Assembly: GCA_041484665.1 (NCBI GenBank)
Contig: JBGPIA010000005.1
Span: forward strand, 107,648 to 171,647
Length of the DNA stretch: 64,000 nt
Reading direction: 5' to 3'
From: Candidatus Krumholzibacteriia bacterium
GTDB taxonomy: Bacteria; Krumholzibacteriota; Krumholzibacteriia; JAJRXK01
The notes beneath the pieces were generated by a model that did not search any database, was not told where the DNA came from, and saw only the letters and a list, made by a program, of their open reading frames with translations. Position 1 is the stretch's first letter. Each line of letters opens with the position of its first letter. Made by a program: the position numbers and the translations under genes. Positions 1 through 64,000 of this stretch are shown here, one piece after another.

Positions 1-1
1 T

Positions 2-415
2 CTGACGGCAGCCGATACGGCCGCGGTCAGCGACGTCCGCTTCCTGGCCAACCGCCCGGCGGCCGGTGGCAACGCGCTGCTGGTGCTCAACGCCGAGCTG
101 CGTTTCCCGTTTCCCGTACTCTCGCGCTGGGGGATCGGCCTGGCGCTGTTCGCCGACGGCGGCAACGTCTGGGAGGACTGGAAGCGGGTGCAACTGAAGG
201 AGTTTGCGCTGCGCAGCGCTCCGGAATCCACGGATCCCATCCTCGCGTTCCGCACCAGCGTCGGAGTCGGACTCCACTACAACACCCCGGTGGGGCCACT
301 GCGGCTGGAGTACGCCATTCCACTGCGCAGGGCACAACTCCAGCGCGAGCAGGGTGGGCCGCCCGAGGTCGACCCCCAGCACCTCTGGCACTTCAGCCTC
401 GGGTATGCGTTCTAG
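2..415 (+). CDS. BamA/TamA (Omp85) family outer membrane protein, C-terminal fragment (5' end outside window)
   Basis: Frame open from base 2: GGNALLVLNAELRFP, ALFADGGNVW, SVGVGLHYNTPVGPLRLEYA, terminal beta-signal HFSLGYAF; directly upstream of tamB. Confidence 0.9.
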   Translation: MTAADTAAVSDVRFLANRPAAGGNALLVLNAELRFPFPVLSRWGIGLALFADGGNVWEDWKRVQLKEFALRSAPESTDPILAFRTSVGVGLHYNTPVGPLRLEYAIPLRRAQLQREQGGPPEVDPQHLWHFSLGYAF

Positions 416-424
416 AGTATATCT

Positions 425-3400
425 ATGTGGGTGAAGACCACACGCATCACGCTGCTCGTGGCGTTGCTCGTGGCGACCGCCGTGTTGGCGTATCTGGCCG
501 CCAACCCGCACCTGTACGCCGGCCAGATCGGCAAGATGATCAGCCGCAATCTCCTGCAGGACTCGGGGCTCACCCTGTCCTTCCGCACCTTCGAGGGCAA
601 TCCGCTGCGGGACGTGCGCTTCCTGGACGTGACCCTGGTCGGCCGCGGCGGGAACCTCGGGTTTGCCTACGTGAGTTGCGACACCGTACAGGTCTCCTAC
701 GATCCGCGCGCGTTGCTCGCCGGCGAGATCCACGTCAGCCGGCTGGTGGCGTCCTCCCCGCGCCTGGTGCTGCGGCGTGACGCGGCCGCCGGTCATCAGC
801 CCGCCAACCACGAGACCAAACTCCTGGCGCTTCCCACGCTTTGGGACCGGCGCCTCCACGTCGAGCACCTGGAGCTGCGCAATGCCTCGGCCACGGTCAC
901 CTCGTCCTCGGGGCTCCCGCAGGAGCAGATCGCCCGCGTGCACGTCGTGGGCGGTGCCAGGCTGGAGGCCGGCACGCTGCGGGTCGACTTGGCGCGGCTG
1001 CAAGGCCGCTGGGGCTCACGGCACGTGGCGGTGCAGGAGGCGCGGGGCCGCGTGGAGTGGCGCCAAGACGGCATCCACATCGACGGCGCCCACGTGGTGC
1101 TCGACAGCACCGTCGCCGACGTCGACGGCGTGGTCGGGCAGGGCACTCTCGACCTGCGCGTCAAGGGGCAGCCCGTGGTCCTGACCGAGGCCTTCCGGCT
1201 GCTGTCGTTGGGCGCCGTCCCGCGCGCGCTGCTGCGTGGCGAGGCCCACATCATCAAGGCCGACAGCCACAGCGACAGCGTACGTATCCAGGCGTTGGCC
1301 GACGGGCAAATCGCCACCTACCCCTTCCAGCGCGTCCGCTTCAACGCCACCGTGCACGCAACCGGGATGGTCGTGCACCGCGCGCAAGGGACGTTCCTGG
1401 GTGCCGAGGTGGACGGCTCGGGAGACGTCGGCTTCAAGACCTCGGTGCTGTCGATCCGGACCCACATCCGGCAGGCCGACCTGGCCCAGCCGTGGACGGG
1501 CAAGGATCTGCACTGGCCCAGCAGCGATCTCGCGGGACGCCTGAGCCTGACAGTCCATCTGATCCCGCCGGTGGCCGTCGACCTGCGGGTCGACCACGCC
1601 GCCGGCAGCGTGATGCAGCTCCCCATCGACTCGCTGCAGGTCGCCTTGCACTTCGACGACCGGCACGGGCTGGACCTGCACCGGGCGCGCGCAGTCTGCC
1701 TGCAAACCGCGCTGGTGGCGGAGGGCACCGTGGACAGCGCCAACACGGTCGCCATCCTGGTACGCGCTCGCGCCGACGACCTCGGTCCCTGGCAGCGTCG
1801 CTACCACCTGCCCGTCTCCGGCACGGGGCTGGAGATCGCGGGCACCCTCGACGGACCGGCCGCGTCGCCCGGCCTGCACGTGGGCGCGTCGCTGCGCACG
1901 CTCGATGCGTTCGGCTTCTCGGCGTGGGGCGCCCAGGCCGTCGTGGAGCTCGCGCGCTTCGACTCCGCCGACACCCTGCGCGCCAATCTGGTCTCACCCC
2001 GGCTGCAGTACCGCGGCCGGCGCATGGGGTCGCTCGAGTTCGATGTCCGTCGCGCGGCGCCCCTGACCGAGATTCCCGAGCTGCGCCTGGCCATGGGCGA
2101 CACGACGCTGAGCGCATCCGGGCGGATCGCGCAGGGCCAGGACGGCCAGATCCAGGTCGCGCTGGCCGCGCTGCAATTCGGCCTGGGGAAGGAGCTGTGG
2201 AGCCTGTCGCGCCCAGCGACGGCAACGATCGCCGGATCGGCGATCCAGGTCGACGCTGTAGACGTCGTCTCGAGCACCGGACACGTGATGCTCAGCGGCG
2301 GCGTCGACGCGCAGGACCGCCTCTCGCTGCGTCTGGAGCTCGACGACGGGGAGCTCGCGCTACTGCCCCGGCTGGGCTTGGGACCGCACGACCTGCGGGG
2401 TACGATCACCGGTTTGGTGGAGCTGTCCGGCACCCGGGCGCAGCCGGGCTTCACCGCGCGCGTGGAGGTCAAGGACGCGACGGTCGCGCAGCGGCAGTTC
2501 GACCGCGTGCGAGCGGAACTCACGTCGGCGGGCTCGACCCTGACGGCCGACTCGCTGGCCGTCGAGAGCCAGCACGGGCAGCTGCGCGTAGACGGCACCG
2601 TGGAAATGGGCGCTACGACCTGGCTGCGTACGCTCGCCTTCGAGGGGAGCCGCTGGCGAGAGCTGCTCGCGCCCGCCCGCCTGGACCTCCACGTGGCGGC
2701 CGAGCAGATCAATCCGCTCTACTGGTCCCGCCCCGACCGGCCGGATACCAGCTTGGGCTGGCTCAGCACCGACTTGCGGGCCCAGGGCACGGCTCGATCG
2801 CCCCGCGTGCACGGCGAGGTGACGGTCATGAACCTGCACAGCGGGCTCCTGATCGTGCCCGCGGTCACGGGCCAGGTGGAGGCGGACAGCGCTGGCGTGC
2901 GCATCAACAGTGGGAACCTGCTTGCACCGCAAGAGTGGCTCAACTTCTCCGGTCGATTGCCCCTGCGCATCTCCGCCCTGGCCGCTCCCGTCTGGCGTCC
3001 GGAGGACGGCATCCAGCTCAGCGTGAGAACCGCCGAGAACGCTCCGCTCGATCCGCTCGTGAACATCTGGCCACACTTCACCCTGATCGGCGGCACCGGC
3101 AACCTGAGCTTCGACGCCAGCGGCGACCCGCGCGCGCCCACGCTCGAGGGCGAGCTGCATATCCGCAACGGCTCCGTCCAGCTGGAGCGCACGCTGGAGA
3201 AGCTGCGCGAGATCGAAATCGACGCCCACTTCAAGGACAACGTGCTGCGCATCGAGCGTGTAGCCGCCCGCGAGGGCTTGAAGGGCGAGCTGCACGCCCA
3301 AGGCGAGCTGCGCTTCAAGGGCCTGGTGCCCGACGACATTGCGCTGGACATCCAAGCCGACCGCTTCCAGTTCATCTCGGTCCCACGCTTGCTGGCGTTG

Positions 3401-4327
3401 CTGCGCAGCAACGACCTGAAGCTGCGCCTGGTTCGTCCAGTGCCGGGGAGCCCGCGCGCCCCCAAGATCACGGGGCGGGTCGAGGTGATCCAGGCCGAGT
3501 ACACCGGCGAGTTCACCGAGTCGGGCGGCCAGTCTGGCGGTGCCATCGTCGAGACCGACCTCCCGGACTGGCTGGCCGACCTCGACGTCACCACCGCCGG
3601 GCTGGTCGTCATCAACAATCGCGCCTTCGATGTGCGCGTCGAGGGCGACGTGAAGTTCACGCGCGACGAAGGCGGCCTCGGGCTGGCCGGTGTGGTCGAT
3701 GTCCCGTCCGGACGGGTGCCCATCTTCAACAACGACTTCACCATCACCAGCGGGCACCTGACCTTCAACAGCCTCGAGCGGCTCGTGCCGCAGGTCGACA
3801 TCACGGCGGTGACCAACTTGCCCGTCTATGGCGACCAGCGCGAGCTGGACCGCAGACTGGAGAAAGTGACCGTCCAGATGACCGGCAGTCTGGACGAGCC
3901 GAAGGTGAGCTTCTCCAGCGAGAGCGGCTACGACCGTGAGACGATCGTGCGGATGCTGGCCGGCTTCTCCAACGAGGCCGGGCCGCAGCGCACGGCCATC
4001 GCCGATGTGGCTCTCGCCGGCGCGCTCAACCAGCTAGAGCGCCGCCTGGCCAACGACATCGGTCTGATCGACACCTTCGACATCGACACCGAGGGGGGCA
4101 GGGTCCGGACCGCCGGATCCGGCCCCAGCATCGCGGTGGGCAAGTACATCTCGCCCAACTTCTACCTCAAGTACGGGCAGGGATTCTCCGTGAGCGAGCG
4201 CGACGTGTTCCTCGAGTACCAGATCAATCGCCACCTGCTGTTCACCACCGAGTTCAGCCGCCGCCTGCGGGAGACCACCGCGGAGACGCAGTACAACTTC
4301 AACGTGAACTACCGCGTCGAGTACTGA
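425..4327 (+). CDS. tamB: Translocation/assembly module TamB domain protein
   Basis: 1300 aa, N-terminal hydrophobic anchor, beta-rich repeats, C-terminal TamB-like segment (IAVGKYISPNFYLKYGQ, LEYQINRHL); follows an Omp85 gene. Confidence 0.85.
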   Translation: MWVKTTRITLLVALLVATAVLAYLAANPHLYAGQIGKMISRNLLQDSGLTLSFRTFEGNPLRDVRFLDVTLVGRGGNLGFAYVSCDTVQVSYDPRALLAGEIHVSRLVASSPRLVLRRDAAAGHQPANHETKLLALPTLWDRRLHVEHLELRNASATVTSSSGLPQEQIARVHVVGGARLEAGTLRVDLARLQGRWGSRHVAVQEARGRVEWRQDGIHIDGAHVVLDSTVADVDGVVGQGTLDLRVKGQPVVLTEAFRLLSLGAVPRALLRGEAHIIKADSHSDSVRIQALADGQIATYPFQRVRFNATVHATGMVVHRAQGTFLGAEVDGSGDVGFKTSVLSIRTHIRQADLAQPWTGKDLHWPSSDLAGRLSLTVHLIPPVAVDLRVDHAAGSVMQLPIDSLQVALHFDDRHGLDLHRARAVCLQTALVAEGTVDSANTVAILVRARADDLGPWQRRYHLPVSGTGLEIAGTLDGPAASPGLHVGASLRTLDAFGFSAWGAQAVVELARFDSADTLRANLVSPRLQYRGRRMGSLEFDVRRAAPLTEIPELRLAMGDTTLSASGRIAQGQDGQIQVALAALQFGLGKELWSLSRPATATIAGSAIQVDAVDVVSSTGHVMLSGGVDAQDRLSLRLELDDGELALLPRLGLGPHDLRGTITGLVELSGTRAQPGFTARVEVKDATVAQRQFDRVRAELTSAGSTLTADSLAVESQHGQLRVDGTVEMGATTWLRTLAFEGSRWRELLAPARLDLHVAAEQINPLYWSRPDRPDTSLGWLSTDLRAQGTARSPRVHGEVTVMNLHSGLLIVPAVTGQVEADSAGVRINSGNLLAPQEWLNFSGRLPLRISALAAPVWRPEDGIQLSVRTAENAPLDPLVNIWPHFTLIGGTGNLSFDASGDPRAPTLEGELHIRNGSVQLERTLEKLREIEIDAHFKDNVLRIERVAAREGLKGELHAQGELRFKGLVPDDIALDIQADRFQFISVPRLLALLRSNDLKLRLVRPVPGSPRAPKITGRVEVIQAEYTGEFTESGGQSGGAIVETDLPDWLADLDVTTAGLVVINNRAFDVRVEGDVKFTRDEGGLGLAGVVDVPSGRVPIFNNDFTITSGHLTFNSLERLVPQVDITAVTNLPVYGDQRELDRRLEKVTVQMTGSLDEPKVSFSSESGYDRETIVRMLAGFSNEAGPQRTAIADVALAGALNQLERRLANDIGLIDTFDIDTEGGRVRTAGSGPSIAVGKYISPNFYLKYGQGFSVSERDVFLEYQINRHLLFTTEFSRRLRETTAETQYNFNVNYRVEY

Positions 4328-4330
4328 GCG

Positions 4331-4841
4331 CGCCCCTCTCCGGCGCGAGCACCGCACCCAGCGTCCTGCGGCCCCCCGGCCCGCAGCGCAATCGCGCCAA
4401 GCCGCCTTCACTCCGCCGCCACCCGCCCGCAGCAGCACGCCGTTCACGGCCGCCGGCTCCGCCCAGTCTCTCCCGCGACGTCCTCGCCCCGCGGCGACTT
4501 GCTGGTAGCAGCACAACGCTGACGGCCCCTGGCTCCGCACGGTCTGCGAGCGACACTCCGCAGCCCGCCGGCCGATTCCTGGGTTGATCGCCGGCGGGCG
4601 AGGACCGTCGCGAGCGGACCGTGCGGAGTCAGGGGCCTGTGCACGACGTGCTGGAACGGGTCGTTGGCCACGGGGCTGCGGAGTGTCGCGGGAGAGACTG
4701 GGCGGAGCCAGCGGCCTGCGGTCGGCTTGCTCCGATGGGGCGCAGGCCGCCGAGCCGTGGAGGGCTTTGCGGGGATCAGCTGCGGGCCGGGGGGCCGCAG
4801 GACGCTGGGTGCGGGCGGGCGCGGGAGAGGCGGCGATTTTT
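4331..4841. repeat. ~510-bp long imperfect inverted repeat (rod-like hairpin; candidate structured ncRNA)
   Basis: 4352-4387 is the exact reverse complement of 4779-4814 (36 bp); 4448-4479 pairs with 4685-4716 (1 mismatch); 4524-4547 with 4614-4637 (2 G-U); 4563-4572 with 4590-4599; followed by TTTTT at 4837-4841. Confidence 0.9.
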
Positions 4842-4869
4842 GACGCGCACCACCGCACATGTGTACACT
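4840..4869 (+). promoter_or_regulatory. Putative sigma70 promoter TTGACG-N18-TACACT
   Basis: Near-consensus hexamers about 95 bp upstream of ATG 4963; same hexamer pair precedes iscS. Confidence 0.55.
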
Positions 4870-4962
4870 ATCAGTGGTGCGGTTGATTGGGCGAACCCTC
4901 CCCGGAGGGCTCCTGGGCAATCCTGCCGGCAACGGCGCGTCCCCCCCTGCGGAGACCTCACG

Positions 4963-7900
4963 ATGACCTCCCCGCGCTCCTCCCCGCGCTGGCGCTTCGC
5001 GGCGCTGGCAGTGGCGGCAGCTTCCCTGCTCGTCGCCGCCTCGCCACGGGCGCCATGGGCCCAGAGCTTCGGCCGCAACAAGGTGCAGTACCAGAACTTC
5101 GACTGGAGGGTGCTCAGCACCCCCCATTTCGAGATCTTCTTCTACGACGAGGCGGTGGCCGCGCACGCCGCGCTGATTGCCGAGGATGCCTACGTGCGCC
5201 TCAGCAAGGTCTTCCATCACCAACTGTCCAGTCAGATTCCTTTCATCCTCTACGCGTCGCCCAACGACTTCCAACAGACCAACATCAGCGACGAGCTGAT
5301 CGGCGAGGCGACCGGGGGATTCAGCGAGCCGGCCCGCAACCGCATGGTGCTGCCGTACCCCGGGGACAACCCCACCTTCCTGCACGTGATCAACCACGAG
5401 CTGGTGCACGTGTTCATGTTCGACATCGCCTACCACAGCACGGCCAAGGGCGCGGCACGCCGGGCCCTCTTCCCGATTCCGCTGTGGTTCGCCGAGGGTG
5501 CCGCCGAGTGGTTCTCCAGCGGCTGGGACAAGCAGGCGGACATGTGGATCCGGGACGCCACGGTGTACGACTGGCTGGCGCCCCTGCCGTATGTGGGGGG
5601 CGGGTTCCAGGTCTACAAGGAAGGCCAGGCGGCCATGCGCTACCTGGCAAAGACCTACGGCGACGAGAAGGTCGTGGAGCTGTTCAAGAACGTCGGCCGC
5701 ACGCGCGACCTGGGCAAGGCCCTGGAGACGACCATCGGCCTCGATGAGCAGGCCTACTCGGAGCGCTGGGTCAAGGCGATGAAGCAGGAGTACTGGCCGC
5801 TCTACGCCAACAAGCAGGAGCCCGAGACGGTCGGGCGCCGGCTCACCGACCACGAGAAGGAGCGGGCCTATTTCAACCAGCACCCGTGTCTCTCGCCGGA
5901 CGGGCGCTACGTCGCGTTCTTCAGCGATCGCAGTGGGCTGGTAGACCTGTTCCTCATGAACGCGGCCGATGGGACGCTGGTGCGCAAGCTGATCACCGGC
6001 TACAAGAGCAATCGCTTCCTGAGCCTGCACAGCTTCGAGAGCAGCATCGGCTTCTCCGGGTCCGGAGACCGCATCTGCTTCATCGCCAAGAGCGGCCCCC
6101 GCGAGACGCTCTACGTCGTCCGCGTCGACAATGGCAAGGTGGTCAAGAGCATTCCGCTGGGCATGGACATGGCGCGCAGCCCCGCGTGGTCGCCGGCCGC
6201 CGATCTGGTCGTTCTCAGCGGCACGCGCTCGGGCCGCACCGATCTCTACCTGATCGACCTCCACAGCGGCAAGATCGATCGGCTCACCGACGATGCGGCC
6301 GACGAGCTTTCGCCCGCCTGGTATCCCAGCGGCGATCGGGTCCTCTACAGCGCATACCCCGGCGCTACCGCAGACGTGCGCTTCTCCCGCGACGAGCACG
6401 GCATCACGCGGCTGGAGCCCGTGGACTTCGCCAGCGACAAGAACGTGGAGCGCGACGGTCACTCCTACGACCTCTGGTCGATCGACCTCCTCGCCCGCAA
6501 GCCGGAACTGGTGGTGGCTTCGGCCGGCGACGACACAGACCCCGTGGTCGTGGACGACAGCACGATCGTCTTCGTGAGCGATGCGAGCGGCGTCAGCAAC
6601 CTGTACTTCCACGACCTGAAGACCCGCAAGACGCACCGTTTCAGCGACGTGCTCGGCGGCTTGTTCCATCCCACGGTGAGCGCCTCGGCCGACCGACTGA
6701 TCTTCACGGCCTTCAATCAGGGGGGCTTCGACCTCTTCCTGATGGAGAACTTCCGCGCCTACGCCCAGGAGCACCCGTTCGCCGATCCGATCGATCCGAA
6801 GGTGCTGGCAATCGCGTCTGCTGCGGCGGCGCCGGACTCCTCGGATCGGGTGCTCGCGCTGCTCACGCCGCGCACGAGCGCACAGCTGCCCGTCACCGAC
6901 GAAGCGGGTCCGGCACAAGCCGGCCCGGCGTCCGGTGCGGGGCCCGGCCAGACGTCCGGCGCGACGATCGGTGCCCCGACGGGGAGCGCAGCGCCCACGG
7001 AGACAGGCAGCGCACCGACGGCGACGACGGACACCGCGCCACCAGCGGAGGCACAGACCGCGCCGCCTGCAGCCGCTGGCGTGCCGGCCGCTTTGCCCCC
7101 GGGAACGCCAGCCGCCTCCCCCACCGGCGGGGCGGCTCCTGCGGGCACGGCGACGCCGGCCCAGCCGGCGACGGGCGCGGCGACGACTGCCAAGACCGCG
7201 GAGCCGCCCGGCCCGTCCGCGGGCGCCTCACCGGACGCTGCAGGGAACGGGCCGGCGAGCGGCACGGAGGTGGGCGTGCCGGGCGGGCCGCCCGAGCTCG
7301 CGCCCGCTGGTGTCCTCCCGCCGCAGGAGAAGAGCACGCCGGTGCGCCGGCCCATCGGGTCCGTCGAGCGCTACTCGCCGCGCTTCTCCCTGGATCCCAT
7401 CGGTGGCGGAGGCTTCGGTGGGGTCTACTACAGCTCCAGTCTGGGGTTTGCGGTGGCCAACGTGATCAGCTTCAGCGATCTGCTGGGCAACCACCGCATG
7501 CAGTTCCTGGTGAACTTCTACGGCTCGTTCAAGGACAGCGATCTGGCGGCCAGCTACTATTACCTCAAGCGACGCGTCAACTACGGGTTGGGCGTGTTCC
7601 ACTACAGGAACTATATCAACAGCAACTTCACGAGCTTGGGCGAGGTGTTCGAGGGCCCGCGGCTGTTCAGCGAGCGCAACTACGGCATCTTCGGCCTGGC
7701 GAGCATGCCGTTCACCCAGTTCGACCGGGTCGACCTCGAGATGCAGTGGTACACCAGTGACCGGACCTTCTACGCCATCGACGACGCCGGATTCGCCATC
7801 AGCACCGGCAGCAGCACGGCGCAGCTGGTGCAGCCCTCGCTCTCGTTCGTCCACGATACGGCCTTCTACGGCCCGCACGGGCCCGTCACCGGGACACGCT

Positions 7901-8487
7901 GGCTGGTGAGCTTTTCGCCCGCGCTGCCGATCAGCGACAGTAGCGTCAAGCGCACGACCTCCTTCCTGGAGTACCGCCGCTACGTGCATGCCTGGTATCG
8001 CAACAGCTTCGCCTTCCGCCTGGTGGGGGCGACCAGCCGCGGCCCCGATCCGCGCCGCTTCACCGTCGGCGGGCCGTCCACGCTGCGCGGCTTCGACGTG
8101 TTCGACTTCGAGTCGACGGTGCCGGGCACCAAAACCCCGCGGTACGCCAACCTCCTCGGGCGCAACCTGATGCTGATGAACCTCGAGTACCGGTTCCCCC
8201 TGGTGGACTACCTGGTGTTCGGCTGGCCGGGGCGCTTCGGCTTCTCCGGGATCGGGGCCACGGTGTTCTTCGACAGCGGCAGCGCCTTCGACCAGGAGTT
8301 CAACCAGTTCCGGTTCTTCACCAGGGACGGCGGATCCACGCGGCTGGCCGACTTGAACGCCGACTTCGGCTTTGGTATAAGGGCCAACGTGGCGTGGATC
8401 CCCGTGCGGTTCGACTGGGGCTGGAAGACCGACTTCGCGTCGACCGGCAAGCCGCAATTCCACTTCTCGATCGGCCCCGAGTTCTAG
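4963..8487 (+). CDS. Secreted zinc-metalloprotease-like / PD40 beta-propeller / Omp85-barrel fusion protein
   Basis: ATG 4963 after GGAG; signal peptide then AQSFGRNKVQY; HELVH plus PLWFAEG (gluzincin-like); TolB-type repeats (LSPDGRYVAF, PAWSP, PAWYP); barrel motifs LRGF, NLEYRFP, FFDSGSA; ends HFSIGPEF. Confidence 0.8.
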   Translation: MTSPRSSPRWRFAALAVAAASLLVAASPRAPWAQSFGRNKVQYQNFDWRVLSTPHFEIFFYDEAVAAHAALIAEDAYVRLSKVFHHQLSSQIPFILYASPNDFQQTNISDELIGEATGGFSEPARNRMVLPYPGDNPTFLHVINHELVHVFMFDIAYHSTAKGAARRALFPIPLWFAEGAAEWFSSGWDKQADMWIRDATVYDWLAPLPYVGGGFQVYKEGQAAMRYLAKTYGDEKVVELFKNVGRTRDLGKALETTIGLDEQAYSERWVKAMKQEYWPLYANKQEPETVGRRLTDHEKERAYFNQHPCLSPDGRYVAFFSDRSGLVDLFLMNAADGTLVRKLITGYKSNRFLSLHSFESSIGFSGSGDRICFIAKSGPRETLYVVRVDNGKVVKSIPLGMDMARSPAWSPAADLVVLSGTRSGRTDLYLIDLHSGKIDRLTDDAADELSPAWYPSGDRVLYSAYPGATADVRFSRDEHGITRLEPVDFASDKNVERDGHSYDLWSIDLLARKPELVVASAGDDTDPVVVDDSTIVFVSDASGVSNLYFHDLKTRKTHRFSDVLGGLFHPTVSASADRLIFTAFNQGGFDLFLMENFRAYAQEHPFADPIDPKVLAIASAAAAPDSSDRVLALLTPRTSAQLPVTDEAGPAQAGPASGAGPGQTSGATIGAPTGSAAPTETGSAPTATTDTAPPAEAQTAPPAAAGVPAALPPGTPAASPTGGAAPAGTATPAQPATGAATTAKTAEPPGPSAGASPDAAGNGPASGTEVGVPGGPPELAPAGVLPPQEKSTPVRRPIGSVERYSPRFSLDPIGGGGFGGVYYSSSLGFAVANVISFSDLLGNHRMQFLVNFYGSFKDSDLAASYYYLKRRVNYGLGVFHYRNYINSNFTSLGEVFEGPRLFSERNYGIFGLASMPFTQFDRVDLEMQWYTSDRTFYAIDDAGFAISTGSSTAQLVQPSLSFVHDTAFYGPHGPVTGTRWLVSFSPALPISDSSVKRTTSFLEYRRYVHAWYRNSFAFRLVGATSRGPDPRRFTVGGPSTLRGFDVFDFESTVPGTKTPRYANLLGRNLMLMNLEYRFPLVDYLVFGWPGRFGFSGIGATVFFDSGSAFDQEFNQFRFFTRDGGSTRLADLNADFGFGIRANVAWIPVRFDWGWKTDFASTGKPQFHFSIGPEF

Positions 8488-8516
8488 ACCGCTCCCAAGG
8501 CCTCCGGCACCAGCGC

Positions 8517-10832
8517 ATGCTCGACCAGCTCAACCCGCAACAGCGGGAGGCCGTGCTCTGCACCGACGGCCCGCTGCTGCTCATCGCCGGAGCCGGGACC
8601 GGCAAGACGCGGGTGCTCACCACGCGCATCGCCTGGCTCGTGCTCGAGCAGGGCGTGCCGTCCCACCAGGTGCTGGCCTTCACCTTCACGAACAAGGCCG
8701 CGCGCGAGATGCGCGAGCGCGTGGCGCGATTCGTGCCCGAGGCCGCCTCCGCGGTCTGGCTCGGGACGTTCCATGCGACCGGCGCCCGTATCCTGCGCCA
8801 GCACGCCCCCGCCCTGGGCTATCCCCGCGGCTTCACCATCTACGACACCGATGACACGCGGGCGCTGCTGCGGGAGATCCTCGAGGAAGTGAAAGCCGAT
8901 CCGCGGACGCTCCCACCGCGCGCGGCGGCGGCCGCCATCAGTCGCCTGAAGAACGGCACGATCTCGCCGGCGCAGGCGCAGGCGATGGCACTCACGCCCC
9001 CCGACCGCAAACTGGCCGATGTCTACGCCCTGTACGAGCGGCGGCTGCGCGCGTGCGCGGCCATGGACTTCGACGACCTGATCGGCAAGACGGTCGAGCT
9101 GCTGGAGACGCGCGCCGAGGTGCTGGCGACTTACGCCGGCCGATTCCGCTACGTGCTGGTGGACGAGTTCCAGGACACCAATCCACTGCAGCTGGTCCTG
9201 ATCAAGGCCTTGAGCAGCGTCTACGGCAATCTGTTCGCCGTCGGCGACGACGACCAGTCGATCTACTCGTGGCGCGGAGCCACCATCGACAACATGATGC
9301 GCTTCGAGGAGTACTTCCCCGGCGCGCGCGTGATGCGCCTCGAACGCAACTACCGTTCGACAGCCGTGATTCTGCAGGCGGCCAACCATGTGATCGCCCA
9401 CAACCGCCGCCGCCGTGGCAAGAACCTCTGGTGCGACGTGCCGGGAGGCGAGCTGCTCGAGCTGTGGCACGCCTCCGGCGACGAGGAGGAGGGACAGATC
9501 GTCCTGCGCCGGCTGGAGGAGCTGCTGGCCGCCGGCGAATGCGCCCGCAAGGATGCGGTGGTTCTCTACCGCACCAACGCCCAGAGCCGCATTCTGGAGG
9601 ACGCGCTGCGCCGCGCCAGCGTCCCGTACCAGATCGTGGGCGGCGTGCGCTTCTACGAGCGGCGCGAGGTGCGCGACGTGCTCGCGTACTGCAAGTTGAT
9701 CGGCAACTCCGCCGACGCGGTAAGTTTCGCGCGCGTGGTCAACGTGCCCCGCCGCGGGATCGGTAAGACCACCGTCGACCGCCTGGAGGCGGCCGCCCGC
9801 GCGGCGGACGTCGGCCCGTTGGCGATGCTCGCCGACCCCGGCGCGGTGGCGCAGCTGTGCGGCCGCCGCGCCGCCGCTCGCCTGCTGGAGTTCGCGGCGC
9901 TGCTGGGGAGACTGCGGGCCTTGGCCGAGGAGGCGGACGCGGCGGCCGTGCTGGAGCAGCTGCTGGTGGAGACCGGCTATCGAAAGCACCTGACCGACGA
10001 CGATCCGGCGACCGCGCCCGAGCGCCTGGAGAACGTCGACGAGCTGCTGAATGCCGCCCACGCCTTTGCCAGCGAGAGCGACGCAGGGCTGCTGGCCGAT
10101 TTCCTCGAGCAGATCACGCTGCTCTCCGAGGTCGATCAGCTCGACGAGGCCGGCGATCAGGTCACGCTCATGACCATGCACAATGCCAAGGGGTTGGAGT
10201 TCCCCGTGGTATTCGTGGCGGGCTGCGAGGAGGAGCTGCTCCCACACGCCAGCAGCATGGGCGACGACGCGCGGCTGGAGGAGGAGCGCCGGCTGTTCTA
10301 CGTGGCGCTGACGCGGGCGAAGCGCCGCATCGTGCTCACGGCCGCGCGCGTCCGGCGGCGGTTCGGGGTGGTGGAGGGGACCTTGCCCAGCCGTTTCCTG
10401 GCGGAGCTACCCGGCGAATGCGTGATCGAGCTGGGCGAGGTCGAGGCAGCGGCGCCGGGCACGCTTGCGGGCGCCTGCGGCTTCGAGCGCACCGCGTCTG
10501 CCGGGGCGGGGGCCGACCTGTTCAGCGTGGATACCTTTCGCCGCAGCCAGGCGCGCCTGCGCGGCGGACGGCCCGGTGGGCGGACCGGCAGACGTGCCGG
10601 GCTCGGGGACCGGACCGTCACGGGCCATGGATTTCACGACCACGAGCTGAGCCAGGAGGAAGTGCGCTTCGCGCCCGGCATGCGCGTGCGGCACGCGCTG
10701 CTGGGGGAGGGAACCGTGGAGCTGGTCGAGGGTTCCGGCGAGCTGACCAAGCTCACGATCTCCTTCGGCGAGGCGGGGCGCAAGAGGCTGCTGGCCGCCT
10801 ACGCCAGCTTGTCGATCCTCGAGGCGCCCTGA
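8517..10832 (+). CDS. pcrA: ATP-dependent DNA helicase UvrD/PcrA
   Basis: LNPQQREAV, AGAGTGKT, VDEFQDTN, VGDDDQSIY, LERNYRS, MTMHNAKGLEF, EERRLFYVALTRA, C-terminal Tudor-like domain. Confidence 0.92.
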   Translation: MLDQLNPQQREAVLCTDGPLLLIAGAGTGKTRVLTTRIAWLVLEQGVPSHQVLAFTFTNKAAREMRERVARFVPEAASAVWLGTFHATGARILRQHAPALGYPRGFTIYDTDDTRALLREILEEVKADPRTLPPRAAAAAISRLKNGTISPAQAQAMALTPPDRKLADVYALYERRLRACAAMDFDDLIGKTVELLETRAEVLATYAGRFRYVLVDEFQDTNPLQLVLIKALSSVYGNLFAVGDDDQSIYSWRGATIDNMMRFEEYFPGARVMRLERNYRSTAVILQAANHVIAHNRRRRGKNLWCDVPGGELLELWHASGDEEEGQIVLRRLEELLAAGECARKDAVVLYRTNAQSRILEDALRRASVPYQIVGGVRFYERREVRDVLAYCKLIGNSADAVSFARVVNVPRRGIGKTTVDRLEAAARAADVGPLAMLADPGAVAQLCGRRAAARLLEFAALLGRLRALAEEADAAAVLEQLLVETGYRKHLTDDDPATAPERLENVDELLNAAHAFASESDAGLLADFLEQITLLSEVDQLDEAGDQVTLMTMHNAKGLEFPVVFVAGCEEELLPHASSMGDDARLEEERRLFYVALTRAKRRIVLTAARVRRRFGVVEGTLPSRFLAELPGECVIELGEVEAAAPGTLAGACGFERTASAGAGADLFSVDTFRRSQARLRGGRPGGRTGRRAGLGDRTVTGHGFHDHELSQEEVRFAPGMRVRHALLGEGTVELVEGSGELTKLTISFGEAGRKRLLAAYASLSILEAP

Positions 10833-10874
10833 TCCTCCCCGCTGCTGCCGAAGTCCCCCCGAGCGCCGCGCGGG

Positions 10875-13022
10875 TCAGCGCACCAGCGTCACCTGGATCG
10901 CCCGCGTGGCTCCCCCCGGGGCCACGATCCGTACGGAGTAGACCCCGCTGCCTGCGGGCCGGCCCTGCGCGTCGTTTCCATTCCATTGCACATTGGCGGT
11001 CGTGCGCGGCGCAACGAGCCTGTTGAAGAGCGTCACCACGCGGCGGCCGCGGACGTCGTACACGGTCGCCGCGAGCGTACCGCCGTCGCGCACGAATACC
11101 GGGACCGTCACCTCGCCGTTGAACGGGTTGGGGAAGGCAGGCGAGACGCGCACCACGGGCGGCGTGCTCTCGTGCGTGTCCAACAGCCATTCCTGGTTCG
11201 GGTCCACCGCGAGGGCCACGACCAGATCCGGGATCGCCACGCTGAGCTCGGTGCGCTCGCCGTCGACCCACTGCATGGTGTCCAGCGGCGCCGCCGAGGC
11301 GAAGCTCAATCGCAGCGGCAGCGGCAGGCGGTAGACGTTGCCGGCGGGCTGCACGACGGTGAGGTGCATCAGACCGCGCTCCTGGGTCCACGCCACGTCC
11401 AGCCTCGGCCGCCCCTCCCGCGTGAGCCAGGGGGTGAAGAACCAGCCCAGATCGGCGCGGTAGACGGTCTCGCAGTGCGTCTGGAAGTCGGCGGAGGTGA
11501 CCGCGTGGAACCGCAGCGCCGGATCGGTCACGTACTCGCTCATTGCCTGCAGCAGCCCAGCGCGCCCCATGACCCGGCGCAGCATGTTCATCACGAACGC
11601 GCCCTTGAAATAGACCGTCGTCCCGAACAGCTGGAGTGGGTCCAGCAGCGTCCCCGGATAGCTGTCGCGCCGCTTGTCCTCTAGGTGCGTGTGCGCGGCC
11701 TGCGCGCCGTGCTTCTCCTCGAGCCAGAGCACTTCGCAGTAGCTGGCGAAGGCCTCGTTGAGCCAGATCTCGCCCCAGCGTGAAAGGCGCACGCAATCGC
11801 CGAACCACTGGTGCGACAGCTCGTGGGCCACCGCCCACTCCCACAGCGTGCCGTCGGCGGCGACGGTGGAGGCACCCATACTCGACAAGGTCGGGTGCTC
11901 CATGCCGCCGGCAAAGGAGAACAGCGCCATCCCGTACTTGAGGTCGGCGAAGGGGTAGGGGCCGAACAGTCGCTCGAAGGTGTCGATCATCTCGACGGTG
12001 TTGGCCCAGGTCGCGCGCGACTCCTGCTCGAGGAAGGTGACCGTGTAGTACTGCACCGGCATGTCCACGGGCGCGAGCGTCGGCCACCGGTGCACGTGGG
12101 CCGTCTCGGTCCACTGCACGTACCCGGCCATGGCCACCGAAACCAGGTAGGCCGGGATGGCCACGGGCATCTGCCAGGTCTGCCGGCGCAGCCCGCCTGC
12201 GAGCAGCACGTCCTGCGTCTTGAGGCCGGCGGAGCCCAGGACCAGGGGGTCCGGTGCCGTCACGGAGAGCGTCACCGGGGCGGCGTCGTATGGGGTGTCG
12301 TGGCAAGGCCACCAACTGCGGGCGCCATCGGGCTCGCTGAGCGTCGCGATGACCTTGGCCTGCGTGGTCCCGGTCAGGTCCGAGACGGCGCGGACGTCGT
12401 ATCCAAACCCGATGGGGCCGCCCCGCACCGGTGTGCCCGAGTACTGCACGGTAACCGTGATCGTGTCGCCGGGGGCGATGGGCGAGGCCAGGTCCACCGT
12501 GAGGGTGTCGGCCGCGTGCTGAAAGGGGCGATCCACGCCATCCACCGCCGTGCTTGCCACCGTCAGCCCCTGGCTGAACAGATCGAGCTGGACGCGGCCG
12601 ATCGGTTGCAGCGGGGTCAGCGTCACGCCAACCGTGCCCCGGAGGAACTTGGTGGTGTCGCTCAGCTGCAGGTCGAGGTCGTAGTGCGTCACGTCGATGG
12701 GGCGGTCGGTGCGCTCGCGGGGCGTGTCCGCCGCCCGCACCGGCTGAGCCGGCTCCCACGCCGCCGCCTGGTCCTTGAGCAGCAGCTCGGCGCGGCGTTG
12801 CCCGGGGGTCAGCGGCGCCGCAACCGGGATCGTCGTCGGCCGGGGGCCGCCGGTGGGGGCGGACTGCTCGGAAGTCGCTCGGAGCCGGTCGGCAACAGCC
12901 GGGGCGCGCGCGGCGCCCAGCGCCAAAGCCGCCGCCACCCACGCGCAGGTTGCCGCGGCTCGCGCGCGGCGGCATATTCCCCCTGCGGAGTGCAACTTCT
13001 TGGCGCGCAGGATCGAATTCAC
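10875..13022 (-). CDS. Secreted M1 family aminopeptidase with C-terminal FlgD-Ig/T9SS-like domain (start uncertain)
   Basis: GGMEH, HELSHQWFG...WLNE zinc motif; C-terminal FPNPFN...VYDVRGRRV...WNGNDAQGRPAGSGVY. In-frame GTG at 13022 chosen as start. Confidence 0.85.
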   Translation of the reverse strand: MNSILRAKKLHSAGGICRRARAAATCAWVAAALALGAARAPAVADRLRATSEQSAPTGGPRPTTIPVAAPLTPGQRRAELLLKDQAAAWEPAQPVRAADTPRERTDRPIDVTHYDLDLQLSDTTKFLRGTVGVTLTPLQPIGRVQLDLFSQGLTVASTAVDGVDRPFQHAADTLTVDLASPIAPGDTITVTVQYSGTPVRGGPIGFGYDVRAVSDLTGTTQAKVIATLSEPDGARSWWPCHDTPYDAAPVTLSVTAPDPLVLGSAGLKTQDVLLAGGLRRQTWQMPVAIPAYLVSVAMAGYVQWTETAHVHRWPTLAPVDMPVQYYTVTFLEQESRATWANTVEMIDTFERLFGPYPFADLKYGMALFSFAGGMEHPTLSSMGASTVAADGTLWEWAVAHELSHQWFGDCVRLSRWGEIWLNEAFASYCEVLWLEEKHGAQAAHTHLEDKRRDSYPGTLLDPLQLFGTTVYFKGAFVMNMLRRVMGRAGLLQAMSEYVTDPALRFHAVTSADFQTHCETVYRADLGWFFTPWLTREGRPRLDVAWTQERGLMHLTVVQPAGNVYRLPLPLRLSFASAAPLDTMQWVDGERTELSVAIPDLVVALAVDPNQEWLLDTHESTPPVVRVSPAFPNPFNGEVTVPVFVRDGGTLAATVYDVRGRRVVTLFNRLVAPRTTANVQWNGNDAQGRPAGSGVYSVRIVAPGGATRAIQVTLVR

Positions 13023-13089
13023 AAGCCGGAGCTCTGGAGAGGGGGCGGTTGGTCGGAAGCTTCGCCCGCTTCCCCTCCGACGATACGAG

Positions 13090-14622
13090 ATGACCCGCTC
13101 ACGCACAATCCTGCGCGCACGCTCCGCGCCGGCGCTGGCGGCCGCGCTGGCGCTGCTGGTGACGCCTGTCGCGCTCGCGGAGGTGACCGGCGAGCCGCCG
13201 CTGATGGCGACGGGGCGGTTCCTGGCCCCGGCCGACAGCCTGGGCTTCACCGACTACCCAAAGCTGCCGCCGCAGGACCAGCTGGCGCGCCGCGAGCAGG
13301 CCAAGGAATGGGTGCACAAGGGGGAGAAGAAGGAGGCGGTCCTCGCCCAGCACGACTTCGCCACCGCGGCCGGGCTGTGCCCTTACCTGGGGGAGGCGTG
13401 GCTCGCCTACGCGGAGAGCCAACAGCAGCTGGGCAATTACGAGGCTGCCAGCCGCTGCCTGAACTTCGCCGGCCAGACGCTGCACTACGAGCCCAACGAG
13501 AAACGACGCCAGGAGCAGCAGGCGCGTTACCAGCGGCTGTCCGCCATCACCGCGTACAACCTCGGCGACAGCGAGGGGAGCCTGGCGCACGCGCAGGAGG
13601 TGCTGCGCGACGCGCCTGGGGATGCCGAGATGCTCTTGCTGTCGGCCCGAGCGCTGGTCGCCCTGCGCCGCCACGACGAGGCGCGCGGGGCGCTCGCCCG
13701 GATCGACCCCAGCGGGATCTGGTACGCCCGTGCGCTCGCGGTACGCGGACTGCTCGAGATGAACGAGGGACGGCTGGCCCAGGCGGAGGAGACGTTCCGC
13801 AAGGCCGACGAGCATGGGATGCGCGGCCCGATCTTCGAGAACGACCGCGGTCGGCTCATGCTGGAGATGAAGCGGCCGCAGGAAGCGGCCGAGCGCTTCC
13901 GGGCAGCCGTGACGGAGCAGCCGACCTTCATGGAGGCGCGCAACAACCTGGCGGTCGCGCAGCGGCGCGCAGGCGACCTGGACGCGGCGCAGGCCACGCT
14001 GATGGAGGCGATGGAGCTCAATCCCGGCTACGGAGCGGCCCACTTCAACCTGGCCGAGCTCTGCCGCGAACGACTGCCGAACGCCGCCGCCGCCGATCGC
14101 GCCGCTCTGACGCAGCAGGCGCTCGCGCACTACCAGAAGGCACTCGATCTGGGCTACAAGGAGGACGTCGTGCTCGAGCGCGGCTCGAGCATGGCGCTGT
14201 TGTCCGGCGACCTCGCCACCGCGGAACGGATGCTGCTGAAGCGCACCGAGAAGCCCGACGCAACCGGGCAGGTGTACTACCTGCTGGGTCGCGTGAAGAA
14301 GCAGCAGGGGCAGCTGCAGATCGCCCAGCGCTTGTACCAGATGGCGCTGGACCGCGGCTATGGCGAAGCGGTCGTCCACAGCGACCTGGGCGAAGTCATG
14401 CTGCGCCAGAACGACCTCGCAGGCGCCCGCTTGGAGTTCGAGCGGGCGCTGGCCATCAATTCCAATCTGGTGGTCACCCGCGTCAATCTCTGCGTGGCGC
14501 TCCGCACTCTCGGAGAGCTGCAGCGCGCCGACGAGGTGCTGCGGCGCGCCGAGCAGCTCGCCCCCAACGACCACGATGTCCAGCAGCAACGCGCCGAACT
14601 GCGTAAGCAGGGAGTGCACTGA
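13090..14622 (+). CDS. Tetratricopeptide repeat protein, probably exported
   Basis: Signal-like N-terminus; many TPR-type helices (EARNNLA, AAHFNLAE, YYLLGRV, HSDLGEV). Confidence 0.8.
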   Translation: MTRSRTILRARSAPALAAALALLVTPVALAEVTGEPPLMATGRFLAPADSLGFTDYPKLPPQDQLARREQAKEWVHKGEKKEAVLAQHDFATAAGLCPYLGEAWLAYAESQQQLGNYEAASRCLNFAGQTLHYEPNEKRRQEQQARYQRLSAITAYNLGDSEGSLAHAQEVLRDAPGDAEMLLLSARALVALRRHDEARGALARIDPSGIWYARALAVRGLLEMNEGRLAQAEETFRKADEHGMRGPIFENDRGRLMLEMKRPQEAAERFRAAVTEQPTFMEARNNLAVAQRRAGDLDAAQATLMEAMELNPGYGAAHFNLAELCRERLPNAAAADRAALTQQALAHYQKALDLGYKEDVVLERGSSMALLSGDLATAERMLLKRTEKPDATGQVYYLLGRVKKQQGQLQIAQRLYQMALDRGYGEAVVHSDLGEVMLRQNDLAGARLEFERALAINSNLVVTRVNLCVALRTLGELQRADEVLRRAEQLAPNDHDVQQQRAELRKQGVH

Positions 14623-14803
14623 GCGCGCAGCTGTGGCGGGACCGCGGCTGGCCGCGCAGCCGTCGCGGGACTGGTGGGGACCACGGGGCGGGGTTGCGCC
14701 TTGTGCCCGCGCGCCCCAGCGTCCTAAACTCACCTGTTATACGCGGACTCACGTTCTCCAAGTGGCTCATCTCGAATCCGATTTTCGCAAGAAGGAGGCC
14801 TAC

Positions 14804-15097
14804 GTGCCCATCGACGACCGCGTGATCGGCGACCTGCAGTCGCTCGGCGCCTTGCGCCTGGACCCCCAGGAGCGCCGCACGCTGATGGCCAATCTGGAGC
14901 GTGTGCTGGGCTACGTCGACCAACTCCGCGCAGTGGACACCGAGGGGGTGGAGCCCACCAGCAGCGTGATCGAGGTGGGCAACGTTCTGCGCGAAGACGA
15001 GCCCCATGCCTGCTTGCCCGTGGAACAGGCCCTCGCTCAGGCGCCCGCACGCCGTGGGGACCACTTCGAGGTCCCCGTCGTGCTCGGCGAGGAGTGA
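14804..15097 (+). CDS. gatC: Asp-tRNA(Asn)/Glu-tRNA(Gln) amidotransferase subunit C
   Basis: GTG after AAGGAGG; YVDQLRAVDTEGVEPT, LREDEP, FEVPVVL; overlaps gatA. Confidence 0.9.
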   Translation: MPIDDRVIGDLQSLGALRLDPQERRTLMANLERVLGYVDQLRAVDTEGVEPTSSVIEVGNVLREDEPHACLPVEQALAQAPARRGDHFEVPVVLGEE

Positions 15098-16566
15098 GCA
15101 CCACCATGGGTCTGCACCGTCTCAGCGTCGAAGAGCTGCAAGCAGCCCTGCGGTCCGGGGAGTGCACGCCAGCCGAGATCTACGCCAGCTGCCGCGCGGC
15201 CGCTGATTCCGCGCAGCCGCACATCCGGGCGTTCAACCGTTTCGAGGACGGGCCGCCGCCTCCGCGCGGCGACGCCGGTAGCGCGCCCCTGCATGGCATC
15301 CCGTACGCCAGCAAGGAGAACATCGCCGTCGCCGGGCGCCCGCTCACGTGCAACAGCCGCATCCTGGCCAACTACCGCCCACCCTACGACGCCACCGTCA
15401 CCGAGCGCCTGCGCGCCGCGGGGGCGATGCTGCTGGGCCAGACGAACATGGACGAGTTCGCCATGGGCAGCAGCACGGAGAACTCGGCGACCGGGCCCAC
15501 GCAGAATCCCTGGGATCTCGCGCGCACGCCCGGCGGGAGCTCGGGCGGCTCGGCGGCGGCGGTCGCCGCCGACGCGGTTCCCTTCGCGCTGGGCAGTGAC
15601 ACGGGCGGCTCGATCCGCCAGCCCGCGGGCTGCTGCGGTGTGGTGGGGCTCAAGCCGACCTACGGGCGCGTGTCCCGGTGGGGATTGGTGGCGTTCGCCA
15701 GCAGCCTCGACCAGATCGGGCCGATCACGCGCACCGTGCGCGACGCGGCGTTGGTCTACCGCGAGCTGGCCGGTCACGATCCCCGCGACTCGACCTGCCT
15801 GCCAGCCCCGGTGGAGGATCCCCTGGCCGGGATCGAGCAGGGGCCCCGCGGCCTGACGCTGGGCGTGCCGCGCGCACTGCTGAAGGAGGGCCTCGACCGG
15901 GAGGTCGCCGCAAATCTGGACGAGGTGCTCGCGCGCCTGGCGCGCGAAGGCGCGAGCTTGATCGAGGTCGATCTTCCCATGATGCGCTACGCCATCGCCA
16001 CCTACTACATCCTCGCCACCGCCGAGGCGTCCAGCAACCTCGCGCGCTACGACGGAGTGCGCTACGGCGTGCGCGCGCAGGCGTCCGACCTCGACGAGAT
16101 GTACCGTGCCTCGCGCACGCGCGGCTTCGGCCGAGAGGTGACGCTGCGCATCCTGCTGGGCACCTACGTGCTGTCCGCGGGCTACTACGACGCCTACTAC
16201 CGCAAGGCCAGTCAGGTGCGCACGCTCATGCGCCGCGAGGTCGTCGCTGCCCTGTCGCGTTGCGACGCCATCGTGCTGCCCACGTCGCCGACGCCCGCGT
16301 TCAAGCTGGGAGAGCGCGTGGACGATCCGCTGCAGATGTATCTCAGCGACGTCTTCACCGTATCGGCCAACCTGACCGGCATCCCCGCCATCGCCGTGCC
16401 CAGCGGCCTTACCCGCGCCGGGCTGCCGCTGTCGCTGCAACTCATGGGGCGCCCATTGCAGGAGTCGCTGCTGCTGCGCGCGGCCAGGGCACTGGAGCAG
16501 GTGTGCGGGTTCGCGGCGCTGCGCAAGGCTCGCCAGCCTCTGCCCGGCGAGGGGGTGCCGGCATGA
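15094..16566 (+). CDS. gatA: Amidotransferase subunit A
   Basis: TNMDEFAMGSS, GGSSGGSAAAV, GSDTGGSIRQPA, SSNLARYDG, YVLSAGYYDAYY. Confidence 0.95.
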   Translation: MSTTMGLHRLSVEELQAALRSGECTPAEIYASCRAAADSAQPHIRAFNRFEDGPPPPRGDAGSAPLHGIPYASKENIAVAGRPLTCNSRILANYRPPYDATVTERLRAAGAMLLGQTNMDEFAMGSSTENSATGPTQNPWDLARTPGGSSGGSAAAVAADAVPFALGSDTGGSIRQPAGCCGVVGLKPTYGRVSRWGLVAFASSLDQIGPITRTVRDAALVYRELAGHDPRDSTCLPAPVEDPLAGIEQGPRGLTLGVPRALLKEGLDREVAANLDEVLARLAREGASLIEVDLPMMRYAIATYYILATAEASSNLARYDGVRYGVRAQASDLDEMYRASRTRGFGREVTLRILLGTYVLSAGYYDAYYRKASQVRTLMRREVVAALSRCDAIVLPTSPTPAFKLGERVDDPLQMYLSDVFTVSANLTGIPAIAVPSGLTRAGLPLSLQLMGRPLQESLLLRAARALEQVCGFAALRKARQPLPGEGVPA

Positions 16567-18026
16567 ACGCGAGCGCGTCGCGCTGGGAGGCCGTGATCGG
16601 GCTGGAGGTCCACGCCCAGCTCTCGACCAGGACGAAGATCTTCTGCGCCTGCCCGACGCAGTTCGGATCGCGCGCCAACAGCCAGACCTGTCCGGTCTGC
16701 CTGGGGCTGCCCGGCGTGCTGCCCGTGCTCAACCGGCAGGTGGTCGACTGCGCGCTGCGCCTGGGCTTGGCCTGCGGAAGCCGGATCGCGCCGGCGAGCG
16801 TTTTTGCGCGCAAGAACTACTTCTACCCGGATCTGCCGAAGAACTACCAGATCAGCCAGTACGACAAGCCGCTGTGCGAGGGTGGCCAGGTCGAGATGAT
16901 GGTCGACGGCCACCCGCGTACGGCGCGGCTGGTGCGCATCCACCTCGAGGAGGACGCCGGCAAGTCGATGCACGACCAGACCGGCGGCACTACCTCGCTG
17001 GTGGATCTCAACCGGTGCGGCGTGCCGCTGGCGGAGATCGTTGGGGAGCCCGATCTGCGCCACCCCGAAGAGGCGGGCGCGTATCTCACGGCACTGCGTC
17101 AGCTGGTGCGCTACTTGGGCATCTGCGACGGCAATATGGAGGAGGGAAGCCTGCGCTGCGACGCCAACGTGTCGGTGCGGCCGACGGGCGCGTCCACGTT
17201 CGGCACGCGCGTGGAGATCAAGAACATGAACTCCATTCGCGGCGTGGTGGCGGCGCTGGAGCACGAGATCCGCCGGCAGGGCAAGCTCCTGGACGAGGGT
17301 GGCACGGTCAACCAGGAGACGCGCACCTGGGACCCCGACCGCGGCGTGACGGTCTTCATGCGCAGCAAGGAGCACGCGCACGACTACCGTTACTTCCCCG
17401 ATCCCGATCTGGTCCCGCTGCACGTGGACGAGGCGTGGCTGGCGCGCGTCCGTACGCAGCTTCCCGAGCTGCCCATGGCGCGCCTGCAGCGGTTCACGGC
17501 GCAGTACGCGCTGCCGGTCTACGACGCCGTGCTGCTGACCGAGTCGCGCGAGCTGGCCGACTACTACGAGGACCTGGCGCGCACGCTGGGTGACGCGAAG
17601 CAGGCCAGCAACTGGATGATGGCCGAGGTGCTGCGGCTGTTGAATGAGCGCGGCGAGTCGATCGGCCGCTTCTCGGTGCGCCCCCCGGCGGTCGCGGCGC
17701 TGCTGCATCTGGTCAAGGACGGCGCCATCAGCGGCAAGATCGCCAAGGAGGTCTTCGACGAGATGGTGGCGACCGGCGCCCCGGCCGAGGCCATCGTCGC
17801 GCGCCGCGGACTGCGCCAGATCAGCGATGAGCCGTCCCTGACCGCCGCGGTCGACAAGATCCTCGACGCCCATCCGGGCCAGGTGAAGGCCTACCTGGGT
17901 GGCAAGGAGGGGCTCGCCGGATTCTTCGTCGGCCAGCTGATGCAGGCCACGGCGGGGCAGGCCAACCCCAAGCTGGCCAATCAGCTCGTGCGCGCGGCGC
18001 TGGAGCGCCGGCGCAGCCCAGCGTGA
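16563..18026 (+). CDS. gatB: Amidotransferase subunit B
   Basis: VIGLEVHAQL, RKNYFYPDLPKNYQISQ, HLEEDAGK, EEGSLRCDANVS, YRYFPDPDL. Confidence 0.95.
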   Translation: MNASASRWEAVIGLEVHAQLSTRTKIFCACPTQFGSRANSQTCPVCLGLPGVLPVLNRQVVDCALRLGLACGSRIAPASVFARKNYFYPDLPKNYQISQYDKPLCEGGQVEMMVDGHPRTARLVRIHLEEDAGKSMHDQTGGTTSLVDLNRCGVPLAEIVGEPDLRHPEEAGAYLTALRQLVRYLGICDGNMEEGSLRCDANVSVRPTGASTFGTRVEIKNMNSIRGVVAALEHEIRRQGKLLDEGGTVNQETRTWDPDRGVTVFMRSKEHAHDYRYFPDPDLVPLHVDEAWLARVRTQLPELPMARLQRFTAQYALPVYDAVLLTESRELADYYEDLARTLGDAKQASNWMMAEVLRLLNERGESIGRFSVRPPAVAALLHLVKDGAISGKIAKEVFDEMVATGAPAEAIVARRGLRQISDEPSLTAAVDKILDAHPGQVKAYLGGKEGLAGFFVGQLMQATAGQANPKLANQLVRAALERRRSPA

Positions 18027-18562
18027 GCAGTCCAGACGCTCTGCGTGGGCTCGCGTCGGTGGGGCGCGCCCCCGAGTGGTCAGCCATTGCCCGGCGGATT
18101 GCGGCAAGTGTGACCGCGGCGTCGCTGGCAGCGGCCGGCCTGGCCACGGCGCCCGGCCCGGCCGCAGCGGCCAGCACGCCCCGCCCAGCGGCGCGGTACG
18201 CCGCCGGCCCCCACCGGGAGCCCTACCGCGATCCCACGGCCGCCGCGGTGCGCAGCTTGGTCCTCCCCGGGTGGGGCCAGCACTACAATGGCGAGGGCGG
18301 CAAGGGCAACCTGTTCACCTGCGGGGTGCTGGCGGGCGCACTCTTCGCCGCCCGCGTGGTGCAGGTTGGCTCGTCGACCCACGGGCAGGAGTTCGAGCGG
18401 GGCGCTGGCCTGTCGGTCATGATCGCGACGTGGGGCTGGAGCATCGTCGACGCCTACACCTCCGCCCCGCACATCAACCGTGAGAATGGCTACGAGCTCG
18501 ACGCGCTCGCTCCCGGCCCCGATCGCGGGGTGTGGGTGGTGGTCCTGCGCGTCCGCTGGTAG
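18023..18562 (+). CDS. Hypothetical membrane protein (DUF5683-like)
   Basis: P..AAVRSLVLPGWGQHYNG motif and WSIVDAY; overlaps gatB stop. Confidence 0.6.
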   Translation: MSSPDALRGLASVGRAPEWSAIARRIAASVTAASLAAAGLATAPGPAAAASTPRPAARYAAGPHREPYRDPTAAAVRSLVLPGWGQHYNGEGGKGNLFTCGVLAGALFAARVVQVGSSTHGQEFERGAGLSVMIATWGWSIVDAYTSAPHINRENGYELDALAPGPDRGVWVVVLRVRW

Positions 18563-18694
18563 GTGAGGGGCGAGCGCAGGGGGGCGCGCTCGCGACGCGC
18601 GAGCCCCGGCTGGGCGCCACGATCAGCTGCGCGCCAGCATCAGCTGCGCACCCTGCCAGGATCGCCTGCGCGCAGCCGCCGGCGGACGCGACCC

Positions 18695-18724
18695 TTGACG
18701 CGGGGCCCGGGCCTGCGCTAGCTT
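18695..18724 (+). promoter_or_regulatory. Putative sigma70 promoter TTGACG-N18-TAGCTT
   Basis: Hexamers upstream of the lamin-tail gene. Confidence 0.4.
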
Positions 18725-18886
18725 CTTTGCATGCCTCCTCCCCGCTCGCGGGGCAGGAGGCGTTTTCGTTTCGCCGCGAGGGCTGCCGCGGCCCTGTCGG
18801 CGAGACTCGAGCGGGTCCGCGGGAGCTCGCCTCCATCCCCGCCGCGTGGTCATGCCACACATGACCCACGGAAAGGAGATCGGACG

Positions 18887-19570
18887 ATGCGAAGCTTCTG
18901 CCCGACATGCCTCCCGCTGACCGCGCCTCCCCGCCTCCTGCGATTGCTCTGCGTCGTGATGCTGGGCTTGCTCTGGGCCGGCGGTGCGCGGGCCGACCTC
19001 GTGGTCAACGAGGCCCTCTCGGCGCCGAGCTCCGACTGGAACGGCGACGGCGTGGTGGACTTCAAGAACGACGAGTGGGTGGAGATCCTGAACACGGGCC
19101 CGGGGGTGGAGAGCCTCGACGGCGTCTTCCTGCGCGACGGCACCGGCACGGAGTACCACTACGGTTTCACGGGGAGCCTCTCCCCCGGCGAGGTCCGGGC
19201 GGTGTTCGGTGACGAGTCGGTCGCCTGGCAGGCGGCGCACGGTCTGGCCACGGTGGGCCTGAGCCTCAACAATGGCGGCGACACCGTCGAGCTTTGGCGC
19301 GACCAGACCGACCCGATCGTGCTGCAGCCGCTGGACGTGGTCCCGATCCCGGCGCATGCCGCCGCAAACGAGCGAGCGCTCGGCCGCGATCCGGTCACGC
19401 TGGGCTGGCTGCTGTTCGATGGGCTCAATCCCTACACGGGGGCGTTGCAGCCTGGCTATACCGGGTGCAGCCCGTCGCCCGGACGTACCAACGAATGCGG
19501 GCCCATCCTCCCCGACGGCGACGTGACCTGGGGGAGTCTGAAGCAGGTGTACGCCCCCCCGCAGCCGTAA
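18887..19570 (+). CDS. Secreted lamin-tail domain protein with C-terminal TWGSLKQVY motif
   Basis: RBS AAAGGAG; signal peptide ending ARA; LVVNE, DWNGDG, DEWVEILN, LNNGGDTVEL, PSPGRTN are LTD-type motifs. Confidence 0.8.
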   Translation: MRSFCPTCLPLTAPPRLLRLLCVVMLGLLWAGGARADLVVNEALSAPSSDWNGDGVVDFKNDEWVEILNTGPGVESLDGVFLRDGTGTEYHYGFTGSLSPGEVRAVFGDESVAWQAAHGLATVGLSLNNGGDTVELWRDQTDPIVLQPLDVVPIPAHAAANERALGRDPVTLGWLLFDGLNPYTGALQPGYTGCSPSPGRTNECGPILPDGDVTWGSLKQVYAPPQP

Positions 19571-19850
19571 GCGCGCCGGCGCCCGGCCCGATCCGGCCGC
19601 TGCACGAGCCCTTCCTGAACGGACTCGTGCCCGGCTGGCCTTGCCTCCCCTTGTGCCACCCGTGCGCCTCCCGCGATGCCTCCGATGGCGCCCACCGGAC
19701 GCCACGGAGACGCCTCCCGGACGCTTCCCGGGCGTGAGCGCGGTGTGGAGGTGGAGCCGCTCACGCGGACCGCTCAACGTACACGCGGCGAGAAAGGCGC
19801 GCCGCAATCCGCCCTGGGCGCAGCGGCGCGCCTGCTCTATCCTGCCTTCC

Positions 19851-20828
19851 ATGGAAAACGCCAAGGTTTCGGATCTGTGGGATCGCGCCCGCGCGGGCGA
19901 CGTGGCCGCTCTGGGTCGCTTGGTCACCCTCGTGGAGGACGAAGGTCCGGCGCGGGGCGAGCTGCTGGCGCGCGTGGCGCCGCTCACCGGGCGTGCGCAC
20001 CGGATCGGGTTAGCCGGCCCCCCCGGGGCCGGCAAGAGCACGGTCGCAGCCGAGCTGGCGCGGCGGTTCCGGGACCGCGGCGAGCGGGTCGGCGTGGTGG
20101 CCGTGGATCCCACCAGCCCGGTGTCGGGGGGGGCGCTTTTGGGCGACCGCGTGCGGATGGGTGACCTGGAAAGCAGCGATGGCATCTTCATCCGCTCGCT
20201 CGCCTCGCGCGGGATGCCGGGTGGCTTGAGCCTGGCCGCCGGCCTGGTGGCTGACGCCCTCGACGCCGTGGGCTACGACCGCATCCTGATCGAGACGCTC
20301 GGGATCGGGCAGGGAGAGCTGGACATCGTCCCCAAGGCGCACACCGTGCTGCTGCTGATGCTGCCCGGAACTGGCGACGCGGTGCAGTTGATGAAGGCCG
20401 GCCTCATGGAGCTGGCGGACATCTTCTTGGTGAACAAGGCCGACCGGGACGGTGCGCAGGCCCTGGCCGTGCTGTTGCGCGCGCAGCTGACCGAGACCGC
20501 GCGGCCGGCGGGGGCCTGGATGCCGCCGGTGCTGCTGACCACGGCCTACCGCGGCGAGGGGCTGGACCTTGTCCTCGAGGCCATCGAGCGACACCGGGCC
20601 TACCTGACCACCACGGGAGGGCTGGAAAGCCGCCGCCGTGCGGGCATCCGGGCGCAGCTGCGCCAGCTGGTCGAAGGCGCTGTCCTGCAGCGGATGTGGA
20701 GCGATCCGGTGCTGTCGGCCGAACTGGACAAGGCCGTCGAGGAGGTGGCCGAGCGCAAGTCGGACCCGGTGCGCTCCGCCGCACGACTCGTCCAGCGCAT
20801 GCTGCCCGGCCGCAAAGGCGCGCGCTGA
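19851..20828 (+). CDS. meaB: Methylmalonyl-CoA mutase-associated GTPase MeaB/ArgK
   Basis: GPPGAGKST, AVDPTSPVSGGALLGDRVRM, FIRSLASRG, KAGLMELADIFLVNKAD. Confidence 0.92.
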   Translation: MENAKVSDLWDRARAGDVAALGRLVTLVEDEGPARGELLARVAPLTGRAHRIGLAGPPGAGKSTVAAELARRFRDRGERVGVVAVDPTSPVSGGALLGDRVRMGDLESSDGIFIRSLASRGMPGGLSLAAGLVADALDAVGYDRILIETLGIGQGELDIVPKAHTVLLLMLPGTGDAVQLMKAGLMELADIFLVNKADRDGAQALAVLLRAQLTETARPAGAWMPPVLLTTAYRGEGLDLVLEAIERHRAYLTTTGGLESRRRAGIRAQLRQLVEGAVLQRMWSDPVLSAELDKAVEEVAERKSDPVRSAARLVQRMLPGRKGAR

Positions 20829-20933
20829 CCGCCCGCCGCGCTGACCGGCCGCTACGTTGACCGGTCGCTGCACTGGCAGGTCGCTGTGCTGGCCGGCCGC
20901 CGCGCTGTGGGGTGGCCGCGCTGACCAACCGCA
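20822..20933. repeat. Degenerate 16-bp tandem repeat, 7 copies (consensus GCGCTGACCGGYCGCY)
   Basis: Units at 20822, 20838, 20854, 20870, 20886, 20902 and 20918, with exact 16-bp period. Confidence 0.75.
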
Positions 20934-21147
20934 ACGCCGACGGTGGTGCACCCGGCTTCCAGCTCCGCGATCCCGGGCGGCCGTGGAAGGATCCCGGCCG
21001 ACCTTTCCAAGCTTGCGTCGCCTACCTATACTCCTGCGAGCCCAGCGGTGGTCAGGGCTCGCAACCGGGCTTTCCGTGTCTTCGCAGCTGCACGCGCTCC
21101 CGGTGCTCCTTCCGTGGGTCGCCCGGGGGGAAGGAGCGTCCTCCGCC

Positions 21148-21549
21148 ATGGGCCGTGCGATCCGCGTCCTGCTCGCCAAGCCGGGTCTGGACGGGCACGA
21201 CCGGGGCGCGAAGGTGATCGCATCAGCGCTGCGCGATGCGGGCATGGAGGTCATCTACACCGGTCTGCACCAGACGCCCGAGCAGATCGTGAGCGCGGCG
21301 ATCCAGGAGGATGTGGATGTGCTCGCGCTGAGCATCCTCTCCGGCGCGCACATGACCGTCTTCCCGCGCATCCTCGAGCTGCTGCGGGAACGCGGGGCCG
21401 AGCACATCCACGTCACCGGCGGTGGGATCCTCCCGGAGAAGGATGTCCAGGCGTTGCAGGCTCTGGGGGTGGGCCGCCTGTTCGGCCCCGGCACGGCGAT
21501 GCGGGCAGTCGTCGAGTACATCCAGTCACTTCCGTTGCGCAAGCGCTGA
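21148..21549 (+). CDS. Cobalamin-binding domain protein (acyl-CoA mutase small subunit)
   Basis: [15 protein letters not shown] (DxHxxG), SILSGAH, GGGILP; RBS AAGGAG. Confidence 0.92.
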
Positions 21550-21626
21550 CGGAGGCCGCTCGGCGCTCCCGGCGGCGGGACGGACGCCCGGGCAGGGCAG
21601 CGAAGGAGCAGAGGAGTCGGGGATTC

Positions 21627-22763
21627 ATGCAGCTTACCGAGAACCAGCGCATGGTGCAGGAGGTCGCGCGGCGCTTCGCGCAGGAGCGCATCGCGCCCCT
21701 CGCGGCGGAGATCGACGAGGCCGGACGTTTCCCCCAGGAGACGATCCGCGAGCTCGGCGAGATGGGTTTCCTGGGCGCGCAGGTGCCCGAGGAGTACGGC
21801 GGCGCCGGCCTGGACACGGTGAGCTACGCCCTCATCGTCGAGGAGCTCTCCAAGGTGTGCGGCTCCCATGGGCTGACCCTGGCGGCGCACAACAGCCTGG
21901 GCGCATGGCCGATCGTCGCCTTCGGCACCGAGGAGCAGAAGCGGCGCTGGCTGCCCAAGGGTGCCAGCGGCCAGATGCTGATCAGCTACGGCCTGACCGA
22001 ACCCGGGGCCGGCAGCGACGCCGGCGGCACGCGCACGACCGCGGTGCCCGACGGCAGCACCTGGGTGCTCAACGGGAGCAAGAGCTGGATCACCAATGCC
22101 AGTTACGCCGGGCTCTACATTCTCACCGCCATGACCGATCGCTCCAAAGGTACCAGCGGCGGGATCACGGCCTTCATCGTGGAGCGCGGGGCGAAGGGCT
22201 TCTCCGTGGGCAAGAAAGAGGACAAGCTGGGGATGCGGGCCAGCGACACCGCTCAATTGCTCCTGGAGGACGTGCGCGTACCCAACGACCAGGTGCTGGG
22301 ACAGGTCGGGCAGGGCTTCAAGCAGTTCATGCAGACGCTCGACGGTGGACGGATCTCGATTGGCGCGCTCGCGCTGGGGCTGGCCGAAGGAGCCCACGAG
22401 TTCTCGCTCAAGTACAGCAAGGAGCGCGAAGCCTTCGGCAAGACCATCTCCCATTTCCAGGCCATCCAATGGATGCTGGCCGACGCCCGCACCGAGATCG
22501 AGGCCGCGCGCCTGCTGATCCACGACGCGGCCCAGCGCAAGGACGCCGCGCAGCCCTTCCGGCTGCAGAGCTCCATCGCCAAGCTGTACGCCAGCGAGAT
22601 GGCCATGCGCGTCACCAACAACGCCATCCAGATCCTGGGCGGCTACGGCTACTGCAAGGACTACCCGGTGGAGCGGTTCTACCGTGATGCGAAGCTGTGT
22701 ACGATCGGCGAGGGCACCAGCGAGATCCAGCGCCTGGTGATCGCGCGCGAGGTCCTGTCCTAG
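21627..22763 (+). CDS. Acyl-CoA dehydrogenase
   Basis: [46 protein letters not shown]. Confidence 0.93.
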
Positions 22764-22804
22764 GCGCCGCGGCTGCGCCCTTTCGTCGCGGGAGGTCGGT
22801 TCCC

Positions 22805-23995
22805 ATGGCAAGCAACGTCGTGATCGTGGCCGCGGCGCGCACGCCGGTCGGCCGCTTCCAGGGCGGGCTGGCCCCGCTGCGCGCACCGCAGCTGGGCGCG
22901 GTCGCAGTCAAAGAGGCCATCCGGCGCGCCGGCATCGAGCCCGGCGCCGTCGATGAGGTGATCCTGGGCTGTGTGCTGCCTGCAGGGCTGGGCCAGAATC
23001 CGGCACGGCAGGCGGCCATCCACGGCGGTGTGCCCGACGGGGTCAGCGCCATGACCCTCAACAAGGTCTGTGGCAGCGGCCTACGGGCGGTGTCGCTGGC
23101 GGCGCAGATCCTCAAGGCGGGCGACGCGCGCTGCGTGGTCGCCGGGGGCATGGAGTCGATGTCCAACACTCCCTACGCGCTGCCCGGTGCGCGGACGGGT
23201 TACCGGCTGGGTCATGGTCAGCTGGTCGACCTCATGATCCACGACGGCCTGTGGGACGCGTACAACGACTTCCACATGGGGATGACCGCTGAGCTGGTCG
23301 CCGAGAAGTACGGCATCGGCCGCGCGGAGCAGGACGCCTTCGCGCTGGGCAGCCACCGCAAGGCCGTCGCCGCCATGCAGGCCGGCAAGCTCAAAGCCGA
23401 GATCGTCGCCGTGGAGGTCCCGGTCGGCAAGGGACAGACGTCGCGCATCGAGCTGGACGAGGGCCCGCGCGCCGACTCCAGCCTGGAGGCGCTGGCGAAG
23501 CTCAAGCCAGCCTTCAAGCGCGACGGTGGCACCGTCACCGCGGGCAACGCGCCCAGCGTCAACGACGGCGCCGCGGCGCTGGTCGTCTGCACGGCCGAGG
23601 GCGCGCGGGAGCTGGGCAGCAGGGCGCAGTTCACCATCGAGGCGTACGCCACCGGTGGCGTGGAGCCCAAGTGGGTGATGATGGCTCCGGTGCGCGCGGT
23701 GAAGAACCTGCTGGCGAAGACGCGGACCGGCATCGGCGACTACGGGCTGATCGAGCTCAACGAGGCTTTCGCGGTGCAGGCTCTGGCCGTGATGCGCGAG
23801 CTGGAAATGGATCCCGCGCGCGTGAACGTGAATGGCGGCGCGGTCGCCCTCGGGCACCCGATCGGAGCCAGCGGGGCGCGCATCCTCACCACGCTGCTCT
23901 ACGCCATGCAGGATCGCAATGTCGAGCGCGGTCTAGCCGCGCTCTGCCTGGGCGGAGGCGACGCGGTCGCGCTCAGCGTGCGCAGGATCGCGTAG
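22805..23995 (+). CDS. Acetyl-CoA C-acetyltransferase (thiolase)
   Basis: [35 protein letters not shown]. Confidence 0.95.
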
Positions 23996-24032
23996 GGGCG
24001 GGGGCGGACCCGCGCCCAGGACGGGAGTTCCG

Positions 24033-24887
24033 ATGGACAAGAGCAGGCTCGGCGTGGTGGGCGGGGGCACGATGGGCAACGGGATCGCCCACTTGTTCGC
24101 CCAGCACGGCCACCCCACCGTGCTCGTCGACGTCGACGACGCGGCGCTGGCGCGCGCACGCCAGACGATCGACGGCAATCTGGCCCGTCAGGTCAAGAAG
24201 GGCGCGCTGGACGAGGACGCGAAGACCGCCACCCTGGGTCGTATCACGTTCACTCCCGACGTCGGGAAGCTTGCGGGCTGCGCCCTCGTCGTGGAGGCCG
24301 TGTTCGAGGACGAGGCGATCAAGCAGGCGCTCTACCGCCGGATCGATCCGCTGCTGCCCAAGGACGCCATTCTGGCCAGCAACACCAGCTCCATTTCGGT
24401 CACGCGGCTGGCGGCCGCCACCGCGCGCGCCGACCGCTTCATCGGAATGCACTTCATGAACCCGGTGCCGGTGATGAAGCTGGTGGAAGTGATCCGCGGC
24501 CACAATACCAGCGATGCGACGACCGCGCAGGTCATGGAGCTGGCCCGCGCGCTGGAAAAGGTGCCCGTCGAGGTGAACGACTACCCCGGCTTCGTGAGCA
24601 ACCGGGTGCTCCTGCCCATGATCAACGAGGCGGTATTCTGCCTGCACGAGGGGGTCGCCACCGCGCAGGCCATCGACGAGGTCATGAAGCTGGGCATGGC
24701 GCACCCGATGGGCCCGCTGACGTTGGCCGACTTCATCGGCCTGGACGTTTGCCTGAGTATCCTGGAGGTCCTGTACGAGGGCTTCAACGACCCGAAGTAC
24801 CGGCCGTGCCCACTGCTGCGCAAGATGGTCGCGGCCGGGCACCTGGGCCGCAAGAGTGGGCGCGGCTTCTACACATATCCGAGCTGA
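24033..24887 (+). CDS. hbd: 3-hydroxybutyryl-CoA dehydrogenase
   Basis: [43 protein letters not shown]. Confidence 0.93.
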
Positions 24888-24977
24888 TCGCGGCGCGGCC
24901 GCGTCACGCGGCGCGTGGCCCACGGGTCGCGCCCGCGCGGCCCGGGCCCCGTCCGCCGCAGCCGCCAGGGAGAGATC

Positions 24978-26117
24978 GTGAGATTCGATCTGACCAGCGA
25001 GCAGGAGCTCATCCGCAAGACGGCCCGCGCGTTCGCCGAGCGCGAGATCGTCCCGTTCGCCGCGAAGTGGGACAAGGAGTCGCGCTTTCCGGCGGAGGTC
25101 GTAGCCAAGCTCGCCGAGCTGGGTTTCATGGGGATGTTCGTGCCCGAGTCGTGGGGCGGTGCCGGCCTGGATGTCCTCAGCTATATCGTAGCGCTCGAGG
25201 AGATCTCGCGCGGGGACGCCAGTTGCGGCGTGATCATGTCGGTGAACAACAGCCTGGTGTGCTGGCCGTTGCTCCACTTCGGCACGCAAGCGCAGAAGGA
25301 GCGCTGGCTGAAGCCGCTGGCCGCCGGCCGGCAGCTGGGGGCGTTCTGCCTGAGCGAGCCGCAGGCGGGCACCGACGCCGCAGCGCAGAAGACGGTTGCG
25401 GTGCGCAAGGGCCAAGGCTACGTGCTCAATGGCACCAAGAACTTCATCACCAATGGTGCGCACGCCGACGTGCTGCTCGTCTTCACCATGACCGACCTTG
25501 AGAAGGGGCACGGAGGAATTACGGCTTTCCTGGTCGATGCCCCTGCCAAGGGCGTAAGCGTGTCCCACACCGAGAAGAAGATGGGCATCAAGGCCTCCGA
25601 TACCGCTCAGATCGTCCTGGAGGACGTGCAAGTGGGTGTGGAGAACCTGCTGGGCGAGGAAGGCAAGGGTTTCCGCGTGGCCATGTCCACCTTGGACGGC
25701 GGGCGCATCGGGATCGCCGCCCAAGCATTGGGCATCGCCCAGGCGGCCCTCGAGCACTCGATCCGTTACGCCAAGGAGCGTGAGCAGTTCGGGCGACCCA
25801 TTGCCGAGTTCCAGGGCATCCAGTGGAAGATCGCCGACATGACCGCGCGCCTGGACGCCGCGCGACTGCTCACCTACCGGGCCGCTTGGATGAAGGACCA
25901 GGGGGCGCGTCACACACGCGAGTCCGCCATCGCCAAGCTGATGGCGAGCACAACGGCCGTCTTCTGCGCCGAGGAAGCGGTGCAGATCTTCGGAGCCAAC
26001 GGTTACTCGAAGGAGTACCCCGTGGAGAAGCTGATGCGCGACGCGAAGATCTGCGACATCTACGAGGGGACCAACGAGGTGCAGCGCATGGTCATCGCCC
26101 AAAGCATGCTGCAGTAG
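24978..26117 (+). CDS. Acyl-CoA dehydrogenase
   Basis: GTG after GGGAGAG; LSEPQAGTDA, NGTKNFITN, LDGGRIGIA, IYEGTNEVQR. Confidence 0.93.
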   Translation: MRFDLTSEQELIRKTARAFAEREIVPFAAKWDKESRFPAEVVAKLAELGFMGMFVPESWGGAGLDVLSYIVALEEISRGDASCGVIMSVNNSLVCWPLLHFGTQAQKERWLKPLAAGRQLGAFCLSEPQAGTDAAAQKTVAVRKGQGYVLNGTKNFITNGAHADVLLVFTMTDLEKGHGGITAFLVDAPAKGVSVSHTEKKMGIKASDTAQIVLEDVQVGVENLLGEEGKGFRVAMSTLDGGRIGIAAQALGIAQAALEHSIRYAKEREQFGRPIAEFQGIQWKIADMTARLDAARLLTYRAAWMKDQGARHTRESAIAKLMASTTAVFCAEEAVQIFGANGYSKEYPVEKLMRDAKICDIYEGTNEVQRMVIAQSMLQ

Positions 26118-26146
26118 TGCCCTTGCCGCTGACCCTGAGAGCCGCC

Positions 26147-27292
26147 GTGGACTTCGAGCTGACCGAAGAGCAGCAGCTGCTCGTCAAGGGAACGCGTGAC
26201 CTCGCCCAGGGCGTGATCGCTCCGCGCTCCGCTCAGATGGACCGCGATGGCAGCGTCGATCCCGTGGTGCTGGAGGCGCTGCGGGCCAACGGGTACTTCA
26301 GTCTGGGCATTCCCCGGCAGTACGGCGGTCTGGGGCTCTCCACGTTCGGCTACGGGCTGGTGATCGCCGAGCTGGCGCGCGTTGACGCCGGGATCGCCAT
26401 CATGGTCTCGGTGCACAACGGCGTGGGCACCTACCCGATCATGGGGTTCGGCAATGAGCAGCTGCGACTCCGCGTGCTGCCCGCCATGGCCAGCGGCACG
26501 CTGGCCAGCTTCTGCGTCACCGAGCCCGGCGTGGGCAGCGACGCCGCCAACCTCACCACGCGCGCCGAGGTCGTCGGATCGAGCTATCGATTGACCGGCG
26601 AAAAGATCTGGGTCACCAACGGCGCCCACGCGGGGTTCTTCGTGGTGCTGGCGCGCATGGACGGCAAGCGCGGGCACGACGGGATCTCGGCGTTCCTGGT
26701 GGAGCGCGGCGCGCCAGGCCTGACCATCGGGGCCAAGGAAGACAAGATGGGGCTGCGCTGCAGCGATGCAGTGTCCCTGGTGCTCGACGATGTGGCGGTG
26801 CCGCGCGAGAACCTCATCGGCGAAGAGGGGCAGGGCTTCAAGATCGCCATGGCCAGCCTGGATGGCGGGCGAATCGGCGTGGCCTACCAGGCCGTCGGCC
26901 TGGCCACTGCCTGCCTGGAGGCGGCGACGCGCTACGCGCAGGAGCGCGATGCGTTCGGCGGCCCCATCTCCAACCTGCAGGCCATCCAGTGGATGATCGC
27001 CCAGGCGGCCACCGAGCTCGAGGCGGCAACGCTGCTGGCGCACAAGGCCGCCACGTTGAAGGACCAGGGCAAGCCATTCAGCAAGCACGCGGCGATGGCC
27101 AAGCTCTTCGGCAGCGAAATGGCAGGCCGGACGGCCGACATGGCCGTGCAGGTGCACGGCGGCTTCGGCTACAGCAAGGATTACGACGTGGAGCGGTACT
27201 TTCGCGACGCCCGCGTGCTGCGCATCTACGAGGGTACCAGCGAGGTCCAGAAGCTCGTGATCGCCCGCCGGCACTTCAACGGCGAGCGCTAA
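26147..27292 (+). CDS. Acyl-CoA dehydrogenase
   Basis: VTEPGVGSDA, KIWVTNG, EDKMGLR, IYEGTSEVQK; alternative GTG start at 26117. Confidence 0.92.
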   Translation: MDFELTEEQQLLVKGTRDLAQGVIAPRSAQMDRDGSVDPVVLEALRANGYFSLGIPRQYGGLGLSTFGYGLVIAELARVDAGIAIMVSVHNGVGTYPIMGFGNEQLRLRVLPAMASGTLASFCVTEPGVGSDAANLTTRAEVVGSSYRLTGEKIWVTNGAHAGFFVVLARMDGKRGHDGISAFLVERGAPGLTIGAKEDKMGLRCSDAVSLVLDDVAVPRENLIGEEGQGFKIAMASLDGGRIGVAYQAVGLATACLEAATRYAQERDAFGGPISNLQAIQWMIAQAATELEAATLLAHKAATLKDQGKPFSKHAAMAKLFGSEMAGRTADMAVQVHGGFGYSKDYDVERYFRDARVLRIYEGTSEVQKLVIARRHFNGER

Positions 27293-27372
27293 GGTGGCGC
27301 CGGCGCGGCCATCGCGCCGACTCAGGTGCACCGCTGGCCAAGGACCACTGCCGATTCAGGTCCAACGCTGGA

Positions 27373-27786
27373 TCAGGCCCAGCGGCGCGCGATCAGCCAT
27401 CCCCACTGTGCAATGATGGCCGCAAGCGTGGCCGCCCGGAGCGAGGCCTTCTCCCGCCGTCCCAGCGCCGGCTCGCCGCGCAAGCGGGGCACGCCGCTCG
27501 CGAGCAGCGCCCAGCCGGCCCACGCCGCGCATGCCGCCAGCCCCACGGACACCAGCGCATTGGCGCGCAGCGCGGCGGCCAGGTCTCCGCGGCACAGCGC
27601 CAACGCCGCGCGCGTCCCGCCGCAGCTGAGGCAGGGCACGCCCGTCACGGCGCGCAGGGGGCAGAACGAAAAGCGCTGCACTGCGTGGGGCGCGATGCGC
27701 AGCAGCAGAGCCGTGCACGCCCCAATGGCGCCGAACACCAGACCGAACGGGCGCAGGCCCGCGCGCTCTTCAGCGACCCATCGCAT
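27373..27786 (-). CDS. DUF2752 domain membrane protein
   Basis: [19 protein letters not shown] motif flanked by hydrophobic helices. Confidence 0.8.
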
Positions 27787-28861
27787 CCCCGAGCCCCCGC
27801 AGCCACGCCATGCCGCCGAACGCCACGATTCCGGCGCAGAGAAGGCTGCAGCAGATGAGCGCCGGGAGGATGACGGCCAGCGCGGCGCGGCCGGTAGTGG
27901 TGCCGTGGAGCTCGCGCAGGGCAATCACCGAGACGACGATGCTCCATCCCCACGCCACCAGACTGCCGCAGATCGGGAAGATCCCGACCAGACTCACGGT
28001 CCACGCGTACGCCCCGCCGCGCAGGGTCGCCTCGTAGCCCTCGTGCGCGCCGCCGGCGAGCATCAAGCAAACGTGGGTGATGCCGGACCCGACCACCAGG
28101 GCCAGCGGGGCGATCACTGGCATCAGGGCCAGCGCCAAGACCTCCGAGCCCACCGTGCCAAAGAGGTGGTAGGGAAAATCGGTGGTGCGCTCGAACACTG
28201 TCGCCAGCGGAGCGAACAAAGCGGACCACGCCAGCGAGAAGGCCTGGACGATCATGGCCGTGACGATGACGTAGAGGACCTGCAGACCCGTGCCGCCGCG
28301 CCGCGGCATGCGGGCGAAGGTCGCCGTGGGCCGCGTGAAGATCAGGCGCACAGTCAGCAGATACCCTTGGATCCACCCGAAGCGCGCATGATCCTCCCAC
28401 GGCGGGGGGATGGGCGCCGGCGGTGGCATGCCGGGCCCCCAAGAGCCTCCAGGTCCCCCGGGGCTCGCGGGGCCGCCCGGACCATAGGGACTGCCCGGAC
28501 CGCTCGGTCCATTGGGGCCTCCCGGACCCCCCGGGCCGCCCGAGCCGCCCGCGCCGTACGGTCCACCCGGTCCATAGGGGCCAGTCCCGCCGTAGGGGCC
28601 ACCGGAGCCAGGGGAGCCAGTCGGCTCGTGCGCGCCGCCTGGGCCAGACGGGCCGGTTGCGTCAGACGGGCCGGTTGCGTCAGACGGGGCGGTCGCGTCA
28701 GACGGGCCGCCCGAGCGGTCCGTGGTACCCGCGCCGGGCGCCCCGTGACCGCCCGCGGGCGGTCCGCCCGGGGAGCCGACTGGTTGTCCACCCGGCGAAC
28801 CCGGTGGCGTCCGACCCGGCGAGTCGCCCGGCTGCCCTGACGACGTGGAATCCTGGTCCAT
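27770..28861 (-). CDS. YIP1 family membrane protein with Gly/Pro-rich N-terminus
   Basis: PPWED...T...IFTRPTATF followed by about 5 TM helices ([10 protein letters not shown]); about 145-aa GP-rich N-terminal tail. Confidence 0.8.
28645..28709. repeat. 18-bp coding tandem repeat, about 3.6 copies (CAGACGGGCCGGTTGCGT; PSDATG)
   Basis: Copies at 28645, 28663, 28681 and partial at 28699. Confidence 0.8.
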
Positions 28862-29138
28862 GGATCGGCCTTTGGTTGCGCCCTCGGCACGCCGCGCGAG
28901 GCTCCGCATCGAAGTTTTGCGAGAACGGACCGCAGCGTACCCCGCGCGCCGGGAGGCGACAAGCGCGGGAACGTCGAGCGCGTGAGTGCCGACCTCGGCC
29001 GCCCTGTTGGGTCGCGACACGATGACGTACACTGGATGCACGATCCGGCCCATGGGATGCGCGCGGAGGCTTCCCGCGGCTCCCGGCGGGCTCCCCCGCG
29101 CGCGCCAAGAGCGACGCGCTCCCCAGCGAGGCGCTGCC

Positions 29139-30107
29139 GTGAGCCAAGACGAGCCCGCCTTCGACGTGATCCTGCCGCGCCCGCGCGGTTTCTGCGCCGG
29201 GGTGGAGCGGGCGGTCCAGATCGTCGAGCTGGCTCTGGAGCAGCTGCACCCTCCGATCTACGTCCGCCGCGAGATCGTGCACAACCGCGCGGTCGTCGAA
29301 CGCTTCCGTGCCCGGGGCGTCGTGTTCGTCGACTCCCTCGATGAGGTCCCGGCCCAGGCGGTTTGCGTGTTCTCGGCCCACGGCGTCGCGCCCGACGTGC
29401 GCGCGGCCGCCGATGCCCGCGGTCTGCAGGTGATCGACGCCACGTGCCCGCTGGTGACGAAGGTGCACGTCGAGGTGCTGCGACACGCCCGGGCCGGCGA
29501 CACCATCCTACTGATCGGCCACGAGGGGCACGACGAGGTGATCGGCACCATGGGACATGCCCGCGACCAGGTCCGCCTGGTGGGCGATGTGCACGCGGCG
29601 CTCACTGTGGAGGTGCCCGACCCGCAGAGGGTCGCCTACGTGACTCAGACGACGCTCTCGGTGGACGAGACCGCCGGGATCGTGCGCGCGCTGCGCGGCC
29701 GGTTTCCCGCGATCGAGGGACCTAAGACCGCCGACATCTGCTACGCGACGCAGAACCGCCAGGACGCCGTGAAGGCCCTGGTGCTGGAGGAGGGCATCGA
29801 GCTGCTGCTGGTGGTGGGCAGCGAGAACAGCAGCAACAGCCAGCGTCTGGTCGAGGTAGCGCAGAGCCTGGGCGCGCGCGGACAGCTGGTCGACGCTGCC
29901 AGCGATGTCGATCCCGCCTGGCTGCGGGGCGTGCGCCGTGTGGGGCTGACGGCGGGCGCGAGCGCCCCGGAGGACCTGGTCCAGGGCGTAGCCGCACGAC
30001 TTGCGGCCCTCGGCGGTCGCCTGAGCGAGCGCGAGCTCATCCCCGAGGACGTCACGTTCCCGCTGCCGCCGCAGCTCGCGCCCGCGCGCAACAGGTCGGG
30101 CGGATGA
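29139..30107 (+). CDS. ispH: 4-hydroxy-3-methylbut-2-enyl diphosphate reductase
   Basis: [49 protein letters not shown]. Confidence 0.95.
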
Positions 30108-31171
30108 GCCCCCGCGATTCGCGGCACCGCAGCACCCAGCGTCGCAAGCGCGATCACCTGGAGCTCGCCCTCGATGACGAGGTGGAGTTCCAGTCCATCC
30201 GCAACGGGCTGGACGCTTTGGGTCTGGTCCACGACGCGCTGCCGGAGATCGATTTCGACGCCATCGACCTGTCGGCGACGTTCCTGGGCCGCTCGCTGCG
30301 ACTGCCATTGATCATCTCATCGATGACCGGCGGCACCCCCGAGGCCGCCCGGATCAACCGCGCCCTGGCCAGCGCGGCCGCGCGCGTGGGATGCGCCATG
30401 GCCGTGGGCAGCCAGCGGGCCGCGCTGGAGGACCCGGCGTTGGCGGCGACCTACGCCATCCGGGACCAGGCGCCCGACGTGCTGGTGCTCGGCAACCTGG
30501 GCGCCGTGCAGCTCAACTACGGCTACGGCATGGACCAGTGCCGCCGGGCGGTGGAGATGATCCGCGCCGATGGCCTGCTGCTGCACCTCAACAGCCTCCA
30601 GGAGGTGTTGCAGCCGGAGGGCAACCGCGACTTCTCGGGCCTGTTGGACAAGATCGAGGCGCTCTGCCGCGAGCTGCCGTTCCCCGTGCTGCTGAAGACC
30701 ACCGGCAACGGCCTCTCGCCGCGGGCGGCGGCCAAGCTCGCGCGGCTGGCGCGCGCCGGCCTGGCGGGGATCGAGGTCAGTGGCGCCGGCGGGACGAGCT
30801 GGGCGCGCATCGAGGCTCTCCGCGGCAACGATGCGGCCTCCCTGGACCAGTTCGGCGAGTTCGGCGAGACCACGGCCGACAGCATCCGCGCCGCAAGGGC
30901 GGCGGTGCCCGAGTTGCCGTTGATCGCCAGCGGCGGGGTCCGCCACGGCGCGGACGTGGCCAAGGCCCTGGCCCTGGGGGCCGACCTAGTGGGGATCGCC
31001 CGGCCGCTCCTGAAGGCCGCCGTGCAAGGCCAAGCCCGCGTCGAGGAGGCGCTGCGGCGCGTTGCCTGGGAGCTGCAGGTGAGCTGCTTCTACGCCGGCC
31101 GAGGGGCTGCTCGGCAGCTATGTCCCCAGGATGTGGCTCCGGTCGGGAACTCGCGCGGCCGCACGGTGTAG
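30104..31171 (+). CDS. fni: Type 2 isopentenyl-diphosphate delta-isomerase
   Basis: RKRDHL, SMTGG, VGSQR, NLGAVQ, HLNSLQEVLQPEG, GAGGTSW, ASGGVR. Confidence 0.92.
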   Translation: MSPRDSRHRSTQRRKRDHLELALDDEVEFQSIRNGLDALGLVHDALPEIDFDAIDLSATFLGRSLRLPLIISSMTGGTPEAARINRALASAAARVGCAMAVGSQRAALEDPALAATYAIRDQAPDVLVLGNLGAVQLNYGYGMDQCRRAVEMIRADGLLLHLNSLQEVLQPEGNRDFSGLLDKIEALCRELPFPVLLKTTGNGLSPRAAAKLARLARAGLAGIEVSGAGGTSWARIEALRGNDAASLDQFGEFGETTADSIRAARAAVPELPLIASGGVRHGADVAKALALGADLVGIARPLLKAAVQGQARVEEALRRVAWELQVSCFYAGRGAARQLCPQDVAPVGNSRGRTV

Positions 31172-31219
31172 ACTTCCCGTTTCGTGCGCGGGTGGTTGCC
31201 TGGAGGGTGAGCCGCTGCC

Positions 31220-31248
31220 TGGACGCGCCCGGCCGACTCCCCTATACT
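31220..31248 (+). promoter_or_regulatory. Putative sigma70 promoter TGGACG-N17-TATACT
   Basis: Near-consensus hexamers at ideal spacing, about 185 bp upstream of the ABC ATPase. Confidence 0.55.
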
Positions 31249-31434
31249 GCGCCCCCGGTTCTGCGGGGAGCGGTCAGGCCGCGCTCGAAGCTTCACGGGC
31301 AGCGGTTGGACCGCGCCCTCCGTTCTGCTCTGCCGGGCGCGGCCGCCGGCGACACGCCACCGGCCAGCCGCGTGCACGAGGGCGTCGGGGCCGGCCGGCC
31401 TGGCGCGCGTCGCCTTTCCAAGGAGCGAGACTCA

Positions 31435-32421
31435 ATGATCCGTGTCGAGGATGTGACCAAGCTCTACGGCCCCGTGCACGCCCTCGACCACGTCACCTTC
31501 GAGGTGGCTGACCGGCAGGTCCTGGGATTCCTGGGCCCCAACGGTGCCGGCAAGAGCACTGCGATGAAGATCATTACGACCTACATCGCGCCCTCGCAGG
31601 GGCGGGTGACGGTGGACGACCTCGACGTGAGCAAGTTCCCGATCGAGGTGAGGCGCAAGATCGGCTACCTGCCTGAGACCAACCCGCTCTACCCCGACAT
31701 GCGCACCGACGACTACCTGCGGTTCTGTGGGGAGGCGCGTGGGCTCTCGGGTGCGGCCCTCCGCGAGCGCTTCCACTGGGTGGTGGAGGCCTGCGGCATC
31801 CAGAGCGTGCTCAAGAAGAACATCCACGAGTTGTCCAAGGGGTTCAAGCAGCGCACCGGATTGGCCCAGGCGCTGATCCACGATCCCCAGATCCTGATCC
31901 TCGACGAGCCTACCTCCGGACTCGACCCGCTCCAGATCATCGAGATCCGGCGCCTCGTCCAGGAGCTCGCCCGCAGCAAGACCATTGTGTTCAGCACGCA
32001 CATCCTGCAGGAGGTGAGCGCCACCACCGATCGGATCATCATCATCAACGAGGGGCGGATCATCGCCGACGGCTACATCAGCGATCTCAAGAATGAGGCG
32101 GCGGGCGTCACCCACGTGCGCGCCACGATGTCCGCCTCCCGCGCCGCTGTGGAGCGCGAAGTGCAGCAGCTGGCCGGCCTGTCCGGCTGGAGCATCGTGG
32201 GCGAGGCGGACAACGCGGTGACCGTAGACCTCAAGTCGCCGCTGGGCAGCGATCTGCGGCGCAAGGTCGGCGAGCTGGCGGCGCGCCATAACTGGCCCGT
32301 GCTCGAGCTGACGGTGCCGGCCTTGAGCCTGGAGGACGCCTTCATCGAACTCATCAAGAAGAGCGACACGGCGCGCAAGCACGAGAAGGGCAGCCGCGCC
32401 AGGGAGGTGGTCCGTGCGTAA
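31435..32421 (+). CDS. ABC transporter ATP-binding protein (GldA-like)
   Basis: RBS AAGGAG; GPNGAGKST, LSKGFKQR, ILDEPTSGLDP. Confidence 0.9.
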   Translation: MIRVEDVTKLYGPVHALDHVTFEVADRQVLGFLGPNGAGKSTAMKIITTYIAPSQGRVTVDDLDVSKFPIEVRRKIGYLPETNPLYPDMRTDDYLRFCGEARGLSGAALRERFHWVVEACGIQSVLKKNIHELSKGFKQRTGLAQALIHDPQILILDEPTSGLDPLQIIEIRRLVQELARSKTIVFSTHILQEVSATTDRIIIINEGRIIADGYISDLKNEAAGVTHVRATMSASRAAVEREVQQLAGLSGWSIVGEADNAVTVDLKSPLGSDLRRKVGELAARHNWPVLELTVPALSLEDAFIELIKKSDTARKHEKGSRAREVVRA

Positions 32422-33139
32422 CGTCGGGATCATCCTCCGCCGGGAGTTCCGCGCCTACTTCGACAGCCCGATTGCCTACATCTTCATGATCGTCTACTTG
32501 TGCGTGAACACCTGGCTGTTCATGAGCGGCTTCTTCCTCGCCGGCGTCGCGGACATGCGGGGGTTCTTCGGCAACATCCCGTTGTTCAATACGTTCTTCC
32601 TCCCGGCCGTGGCCATGCGCCTGTGGGCGGAGGACAAGAAGAGCGGCACGATGGAGCTGCTCATGACCCTGCCCATGAAGTCGTGGGAGGTGGTCTTGGG
32701 CAAGTACCTGGCGGCCCTCTCCTTCTACGGCCTCACGCTGTTGGGGACGCTGACCCTGCCCATCTCGCTGGCGATCCTGGGCAACCCGGACATGGGCGCG
32801 ATCTTCGCGGGTTATCTGGGCAGCGTGCTGCTGGGCGCGTTCTTCCTGGCCATCGGCATCTTCGTCAGCGGCCTGTTCAAGGACCAGATCGCGGCCTTTC
32901 TGGTCGGCTCGCTGCTGTGCCTGTTCTTCTACCTGGTGGGCCAGGACTGGGTGGCGGCTCCCATCGACGGCTGGATTGGCGGCCTGGGGAGCTTCCTGCA
33001 GAGCCACGTGGGCTTCTGGACCCATTTCGAGTCCATCGAGCGCGGCGTGGTCGACCTGAAGAACCTGCTCTACTTCGCGACGCTGACAGCGCTGTTCCTG
33101 CTGCTCAACACGCTGTCGCTGGAAGGGAGGCGGTTCTGA
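32414..33139 (+). CDS. ABC-2 type permease (GldF-like)
   Basis: REFRAYFDSPIAY, MRLWAEDKKSGTMELLMTLP, HFESIERGVVD. Confidence 0.88.
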   Translation: MRNVGIILRREFRAYFDSPIAYIFMIVYLCVNTWLFMSGFFLAGVADMRGFFGNIPLFNTFFLPAVAMRLWAEDKKSGTMELLMTLPMKSWEVVLGKYLAALSFYGLTLLGTLTLPISLAILGNPDMGAIFAGYLGSVLLGAFFLAIGIFVSGLFKDQIAAFLVGSLLCLFFYLVGQDWVAAPIDGWIGGLGSFLQSHVGFWTHFESIERGVVDLKNLLYFATLTALFLLLNTLSLEGRRF

Positions 33140-34869
33140 TGGCCAGCCGCAAGGTCAACTTCAACCTGACGTTCACCGCAACGGCGTGCCTGCTGTTCGG
33201 GATCGCCGTGACGTTTGTGGCGGTCGTGAGCCTGGCGTTGCATGCGCGCGTCGACTTGACCTCCGACAAGACCTACACCGTGAGCCCGGCGGCCAAGCGC
33301 ATCCTCACCAAGCTGGCCGTGCCGGTGCAGATCAAGGTCTACATGACCGGCGAGAACCAGATGCCCACGCAGTGGAAGACCCTCGAGCGCGACGTGGTGG
33401 ACAAGCTCAAGGAGTTCCGCGTGGCATCGGGCGGCAAGCTCAGCTTCTCCGTGATCGACCCTTCCGACAACGACGATCTCAAGGAGAAGCTCTCGCGCAA
33501 AGGGATCCGGCCGCTGCAAGTGTCTTCGGTCGAGCGCGACGAGATGGCGGTCAAGCTGATCTACAGCGCGATCGCCGTCGCGTACAAGGAGAAGCAGGAG
33601 GAGGTCATCCCGCAGGTCGTTCCCCAGAGCCTGGAGACGTTCGAATACCAGATCTGCAACGCGGTCTCCAAGCTGACGCGCCAGAAGGACCCTGTGGTCG
33701 CGGTCTACACCAGCAAGCCGGAGATGGATCCCCAGGTCCGCATGCTCTACATGCAGATGGGCCAGCAGCCGCCCGAGCCGCCCGATGTGTACAAGTCCAT
33801 CGGCGAGCTGCTGAAGCAGGCCAACTACGAGATCCGGCCCACCCAGATCAGCGAGTCGTCGCCCATCCCAGACGATGCCTCGACCCTGCTGCTGCTTGCG
33901 CCGCGCCACCTGGACGCGCGCCAGCGCTACGAGATCAACAGGTTCATCCACCGTGGGGGCAGCGCCATCCTGGCCGTCCAGCGCTACGAGTACGATTACA
34001 ATCCGGGGCGCTCCGGCGGCTTCAACATCAGCGCCACGTCCATCGACAGCGGGCTGGATGAGCTGCTGACGGCCTACGGCGTGAAGGTCTCCGACAAGCT
34101 ATTCATGGACGCCAACATGGCCGTGCTGCAGATTCCGCGCAGCGAGAACATGGGCATGTTCCAGGTCCAGGTGGCCGAGCCGATCAAGGCACCGATGCAG
34201 ATCCGCGTCAACGGCGACCAGCTCAACAACCAGACGTCCATCACCAACCGCATCTCCGAGATCCTGTACCTGTGGGGTAGCCGCCTGCTGCCCGACGAGA
34301 GCAAGCTCGGCGCGGGCAAGGTCGAGCTGACGCCGTTGTTCTCCAGCACCAAGCAATCGTGGGAGGTCGACTACAGCGGCGGCCCGATCACCGCCGCCTC
34401 CATCCAGTCCGATCCCACGAAGTTCGTGGGGCCGGCTCCGTTGGCCGTTATGCTGCGTGGCGCACTATCCAATCCGTACGAGACCGGCACCATCCCGCCC
34501 TGGGCGAAGGCGACCCCGGACAGCAACCCGCCGCCGCCCAAGCCCGTCGAGCTTTTCGAGCCCAAGGAATCGAAGCTCGTCGTGGTGGGGTGCGCCCAGA
34601 TGTTCACCGACAACCTGCTGGGCGTGGCGGGCAACGCCATGTTCCTCATGAACGCGGTGGACGCGGTGACCCTGGGCAATGACCTGATCGAGATCCGTGG
34701 CAAGTCGATCACGCAGAGGGTCATCGCGCCGGTCAGCAGCCAGAAGAAGCTCGCCGTACGCCTGTTCTCCACCGTGCTGGTGCCGGTGGTCATTGCGATC
34801 TACGGCATCCTGCGCATGGTGCGCCGCCGCCGCGAGGAGGCGGCCTACCTGGCAGCCCAGGCGGGCTGA
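33139..34869 (+). CDS. GldG family ABC-associated substrate-binding protein
   Basis: N-terminal TM, RVDLTSDKTYTVS, N..FLMNAVD, C-terminal TM followed by RRRR. Confidence 0.85.
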   Translation: MASRKVNFNLTFTATACLLFGIAVTFVAVVSLALHARVDLTSDKTYTVSPAAKRILTKLAVPVQIKVYMTGENQMPTQWKTLERDVVDKLKEFRVASGGKLSFSVIDPSDNDDLKEKLSRKGIRPLQVSSVERDEMAVKLIYSAIAVAYKEKQEEVIPQVVPQSLETFEYQICNAVSKLTRQKDPVVAVYTSKPEMDPQVRMLYMQMGQQPPEPPDVYKSIGELLKQANYEIRPTQISESSPIPDDASTLLLLAPRHLDARQRYEINRFIHRGGSAILAVQRYEYDYNPGRSGGFNISATSIDSGLDELLTAYGVKVSDKLFMDANMAVLQIPRSENMGMFQVQVAEPIKAPMQIRVNGDQLNNQTSITNRISEILYLWGSRLLPDESKLGAGKVELTPLFSSTKQSWEVDYSGGPITAASIQSDPTKFVGPAPLAVMLRGALSNPYETGTIPPWAKATPDSNPPPPKPVELFEPKESKLVVVGCAQMFTDNLLGVAGNAMFLMNAVDAVTLGNDLIEIRGKSITQRVIAPVSSQKKLAVRLFSTVLVPVVIAIYGILRMVRRRREEAAYLAAQAG

Positions 34870-34883
34870 CGAGGAGTGGGGCG

Positions 34884-35912
34884 ATGGGAAGCAAGCGTAA
34901 TCTGATCGTCATGGGCATCCTCCTGGTGGGTCTGGTGGCCCTGTACCTCCTCACCAGCCGGCACCGCACGAACATCGACACGTCCGGGGGCTTCGTCGAC
35001 TTGGTTCCGGGCAAGCTCTCCACCGACGAGGTCTTCGGGATCGAGGCCTACCGCGGCCGTACCCGCGACAAGGGGCTCACGCTTGCTCGCCAGGGGGACG
35101 CCTGGACGGTGACCAGCCGTTTCGGTGCTCCGGCCAACGTGAACAAGATCCGAAGCCTCCTGGGCAACCTCGAGAGCCTCGAGGGCGAGGTGCGCAGCGA
35201 CAGCCCCACTGTGCTGGCGGACTACGGTCTGTCCGACTCCCTGGCACTGCACGTCGTGCTCAAGAAGGAATCGGGGGAGGCACGACTACACCTGCTGCTG
35301 GGCAAGCGCAGCGGCAATGGCTCCTTCGTGCGCCAGGACGGCAGCGACAAAGCCATCATGGCCAGCACGAACATCCTGGGCGACTTCGGGATCTGGGGCG
35401 ACGAAACCCCCGACCCCGATCCGAAACTGTGGCTCGACCTGGACGCCTACAAGGTCGACCGCGAGCAGGTCAGCCAGCTCGCGTTGCTCAGCGGAGGCAA
35501 GAGCCTCGAGCTGAAGAAAGAGGTTTCGCAGCCACCGCCGACCACCGCCCCAGCCGACAGCAACGCGCCCAAGACACCGCCGACCTACGAGTGGCGCGTA
35601 ACCAAGCCCACGAGCTTTCTCGCACTCAAGACGCGCGGCGACGGCATCCTGGGCTCGCTCGTGGCCGTGCGCGCGCGTGACATGGCCGACCCCAACGTTA
35701 CCGCCGAGCAGACCGGCCTGGGGGCGAAGGCCGATCGGGCGGTCCTGACGCTCTCGACAGGCGTCACCGATACGCTGTTGTTCGGCGCCGATCTGCCTAG
35801 CGACACGACCCAGCTGTATTTCCGTGTCGCGGGCAAGGACCGCGTGTGGGTAGTGCCCAACTACATCAAGCAAAACGTCTTCAAGAAACCCGAGGACCTG
35901 AAGCCGCAGTGA
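34884..35912 (+). CDS. DUF4340 domain protein
   Basis: N-terminal anchor; two repeats with LADYGL / TGL motifs; last gene of the Gld-like operon. Confidence 0.7.
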   Translation: MGSKRNLIVMGILLVGLVALYLLTSRHRTNIDTSGGFVDLVPGKLSTDEVFGIEAYRGRTRDKGLTLARQGDAWTVTSRFGAPANVNKIRSLLGNLESLEGEVRSDSPTVLADYGLSDSLALHVVLKKESGEARLHLLLGKRSGNGSFVRQDGSDKAIMASTNILGDFGIWGDETPDPDPKLWLDLDAYKVDREQVSQLALLSGGKSLELKKEVSQPPPTTAPADSNAPKTPPTYEWRVTKPTSFLALKTRGDGILGSLVAVRARDMADPNVTAEQTGLGAKADRAVLTLSTGVTDTLLFGADLPSDTTQLYFRVAGKDRVWVVPNYIKQNVFKKPEDLKPQ

Positions 35913-36045
35913 CCAGCGGGCGACGCCCGCCAGCGCGGCCTGGCGTTACCGCGGGGCCCATCCGGCGGGGACGCTCGGAATCGGGTGCCGGTCCGGCCGC
36001 GCGTTCCCGCCCATCGATGTCCAGGGTCTCTCGCCCCGGGACGTG

Positions 36046-36209
36046 ACCCCTCACCGACGTTCGCCGTCGAGATCTTGTCGAACTTGTTCCCAACCCCTCA
36101 CGGACGTTCGCCGTTCTGACTCGCGATCCGGCGCCGCGGTGGCCGGTACTGCCGACGTTCGCCATCGCGCTGCATCGCGGCTGAATCCCAACGGCCATGC
36201 ACGTCCGCC
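36046..36209. repeat. Spaced direct repeats with core ACGTTCGCC, period 46-51 bp
   Basis: ACCCCTCACSGACGTTCGCCGT at 36046 and 36093; core also at 36155 and, with one mismatch, at 36201. Confidence 0.55.
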
Positions 36210-37008
36210 GCCGACCGCCCGCGTCGCCGACCCGATCAACCAGGTCGGCCCGAGTGACTTGGCCAGCCGAACTGACGCGACCAATCCCACCGGCCCGACC
36301 AGCCCGACCGCCTAGGCCGTTCGCAGTCGCGCGGCGGAAGCGATGCTGTCGACCCGCCTCCATGATCGGGATCGGCGCTTCGAACTGCGCCGCGCCAACC
36401 ACAACCGCTTCTGGAGGTCCCCGATCATCGCTTGACCTCATTCTACGCCCAGCTCTGCGCGAGCTGGCGACGCAGAGCGCGCGCTGACGCTGCCGAGCGC
36501 GAGCTGCCCTGACCGGCGCCCGCCGGCACCGAAGACAAGGCAGCCGCCATGCCGAAGGTCCGACCGCGCGCGCCGCGGCGTCAGCGCTTGTGATTTCATC
36601 AGTTACACAAGGATGCTCCGCGCAAGTTGTCGCGCACTGTTGACAGCGGTGCCCAGCTGGTCGGGCACCCTTGGCGTGCGGCGACTGCAAGCGTGCTTGT
36701 CGCAGGAACTTGAGCATGTGTAATGATCTCAGGACACTTCCCGGGAATCAGGACACATTCCGGTGCTCGAGATTGAGACGCGCGCCTGTCGGCGCTCTCG
36801 ACCGAGCGCGCGCCGCGTGCGCCGCTGGGCATCCGCCGACGCTGCGCGAGCGCGCAGATCCGAACTCCGGGGTGCGCCCCATGGGCACCGGCAGCGCTGC
36901 GGGGGACCGCTCGACGCTGTGACGGCTCCTCGGATGGCTGCCCAACGGCTCCTTGCACGGCGGCCGAAGGGCCGCTCGGACGGCTGCAAGCGCGCAGCGG
37001 GACAATGC

Positions 37009-37017
37009 TGCTACACT
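37009..37017 (+). promoter_or_regulatory. Putative extended -10 element TGcTACACT
   Basis: Lies just upstream of the GAGGAGG RBS and ATG 37044. Confidence 0.45.
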
Positions 37018-37043
37018 GAACGCCCACCCTCGAGGAGGTCGTC

Positions 37044-38021
37044 ATGGCGCTTGTGAAGCTCCTGATGTTGGCGCTCGTTGGGCTTTGCACCGTCGATCTC
37101 GCGGCGGCAGCACAGCCGCCTACGAATGAGGAGCTGGCCCGGCCCTTTGCCTACGACGCGACGCAGCCGCCCCAGGCCAAGCTGACGCCGCTCTTCGAGC
37201 GCGACGGCGTGACTGCCTACGATCTGCAGTACCCGAGCCCCAAGGGAGGGACGGTCACCGGCTACCTGGTCGTGCCTGCGGGCAAGGGCCCGTTCGCGGG
37301 ACTGCTGTTCGGTCATTGGGGCCCCGGCAACCGCACCGAGTTCCTGCCGGAGGCCATGTTGTACGCGGCGGCCGGCGCGGTCGGCGTGATGATCGACTAC
37401 CCCTGGGTGCGGCCGGCGCCCTGGCGCGTCCCGCAGGGGCGCGGCTTGGCCGAGGCCGAGAAGGACCGCGATTCGTGGATTGCGGCGGTGGTCGACCTGA
37501 GGTGCGCTCTCGACTTGCTGTGCGCGCGGCGAGATGTCGATACGCGGCGTATCGGCTACGTAGGGCACAGCTACGGTGCGCAGTGGGGGGCGATCCTCAC
37601 CGCAGTCGATCGCCGCATTAAGGCCGCGGTGCTCGTGGGCGGCGTGCCCAGCGTCGAGGCGCTCTTCGACGCGAGCGCTGATCCGAACTTCATCGCGCTG
37701 CGTCAGGCGACTCCAAAAGAGGAGCTCGATCACTACCTCGAGCTCAATCGGCCCTTCGACGGGATCCGCTATGTACCGTACGCCGCGCCGGCGCCGTTGT
37801 TCTTCCAGTTCGCCTGCTACGAGCAGGGCTTCAGCGAGGCCGCCATGAAGGGCTACTTCGAGGTCGCGAGCGAGCCCAAGCTGGTCCGCTGGTACGAGAC
37901 AGCCCACGACCTGAACGACCTGCAGACGCTGGGCGACCGTGCCACCTGGCTGCAGCAGAAGCTGCGCTTGCGGCCCGTCCAGCCGATCCTGCGCCAGCGG
38001 CTCGAGTCGGATCTGAAGTAA
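37044..38021 (+). CDS. Secreted alpha/beta hydrolase (acetylxylan esterase/dienelactone hydrolase-like)
   Basis: RBS GAGGAGG; signal peptide; VDTRRIGYVGHSYGA (GxSxG); C-terminal WYETAH. Confidence 0.8.
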   Translation: MALVKLLMLALVGLCTVDLAAAAQPPTNEELARPFAYDATQPPQAKLTPLFERDGVTAYDLQYPSPKGGTVTGYLVVPAGKGPFAGLLFGHWGPGNRTEFLPEAMLYAAAGAVGVMIDYPWVRPAPWRVPQGRGLAEAEKDRDSWIAAVVDLRCALDLLCARRDVDTRRIGYVGHSYGAQWGAILTAVDRRIKAAVLVGGVPSVEALFDASADPNFIALRQATPKEELDHYLELNRPFDGIRYVPYAAPAPLFFQFACYEQGFSEAAMKGYFEVASEPKLVRWYETAHDLNDLQTLGDRATWLQQKLRLRPVQPILRQRLESDLK

Positions 38022-38126
38022 GCGCGCGGTCGAGCCAGAGAAGCTGGGGGTGCGCTTCTGCGCGCTTCGCGCGCGAGATGTGGCCGGGCGCCCGCCTCCG
38101 TGCGGGACAAACTGGCGCTTGGCCCA

Positions 38127-38395
38127 TGTTCGCATGTTCTAAAAATCGATGCACGGGGACGTACGCATCCGAGGTCGGATTCAGCGTGACAGTCGCGGTG
38201 GATGCCGCCGGCATTCTCACGGCATCCACGCCGGAGCTGCCGAGCGTCGCCCTCGCGCCCGCGGGCAGCGCGGTATTCAAGGCGGTCACGGGGGACGACA
38301 TGACGCTCGAGTTCGGCGGTGCCGCCGGGACGAACTTCAGCGAGCTCACCATCACGAACGCCGGCAGGGTCATGCGCCTCACGCGCAAGGACTAG
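38127..38395 (+). pseudogene. Short ORF resembling an orphan C-terminal beta-domain of a serine hydrolase (DUF3471-like); probable remnant
   Basis: TGTYAS...LAPAGSAVFK...LEF...LTRKD pattern with coding-like codons only from about 38150; no convincing start or RBS. Confidence 0.4.
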
Positions 38396-38428
38396 CGGAG
38401 GGCAAACCAAGCACCGGCGTGCCCCACC

Positions 38429-39859
38429 TCAGCTCGCGTGTGCGCCCATGGCACGCTTGAGTGGCTTGTTGAACATCCAGATGGCGATCCCCGCGCCGAC
38501 GCCCAGCACCAGCAGCAACATGAAGAACGCCTCGCGCGGAATGCGCGTGTACAGCGCTCCGATGTAGCCCGACAGCAGGTTGCCGAAGAAGCTGGAGAGG
38601 AACCACATCCCCATCATCATCGACACGATGCGCGCCGGCGAGACCTTGCTCACCAGCGAGAGCCCGATCGGTGACAGGTACAGCTCGCCGATCGTCAGCA
38701 GCAGCGTGGCGAACGCCGGCCAGAAGACGCTCCCCTTACCGTTGCCCACGATGCGCGCCCCGATCACCATGACGATGAACGAGATGCCCAGGATGAAACA
38801 GCCGATGGCCATCTTGGCCACGCTGCTGGGTTCCTGCTTGCGCTTGGCCTGCCAGGACCACAGGATCGTCGACAGCGGTGCGAAGATGAAGATGAACAGC
38901 GGATTGAACGACTGGAACCAGGTCGAGGGCACGTGGAACCCGCCGATGGAGGGCCAGCGCGTCTGCTCGTCGGCCCAGGTCTGCATGGTGTTGCCCTGCT
39001 GCTCGTAGACCGCCCAGAAGACGACGTTCAGCGCGCAGAGCGCCACCAGCGCCCAGACACGGCGCCACTCCTCGCTGGTGAGCTTCTGCGCCGCTGTAGC
39101 CGCCGCGGTCCCCGCGTTTCTGCTGCGCGTCAGCGTATCCGGCGCGAGGTGCTTGCGGCCCAGCGCTTGGACCACCAGACCCAGGCACATGCCCACGCCC
39201 GCTGCGAAGAACCCCCAACGCCAGCCGTGCAGGGCGGCCAGCGTGCCGCAGATCAGGTTGCAGATGAAGGCGCCCAGGTTGATGCCCATGTAGAAGATCG
39301 TGAAGGCCCCGTCGCGCCGTGGATCCCCCGGCGGGTAGAGGCTGCCGACCTGTGTGGAGATGTTGGGTTTGAAGAACCCATTGCCGCAGACCAGCACCAG
39401 CAGGCCGATGAAGAAGAGGTTCTCGGCGCCGAACAGCAGGAACTGCCCCAGCGCCATGAGGATGCCGCCGATGTACACCGCCTTGCGCTGCCCAAGGTAG
39501 CGGTCGGCGAGGATCCCGCCGAAGAGCGGCGTCAGGTAGACCAGGCCCGTGTACCAGCCGTAGACCACCGACGCCTGCGCCTGCACGCCGGTGGGCAGCA
39601 GCCCCTGGATGGCGTTCCAGCCCGCGACCGAGCCGGGATTGCCCGTGCCGTTGAACGCTCCGCCCTGCAGCACCTGGCGCGTGGCGACGAACAGATAGTT
39701 CACCATGTACAGCTTCAGCAGACCCCGCATGCCGTAGTAGGAGAAGCGCTCCCACATCTCGGTGAAGAACAGGACGAAGAGGCCCACGGGGTGCCCGAGG
39801 AGCTGCTTGCGCGTCGGCGGTCCGACCCAGGCAGGCTCGGGCGCGATTGCGGTCGTCAT
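38429..39859 (-). CDS. Proton-dependent oligopeptide (POT/PTR) transporter
   Basis: GHPVGL, EMWERFSYYGM (ExxERFxYY), GNGFFKPNIS, FYMGINLG, GELYLSPIG. Confidence 0.93.
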   Translation of the reverse strand: MTTAIAPEPAWVGPPTRKQLLGHPVGLFVLFFTEMWERFSYYGMRGLLKLYMVNYLFVATRQVLQGGAFNGTGNPGSVAGWNAIQGLLPTGVQAQASVVYGWYTGLVYLTPLFGGILADRYLGQRKAVYIGGILMALGQFLLFGAENLFFIGLLVLVCGNGFFKPNISTQVGSLYPPGDPRRDGAFTIFYMGINLGAFICNLICGTLAALHGWRWGFFAAGVGMCLGLVVQALGRKHLAPDTLTRSRNAGTAAATAAQKLTSEEWRRVWALVALCALNVVFWAVYEQQGNTMQTWADEQTRWPSIGGFHVPSTWFQSFNPLFIFIFAPLSTILWSWQAKRKQEPSSVAKMAIGCFILGISFIVMVIGARIVGNGKGSVFWPAFATLLLTIGELYLSPIGLSLVSKVSPARIVSMMMGMWFLSSFFGNLLSGYIGALYTRIPREAFFMLLLVLGVGAGIAIWMFNKPLKRAMGAHAS

Positions 39860-40106
39860 GGGTATGGCTCGCTCCAGGAAGTGGTAGGGTTGCTGGCGCG
39901 GACAGTTTGGGGGCTCGACGACGCGCGGGGCCGCGACGAGGGGGGTCGGGGCTGCCGTCGCGTGGGGTTGCGCTGGCCGACCGGGCGGCTGCCCACGGTC
40001 GCAGTCACGATAGTCGGTCGCGCGCGCGTCTGGAAGGGGTCTTTCTGTGGACCTACGGGCCCCCCGATGCGTCGTCGATCCCCGAGGCACCCCATCCAGC
40101 GGCTCG

Positions 40107-42008
40107 TCAGCGCAGCGGATTCTCCAGGACGATCTGGCGGACCCACAGCCCGCGCACACTGGTCTCGCGTCCGGCCAGCGCGCGGAAGCGGTCGAACGCG
40201 CGCGAACGTGGAGCCGGCTCTGCGGTGCTCGCCGGCAGCTCTGCGAGCCCCCCGGTGCCGCGCAGCCTCTCCACCGATGCCGTACCGACTGCGGCATACT
40301 CGATCGGTCTGTCCGGCGCGGGTGCTGGCAGCCGGCCGAGGTCGGCCTCCAGCTCGGGCACCGGCTCGGGGCTCACCACCAGCAGGAAGTACTCGCGGCC
40401 ACCACGGCTCGTCACGGTCCAGGCCTGCTCATGGCCGGCGATCGTTCCCGGCAGCACGAACGTCGAATCGGCGGGCAGTGGGTTGTGCATATCGAACCGC
40501 GGCTGAGGGAAGAGCAGGAACCGCTCGCCGCGGTCGTCTTCGTTGAGCACGTACACCCACGCTGCGCGCGTCGCGCGCACCTCGAGTGAGAGGCGGTCTC
40601 CCGGGGAGACCCGGTCCCCCGTCACCAGCCGGAGCGCCGCGCCGGCGTCGCGGCGCAGGAATGAGGCCTCGGCCGCATAGGTCCCCTCTGCGGCAGCCGG
40701 CCCGCCGGCCGCACCGGCCGTGGCCGGCGTGGCAGACGCAACCGGAAATGCGGCTCTACCCTGCGGGGCAGTTCCACCCGGCGCCGCGTCCCCGCCAGGC
40801 GCGTTGGCTGCACCTGGTGAGGTGGCCGGAACGCTTCCGCCGACGTGCGTATCCACTGGCCCGACACGCGTCCGCCACACGCCGAAGGCCGCGAGGGTAG
40901 CGACCACCGCAACCCCCGCGAGCACCCGGGTCCGCCGCGTCGCATGCGGAACGTGCAGACGGCGCGCCGCCGGGGCAGCGGTCTGCTGCCAGCCCCGCAG
41001 CGCGTCCACGAGCAGTTGCGCGCTCACAACGCGCGACTCCGGGACCGGAGCGATCGCCCGCTCTACGATCTCGGCGAGCGGCGCAGGCACGTCGGGACGG
41101 ACCTGGAGCAGCCCGGGCGCGGGACCGCCAGCGGCGGCGGCGCGCAGCTCGGAGAACGTGCTGGCCACGAACGGATGCCGCCCCGCGAGCGCGAACCACA
41201 GCAAGAGGCCCAGCGAGTAGACGTCCGATCGCACGTTCGGGGGCGCCCCCACCAGCAGCTCGGGCGCCATGTACATCGGCGTGCCCGAGGGCCAGGTCGC
41301 TTGCGCCGCGGCGTCGTCCCAGCGCACCCCCAGGCCGAAGTCGGTGAGCACGTAGCGGCCTTCGGCGTCGCGTACGACGTTGGCGGGCTTAACGTCGCGA
41401 TGGAGCAGCCCCGCCGTGTGCACCGCGGCCAGCGCCGCGCCGATCTCGACACCCAGGCGCACTGCCTCGCTCGCAGGCAGCGGCCCGCGGCTGCGCACCT
41501 CCCGCTCCAGCGTGGTGCCACGCACGAGCTCCATCCACAGCCCCACGCGGCCGTCGTGGCGGTCGATCCCGAGGATCGCGACGACGTGGGGATGGCGGAT
41601 GCGGGCCGCCGCGCGCCCCTCCTCGAGCAACGGGGAATCGCCGGTGTCCGCGGACCCACCGCGCGCGTCCGGACGGATCAGCTTCAGCGCGACCTCTCGC
41701 AGAAGCTTGGGATCCCAGGCGCGGTAGACGTCTGCGTGGGCGCCCACCCCGATGCGCTCGAGCAGCAGGAGCTCGCCCCAGCGCTGGGGCATGCTGCCCG
41801 TTTCGCGGCCGCCCGCCCGTGCGATCTCCGACTCGCTGCCGCGCTGGAGGTTGCGGCTGAAGTCGGCGATGCGGGAAACGTCGCGCAGATTCTCCACCCG
41901 GGGCCGCTGCGATGGAGTCGCTCCGCGTACGGCTGAGTCCCAGTCCACGGGCGTCCCGTCCGCCACGGGCCCCAGGAATTCGTCGAGCGGATCTCGCTCA
42001 GCGGGCAT
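40107..42008 (-). CDS. Hanks-type Ser/Thr protein kinase with TM helix and C-terminal DUF4384-like domain
   Basis: IGVGAHADVY, VALK, HRDVKPANV, TDFG, GTPMYMAPE; TM VLAGVAVVATLAAFGVW; PGDRLSL...WVYVLNED...LLFP. Confidence 0.9.
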   Translation of the reverse strand: MPAERDPLDEFLGPVADGTPVDWDSAVRGATPSQRPRVENLRDVSRIADFSRNLQRGSESEIARAGGRETGSMPQRWGELLLLERIGVGAHADVYRAWDPKLLREVALKLIRPDARGGSADTGDSPLLEEGRAAARIRHPHVVAILGIDRHDGRVGLWMELVRGTTLEREVRSRGPLPASEAVRLGVEIGAALAAVHTAGLLHRDVKPANVVRDAEGRYVLTDFGLGVRWDDAAAQATWPSGTPMYMAPELLVGAPPNVRSDVYSLGLLLWFALAGRHPFVASTFSELRAAAAGGPAPGLLQVRPDVPAPLAEIVERAIAPVPESRVVSAQLLVDALRGWQQTAAPAARRLHVPHATRRTRVLAGVAVVATLAAFGVWRTRVGPVDTHVGGSVPATSPGAANAPGGDAAPGGTAPQGRAAFPVASATPATAGAAGGPAAAEGTYAAEASFLRRDAGAALRLVTGDRVSPGDRLSLEVRATRAAWVYVLNEDDRGERFLLFPQPRFDMHNPLPADSTFVLPGTIAGHEQAWTVTSRGGREYFLLVVSPEPVPELEADLGRLPAPAPDRPIEYAAVGTASVERLRGTGGLAELPASTAEPAPRSRAFDRFRALAGRETSVRGLWVRQIVLENPLR

Positions 42009-42609
42009 GGCCCATCGCCTCCGCCAGGCGCCCGAGCGCCCTCTGCACCGCCATACGGGCCGCGTCCCGGCTCGGCCGCCCGGTCATCGCTGCGATCTCC
42101 TCGTACTCGAAGGCCAGCTCGATTCGTAGGTGCAACAATTCCCCGTCCTCCTCGTCCAGCTGCGCGAGCCCGCGCTCGAAGCGCTGCAGCACGTCAGCAC
42201 CGATGGCGTCCTCTAACGGCGAGGGTGCGGGGTCGTGCAGGTCCTCCGGCACGGCAGCGGACCCATGCCGTCGGGCCGCCCAGCGCACCTGATCTAGAAT
42301 ACGGTTGAGCACGGCCTGGCGAACATACGCCTGGAAGCCCCCGGGACCCCGGACCTCGACGCGGTCCAGCCCCTCCAGGGTCCGCAGCAGCGTATCCTGC
42401 ACCAGGTCGGCCGTATCCAGCAGGGAGCGGGCGAAGACAGGCAGCCGGCCGCTCGCCCATCGCTGTAGGCGAGGCAGATAGCGGGCCAAAAGCTGCTCGC
42501 GGGCGCGCGCGTCGCCCCCCTTGGCAAGCAGCAGCAGATCGCTCGTCGCGACGAGGGGAGCAGCCCGGTCTGAGCCCGGGGCGTTCCAGGGGGGCGGGTG
42601 CGCCGACAA
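41998..42609 (-). CDS. ECF RNA polymerase sigma factor
   Basis: AKGGDARAREQL, DLVQDTLL, YEEIA, AARMAVQRAL; overlaps the kinase start by 11 bp. Confidence 0.88.
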   Translation of the reverse strand: MSAHPPPWNAPGSDRAAPLVATSDLLLLAKGGDARAREQLLARYLPRLQRWASGRLPVFARSLLDTADLVQDTLLRTLEGLDRVEVRGPGGFQAYVRQAVLNRILDQVRWAARRHGSAAVPEDLHDPAPSPLEDAIGADVLQRFERGLAQLDEEDGELLHLRIELAFEYEEIAAMTGRPSRDAARMAVQRALGRLAEAMGHAR

Positions 42610-42795
42610 CAGCGGAGACCTCCAGGTGCCGGAAGCCGAATCGACGCCCCACGGGCGCCGAGGGGACCCGCGCCGGGCGAGGCTTCTATCATACGCGCAC
42701 CGGCGATACCGGAAGAAGGCCGCCGGTCGCGCCAGGGTGCTTGGACACTCGGGCCCGGGAAGAGCGGACGCACCGCGCCGAAGGCGGTGGCGCGC

Positions 42796-43554
42796 TCAGC
42801 GCAGCGGCTTCACCTGCGCTCCCGCCGCCTCGAGCCGCGCGCGGACCGCGCGCGCGATCGCGGGCGAGCCGGGGGTGTCCCCGTGGATGCAGATGGTGTC
42901 CGCACGGACCGCGACGGGCGTGCCATTCCAGGCCACCACCCCGCGCCCCGTCACGATCCCCAGCGCCTGTTCGGCCGCCTGCGCCGGCTCCGTCACCAGC
43001 GCGTCCGGATGGTCACGCCCGCGCAGTCCGCCGTCGGGCTCGTAACGCCGGTCGGCGAAGGCCTCCGCAGCCACGCGCAGGCCCATCGCTTCCCAGCTGC
43101 GGAGCATGGGCGAGCCCGCCAGGCCCACCAGGATGAGCTCCTGGCTCCACCGCGCGACCGCCCGCGCGATCGCTTCGGCAACGGCATTGTCGCGGCCAGC
43201 GGCGTGGTAGAGGGCGCCATGGGGCTTTACGTGGACGAGACTTGCCCCCAGCCGCGACGCCACCTCTGCGAGCGAGCGGATCTGGGTGAGCACGAATGTC
43301 TCGATCTCGGCAGGGCTCACGCGCAGCTCCCGGCGGCCGAAGCCCTCCTGATCCGGATAGCCGGGGTGTGCACCGACGGCAACCCCGTGCCGCAGCGCGG
43401 AGCGGATCGTGTGCTCCATGGTGGACTCATCGCCGGCGTGCCCACCGCAGGCCACGTTTGCCGAGGAGACGCATGCCATCAGCGCGTCCTGCGTGCCGTC
43501 GCGGATGGCCTCCGGCCGCTCTCCCACGTCGCAATTGAGATCGATGATGGGCAT
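42796..43554 (-). CDS. pxpA: 5-oxoprolinase subunit A (LamB/YcsF family)
   Basis: IDLNCDVGE, ANVACGGHAGD, GAHPGYPD, HVKPHGALY, EAFADRRY, TICIHGD. Confidence 0.92.
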   Translation of the reverse strand: MPIIDLNCDVGERPEAIRDGTQDALMACVSSANVACGGHAGDESTMEHTIRSALRHGVAVGAHPGYPDQEGFGRRELRVSPAEIETFVLTQIRSLAEVASRLGASLVHVKPHGALYHAAGRDNAVAEAIARAVARWSQELILVGLAGSPMLRSWEAMGLRVAAEAFADRRYEPDGGLRGRDHPDALVTEPAQAAEQALGIVTGRGVVAWNGTPVAVRADTICIHGDTPGSPAIARAVRARLEAAGAQVKPLR

Positions 43555-43671
43555 GGGATCAACTCGCCTGCGAGCAGATGATCCGGCCGCTCACGTCCGA
43601 TGGAGCGATCCTGGCCCGCGCGCCGTCGCGAGCGATCAAGGCGTTCACGGCCGCCCCGCGGAGGTGACGAC

Positions 43672-44934
43672 TCACGACAATACCTCGCCCCGCGTCTCGG
43701 GCAGCAGGAGCATGCACACTGCGCCGAGCAGATAGAAGAGGGATGTCACTGCCAACGCACTGCCGATACCGAACCGGTCGGCCAGGGCCCCGATCAGCAG
43801 CGGGGAGCCAGCGCTCGCAGCGCGGCCGATGTTGTAACAGAACCCCTGCGCGGTGGCGCGGATCGCCGAGGGGAACAGCTCCGCCAGCAAGGCGCCGAAC
43901 ACGCTGAAGTAGCCGTGCCCGAGGAAGCCGACCAGGGGGCCCAGGATCAGGAGCGTCGTCTGGCTCCGCGCGCAGAGACCGTACACGGGCACGAGGATCG
44001 CGGCCCCGAGCACGAAGGCGAGGAAGACCTTTCGGCGGCCGAACCGGTCGGCCAGCACTCCAAACAGCGTGTAGCCCAGGAACGCTCCCGCCTGCATCAC
44101 GATGATCCAGGTCGACGAGCGGACCACCCCCAGCCCGGCGCCGCCGCCCTCGACAGGGGACGCCAGGTAGGTGGGAATCCAGGTGAAGAGTCCCCAGTAC
44201 GCGCAGAGCAGGGCGGTCCCCATGGCGGTGGCCGCCAGCGTCCTGGCGAGCAGCGGCGGACGGAAGATCGCTGCGGGTGACAGGCGATCGCGTCCGGCGG
44301 CCGCGCCTGCGGTCCCCACCGCAGTGCGCTGGCGCGCCCAGATCTCGGGCTCGGGAACGCTCCTTCGCACCCAGGCCGCGAACAGCGCTGGGAGCACGCC
44401 GATCAAAAAAAGCGGCCGCCACCCGTATCGCGGGAGGACCGCCGCGGCAAGTCCCGCCGCCAGCATGTACCCGATCGCCCAACCCGATTGCATCAGGCCG
44501 ATGGCCTTGCCCCGGTGCTGCGGCGGCCACGTTTCGGCCACCAACACCGAGCCTGCGGTCCACTCGGCTCCCAGCCCGATTCCCACGAGCGCGCGCCACA
44601 GGATCAGCGCCCCCAACCCGCGCGCGGTGGCGGTTGCCGCCGTGAACACCGAGTAGACAAGGACGGCAATGACGAGCATCCGGCTGCGGCCGAAACGGTC
44701 CGCCAGGACGCCGGCGGCCGCCCCACCCAAGGCCGAGGCGAGCAGGGTAACCGACGCGAGAGCGCCCGCGGTCGCGGAGCTTAGCGAGAACTCGGACCGG
44801 ATCGCGGTCAGCGCGAAGGCGTACAGCATCACGTCCATTGCATCGAGCATCCAGCCGACCTGGGCCGCGAGCAGCGTCTTCCACTGGAGCGGCGTGATCT
44901 CCCGCCTCCAGGTCCGGGGGTGCTCGGGCGTCAT
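43672..44934 (-). CDS. MFS transporter (sialate/aromatic acid:H+ symporter-like)
   Basis: GWMLDAMD, ADRFGR twice, GAEW, ELFPSAIRATAQG, LPETRG. Confidence 0.88.
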   Translation of the reverse strand: MTPEHPRTWRREITPLQWKTLLAAQVGWMLDAMDVMLYAFALTAIRSEFSLSSATAGALASVTLLASALGGAAAGVLADRFGRSRMLVIAVLVYSVFTAATATARGLGALILWRALVGIGLGAEWTAGSVLVAETWPPQHRGKAIGLMQSGWAIGYMLAAGLAAAVLPRYGWRPLFLIGVLPALFAAWVRRSVPEPEIWARQRTAVGTAGAAAGRDRLSPAAIFRPPLLARTLAATAMGTALLCAYWGLFTWIPTYLASPVEGGGAGLGVVRSSTWIIVMQAGAFLGYTLFGVLADRFGRRKVFLAFVLGAAILVPVYGLCARSQTTLLILGPLVGFLGHGYFSVFGALLAELFPSAIRATAQGFCYNIGRAASAGSPLLIGALADRFGIGSALAVTSLFYLLGAVCMLLLPETRGEVLS

Positions 44935-45902
44935 GCCGGCTCCAGGGCGTTCGTCCAGCGTCGTTCCTGCTCGCGGAACGCCGCATGCGCCTGCGCCATG
45001 GACACGGGCTCGAACCGCACGCGATTGCGCGGACGCAGTTGGCCCAGGGCGGGTAGGTCGGCTGCGATCACGTTGGCGATCTTCGGATAGCCTCCCGTCG
45101 TCTGCTGCTCGACGAACAGAACGATGGGCTGCCCGCTCTCCGGTAGCTGGACGGCGCCCAGGCACACGCCCTCGGTGAGCATTTGCCGCGAGCCCGTCGG
45201 GATCGGCGCGGGACCCACGAGCCGCAGGCCCATACGATCGGCCTGCTCGGTGACCTCGTAGGACGCGCGGTGGAACTCCGCGAGCGACTCAGGGGCGAAC
45301 CAGTCGGCCTGGGGGCCCTCTGTCACGCGCAGAATACCTCGGAGAATGACCTCCTCGATCTCACGCGGCGCGATGCTCAGCCGGCGAAGGGGCTCGCCGG
45401 GATCGGGACCGATCTCGATCCGATCGCCTCGCCGCAGCGCCCGGCCCTGGAATCCGCCAATCCCACTCAACAAATGCGTCGAGACGCTTCCGAGTACGCG
45501 AGGGACCTCGACCCCTCCGCGCGCGCACAGGTAGCATCGCGCACCCGAGCGCGTCGGGCCCAGACGCACGAGCTCACCCACGGCCACGCGCACCGCGGTC
45601 CACAAGGGGAGTGGGCGCATGTCGGGGCGCGGTCCTGCGCTCGTGGCCGGACCTTCGATCGTCGCTTTGAAGGCGGAGCCGGCCAGAGCGACGACCGCTG
45701 GCACGTCGGTCTCGAAGGTACCGCCGACGAGAGTCATCTCCAGGGCGCCGGCGTCCTGCGGGTTGCCGACCAGACGGTTGCCCACGCGCAGCGAGAGCGT
45801 ATCGGCGGCTCCCGCCGCCGATACGCCGAGGATGCCATGGCCGAAGCGGCCCAGATCCTGGACCGTCGTCAGAAGGCCGGGCTCGATCACGCGCAGCGCC
45901 AT
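44931..45902 (-). CDS. pxpC: 5-oxoprolinase subunit C (biotin-dependent carboxyltransferase family)
   Basis: PGLLTTVQDLGR, NRLVGN, DRMGLRL, QTTGGYPKIA. Confidence 0.9.
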   Translation of the reverse strand: MALRVIEPGLLTTVQDLGRFGHGILGVSAAGAADTLSLRVGNRLVGNPQDAGALEMTLVGGTFETDVPAVVALAGSAFKATIEGPATSAGPRPDMRPLPLWTAVRVAVGELVRLGPTRSGARCYLCARGGVEVPRVLGSVSTHLLSGIGGFQGRALRRGDRIEIGPDPGEPLRRLSIAPREIEEVILRGILRVTEGPQADWFAPESLAEFHRASYEVTEQADRMGLRLVGPAPIPTGSRQMLTEGVCLGAVQLPESGQPIVLFVEQQTTGGYPKIANVIAADLPALGQLRPRNRVRFEPVSMAQAHAAFREQERRWTNALEPA

Positions 45903-46598
45903 CTACGCACCATGGCTGGCGAGCAGCCGGAAATCGCGCACGGAGATCGGCGCGAAGCGGACGCGATCGCCCGGCGCGAGCCGCGCGGGTGGAGCGTGAT
46001 CGACGCGGAAAAGCTCGAGCGGAGTCCGTCCGACGATTCGCCAGCCCCCGGGCGTGGCGAACGGGTAGATGCCCGCCTGCGCGCCTCCAATGGCGACGCT
46101 TCCGGCCGGAACTCTCCGGCGCGGGACGGTGAGCCGGGGCGTGGCAATGATCTCCGGCAACCCGCCCAGGTACGGGAAGCCCGGAACGAAGCCGAGGAAG
46201 TGGACAACGTACTCGGCGCAGGAGTGCAGGCGCACCACGTCGTGGGTCGAGAGTTCGTGCAGGCGCGCGACGTCCTCGAGATCGGGCGCGAACTCGGCCT
46301 CGTAGCACACGGGCAGTTCGACTAGACGCCGTTGCGGCTGCGTGCGCTCCGTGGCGTGGGTGAGGGCCTGGCGCACATCGGATTCGAACCGACCGGGCTC
46401 GGCCGATCTGGGGTCGAAGACAGCCAGAATGGACGCGTACGCAGGGTGCAGGTTGAGCAGACCGGGAATCCGGGCATCCCGGAGCGTCTCGAGCGCCGAC
46501 AGCACCCGGCCCTGGACCTCCGTGGAGACCTCGTCACCGAGCGTCACGAGAAGGCCCCGATCGCTCGCCCAGCGGTATGTGGGCTCCAGGAGGCTCAC
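45903..46598 (-). CDS. pxpB: 5-oxoprolinase subunit B
   Basis: PAYASIL, LPVCY, GFVPGFPYLG, PAGSVAIGG, TPGGWRIVGRT. Confidence 0.9.
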   Translation of the reverse strand: MSLLEPTYRWASDRGLLVTLGDEVSTEVQGRVLSALETLRDARIPGLLNLHPAYASILAVFDPRSAEPGRFESDVRQALTHATERTQPQRRLVELPVCYEAEFAPDLEDVARLHELSTHDVVRLHSCAEYVVHFLGFVPGFPYLGGLPEIIATPRLTVPRRRVPAGSVAIGGAQAGIYPFATPGGWRIVGRTPLELFRVDHAPPARLAPGDRVRFAPISVRDFRLLASHGA

Positions 46599-46605
46599 GC
46601 GCAGG

Positions 46606-46611
46606 AGTGTA
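46606..46611 (-). promoter_or_regulatory. -10 element TACACT 7 nt before the pxpB GTG (putative leaderless transcript)
   Basis: Minus strand reads TACACT-CCTGCGC-GTG with no Shine-Dalgarno. Confidence 0.45.
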
Positions 46612-46686
46612 CCGCAAGGGGGGAGCGATTGCCGATCACGCGGGGGCGGAGACTTTGGTGGCGCGCGGGCGCGCTGCCCCACAACT

Positions 46687-47163
46687 TCAGGGCCCGCCGT
46701 CCGGGCCGCTTGGGCGGGAAGCACGCAGGCGCTCGAGGGAGGCGCCGGCCTGCGGCAGCAGCGCCGACTTGGGGAACTGCGCCTCGAACAGCTCCAGCCG
46801 CGCGACGGCGTGGTCCACATCGCGTTGCGGATTGAGCAGGTTACCCTCGGCCTCGGCCCAGCGCAGCAGCGCCTCGGCGCGCACCTCCTCGGGCACGCCC
46901 TGCTTCTGGTGGAGGGAATGAAAGAGCGAGATGGAGTCCCCGCACCGACCGTCGCGCGCAAGAGCCTTGGCGCGCGTCAGCTCGGCCTGCGCGGCAGTGC
47001 GGTGGAGCGTGAGCGCAGTGTTCTCGCTGGCGGTCCGCTCTCCGAGGGCATCCTCGCCCTCGTGGTAGCTGCGGTCGACGGTCGTGCGGGAGCCGCACCC
47101 CGACGCGAGGAGCGCGATCAAGGCAACGGCGAGCCCCAAGGACACGAGACGGCAGCGGTCCAT
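46687..47163 (-). CDS. Putative lipoprotein with TPR-like helices
   Basis: Lipobox LASGC after a hydrophobic stretch; helical domain ending FPKS. Confidence 0.7.
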   Translation of the reverse strand: MDRCRLVSLGLAVALIALLASGCGSRTTVDRSYHEGEDALGERTASENTALTLHRTAAQAELTRAKALARDGRCGDSISLFHSLHQKQGVPEEVRAEALLRWAEAEGNLLNPQRDVDHAVARLELFEAQFPKSALLPQAGASLERLRASRPSGPDGGP

Positions 47164-47373
47164 GCTGGCCTCGCTTCGCACGACGGGGGCGCCAAGAGAG
47201 TGGCGCCGAGACGACAGTGGGGGCGCTTGGAAAGCTGGGGGCGCAAGAGAGGATCGCGCCGCCGCCGCTCCAAGCCCAGCGGCGGTCGCGTGCTAACCTG
47301 GGCCTCCCCCGGACGTCTTCCAGACAGCAAGCGTCGCCCTGCGATCGACGCACCTTCCCATCGGGAGGTTGCC

Positions 47374-48135
47374 ATGATCGCTCCGCTGGGCTCGTTCGCG
47401 GTCCCCGCCGTCCGTCCACCCGAAGCGGCGACCACCGCCGCGCAGACTGCCGCCCGCGCCGCCGCGCTCGCTGCCACTCGTGCCCCGCTGGCGGCCACTC
47501 ACGCCGCGCTCGCTGCCACTCGTGCCCCGCAGGCTGGCACTCGCGCCGCGCTCGCGGCAGCCATGGTCATCGCGCTTGCCACCGCCGTGCTCGTCGTGCT
47601 GGCGGCCACGCCGGCCAGCGCCAGCGCCGATCCCGAAGTGCTCCGCCTGCTCGACGCCGCCCGCGAGGCGTACGCCAGCGGCGAACAACACGCCGCCCTG
47701 CTCCACATGGAGCAGGCCCGGGCTCGGATCGAGGCGCAGGCGCGCAGCGTGAGCGCCGGCGTCCTGCAGAACCTGGCAATCCTCCACGAGAATCTCGCGC
47801 GCTACCGGCTCTGCGCCCACGGTCGCTCGCCCGATCTCAACGCAACCTACCAGACGACCGTGGAGCTCCTGCTGGTCGTCGAGGGTGCGTACCAACAGCC
47901 CCGGAGGCCCTCACACTCCGGCCGGTGGCAGATCGACTTCGACATCGACGGGCGCCTCCAGCGGATCGGCGAGATGGACGTGGAGTACGTACCCTTCTCG
48001 GACCGCATCCGCCGGCTGGGTCCAATCGAGATCGAGTATCAGCCGTTCAGTGAGGTGCCGCGCCGCATCGGGTGCATCGAGTTCCGTTGGGTTTTCGGCG
48101 AGCTGTGGGAGGTAGCCGGCGAAAGTGTGCGGTAG
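47374..48135 (+). CDS. Hypothetical exported protein
   Basis: RBS GGGAGG; Ala-rich repeats then a signal-like helix; C-terminal repeats of the form R-I/L-G...I-E-Y-x-P-F-S. Confidence 0.6.
   Translation: MIAPLGSFAVPAVRPPEAATTAAQTAARAAALAATRAPLAATHAALAATRAPQAGTRAALAAAMVIALATAVLVVLAATPASASADPEVLRLLDAAREAYASGEQHAALLHMEQARARIEAQARSVSAGVLQNLAILHENLARYRLCAHGRSPDLNATYQTTVELLLVVEGAYQQPRRPSHSGRWQIDFDIDGRLQRIGEMDVEYVPFSDRIRRLGPIEIEYQPFSEVPRRIGCIEFRWVFGELWEVAGESVR
47460..47555. repeat. 42-bp coding tandem repeat, about 2.3 copies (21-bp subunits; AALAATR/APLAATH)
   Basis: Units start at 47460, 47502 and 47544 (partial). Confidence 0.75.
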
Positions 48136-48355
48136 GCGCTGGGGGCGAGCCGTTCGATCGCCGCGCGGCCCGGCTCCAATCAAAGCCCCTGCGCGGGACG
48201 CGGCGAGGCAGGCGCTGCTAGGCTGCGGATCGCGCTCGCACGCGCGGTTAGATGCTTGGCCTCGCCGGAGCGGCCAGCCCGCGAGGCAGCCGGCGACGAA
48301 CCCTGCAGCTCGAAGTACACTCTGCCCTCCACCCGGGCCAGGAGGGGAGACGAGC

Positions 48356-49603
48356 GTGCCACGCTTCCAGCAGTTCTTTCGATCGCTGCGCGAGCTCAGC
48401 CGGTCGTTCTGGACGGCGAACGTCTCGGAGCTGTTCGAGCGGATCGCCTTCTACGGAATGACGCCCGTGCTCGTCCCGTATCTCACGCAGGTCCGCGGCT
48501 TCGAGGCCGGCACTGCGATCCGCTTGAGCGGCAACTTCGGTCTGGTCGTGTACGGCCTGCCCGTGCTGTCGGGATTCCTGGCCGACCTGCTGGGTTACCG
48601 GCGCGCGATGATGCTGGCTTACGGGGTGCTGGCAGCGGGCTACCTGCTGCTGGGCCGCGCAGGCGGCTTCACCGCCGTGGCCGGATCGCTGCTCCTGATC
48701 GCGCTGGGCGCCTCATTGATCAAGCCCACGATCACGGGCACCACCCAGCGCACGTGCAGCGAGACGCTGCGGCCGCTGGGCTTCTCCATCTACTACACAC
48801 TCGTGAACATCGGCGGCTTCCTCGGCCCGAACATCTCGGGGCAGGTCTCCGCGGCCTTCGGTCCCAGCAGCGTCTTCTGGACGAGCGCCGCGGCGGTGGC
48901 CGCCGCGCTGGTGCTCGTGTTGGTGATGTTCCGCGAGCCACCCGCCCCCGAGGGCGTGACCGAGAAGAAGCGGCTCGGCAGCTTCCTGGCAGACTTCGCC
49001 CGGGTGGTGACCAACCCGCGGCTGGTCGTGCTGTTCCTGCTGGTGGCGGGCTTCTGGAGCCTGTTCTTCCAGTTCTACGGCGCCTTCACGCTGTACATGA
49101 CTCGCGACCTCGGCCTTTCGCAGCTGCAGGCCAATCGGATCATCTCGCTGGACGCGCTGGCCATCATCCTGTTCCAGGTGGTCGTGGGCTACCTCGTGCG
49201 CAAGCTGGCGACCTCGCGGGCGGTGTGGATCGCGGCTCTGGTGGCCTCAGGCGGCATCGCGGTCATCGGGCTGCGCGCGTCGTGGACCACCGCCGCGGCG
49301 GGCGTGCTGATCTTCTCCGTCGGTGAAATGATCTACTCGGCGCATTTCTACGCGTACCTCGGGAAACTCGCCCCTCCCGGGCAGGTCGGGATGTACATGG
49401 GCTTTGCCTTCCTGCCGATCGCGCTCGGCAGCTTCCTGTCCGGCCAGATCGGCGGACCCGTCTCGTCGTACTTCCGCGACACGGTGGGCGAGCCCCGGCT
49501 GATGTGGTTCGCCTTTGCGGCGGTGGGCCTGGTCTCGGCGCTGGGGCTGGCGCTGCTGTCCCGCGTTGCAGAGCGGAAGGAGGCGGTCTCGGGGCGGGGC
49601 TAG
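48356..49603 (+). CDS. MFS transporter (POT-related)
   Basis: RBS GGAGGGGAG; ELFERIAFYG, KPTITG, YYTLVNIGG, GEMI, YMGF. Confidence 0.85.
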   Translation: MPRFQQFFRSLRELSRSFWTANVSELFERIAFYGMTPVLVPYLTQVRGFEAGTAIRLSGNFGLVVYGLPVLSGFLADLLGYRRAMMLAYGVLAAGYLLLGRAGGFTAVAGSLLLIALGASLIKPTITGTTQRTCSETLRPLGFSIYYTLVNIGGFLGPNISGQVSAAFGPSSVFWTSAAAVAAALVLVLVMFREPPAPEGVTEKKRLGSFLADFARVVTNPRLVVLFLLVAGFWSLFFQFYGAFTLYMTRDLGLSQLQANRIISLDALAIILFQVVVGYLVRKLATSRAVWIAALVASGGIAVIGLRASWTTAAAGVLIFSVGEMIYSAHFYAYLGKLAPPGQVGMYMGFAFLPIALGSFLSGQIGGPVSSYFRDTVGEPRLMWFAFAAVGLVSALGLALLSRVAERKEAVSGRG

Positions 49604-49950
49604 GTCGTTTCGAGGGAGAACGCCGCGATTGCGTCGGCCTCGCTGTCGTAGACCTCGAAGATGTTCCGCAGGTCGATCGTGAAGAAGACTTCGTCCACGC
49701 GCGGATTCAGGCCAGTGAACTTGAGCCGTCCGCCACAGCGGCGGAAGACGAAGAAGGCGCGCACGAGCGCGCCCACGCCCGTGCTATCGATCCACGGGAC
49801 GTCCTCCATGTTCACGATGACATCGAGATTGGACTGCAGGGCGAGCTCGTCGAGCCTGTCGTGCAGCAGCGCGTACTCATCCGGTCCGGCCATCTTGCCA
49901 TGCAGGTGCAGGACGACCACCCGACCGGCGCGCTTGGTGTCGATCCGCAT
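49600..49950 (-). CDS. STAS domain anti-sigma factor antagonist
   Basis: VPWIDSTGVGALV (phospho-Ser motif), FEVYDSEADAIAAF. Confidence 0.88.
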   Translation of the reverse strand: MRIDTKRAGRVVVLHLHGKMAGPDEYALLHDRLDELALQSNLDVIVNMEDVPWIDSTGVGALVRAFFVFRRCGGRLKFTGLNPRVDEVFFTIDLRNIFEVYDSEADAIAAFSLETT

Positions 49951-50054
49951 GGCCTCTCCTGAGGCGCGGGGCAACCTCTAGCTTAGGGGAGGCTTGGCCT
50001 TGCGCCAAGCACCGCTTGTACACCGCGGCAGCCGGGATGCCGTAGACGCGGCGC

Positions 50055-51449
50055 TCAGCTCGCGGCGACCTTGTTCAGTCCGTCCAGCCCAGCCACCTTG
50101 TAAGCCTCGGCGAGCGTCGGGTAATTGAACACCGTGTCACGGAAGTAGTGCATCGTCCCGCCCAGGGCGAGCACCGCCTGTCCGATGTGCACGATCTCCG
50201 TGGCCTGCTCCCCGATCGTGTGCACACCGAGCAGCTTCAGCGAGCGCGGATCGAACAGGATCTTGAGCAACCCGACCTCGGCGCCGAGCATCTGCCCCTT
50301 GGCCAGCTCCGCGTAGCGGGCCACCCCGACCTCGTAGGGCACCTTGGCCTCCGTCAGCTCCTGCTCCGTTCGGCCCACCATCGAGATCTCCGGGATGGTA
50401 TAGATCCCATAGGGCAGGAGCTCCCGCCGTTGGATCGGGGCTTCGCCGAACATGTGGCAGCTGGCCAGGCGCCCCTGCTCCATGGAGGTAGAAGCCAGCG
50501 CGGGGAACCCGATCACATCGCCCGCGGCGTAGATGTGCGGGACGGCGCTGCGGAAGTGCTCGTCCACCGTGATGCGTCCCCGCGCGTCGGCGGCCAGGCC
50601 GGCCGCCGGCAAGTTCAGCAGGTCGGAGTTCGCCTGCCGTCCCACCGCGTGCAGCAGGCCGTCACCCTGCACCTGCTTGCCGCTCTCCAGCTCGGCGACG
50701 ACGCGGTGAGCCTCGCTGACGCGCACCGACACGACCTTCTCGCCGAGGCGGAAGACCACGCCGCGCTGGCGCATGCACCAGGTCAGCGCGTCCACGATCT
50801 CGCGGTCCACGAAATCCAGGACCGTGGAACGCTGCTCGATCAGCGTGACGCGCATGCCGAGCGCGCTGAACATCGAGGCGTACTCGATGCCGATCACCCC
50901 AGCTCCGACCACCATCAGATCGCGCGGGATCCGCTGCGACTGGCCGAGGTCGTCGGTGTCGAGCACCCGCTCACGGTCGAAGGGGATCGAGGGGTCGCGC
51001 GCCGGCCGCGTTCCGCAGGCGATCAGGACATGGGCGGCCTCGACCTGCGCCTGCCCGGCGCCGGTGTCGACCTCCAGCGTGTGCGGTCCCACGAACCGCG
51101 CGGTGCCGTCGAGCACGGCCACGCCGTTGCGCTTCAGCTGCGCCCGCACCACCTCCGCCTCGCGCGCCACCACCGTCTGCACGCGGAAGGCGAGGTCGGC
51201 GGCGGAGATGGTGTCCTTCAGCGAGTAGTCCTTACCGTAGAACGTGCGTTGCTGGAAGCCGGAGAGGTACAGGATCGCCTCGCGCAGGGTCTTGGACGGG
51301 ATCGTGCCGGTGTGCAGGCAGGCGCCGCCGATGCGGGCTCTCCGGTCGACGACCGCGACGCGCTTGCCGAGCTTGGCGGCCGCGATCGCGCCTTTCTGCC
51401 CGGCCGGGCCGGAGCCAATGACAACGAGATCGTACGCTTCTGACGGCAC
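50055..51449 (-). CDS. sthA: Soluble Si-specific NAD(P)+ transhydrogenase
   Basis: GSGPAGQK, GGACLHTGTIPSK (CxxxxT), GAGVIGIEY, FPALASTSMEQGR, FNYPTLAEAYK. Confidence 0.92.
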   Translation of the reverse strand: MPSEAYDLVVIGSGPAGQKGAIAAAKLGKRVAVVDRRARIGGACLHTGTIPSKTLREAILYLSGFQQRTFYGKDYSLKDTISAADLAFRVQTVVAREAEVVRAQLKRNGVAVLDGTARFVGPHTLEVDTGAGQAQVEAAHVLIACGTRPARDPSIPFDRERVLDTDDLGQSQRIPRDLMVVGAGVIGIEYASMFSALGMRVTLIEQRSTVLDFVDREIVDALTWCMRQRGVVFRLGEKVVSVRVSEAHRVVAELESGKQVQGDGLLHAVGRQANSDLLNLPAAGLAADARGRITVDEHFRSAVPHIYAAGDVIGFPALASTSMEQGRLASCHMFGEAPIQRRELLPYGIYTIPEISMVGRTEQELTEAKVPYEVGVARYAELAKGQMLGAEVGLLKILFDPRSLKLLGVHTIGEQATEIVHIGQAVLALGGTMHYFRDTVFNYPTLAEAYKVAGLDGLNKVAAS

Positions 51450-51491
51450 GCGATTCCTCCCGGCGCAGGGTCCAGTCGACCAACGCGGCGC

Positions 51492-51500
51492 ATTCTAGCA
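51492..51500 (-). promoter_or_regulatory. Putative extended -10 TGcTAGAAT of sthA
   Basis: About 45 bp upstream of the sthA GTG on the minus strand. Confidence 0.4.
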
Positions 51501-51813
51501 CGCGCGGCGTGGCAAGGCGCTCCCCGGCCGCAGACGTCAAGACAGGCTGCAGCCGTGCGGGTCGTTCGCGCGGCCGAGGTCGATGTCGAGCGCGCGGCGC
51601 AGCGGCAGCGCATGGTGCAGCCTGGGGTCTGCCGCTGGGCCCAGGCGTGCCTCCTTGCGGCGGCTCCCACTCGCAGCGTACTGCGTACAACGTTGACCGC
51701 GGTCGTCGCGGCGAGGACGATTGCCGGCTCGCCGCTTTGGCGCTGGGCGCCTCGCCCCGGCCACGAGCGGCCACGGCATCTCGAGTCGCGTCTGGGAAGG
51801 GACCAGCGGCGTA

Positions 51814-53040
51814 GTGGACTCCCCGTCGAACAGCCGGCCGGACGCCGGCGCGTCGCAGAGATCGTCGCACGAGCGCGAGCGGCCCCGCCGCCTGCGTGAG
51901 CTGGCGTGGGTGTTCGCGAAGCTCGGGCTGACGGCCTTCGGCGGTCCGGCCGCCCACATCGCGCTGAAGGAGGAGGAGGTGGTGCGGCGCCGCAGCTGGC
52001 TCAGCCGCGAGGAGTTCCTCGATCTACTCGGTGCGACGAATCTCATTCCCGGTCCGAACTCGACCGAGATGGCGATCCACATTGGCCTGCGGCGCGCAGG
52101 CTGGGCAGGGCTGCTGGTGGCCGGTGCTTGCTTCATCATGCCGGCCGTCACCATCGTCACGGCGCTCGCTTGGGCGTACGTTCGATTCGGACGCCTGCCC
52201 TAGACGGGCGCGCTCCTCCATGGCATCAAGCCGGTGATCATCGCGATCGTGCTCCAGGCCCTTTGGGGGCTCGGCCGCGCCGCTCTCAAGACCTGGGCCC
52301 TGGCCCTGCTCGCCGCTGGTGCCGCCGGCCTGTGCGCGCTCGGGGTGAACGAGCTGCTCGTGCTGCTGGTCGCCGGGCTCCTGGCCGCTGCCGGCGCAAG
52401 GACCCGGCGCTCCCTCGAGGCGGGGAGGCGCTGGGCAGGAAGCGGCGTGCTCCTCACCGCGTCCACGCTCTCACCGGCAGCGCTGGGCACGGTGGCCGGG
52501 GGTGCCGCTGGCGCGCCGAGCGTCGTGACGGTGTTCCTGGTGTTCGCGAAGGCCGGCGCGGTGCTCTTCGGCAGCGGCTACGTGCTCCTGGCGCTGCTGC
52601 GGGCGGACCTGGTGGAGCGACTGGGGTGGTTGACGCAGGGCCAGCTGCTGGACGCCGTCGCGGTCGGCCAGATGACGCCCGGCCCCGTCTTCACCACTGC
52701 CACGTTCATCGGCTACGTGTTGGGCGGAATGCGCGCAGCCACGGCGGCGACCGCCGGCGTCTTCCTGCCGGCGTTCATCTTCGTCGCCGTGAGCGGGCCA
52801 ATCGTGCCGCGTCTGCGACGGTCTACCACCGCAGGCGCATTCCTCGACGGGGTGAACGCCGCCGCACTCGCCCTGATGGCCGTCGTGACCTGGCAGCTCC
52901 CCGGCGCGGCGCTGGTGGATGGCTGGACCATCGGTCTCGCCGTGCTGAGCGCGGTGCTGCTGTTGCTCTTGCGGGTCAACTCCGCCTGGCTCGTGCTCGG
53001 CGGCGGGCTGGTCGGCGTCGCCCTCCCCCTCCTGAGGTAA
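51814..53040 (+). pseudogene. chrA: Long-chain chromate efflux transporter with one in-frame TAG at 52201-52203
   Basis: KLGLTAFGGPAAHI, IPGPNSTEM, then GRLP*TGALLHGIKPV in one frame; second domain FGSGYVL, GQMTPGPVFTTATF. Confidence 0.8.
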
Positions 53041-53044
53041 TCCC

Positions 53045-53831
53045 GTGGGCGGTACCGCTCTACGCACCCACGCATCGGCCTGGTCTTTACCCGCGCGGTC
53101 GTGGCTCGGTGGGCTGGCGATGCTGTCCGCGCTGCCGACGGCGGCCTTGGCGGGTCCGCCCTCCGCGACGGACGACCCCGAGCCGGTGGAGCTGCGCCAC
53201 TGGGAGTTCTAGCTGGCCTCCCTGGTGGCGCATGACGCTTCCGGGTGGGCGGGGCACCGCGCCCCAGTTCGAGATCAACTACGGAGCCGTGGCAGAGACG
53301 CAATTGCACGTCATCGCGCCGCTGGCGTTTCTCCGAGAGGAGCCGGGCTCCAGCCGGCACGGCTACGGCGACACCGAGCTGGGCGTGAAGCGGCGCTTGG
53401 TGCGCGAGACGGCGACCGCGCCCCAGATCGGCGTCTTTCCGCTCGTCGAGATCCCGACGGGCGACGAGCAGCGTGGCCTCGGCAGCGGACACTGGCAGGT
53501 GTTCCTGCCGGTCAGGGTGCAGAAGGAGGCGGGCGCCTGGTCGACCTACGGCGGTGGCGGGTACTGGATCAACCCGGGCAGGGGAAACACCAACTGGTGG
53601 TTCCTGGGAGGACAGCTTCAACGCCGGCTGACGCCAAGCAGCGCCGTCGGAGCCGAGATTTTCCACACGACACCGAACGAGGACGACGGCGTGTCGGAGA
53701 CCCGCTTCAATGCTGGCCTGGTCATCGATCTCAGCGCGAAGGACCACCTGCTGCTCTCGGCCGGCCGCGGACTGCACGGACCGAATGTGTTCCAGGGGTA
53801 CGTGGCCTATCAGCTCACGCTTGGACCGTGA
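53045..53831 (+). pseudogene. Outer-membrane barrel ('transporter' family) gene with in-frame TAG (53210-53212) and +1 frameshift (G-run 53251-53254)
   Basis: Signal peptide, AGPPSATDDPEPVELRHWEF*LAS...GWA, then a frame change to GTAPQFEINYG...GYGDTELGVK...PTGDEQRGLGSG...YVAYQLTLGP. Confidence 0.75.
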
Positions 53832-53901
53832 CGGCTGCGCGCCGGCGCCGGGGACGCACGTAGCGTGCGCGCGTCACGCGCGTGAAGGGCGAAGCCGCGC
53901 G

Positions 53902-54681
53902 CTAGTCGAACCGCGCCTTCACGCTGCCCCACGAGGCGGCGGGAGTGGGCACTTCCCCGCACACGTCATGGTTGCGCTGCCGAAGCGCCGCAGTGAGAAC
54001 AAGCTCGACCGCGCTCACGATCTGCGGCTTTACGGAGTCCAGAACGAAATTCCCGAGGACTGCGTACAGCTGCAGGCATGCGTCGGCGGATTGGAGTTCC
54101 GTCGGGCTCAGACTCAGCTGCACGCTCCCGGGGACCAGTTTGTACAGGGTGCAGGCGCCCAACGGCTCTGTGCGGACCCATGCGCCGATGGTAGCGGCGC
54201 CCAACGCGTAGCCATCGGCGGCCACCGTTCCGGAGCCGAACTCGCCGCAGAAGGGAGTCTTCTGCCGGACGGTGTGCACATCCAGGAAGAGCTGGGCCGC
54301 CGTGACCGAAAACTGGATCGAGTCCCCCGCGCTGCCAACGACGTCCACCACCGCCGCGTTCTGGCAACCGTAGAGATTGAGGGGCGCAGTGGCCGTCGCC
54401 GCCGGGGGGGCGGTAGGATTCGGCGGGGCGCAGAAGGCGAATCCGACGAGCGACGCCTCGAACTGCACTCCGTTGAATTGGCCGCTGACCGTCCCCGTGA
54501 TTTCGTTGCCCTGCAGGTTGTTGAGGGCGGTCTGCAGGTCGTCGGCGAAGCTGGCTACGGCGCTGTCCGGGGGCAACGCGCCGGCCGCGCCGCACGCTGC
54601 CAACGCCGCCAGCGCCAACGCCGCCGCCCGCAGCACCAACATGCCTCGCCGCGCCCGGGCCGCGTGTGGGAGCTTGCGCAT
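53902..54681 (-). CDS. Secreted Cys-rich hypothetical protein with C-terminal SWGSVKARFD motif
   Basis: RBS GAGGAG; signal peptide; six Cys in the predicted mature part; ends VPTPAASWGSVKARFD. Confidence 0.75.
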   Translation of the reverse strand: MRKLPHAARARRGMLVLRAAALALAALAACGAAGALPPDSAVASFADDLQTALNNLQGNEITGTVSGQFNGVQFEASLVGFAFCAPPNPTAPPAATATAPLNLYGCQNAAVVDVVGSAGDSIQFSVTAAQLFLDVHTVRQKTPFCGEFGSGTVAADGYALGAATIGAWVRTEPLGACTLYKLVPGSVQLSLSPTELQSADACLQLYAVLGNFVLDSVKPQIVSAVELVLTAALRQRNHDVCGEVPTPAASWGSVKARFD

Positions 54682-54795
54682 CTCGGTCTCCTCGCTGCGC
54701 CAGGGCGCTGGAAGGGGGACCACGCTCCAGCTTGCATCGAGCATAGACGGCCGCGTGTCCCCACCGCAAGCTCGGGGCGGCCGTGCGCAGCGTCC

Positions 54796-55842
54796 TCAGG
54801 GCTCGAACGCCGTCTCCAGGCATGCCTGGGCGCCGCTGCTCAGGGTCAGCGTCGTGCCCTCTGCGACCTCTTTGTTCACCAACGCCAGCGCCACGGCGCC
54901 GGGGCCGTCGATGCGCTCGACAGCAGCCGCGATCCACCCGGTCGCTCGCCCGTCGTACAGCAGCTCATCGCCGGGCGCGGGTGCAGGGGAGAGTGCGCTT
55001 ACCAGCACGCGCCGCCGCCGCACCTTGTCGTAATTGGCCAGACGCGCCACGACCTCCTGCCCGATGTAGCAGCCCTTGGTGAAGGAGACGAACGGCGCGA
55101 GCCCGGCCTCCAGCGGATTGAGCGTGTCGCCCAGCTCGGGGCCCGGCCGCAGGCGGCCGTGCTCGATGCACCACTGGAGATAGGCGCGCTCGCCCGTGAC
55201 AGCGCCGCCGCGCTCGCGCACGGCACCCGCCGCGCAACGCGCGAGCTCGCCTGCGTGCGCGGCGTGAAGCGCGACCGCATGGAGGTGCTGGGACCACGGC
55301 GCGGGCTCGCGCAGCAGCAAAGCGCCCGCGTTGCTCGCGTGGGCGAACCCGCCCGGCTGCGGCACCGGGCAGCCGAGCGCTCCTGCGACCACCTCTGCGG
55401 CCCCATCGCCGACTGCCAGGAGCGCCACCGCGTCCGGCTGCCGCTCGACCTGCACGTCTTCGAGGATCACGTAGCGCTCGATCCACTGCGCCAGCGCCGC
55501 GCCCCGCCCCTCGCCGGCCAGCAGCCACATCCGGTCGTCCCCGGGGGCGGCGACCGCCAGGTCCACGATGCGCCCCTTGTCATTGGTGAACACCAGCGCA
55601 GCCGCCTGGCCGGGCTGCAGGCCACGCACATCGGAGGCGCAGAGCCGCTGGAGGAGATCAACCCGGTCGGCTCCCCGGATCACCAGCAGATCCCCCGTTC
55701 CCCGGTCCCGCAGGGCCAGTCCCGACCGAAGGGCGCGCAGCCCCTCGAGCGCGGGCGCGACCTCCAGCGCCGGCCGTCCCGGCGTCTCGGCCTGGCTGCG
55801 GCCGGGCCCCAGCGGGCTACCGAACGGGGTCTGATCGCCCAT
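54796..55842 (-). CDS. ygfZ: YgfZ/GcvT family folate-binding Fe-S maturation protein
   Basis: GADRVDLLQRL, KGRIVD, NPLEAGL, KGCYIGQEVVAR signature. Confidence 0.85.
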   Translation of the reverse strand: MGDQTPFGSPLGPGRSQAETPGRPALEVAPALEGLRALRSGLALRDRGTGDLLVIRGADRVDLLQRLCASDVRGLQPGQAAALVFTNDKGRIVDLAVAAPGDDRMWLLAGEGRGAALAQWIERYVILEDVQVERQPDAVALLAVGDGAAEVVAGALGCPVPQPGGFAHASNAGALLLREPAPWSQHLHAVALHAAHAGELARCAAGAVRERGGAVTGERAYLQWCIEHGRLRPGPELGDTLNPLEAGLAPFVSFTKGCYIGQEVVARLANYDKVRRRRVLVSALSPAPAPGDELLYDGRATGWIAAAVERIDGPGAVALALVNKEVAEGTTLTLSSGAQACLETAFEP

Positions 55843-55889
55843 CTGCTTCGAGTCCAACGGGTTGTGCCGCCGTCCGCCCGCGGCCTGCC

Positions 55890-55918
55890 TTGACGCCCCT
55901 CGGGGGTGAAACTACACT
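55890..55918 (+). promoter_or_regulatory. Putative sigma70 promoter TTGACG-N17-TACACT for iscS-iscA
   Basis: Near-consensus hexamers at 17-bp spacing. Confidence 0.6.
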
Positions 55919-56085
55919 GATTCGTAGTGATTTCGTGACCCGGCCGCCACGGCAGCGGGGCTGCATGGCGTCGGGCCGCCCGGTGAGCCCGCCGAGACCT
56001 CACCTGGCGCGTGGAGCACGCGGCGGGGTCAGTCGGAAGGGCGCGCCCAACCAGCGCCCGGACCATCCGGTCAGCGGAATGGATC

Positions 56086-57264
56086 ATGCACGATCGCATC
56101 TACATGGACAATCACGCCAGCACGCCCACCGATCCGCGCGTGGTCGAGGCGATGCTGCCGTATTTCACGGAGCGCTTCGGCAATGCCGCGAGCCAGCACC
56201 TGTACGGCTGGGAGGCGCAGGAGGCGGTGGAGCGCGCCGCGCACGAGGTGGCCGCGCTGCTGGGCGTCGATGCCAAGGAGATTGTGTTCACCAGCGGCGC
56301 CACCGAGAGCAACAACCTGGCAGTCTGGGGCGCGATGGAGGCGGCTCGTGCGCGCGGCCGCCACTTCGTGACGACTGCCATCGAGCATCCCTCGGTGCTG
56401 GAGGTGGCCGCGCAGCTGCAGGAGCAGGGTTGCGAGGTGACCTACGTGCCGGCGGACCGTTCCGGCGTGGTCGACTCCGCTGCCGTGACCGCCGCCCTGC
56501 GTGCGGACACGGTCCTGTGCTCGGTGATGTGGGCCAACAACGAAATCGGGACGCTCCAGCCGGTGGAGGCGATCGCTGCCGCGTGCCGCGAGCGCGGCGT
56601 GCTCTTCCATACCGACGCCGTGCAGGCCGCAGGCAAGGTTCCCATCGCTGCCGCCGCGCGCGAGCTGGATCTCATCTCCATCAGCGGTCACAAAATGTGC
56701 GGACCCAAGGGCATCGGCGCCCTGAGCGTCCGCCGGCGCCGGCCCAAGGTGCACCTCGCGCCGCGGACCTTCGGCGGCGGACAGCAGAGAGGGCTGCGCG
56801 CGGGCACGCTCCCCGTCCCCCTGATCGTGGGGCTGGGCGAGGCCTGCACGCTCTGCGCGCGCGAGCTGGATGCCGAGGCGGCGCGCGTGGGCGGTCTGCG
56901 CGACCGGCTGTGGAGCCAGCTCAGCGTGAGTCTGGACGGCGTGCGGCTCAACGGCGATCTCAAGCGGCGCCTGCCCGGAAACCTCAACGTGAGCTTCGCC
57001 GGCGTGGAGGCCGAGGCGCTCTTGCTGGAGCTGAAGTGGATCGCGCTCAGCAGCGGCTCCGCGTGCGCCTCCGCCGAGCACAAGCCCAGCCACGTGCTGC
57101 TCGCGATCGGGCTCAGCGCGGAAGAGGCGCACTCCAGCATGCGCTTCGGGCTGGGGCGATTCACCACCGCGCAGGAGGTCGAGCGCGTGGCCGACGCGGT
57201 GGTCCAGACCGTCACGAGGATGCGCGAGACCTCGCCGCTGGCAGGGCGGGTCGTTCGCTCGTAA
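56086..57264 (+). CDS. iscS: Cysteine desulfurase
   Basis: IYMDNHAST, FTSGATESNN, EHPSV, HTDAVQ, SGHK, SSGSAC, RFGLGRF. Confidence 0.93.
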   Translation: MHDRIYMDNHASTPTDPRVVEAMLPYFTERFGNAASQHLYGWEAQEAVERAAHEVAALLGVDAKEIVFTSGATESNNLAVWGAMEAARARGRHFVTTAIEHPSVLEVAAQLQEQGCEVTYVPADRSGVVDSAAVTAALRADTVLCSVMWANNEIGTLQPVEAIAAACRERGVLFHTDAVQAAGKVPIAAAARELDLISISGHKMCGPKGIGALSVRRRRPKVHLAPRTFGGGQQRGLRAGTLPVPLIVGLGEACTLCARELDAEAARVGGLRDRLWSQLSVSLDGVRLNGDLKRRLPGNLNVSFAGVEAEALLLELKWIALSSGSACASAEHKPSHVLLAIGLSAEEAHSSMRFGLGRFTTAQEVERVADAVVQTVTRMRETSPLAGRVVRS

Positions 57265-57279
57265 CCGCAGGAGGAACCG

Positions 57280-57609
57280 ATGATCGTCGTGACTGACAAG
57301 GCGGCCGCCGCGGCCCTGGCGGCTCTGCGGGAAGAGGGCGCCGACCCGTCGCAGCGGTTCCTGCGGGTGGCGATCCAGGGGGGCGGCTGCTCCGGGCTCA
57401 ACTACAAACTCAACTTCGACTCCCAGCCGCGCGAGGGGGACGAGGTCCTGACCCTCGGCGAGCTGCGGGTGGCCGTCGACCCCAAGAGCCTGCTCTTCCT
57501 CGAAGGCATGACGCTGGATTACTCGGCGGGTCTCAACGGCAAGGGGTTCGTCTTCAACAATCCCAACGCCACGGGCACCTGCGGCTGCGGGCAGTCGTTC
57601 AAGGTCTGA
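57280..57609 (+). CDS. iscA: A-type Fe-S carrier (IscA/ErpA/HesB family)
   Basis: RBS AGGAGG; GGGCSG and [14 protein letters not shown]. Confidence 0.9.
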
Positions 57610-57810
57610 CCGCCCAGGGCCACGGCAATTGCGCGACCCATCTGGGGCGCAGACCAACGCCGGGCACGACAGGAGGCGCGCGGATGCGGGCCCCCTGCGC
57701 GTATGTGGTCCTTGCGTGCCCCGCGAGCGGGTGAAACAATCATCGAGGCCACCGGTCGGCTCCCTCTCGCCGGGGTGCACAGTCGACGTACCCAGCCCAA
57801 TGGAGTGACC

Positions 57811-59577
57811 ATGCGATTCTCGGTACGCCATCAGCGACTGCACGAGGCGGCCGCCGACGTCCTGGTCGTCGGCGTCCATGGCGTGACCCAGTCTCCCGAC
57901 GGGGAGCTCGCCTCGCTCGACCGCCGCGCCCGCGGCGGGCTGTCGGAGGCTTTCGGCTTCGGCGATTTCAAGGGGAAGGAAGGCCAGCTGGCCTGGGTGC
58001 CGGTGCAGCGCCTCCCGTTCAAGCGCGTGCTGTTGGCCGGCCTGGGAGCGGCGAAGGACCTGAAGACCGAAACGGTCCGCACCGCGATGGGGACCGTGTC
58101 CATAGCGGCGCGCCGTGCCGGCGTGCGCCGGCTGGCGGTGACGCTCCCGACTGCCGCAACGTTCGAACCGGCCGTCATGGCCTGCGCGATCGCCGAAGGC
58201 CTCGTGCTGGGCTCGTACGATCCCGAGGCCTTCAAGACCAAGGGCCGCGCAGAGAAGGGCCGCCCCGCGGACCGCGTGCTCCTGATCGTGGCCGACACCA
58301 CAGACGTCCCAGGGGTCCAGGAAGGCGCCCGCCGCGGCGCAGCGTATGCGCACGCCACCAACTTCGTCCGCGATCTCGGCAATCGCCCGTCCAACGTGCT
58401 CACGCCGCCGCAGCTCGCGGCCGCGGCGCGCGAGATGGCGGCGCGCTACAAGGGGAGCGTGACCTGCACCGTGTGGGGTCCGCGCGAGATGGAGCAGCAC
58501 CGCATGGGCGGCATCCTGGGCGTGGGGCGCGGTAGCGCCGAGCCCAGCCAGTTCATCCAGCTCGAGTACCGGCCGAGGGGTGCAGGCGCCTCCCTGCCAA
58601 AGATCGCCTTCGTGGGCAAGGGCCTCACCTTTGATACCGGCGGGATCAGCCTCAAGCCGGCCGCCAGCATGGACCTGATGAAGATGGACATGTGCGGAGC
58701 GGGAGCCGTGCTGGGCGCGATCCAGATCCTGGCGGAGCTGCAGTTGCGCGTGCACGTCCTGGGCTACATCGCCGCCGCCGAGAACATGCCCGACGGCAGG
58801 GCGATCAAGCCAGGCGACCTGCTCACGATGATGAACGGGATGACAGTCGAGGTGAACAACACGGACGCGGAGGGTCGGCTGGTGCTGGCCGACGCGCTGC
58901 ACCACGCCACGCGGCAGAAGCCGGCGTTCATCGTGGACGTGGCGACGCTGACGGGCGCCTGCCAGATCGCCCTGGGTGACGCCGCCTGCGGGCTCATGAG
59001 CGAGGACGACGATCTGGTCGCGCTCATCGAGCGCGCGGCGCTCGACGTCGACGAGCCGGTCTGGCGGCTGCCGCTGAACGACTCCCATCGCAAGCGGATG
59101 GAGGGCCACGTCGCCGACCTGAAGAACACGGGGGCCAAGGAGGGCGGGGCGCTGACTGCGGCGGGCTTCCTGAGCTACTTCACGCGCGGGTCGCGGTGGG
59201 CGCACCTGGACATCGCGGGCATGGCGTGGGCCGAGGAGACACGCCCGTGCTTTCCCAAGGGCGCGACCGGCTACGGGGCGCGGCTGCTGGCGGCCATCGC
59301 CGAGCAGGCAGCGGCGAGCCTGCCGTCGGCGGTGAGCGCTCCGGCCACGCGGCGCAAGTCGCCGGCCCCGCGAAGGAGAGCCGCAGCGCGCTTGAAAGTC
59401 GCCGCGAAGGACGCGCCGAGAGCGACCTCGAAGGCGGCCCCGAAGGTCGCGCGGAAAGCAGCCCCGGACGCCGCGCGGAAGGCAGCCCCGGACGCCGCGC
59501 GGAAGGCAGCGCCGGCCGCCCCCGGCGCAGCTACCCCCGCCCGACGCGGCCGGGGTAAACCTGCAGCGCGGCGGTGA
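57811..59577 (+). CDS. pepA: Leucyl aminopeptidase (M17) with a Lys/Arg/Ala/Pro-rich C-terminal extension
   Basis: VGKGLTFDTGG, MKMDMCG, NTDAEGRL, ATLTGA, HLDIAG; about 85-aa basic tail. Confidence 0.92.
   Translation: MRFSVRHQRLHEAAADVLVVGVHGVTQSPDGELASLDRRARGGLSEAFGFGDFKGKEGQLAWVPVQRLPFKRVLLAGLGAAKDLKTETVRTAMGTVSIAARRAGVRRLAVTLPTAATFEPAVMACAIAEGLVLGSYDPEAFKTKGRAEKGRPADRVLLIVADTTDVPGVQEGARRGAAYAHATNFVRDLGNRPSNVLTPPQLAAAAREMAARYKGSVTCTVWGPREMEQHRMGGILGVGRGSAEPSQFIQLEYRPRGAGASLPKIAFVGKGLTFDTGGISLKPAASMDLMKMDMCGAGAVLGAIQILAELQLRVHVLGYIAAAENMPDGRAIKPGDLLTMMNGMTVEVNNTDAEGRLVLADALHHATRQKPAFIVDVATLTGACQIALGDAACGLMSEDDDLVALIERAALDVDEPVWRLPLNDSHRKRMEGHVADLKNTGAKEGGALTAAGFLSYFTRGSRWAHLDIAGMAWAEETRPCFPKGATGYGARLLAAIAEQAAASLPSAVSAPATRRKSPAPRRRAAARLKVAAKDAPRATSKAAPKVARKAAPDAARKAAPDAARKAAPAAPGAATPARRGRGKPAARR
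59431..59520. repeat. 24-bp coding tandem repeat, about 3.7 copies (KAAPDAAR)
   Basis: Units at 59431, 59455, 59479 and 59503. Confidence 0.8.
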
Positions 59578-60763
59578 GCGCCCGCATCGCGTCGCGCAGC
59601 TTGCCTTCCTCCAGCACGTAGGCGATGCGCGCCTCGTCGCGACCCAGCCCCGGCGTAGCGTAGAAGCCGTCCGCGGGAGCGATCATCACCGTCTGGCCGT
59701 CCAATTCGAAGTCGCGCAGCAGGAACTCGGCGAAGGCGTTCGCGTCGTCGACCGGCAGCTTGACGCACAGGTAGAACGCGCCTTCCGGCTTGGGCACCGT
59801 GACGCCGGGGGTCGCAGCCAGGGCCGCATACACCGTGTCGCGGCGGCGCTGGTACTCAGCGATCACCTCGGTCATGTAGCTGGGCGGGACCTCATTGAGC
59901 GCCGTGCCGAGGAACTGCGCCAGGGTCGGCGGGCAGAGGCGCGCCTGTCCGAACTTCAGGATCGCCCCCAGCAGCTCGCGGTTGCGCGTCACGATGTTGC
60001 CGAGGCGGGCGCCACACAGCGAGATGCGCTTGGACAAGCTGTCCACCATGATGGCGCGGTCTTCCAGCCCGGGCAGCGTGAGCACCGACCGCTGCCGGCG
60101 GCCGTCGTAGGCGAACTCGCGGTAGACCTCGTCACACACCAGGTACAATCCGCGGTCGCGGCAGATGGAGGCGACGCGCTCCATCTCTTCGTCGGTATAG
60201 ACCGTGCCTGTCGGATTGTTCGGCGTGCAGAGCAGGATGGCGCGTGTGCGCGGCGTGATCGCACGCTCGATTCGCTTGCGCTCCGGCAAGTGGTAGCCGT
60301 CCTCGGCGTGGGTCGCCACGGGTACGGGGCGCACGCCCATCATCGAGGCGAAGCCGTTGTAGTTGGTGTAGAACGGCTCGAACACGAGCACTTCGTCGCC
60401 GGGGTCACAGACGGCGCCCAGCGTGAACAAGATCGCCTCGCTGCCGCCGGTGGTGACGAAGATCTCTTCGGCGGCGACATCGATGCCACACCGCTGGTAG
60501 TAGATCCGCAGCGTCTCGACGAACTCGGGCAGCCCTTGCGACGGGCCATAGGGGATGTTGTGCGCCTGGAAGGCAGCCAGGCGCTGCAGGACCACCTGGG
60601 GCGTCGGGATATCCGGCTGTCCGATGTTCAACGCGTAGACTGTCTTGCCCGCGGCGCGGGCGGCGGCGGCCAGCGGCGCCAGCCGCCGGATGGGCGAGGC
60701 AGGCATCTCCTGCGCGCGCTTGCTGAGGGAGAGACGCTGGCTCATGCGGGCCTCCGGCTGCAT
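59531..60763 (-). CDS. PLP-dependent aminotransferase class I/II
   Basis: RBS GGAGGAG; SPIRRL, NIGQPD, PNNPTG, DEVYREF, DSLSKR, CGARLG; 47-bp convergent overlap with pepA. Confidence 0.9.
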   Translation of the reverse strand: MQPEARMSQRLSLSKRAQEMPASPIRRLAPLAAAARAAGKTVYALNIGQPDIPTPQVVLQRLAAFQAHNIPYGPSQGLPEFVETLRIYYQRCGIDVAAEEIFVTTGGSEAILFTLGAVCDPGDEVLVFEPFYTNYNGFASMMGVRPVPVATHAEDGYHLPERKRIERAITPRTRAILLCTPNNPTGTVYTDEEMERVASICRDRGLYLVCDEVYREFAYDGRRQRSVLTLPGLEDRAIMVDSLSKRISLCGARLGNIVTRNRELLGAILKFGQARLCPPTLAQFLGTALNEVPPSYMTEVIAEYQRRRDTVYAALAATPGVTVPKPEGAFYLCVKLPVDDANAFAEFLLRDFELDGQTVMIAPADGFYATPGLGRDEARIAYVLEEGKLRDAMRALTAALQVYPGRVGRG

Positions 60764-60961
60764 CGGGTCTCCTCCATCGCTGGCCGCGGCCTGCAACGCG
60801 GCGATCCACCCCAACAAGATGGTGCGCAGCAGGGCGCGAGTCTAGCAGAGGCTCGTCCGGCCGTCAGGTGGCGCAACGCCGGGTCGGGCAATGCAGCGCG
60901 GGAGATGGCGGCGCCGCGCGGCCGGTCGGTGCAGCGACGGCTCGGGCATCGCCGCACCCGG

Positions 60962-61888
60962 TCAGGCCGTCTCGCTGCGCGGGTCGAAGGCGTCGCGCAG
61001 CCCGTCGCCCAGGAAATTCAGCGACAGCAGCGTGAGCCCCAGGGCCAGCCCGGGGAACAGCACCAGCCACCAGCTTGTGCGCACGGCGTTGATGGCGGCG
61101 GCGCCTTCGCTGGCCAATGAGCCCCAGCTGGCCGCCGGAGGCTGCACGCCCAGGCCCAGGAAGCTCAGGAACGCCTCCTCCAGCATCACCGCCGGAATGG
61201 TGAGGGTCGCGTAGACCAGCACCGGGCCGAGCATGTTGGGCAGCAGATGCCGCAGCACGATGCGCCGGCGGGGGACTCCCAGGGCGCGCGCGGCCTCCAC
61301 GAACTCGCGGTCCTTCAGCCGCTTGATCTCCCCGCGCACGATGCGGCTCATGGTGAGCCACTGCACGGCCCCCAGCGCCACGAACAACAGCACCAGGCTC
61401 TGGCCGAAGTACGCCACCAGCAGGATCACGAAGAACATGAACGGCAAGCCGTACAACATGTCGACCACGCGCATCATGATATTGTCGAGCCGCCCGCCGG
61501 CCCAACCCGCGATCGTGCCCCACGTCACGCCAATCAGCAGACTCACCAGAGTCGCCACCAGGCCCACCGCCAGGCTCAGGCGGCCGCCGTAGAGCACCCG
61601 CGTGTAGAGGTCGCGCCCGTTGGGGTCCGTGCCGAACGGGTGGTGCAGGCTGGGAGGCTGATACTGGCCCGCCAGGTCCTGGGCGGAGAAACCGTAGGGC
61701 GACAACAGCGGCGCGGCGACCGTCGCCACCACCACCAAGCCCAGCACGCCGGCGCTCACCGTGGCGGCCGTGTTGTGGCGCAGGCGGCGCAACGCCTGGC
61801 GCCAGGGGCCCGGCGACGCAGCGCGCGCAGGCGTAGCGGCGGCCGGGACGGCGACGGCTTCGCCGCCAGCGTTGGGCGCGGCCGCCAT
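60962..61888 (-). CDS. oppC: Oligopeptide ABC permease
   Basis: HPFGTDPNGRD, EFVEAARALG, HLLPN, EAFLSFLGLG, NFLGDGLRDAFDPR. Confidence 0.92.
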   Translation of the reverse strand: MAAAPNAGGEAVAVPAAATPARAASPGPWRQALRRLRHNTAATVSAGVLGLVVVATVAAPLLSPYGFSAQDLAGQYQPPSLHHPFGTDPNGRDLYTRVLYGGRLSLAVGLVATLVSLLIGVTWGTIAGWAGGRLDNIMMRVVDMLYGLPFMFFVILLVAYFGQSLVLLFVALGAVQWLTMSRIVRGEIKRLKDREFVEAARALGVPRRRIVLRHLLPNMLGPVLVYATLTIPAVMLEEAFLSFLGLGVQPPAASWGSLASEGAAAINAVRTSWWLVLFPGLALGLTLLSLNFLGDGLRDAFDPRSETA

Positions 61889-62805
61889 CAGCCCAGCTCC
61901 ACGCGCGGGTCCAACGCGCTGTAGAGCACGTCGACCAGCAGATTGAGGGCGATCAGCAGGGCGCTGTAGAGCAGGACGGTTCCCATGGCCAGCGTGTAAT
62001 CGCGATTGAGCGCTGCATTGACCAGGAAGCTCCCCAGCCCCGGGACCGAGAAGATCTGCTCGACCACCACGCTGCCCACCAGGATCGAGGCGGTGGCCGG
62101 GCCCAGGTAGCTGATCACCGGCAGCAGCGCCGGCCGCAGCACGTGCTTGAGGACGACCTGGCGCTCGGACAGCCCCTTGGCGCGCGCAGTGCGCACGAAG
62201 TCCTGCCCGACGACCTCCAGCGCTCCGGCGCGCATCAAGCGTGCGATGGTCGCGGCCCGCAGCGCCCCCAGCGTCACGGCAGGCAGGAGCAGCTGCTGCA
62301 GGCTGCCGATCCCGCCCACGGGCAAGAGCCGCAGCTGGAACACAAACACGATGATCAGCAGCGGCCCGAGCACGAAGTTGGGCACGCAGATGCCCAGGAG
62401 CGCGATCCCCATCGCCAGGCGGTCGGGCCAGCGGTTGTGGCGCAGCGCGGCGATCAACCCCAGCGGGATGCCTGTGACGAGCGCCATCGCCAGCGCGAGC
62501 ACTCCCAACGTCAGCGACACGGGGAACGCCTGGGCGATGATCTCGCGGACGCTCCAGCCCACGTACTTGTAGCTGGGGCCCAGATCGCCGTGCAGCAGCC
62601 CGCCGACGTACAGCGAGAGCTGCTGCGGCAACGGCTGGTGCAGGCCGTAGCGCGCCTCGAGGTTGGCCTGCACGGCCGGCGGCAGCGCGCGCTCCGTGTC
62701 GAAGGGCCCGCCCGGGGCCAGCCGCATGAACAGGAACGACCCCACGACGATCGCCAGCAGAAGCGGGATCGTGGAGAGCAATCGGCGCGCGAGGAACGAT
62801 CTCAT
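61888..62805 (-). CDS. oppB: Oligopeptide ABC permease
   Basis: APGGPF, GDLGPSY, RTARAKGL, VEQIFSVPGLG, LDPRV. Confidence 0.92.
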   Translation of the reverse strand: MRSFLARRLLSTIPLLLAIVVGSFLFMRLAPGGPFDTERALPPAVQANLEARYGLHQPLPQQLSLYVGGLLHGDLGPSYKYVGWSVREIIAQAFPVSLTLGVLALAMALVTGIPLGLIAALRHNRWPDRLAMGIALLGICVPNFVLGPLLIIVFVFQLRLLPVGGIGSLQQLLLPAVTLGALRAATIARLMRAGALEVVGQDFVRTARAKGLSERQVVLKHVLRPALLPVISYLGPATASILVGSVVVEQIFSVPGLGSFLVNAALNRDYTLAMGTVLLYSALLIALNLLVDVLYSALDPRVELG

Positions 62806-64000
62806 CGGGAGCGTCCGGATGCTACCGCCGGGGCGGCCGCACCGACGGCACCGACCCCACCGACGGCACCGACCGCACCCACCGCGCCGACCGCGCCTGC
62901 GGCAGACGCCTTGGCCGTGGTGCGCCGGACCATCTTCAGATCCAGCAATCCCAGCAGATTGGGCTGCAGCCCCTGCCAGCGCGCGCCGTCGAATAGCCGG
63001 GTCTCCACGAAATAGTACACAGGCAGGATGATGCACTCGCGCTGCGTCACGATCTCCTCGCAGCGGCGCAGAAGCTCCATGCGCCGCGCCACCTCCAGCG
63101 TGCGAGCGGCGCGCGCGATCAAGCTGTCGTACTCGGCGCTGGCGAAGCCGGTGCGGTTGTTGCCGCTACCGCTCGACCAGATCTCCAGGAAGGTGTTGGG
63201 ATCGAGGTAGTCGCCGGTCCAGTTGCCGCGGGCAATGTCGTAGTCAAGCTCACGGGTGGTGGCCATGAAGACCTTCCACTCCTGATTGCGTAGCTCGACG
63301 TGGATGCCCAGCTCCTTGCTCCACTGCTGCTGCACGACCTCGGCGATCTGCTTGCTCGACTCGCTGGTGTTGAACAGCAGGGTGATGGTGGGGAAGCCCC
63401 GCCCGTCCGGAAACCCGGCCTGGGCCAGCAGGTCGCGCGCCAGCTCGGGCTGGTAGCCGGCCAGCTGCGCCTCGGTGTAGCCGGGCATGCCTGGCGGGAC
63501 CAGGCTGTGTGCCGGCTGCTGGCCGCCGCGCGTGACGTGCTCGACGATGGCCTGCGCGTCTACGGCGTGGTAGAGCGCCATGCGCACGCGCACGTCGGAC
63601 AGCGGTGGCCGCGTCACGTTGAACCGGTAGAAGAACGTCGTGAGGTTGGGCGAGCTGTGGAAGTCGGCTCGCGTACGCAGCTGGTCGACGATGGCCAGCG
63701 GGATGCCCGAGCCGTCCACCCAGTCGAGCACGCCGCTCGTGTAGCGGTTGAAGTTGCCGTTGATGTAGTCGCCGGGCAGCGCGTCCACCACATCCAGGCT
63801 GATCGCGGAGGCGTTCCAGTACGTGGGGCTGCGCTGCAGACGCATGCGGCGGTTGAGCTGCCAATCGGCCAGCACGAAGGCGCCATTGGTCACGATGTTG
63901 CCCGGGCGCAGCCAGCGGTCACCCTGCTGCTCGACGGCCCAGCGCGGCACGGGCAACAGCGACGGCAGCGCGCAGAGGTCCAGGAAGTAAGGCGTGGGGC
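62802..64000 (-). CDS. oppA: Oligopeptide ABC substrate-binding protein, C-terminal part (5' end outside window)
   Basis: NGAFVL, ARDLLAQAGF, NQEWK, WTGDYLDPNTFL, NNRTG. Confidence 0.88.
   Translation of the reverse strand, partial: PTPYFLDLCALPSLLPVPRWAVEQQGDRWLRPGNIVTNGAFVLADWQLNRRMRLQRSPTYWNASAISLDVVDALPGDYINGNFNRYTSGVLDWVDGSGIPLAIVDQLRTRADFHSSPNLTTFFYRFNVTRPPLSDVRVRMALYHAVDAQAIVEHVTRGGQQPAHSLVPPGMPGYTEAQLAGYQPELARDLLAQAGFPDGRGFPTITLLFNTSESSKQIAEVVQQQWSKELGIHVELRNQEWKVFMATTRELDYDIARGNWTGDYLDPNTFLEIWSSGSGNNRTGFASAEYDSLIARAARTLEVARRMELLRRCEEIVTQRECIILPVYYFVETRLFDGARWQGLQPNLLGLLDLKMVRRTTAKASAAGAVGAVGAVGAVGGVGAVGAAAPAVASGRSR

Follow-up and report, generated by a model that had tools for sequence, protein, structure and literature searches.

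What is the ~510-bp non-coding interval that separates a tamB-like gene from its downstream neighbour in a Candidatus Krumholzibacteriia bacterium, and which folds back on itself from end to end? We analyzed this interval (positions 4331-4841) within a window of 64,000 nucleotides, the whole stretch of contig JBGPIA010000005.1 under study (positions 107,648 to 171,647; GenBank assembly GCA_041484665.1), from a genome of 5.45 Mb in 54 contigs that is 93.65% complete. The first-pass annotation had proposed two readings, a large unannotated ncRNA or 3'UTR and a non-autonomous mobile hairpin element, and the second is the better of the two. We conclude, at a probability of roughly 0.6, that 4331-4841 is a copy of a dispersed, non-autonomous palindromic DNA repeat resembling REPINs and Rickettsia palindromic elements, and not a unique RNA gene. 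The features of the locus are collected in Table 1. The element begins 4 nt past the tamB stop codon (4327). The downstream gene had been labelled Omp85, for which Pfam substitutes the two domains listed in the table, and the promoter-like site at 4840-4869 is one such site against a mean of 0.0 in 50 shuffles.

Table 1. Features of the element and its neighbours, in positions of the window.
Feature	Position	Strand	Remarks
Upstream gene, tamB-like, 1300 aa	425-4327	+	ORF; PF04357 TamB, E 1.1e-43
Outermost left arm	4331-4447		Copy-specific; weak similarity to C22 and C6; holds the left strand of the 36-bp helix (4352-4387)
Outer unit, 3' half (read on - strand)	4448-4499	-	32-nt stem 4448-4479 and motif A GACGTCCTCGCCCCGCGGC (4477-4495)
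Left junction, outer-unit terminal loop/inner unit	4500-4511		Asymmetric region conserved in all six copies
Inner unit, ~135 nt	4512-4646	+	Full-length match to model R1 (L001:1685-1819), 43 bits, E 2.5e-7
Inner-unit stem	4524-4547/4614-4637		GA/GA at 4548-4549/4612-4613, then helix GCGAC/GTCGC
Inner-unit conserved asymmetric module	4556-4566 ... 4596-4605		CTCCGCAGCCC ... GGGCGAGGAC
Inner-unit GC helix	4563-4572/4590-4599		Followed by the apical loop
Right junction, inner unit/outer-unit loop	4647-4664		From the alignment of copies
Outer unit, 5' half (read on - strand)	4665-4716	-	Motif B' GGGCTGCGGAGTGTC (4673-4687) and 32-nt stem 4685-4716
Outermost right arm	4717-4841		Side hairpin 4711-4720/4741-4750, 4779-4814, closing stem 4819-4830, T5 4837-4841
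Promoter-like TTGACG-18-TACACT	4840-4869	+	Consensus match only; directly 3' of the element, overlaps the T run
Downstream gene, 1174 aa	4963-8487	+	Pfam matches Peptidase_MA_2 and PD40

A repeat finder and direct reading together recovered every helix that had been drawn for the interval. The repeat finder returned arms at 4352-4403/4763-4814 (52 nt, 88% complementary), 4448-4479/4685-4716 (32 nt, 97%) and 4524-4559/4602-4637 (36 nt, 83%), and direct reading showed 4352-4387 to be the exact reverse complement of 4779-4814, a perfect 36-bp helix. The closing stem 4335-4346/4819-4830 is 92% complementary over 12 nt, and the helix 4563-4572/4590-4599 is paired at 10 of 10 positions. The side hairpin (10/10 pairs), the tandem mismatch of GA 4548-4549 opposite GA 4612-4613, and the T5 run after the closing stem, all part of the first description, were likewise found. 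Folded as RNA, the plus strand reaches -417.1 kcal/mol, where shuffles average -289.8 (z -18.3; none of 100 is as stable), and the minus strand -414.5 kcal/mol (z -17.8), far beyond chance and equally good on both strands, and the structure is therefore real and strand-symmetric. No Rfam family matched the interval, in line with the lack of known RNA motifs that had been remarked on (best hit MIR1151, 31.2 bits against a gathering score of 90), and a search of four unit-carrying loci with Rfam 15 gave nothing relevant.

Because long palindromes and repeats are prone to mis-assembly, we asked whether the fold-back could be a chimeric inverted duplication. Overlapping Logan contigs tile window positions 3900-5300 with 0 differences in four of four separately assembled sediment metagenome runs, both junctions between unique arm and core included; the element is covered there in overlapping pieces, with no single listed record across the whole, and one of the runs (X1) may come from the sample that yielded the window. 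The 24 runs listed for 3900-5300 include no RNA run. In X1, X2 and X5 the shared core has ~6-7 times the word depth of the flanks (85.2 against 12.2 in X1), and in X3 ~3-6 times, as expected because the core is multi-copy. The arms are imperfect, the six genomic copies have conserved mismatches in common, and related units are present in unrelated assemblies, all of which leaves an assembly artefact barely credible. An empty-site variant of the locus was not seen in the four runs; a joint from 4506 to 4665 and loose ends in the reads were considered as such and rejected, as they match arms of other copies (e.g., C2:732620-732870).

The interval is not a unique locus: a search of the genome for further copies revealed five more full ones along with about four single-unit or partial relatives. 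The core (query 100-388, ~290 bp) recurs at C22, C3, C6, C2 and C10 with 83-90% identity, and under looser scoring the alignment of three copies extends to almost the whole element, C6 covering query 1-500 at 74%. The lesser relatives lie at C5:78516-78681 (between dnaK- and dnaJ-like genes), C5:94982-95113, C2:732620-732870 and possibly C14:26177-26303. A genome-wide scan for inverted repeats (at least 45 nt in exact inverted 12-mers) returned the six full-copy loci only, with very little added at a lower threshold, and thus long palindromes are not general in this genome. We also considered that the core inserts into pre-existing long palindromes, and rejected this since the genome holds no long palindrome that lacks the core. 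All full copies start 3-33 nt past a stop codon, and the palindromes reach stop codons on both sides. Four of the six have convergent neighbours, the window copy has co-directional ones and C10 was left unclassed; counting full copies and relatives together, the setting is convergent at five of ten loci. A genome scan with the short motif A gave 1323 matches, too unspecific to use.

Comparison of the copies revealed a nested architecture. Read on the minus strand, the outer unit is ~80% identical to the inner unit read on the plus strand (42 of 52 positions for the half at 4665-4716, 40 of 52 for the half at 4448-4499), so that the inner unit sits in the terminal loop of an inverted paralogous unit. 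Together the two form a core of ~270 bp, and since its junctions are common to all six copies, the two-unit composite is what was copied. Identity between copies is ~90% up to 48 nt from the apex and 73-88% out to ~128 nt; farther out it falls to the shuffle level (57-64% against 31-64%). Within single copies, complementarity is 62-70% in the bin 48-88 nt from the apex. The outer arms of the window copy are nevertheless 76% complementary to each other over 128 nt (79.7 bits, where shuffles reach 39.7 at most). Compared between copies, the left outer arms of the window and C22 agree at 66% over 116 nt, with a score of 39.7 bits that equals the best of 1287 shuffled pairs, and both copies start with a similar CGCCCCTCTCC motif just past a TGA stop. 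A third nested unit in the outermost arms was sought and rejected (best z 1.5, with 25 of 300 shuffles as good), and a MAFFT alignment that mixed inner and outer unit types was not used, its 3' halves being misaligned. The patchy conservation of the interval had been read as a sign of selection on single-stranded structure; it has a simpler cause in two nested conserved units flanked by copy-specific arms. The conserved part lies at the center and not at the ends, an observation that counts against a mobile reading.

Relatives of the element extend beyond the source genome. At the level of the core DNA, a search of 40 relatives gave one weak 34-nt match and nothing else, and the exact pattern occurs in one of 208 genomes of the phylum, the source genome itself. 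A 25-base gapped pattern of the inner unit matched two MAGs titled Candidatus Eisenbacteria at four places, besides two chance matches inside coding sequence, and seven metagenome stretches, five of them clear units and two (L075 and L076) weak or partial; in viral contigs it had 0 matches. Neither MAG is listed with the 208 genomes of the window's phylum, which places the family in at least two phyla. We then used a covariance model, R1, built from nine sequences of other organisms and none from the source genome. It recovered 7 of 7 expected inner units of the source genome on the expected strand (35.6-43 bits), and detected 25 units in 9 of 26 relatives of one Candidatus Eisenbacteria MAG, at 1-5 per genome. 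Among 150 other genomes of the source genome's phylum it found units in at least two, a lower bound as 20 candidates were scored per genome; both were inspected and follow the same plan. Copy number is thus low throughout, with six full copies in the source genome and 1-5 units in each of the others. So few copies would be unusual in a MITE or REPIN family, and this speaks against mobility.

The units of the relatives are single hairpins, mostly of ~90-130 nt, with a common plan. From the outside in, they consist of a variable outer stem, a symmetric GNA/GNA internal loop, a 6-bp helix, the module and a variable terminal loop, the module reading C-UCC-GCA-GCCCGCGC ... GCGCGGGC-GA-GGA-CAA. Across the family, the plan is a purine-rich symmetric loop (GNA/GNA, or tandem GA in the window), a short helix, the module CUCCGCAG... 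opposite ...GCGAGGAC, and a GC helix. The tandem GA mismatch appears again in a subfamily of ~210 nt in genome G212. Some units are nested, and others stand side by side in inverted pairs.

Compensatory changes, which had been proposed as a check, are abundant among the units. In an alignment of 39 units fitted to the model structure, a procedure that favours pairing, 92.8% of stem cells are paired against 65.7% in shuffles, and both sides have changed in 29 of 34 stem pairs. The alignment scores 0.569 for covariation, whereas shuffles give 0.131 (none of 500 reaches the observed value) and slid partners 0.06-0.14. A similar picture emerged from the 32-bp helix next to the outer unit in five copies (C10, which has an indel there, was left out): 152 of 160 cells pair and 22 of 32 columns have at least two Watson-Crick pair types, with left strands only 59% alike. 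If one strand alone were read, as RNA or as single-stranded DNA, stems should accept G·U far more readily than A·C. The changes seen run almost wholly between Watson-Crick pairs: of 1240 stem cells, 1117 are Watson-Crick, 34 G·T, 28 A·C and 61 other. With G·T about as frequent as A·C, either both strands matter or one arm is copied from the other.

In the relatives, units occupy intergenic sites as well as in-frame sites within genes, in both orientations, and 8 of the 25 R1 matches run through coding-like ORFs; the window copy is intergenic. Four relatives (G041, G216, G212 and G042) carry an in-frame unit in the interdomain linker of CoaBC, and two of these (G041 and G216) another in the N-terminal region of a family-4 uracil-DNA glycosylase, the strand of the unit, taken relative to its gene, being opposite in the two genes. 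Of the 15 closest coaBC loci, seven have a linker free of any unit-like insert. Two others (G218 and G221) hold a different insert, which in G218 is a decayed unit in the other orientation and in G221 has the flanking peptide alone in common. In a CoaBC tree the bearers group only as two well-supported pairs, G041 with G216 and G212 with G042, a topology that is compatible with a single origin of the four coaBC units. Between G212 and G042, the 14-bp stem of the coaBC unit differs by two compensated double changes and one uncompensated change.

We next looked for signatures of mobility. Multiple dispersed copies, a hallmark of MITEs, are present. The lack of a target-site duplication, already remarked on for the window copy, extends to the family: 0 of 38 units have a flanking direct repeat of at least 3 nt, against 2 of 38 offset controls, in a test that did not take the six composite copies, with their fuzzy ends, separately. 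Conserved terminal inverted repeats are absent, as the arms are inverted within a copy and the ends are not conserved between copies, conservation being central. No Y1_Tnp (PF01797, RAYT) was found in the 93.65% complete source genome by a search whose control was positive in 6 of 14 named genomes, nor in any of the nine relatives with units; where Y1_Tnp does occur, in 3 of the 26 relatives, units are absent. REP/REPIN-RAYT repeats end on one side in a tetranucleotide tag, GTAG or CGTC; by eye, motif A of the source genome contains CGTC and the units of other genomes do not. A whole-genome scan saw no motif B' (exact or with one mismatch) flanking a gene-sized insert, as a parent IS would show, although an IS at a contig break could be missed; all such motif matches fall in known repeat copies except one 1-mismatch site at C1:496701. 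Within these searches, no movement event, empty site, target-site duplication or linked transposase was seen, which also stands against a mobile reading.

The reading of the interval as a non-autonomous mobile hairpin fits its six dispersed full copies and the related units found elsewhere at unrelated sites, in frame and in both orientations. The units would accordingly be selfish, non-autonomous mobile DNA. The two-unit core (~270 bp), with more or less of its outer arms, was copied to six sites, mostly gaps after stop codons. An enzyme supplied in trans, other than Y1/RAYT, may recognise the asymmetric module folded as a cruciform or as a single-stranded hairpin. Complementarity of the arms would be maintained in the DNA itself, by the copying of good hairpins only or by replication template switching that renews one arm from the other; such switching is reported both to give rise to hairpins and to preserve them (PMC8794818). 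At the window locus the element probably serves as filler that is tolerated in the gap from tamB to the next promoter, and, judging by its sequence, the long hairpin with its T5 run could act as a predicted stop for tamB transcription.

Retention of the hairpins for an RNA function in cis, as a bidirectional terminator, a REP-like stabiliser of mRNA 3' ends or a structured ncRNA or 3'UTR, is an unlikely alternative. In its favour, every full copy lies within 3-33 nt of a stop codon and four of six fill a gap between convergent genes, the window copy has a T5 run right after its closing stem, the fold has very high stability, conservation is greater in the core than in the stems, which covary, and the plus strand folds a little better than the minus strand in four of six copies (-378 against -349 for C22). 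In addition, MITE-type elements can form terminator-like structures, as stated in PMC10969869. The near parity of G·T and A·C (34 and 28 of 1240), however, indicates no strand-specific tolerance of wobble, the units face either way with respect to genes and also lie in coding regions, and the two nested units of the source genome face opposite ways. A T run after the stem is seen in the window copy, with none in the sequences inspected for the other copies; a terminator scan gave 0 sites, though with loops limited to 3-8 nt it cannot see a 500-nt hairpin; and Rfam yielded no match. The idea of a large ncRNA or 3'UTR under single-strand selection is not supported, with both strands folding equally well, G·T close to A·C and no fixed orientation to genes. 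Less probable again is that the module is a resident site for host-protein binding or recombination (a cruciform-binding or nucleoid protein, or an attC-like site of a tyrosine recombinase) and does not move. Conservation of the asymmetric internal loops reaches across at least two phyla, in surroundings that vary, and copy number per genome is low, as such a site would have it. Sites of the attC type combine a variable terminal structure with conserved unpaired bases, a layout that the units may resemble by analogy. The positions, however, differ between genomes and include linkers of essential genes where the unit is present in some orthologues and absent in others, the distribution is patchy (9 of 26; at least 2 of 150), and units are nested or stand in side-by-side inverted pairs.

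A different question is how much of the 510 bp was ever copied. It is possible, though less likely than not, that only the two-unit core was, and that the outermost arms (4331-4447/4717-4841), the perfect 36-bp helix included, grew locally by template switching or fold-back synthesis nucleated by the core hairpin. Identity between copies past ~128 nt equals that of the shuffled control, yet the window arms are 76% complementary; the palindromes extend to stop codons on both sides; no coreless long palindrome exists in the genome, and so there are no pre-existing palindromic targets; and template switching is reported for both creation and upkeep of hairpins (PMC8794818). Against local growth stand the weak similarity of the window and C22 left arms (66% over 116 nt) with their similar CGCCCCTCTCC start, and the alignment of C6 to query 1-500 at 74%, observations that point to a full-length ancestor of ~500 bp for at least three of the copies. 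Against the mobile reading as a whole, the core (83-93%) is far better conserved than the adjoining stems (~59%), and each resident copy could be under host-level selection; selection on transposability alone is no explanation for stem changes that are compensated in place, as between G212 and G042.

Palindromic repeats of bacteria are already known as a kind, and the window family differs from those described in its lack of RAYT, central conservation, self-nesting, low copy number and occurrence in other phyla; a literature search, which was not exhaustive, found no description of this hairpin family. REPINs come close: they too are non-autonomous extragenic palindromic DNA in which a long hairpin is built from two inverted conserved parts, a likeness that holds in part, the parts here being nested; both show no target-site duplication and persist within lineages, and their hairpins carry compensatory changes across the stem according to PMC3116915, as do the stems here. 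Unlike REPINs, the family has no Y1/RAYT in the source genome or in the nine unit-bearing relatives, numbers 6-10 copies per genome instead of tens to hundreds, has one conserved part nested in the loop of the other instead of one at each end, places units inside genes as well, and at 510 bp is several times their size. Rickettsia palindromic elements, which insert in frame into genes according to PMC10969869, offer a second parallel. Like the units, they are described there as palindromes of ~100-150 bp that occur between genes and in frame in unrelated housekeeping genes, are translated as extra peptide segments, and move by a route that is unsolved (PMC10969869). The likeness is one of description, and the hosts here are high-GC environmental bacteria of other phyla; moreover, the window copy is intergenic and a nested two-unit composite, and the in-frame cases belong to relatives and not to the source genome.

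With MITEs (Correia/NEMIS) and the pneumococcal BOX, RUP and SPRITE repeats, the family has in common that these are small, non-coding inverted-repeat elements with an intergenic preference and possible terminator activity. The pneumococcal repeats insert into one another, as set out in PMC10969869, and so provide a precedent for one unit within another. In contrast to IS-derived MITEs, the family lacks conserved inverted repeats at its ends and target-site duplications (0 of 38), and no parent IS was found. The correction of quasi-palindromes by replication template switching offers a DNA-level route to paired arm changes that needs no selection on RNA. It matches the Watson-Crick covariation, the parity of G·T and A·C and the compensated changes of the G212 and G042 coaBC units; being a mutational process and not an element family, it leaves the dispersed copies and the conserved asymmetric module unexplained.

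These units may even represent an undescribed superfamily of selfish DNA, defined by a central asymmetric module, insertion into its own loop, in-frame residence in essential genes in either orientation, a range of at least two phyla, and the lack of target-site duplication and of Y1/RAYT, a proposal that we regard as speculative. If true, it would imply a new structure-specific way of copying hairpin DNA, with arm-to-arm templated repair keeping the stems perfect. For the locus itself, the analysis explains a rod-like structure of 510 bp that annotators might have taken for a large non-coding RNA, and the counts of G·T and A·C in covarying stems provide a simple test that separates DNA palindromes from RNA structures. 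The family is small, yet it reaches across distant uncultured lineages, sits inside essential genes (coaBC), nests within itself and is linked to no known type of transposase. As with the Rickettsia palindromic elements, the question is how such hairpins move, and the coaBC copies of G212 and G042 could serve as a natural experiment on whether selection or template switching during replication keeps long hairpins paired.

The insert in the coaBC linker of two further genomes, G218 (L052) and G221 (L050), differs from that in the four relatives carrying the hairpin building block of the element, hereafter the unit, in frame at this place (G041, G216, G212 and G042). The G218 insert is a decayed unit in reversed orientation; in G221, the flanking peptide GLSLVSQPLWGR is the only part in common. 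Insertion into this one permissive linker thus appears to have happened at least twice. As a separate observation, the coaBC frame of the G041 MAG (L027/L046) shifts just past the linker unit, the peptide reading …EEPIDP before the frame is lost; the cause is an error in sequencing or a genuine frameshift.

Within the window, the first-pass annotation had labelled the gene that follows the element as Omp85, an assignment not borne out by its Pfam matches, Peptidase_MA_2 and PD40. Just inside the start of this gene lies a perfect 12-nt tandem duplication (CCTCCCCGCGCT twice, window 4967-4990; repeat family D6), through which four residues are gained in the N-terminal region. By eye, the -10 region of the promoter-like site beside the element is flanked by a short inverted repeat, CACCACCGCAC ... 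GTGGTGCGG, which could be an operator.

Elsewhere in the window's own genome (G000), a single unit sits within a heat-shock operon, and one intergenic stretch (contig C20, 42150-42700) holds about six copies of the perfect 14-bp palindrome GTTCCACGTGGAAC, mostly spaced ~55-70 bp apart. This array looks like a series of sites bound by a regulator that acts as a dimer, or else like a region resembling an origin.

Features beside the element, in its own genome and in other stretches examined for units (L-numbers)
Feature	Location	Description
Promoter-like site	within window 4840-4880	TTGACG-18-TACACT, directly 3' of element
First gene 3' of element	window 4963-8487	Peptidase_MA_2 and PD40 (beta-propeller repeat) matches, Pfam
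Second gene 3' of element	window 8394-10832	UvrD/PcrA-type helicase
Single unit	G000, contig C5:78516-78681	gap between dnaK-like and dnaJ-like genes
Inverted unit pair	L073:1155-1272(-) / 1291-1437(+)	gap 18 nt
Inverted unit pair	L091:1501-1620(-) / 1652-1768(+)	gap 31 nt
Inverted unit pair	L077:3348-3506(-) / 3717-3871(+)	gap 210 nt

Close pairs of units in inverted orientation, tabulated with their gaps, are frequent, and this side-by-side arrangement echoes the inverted nesting of the window element, in which an inner unit lies inside the terminal loop of an inverted outer one.
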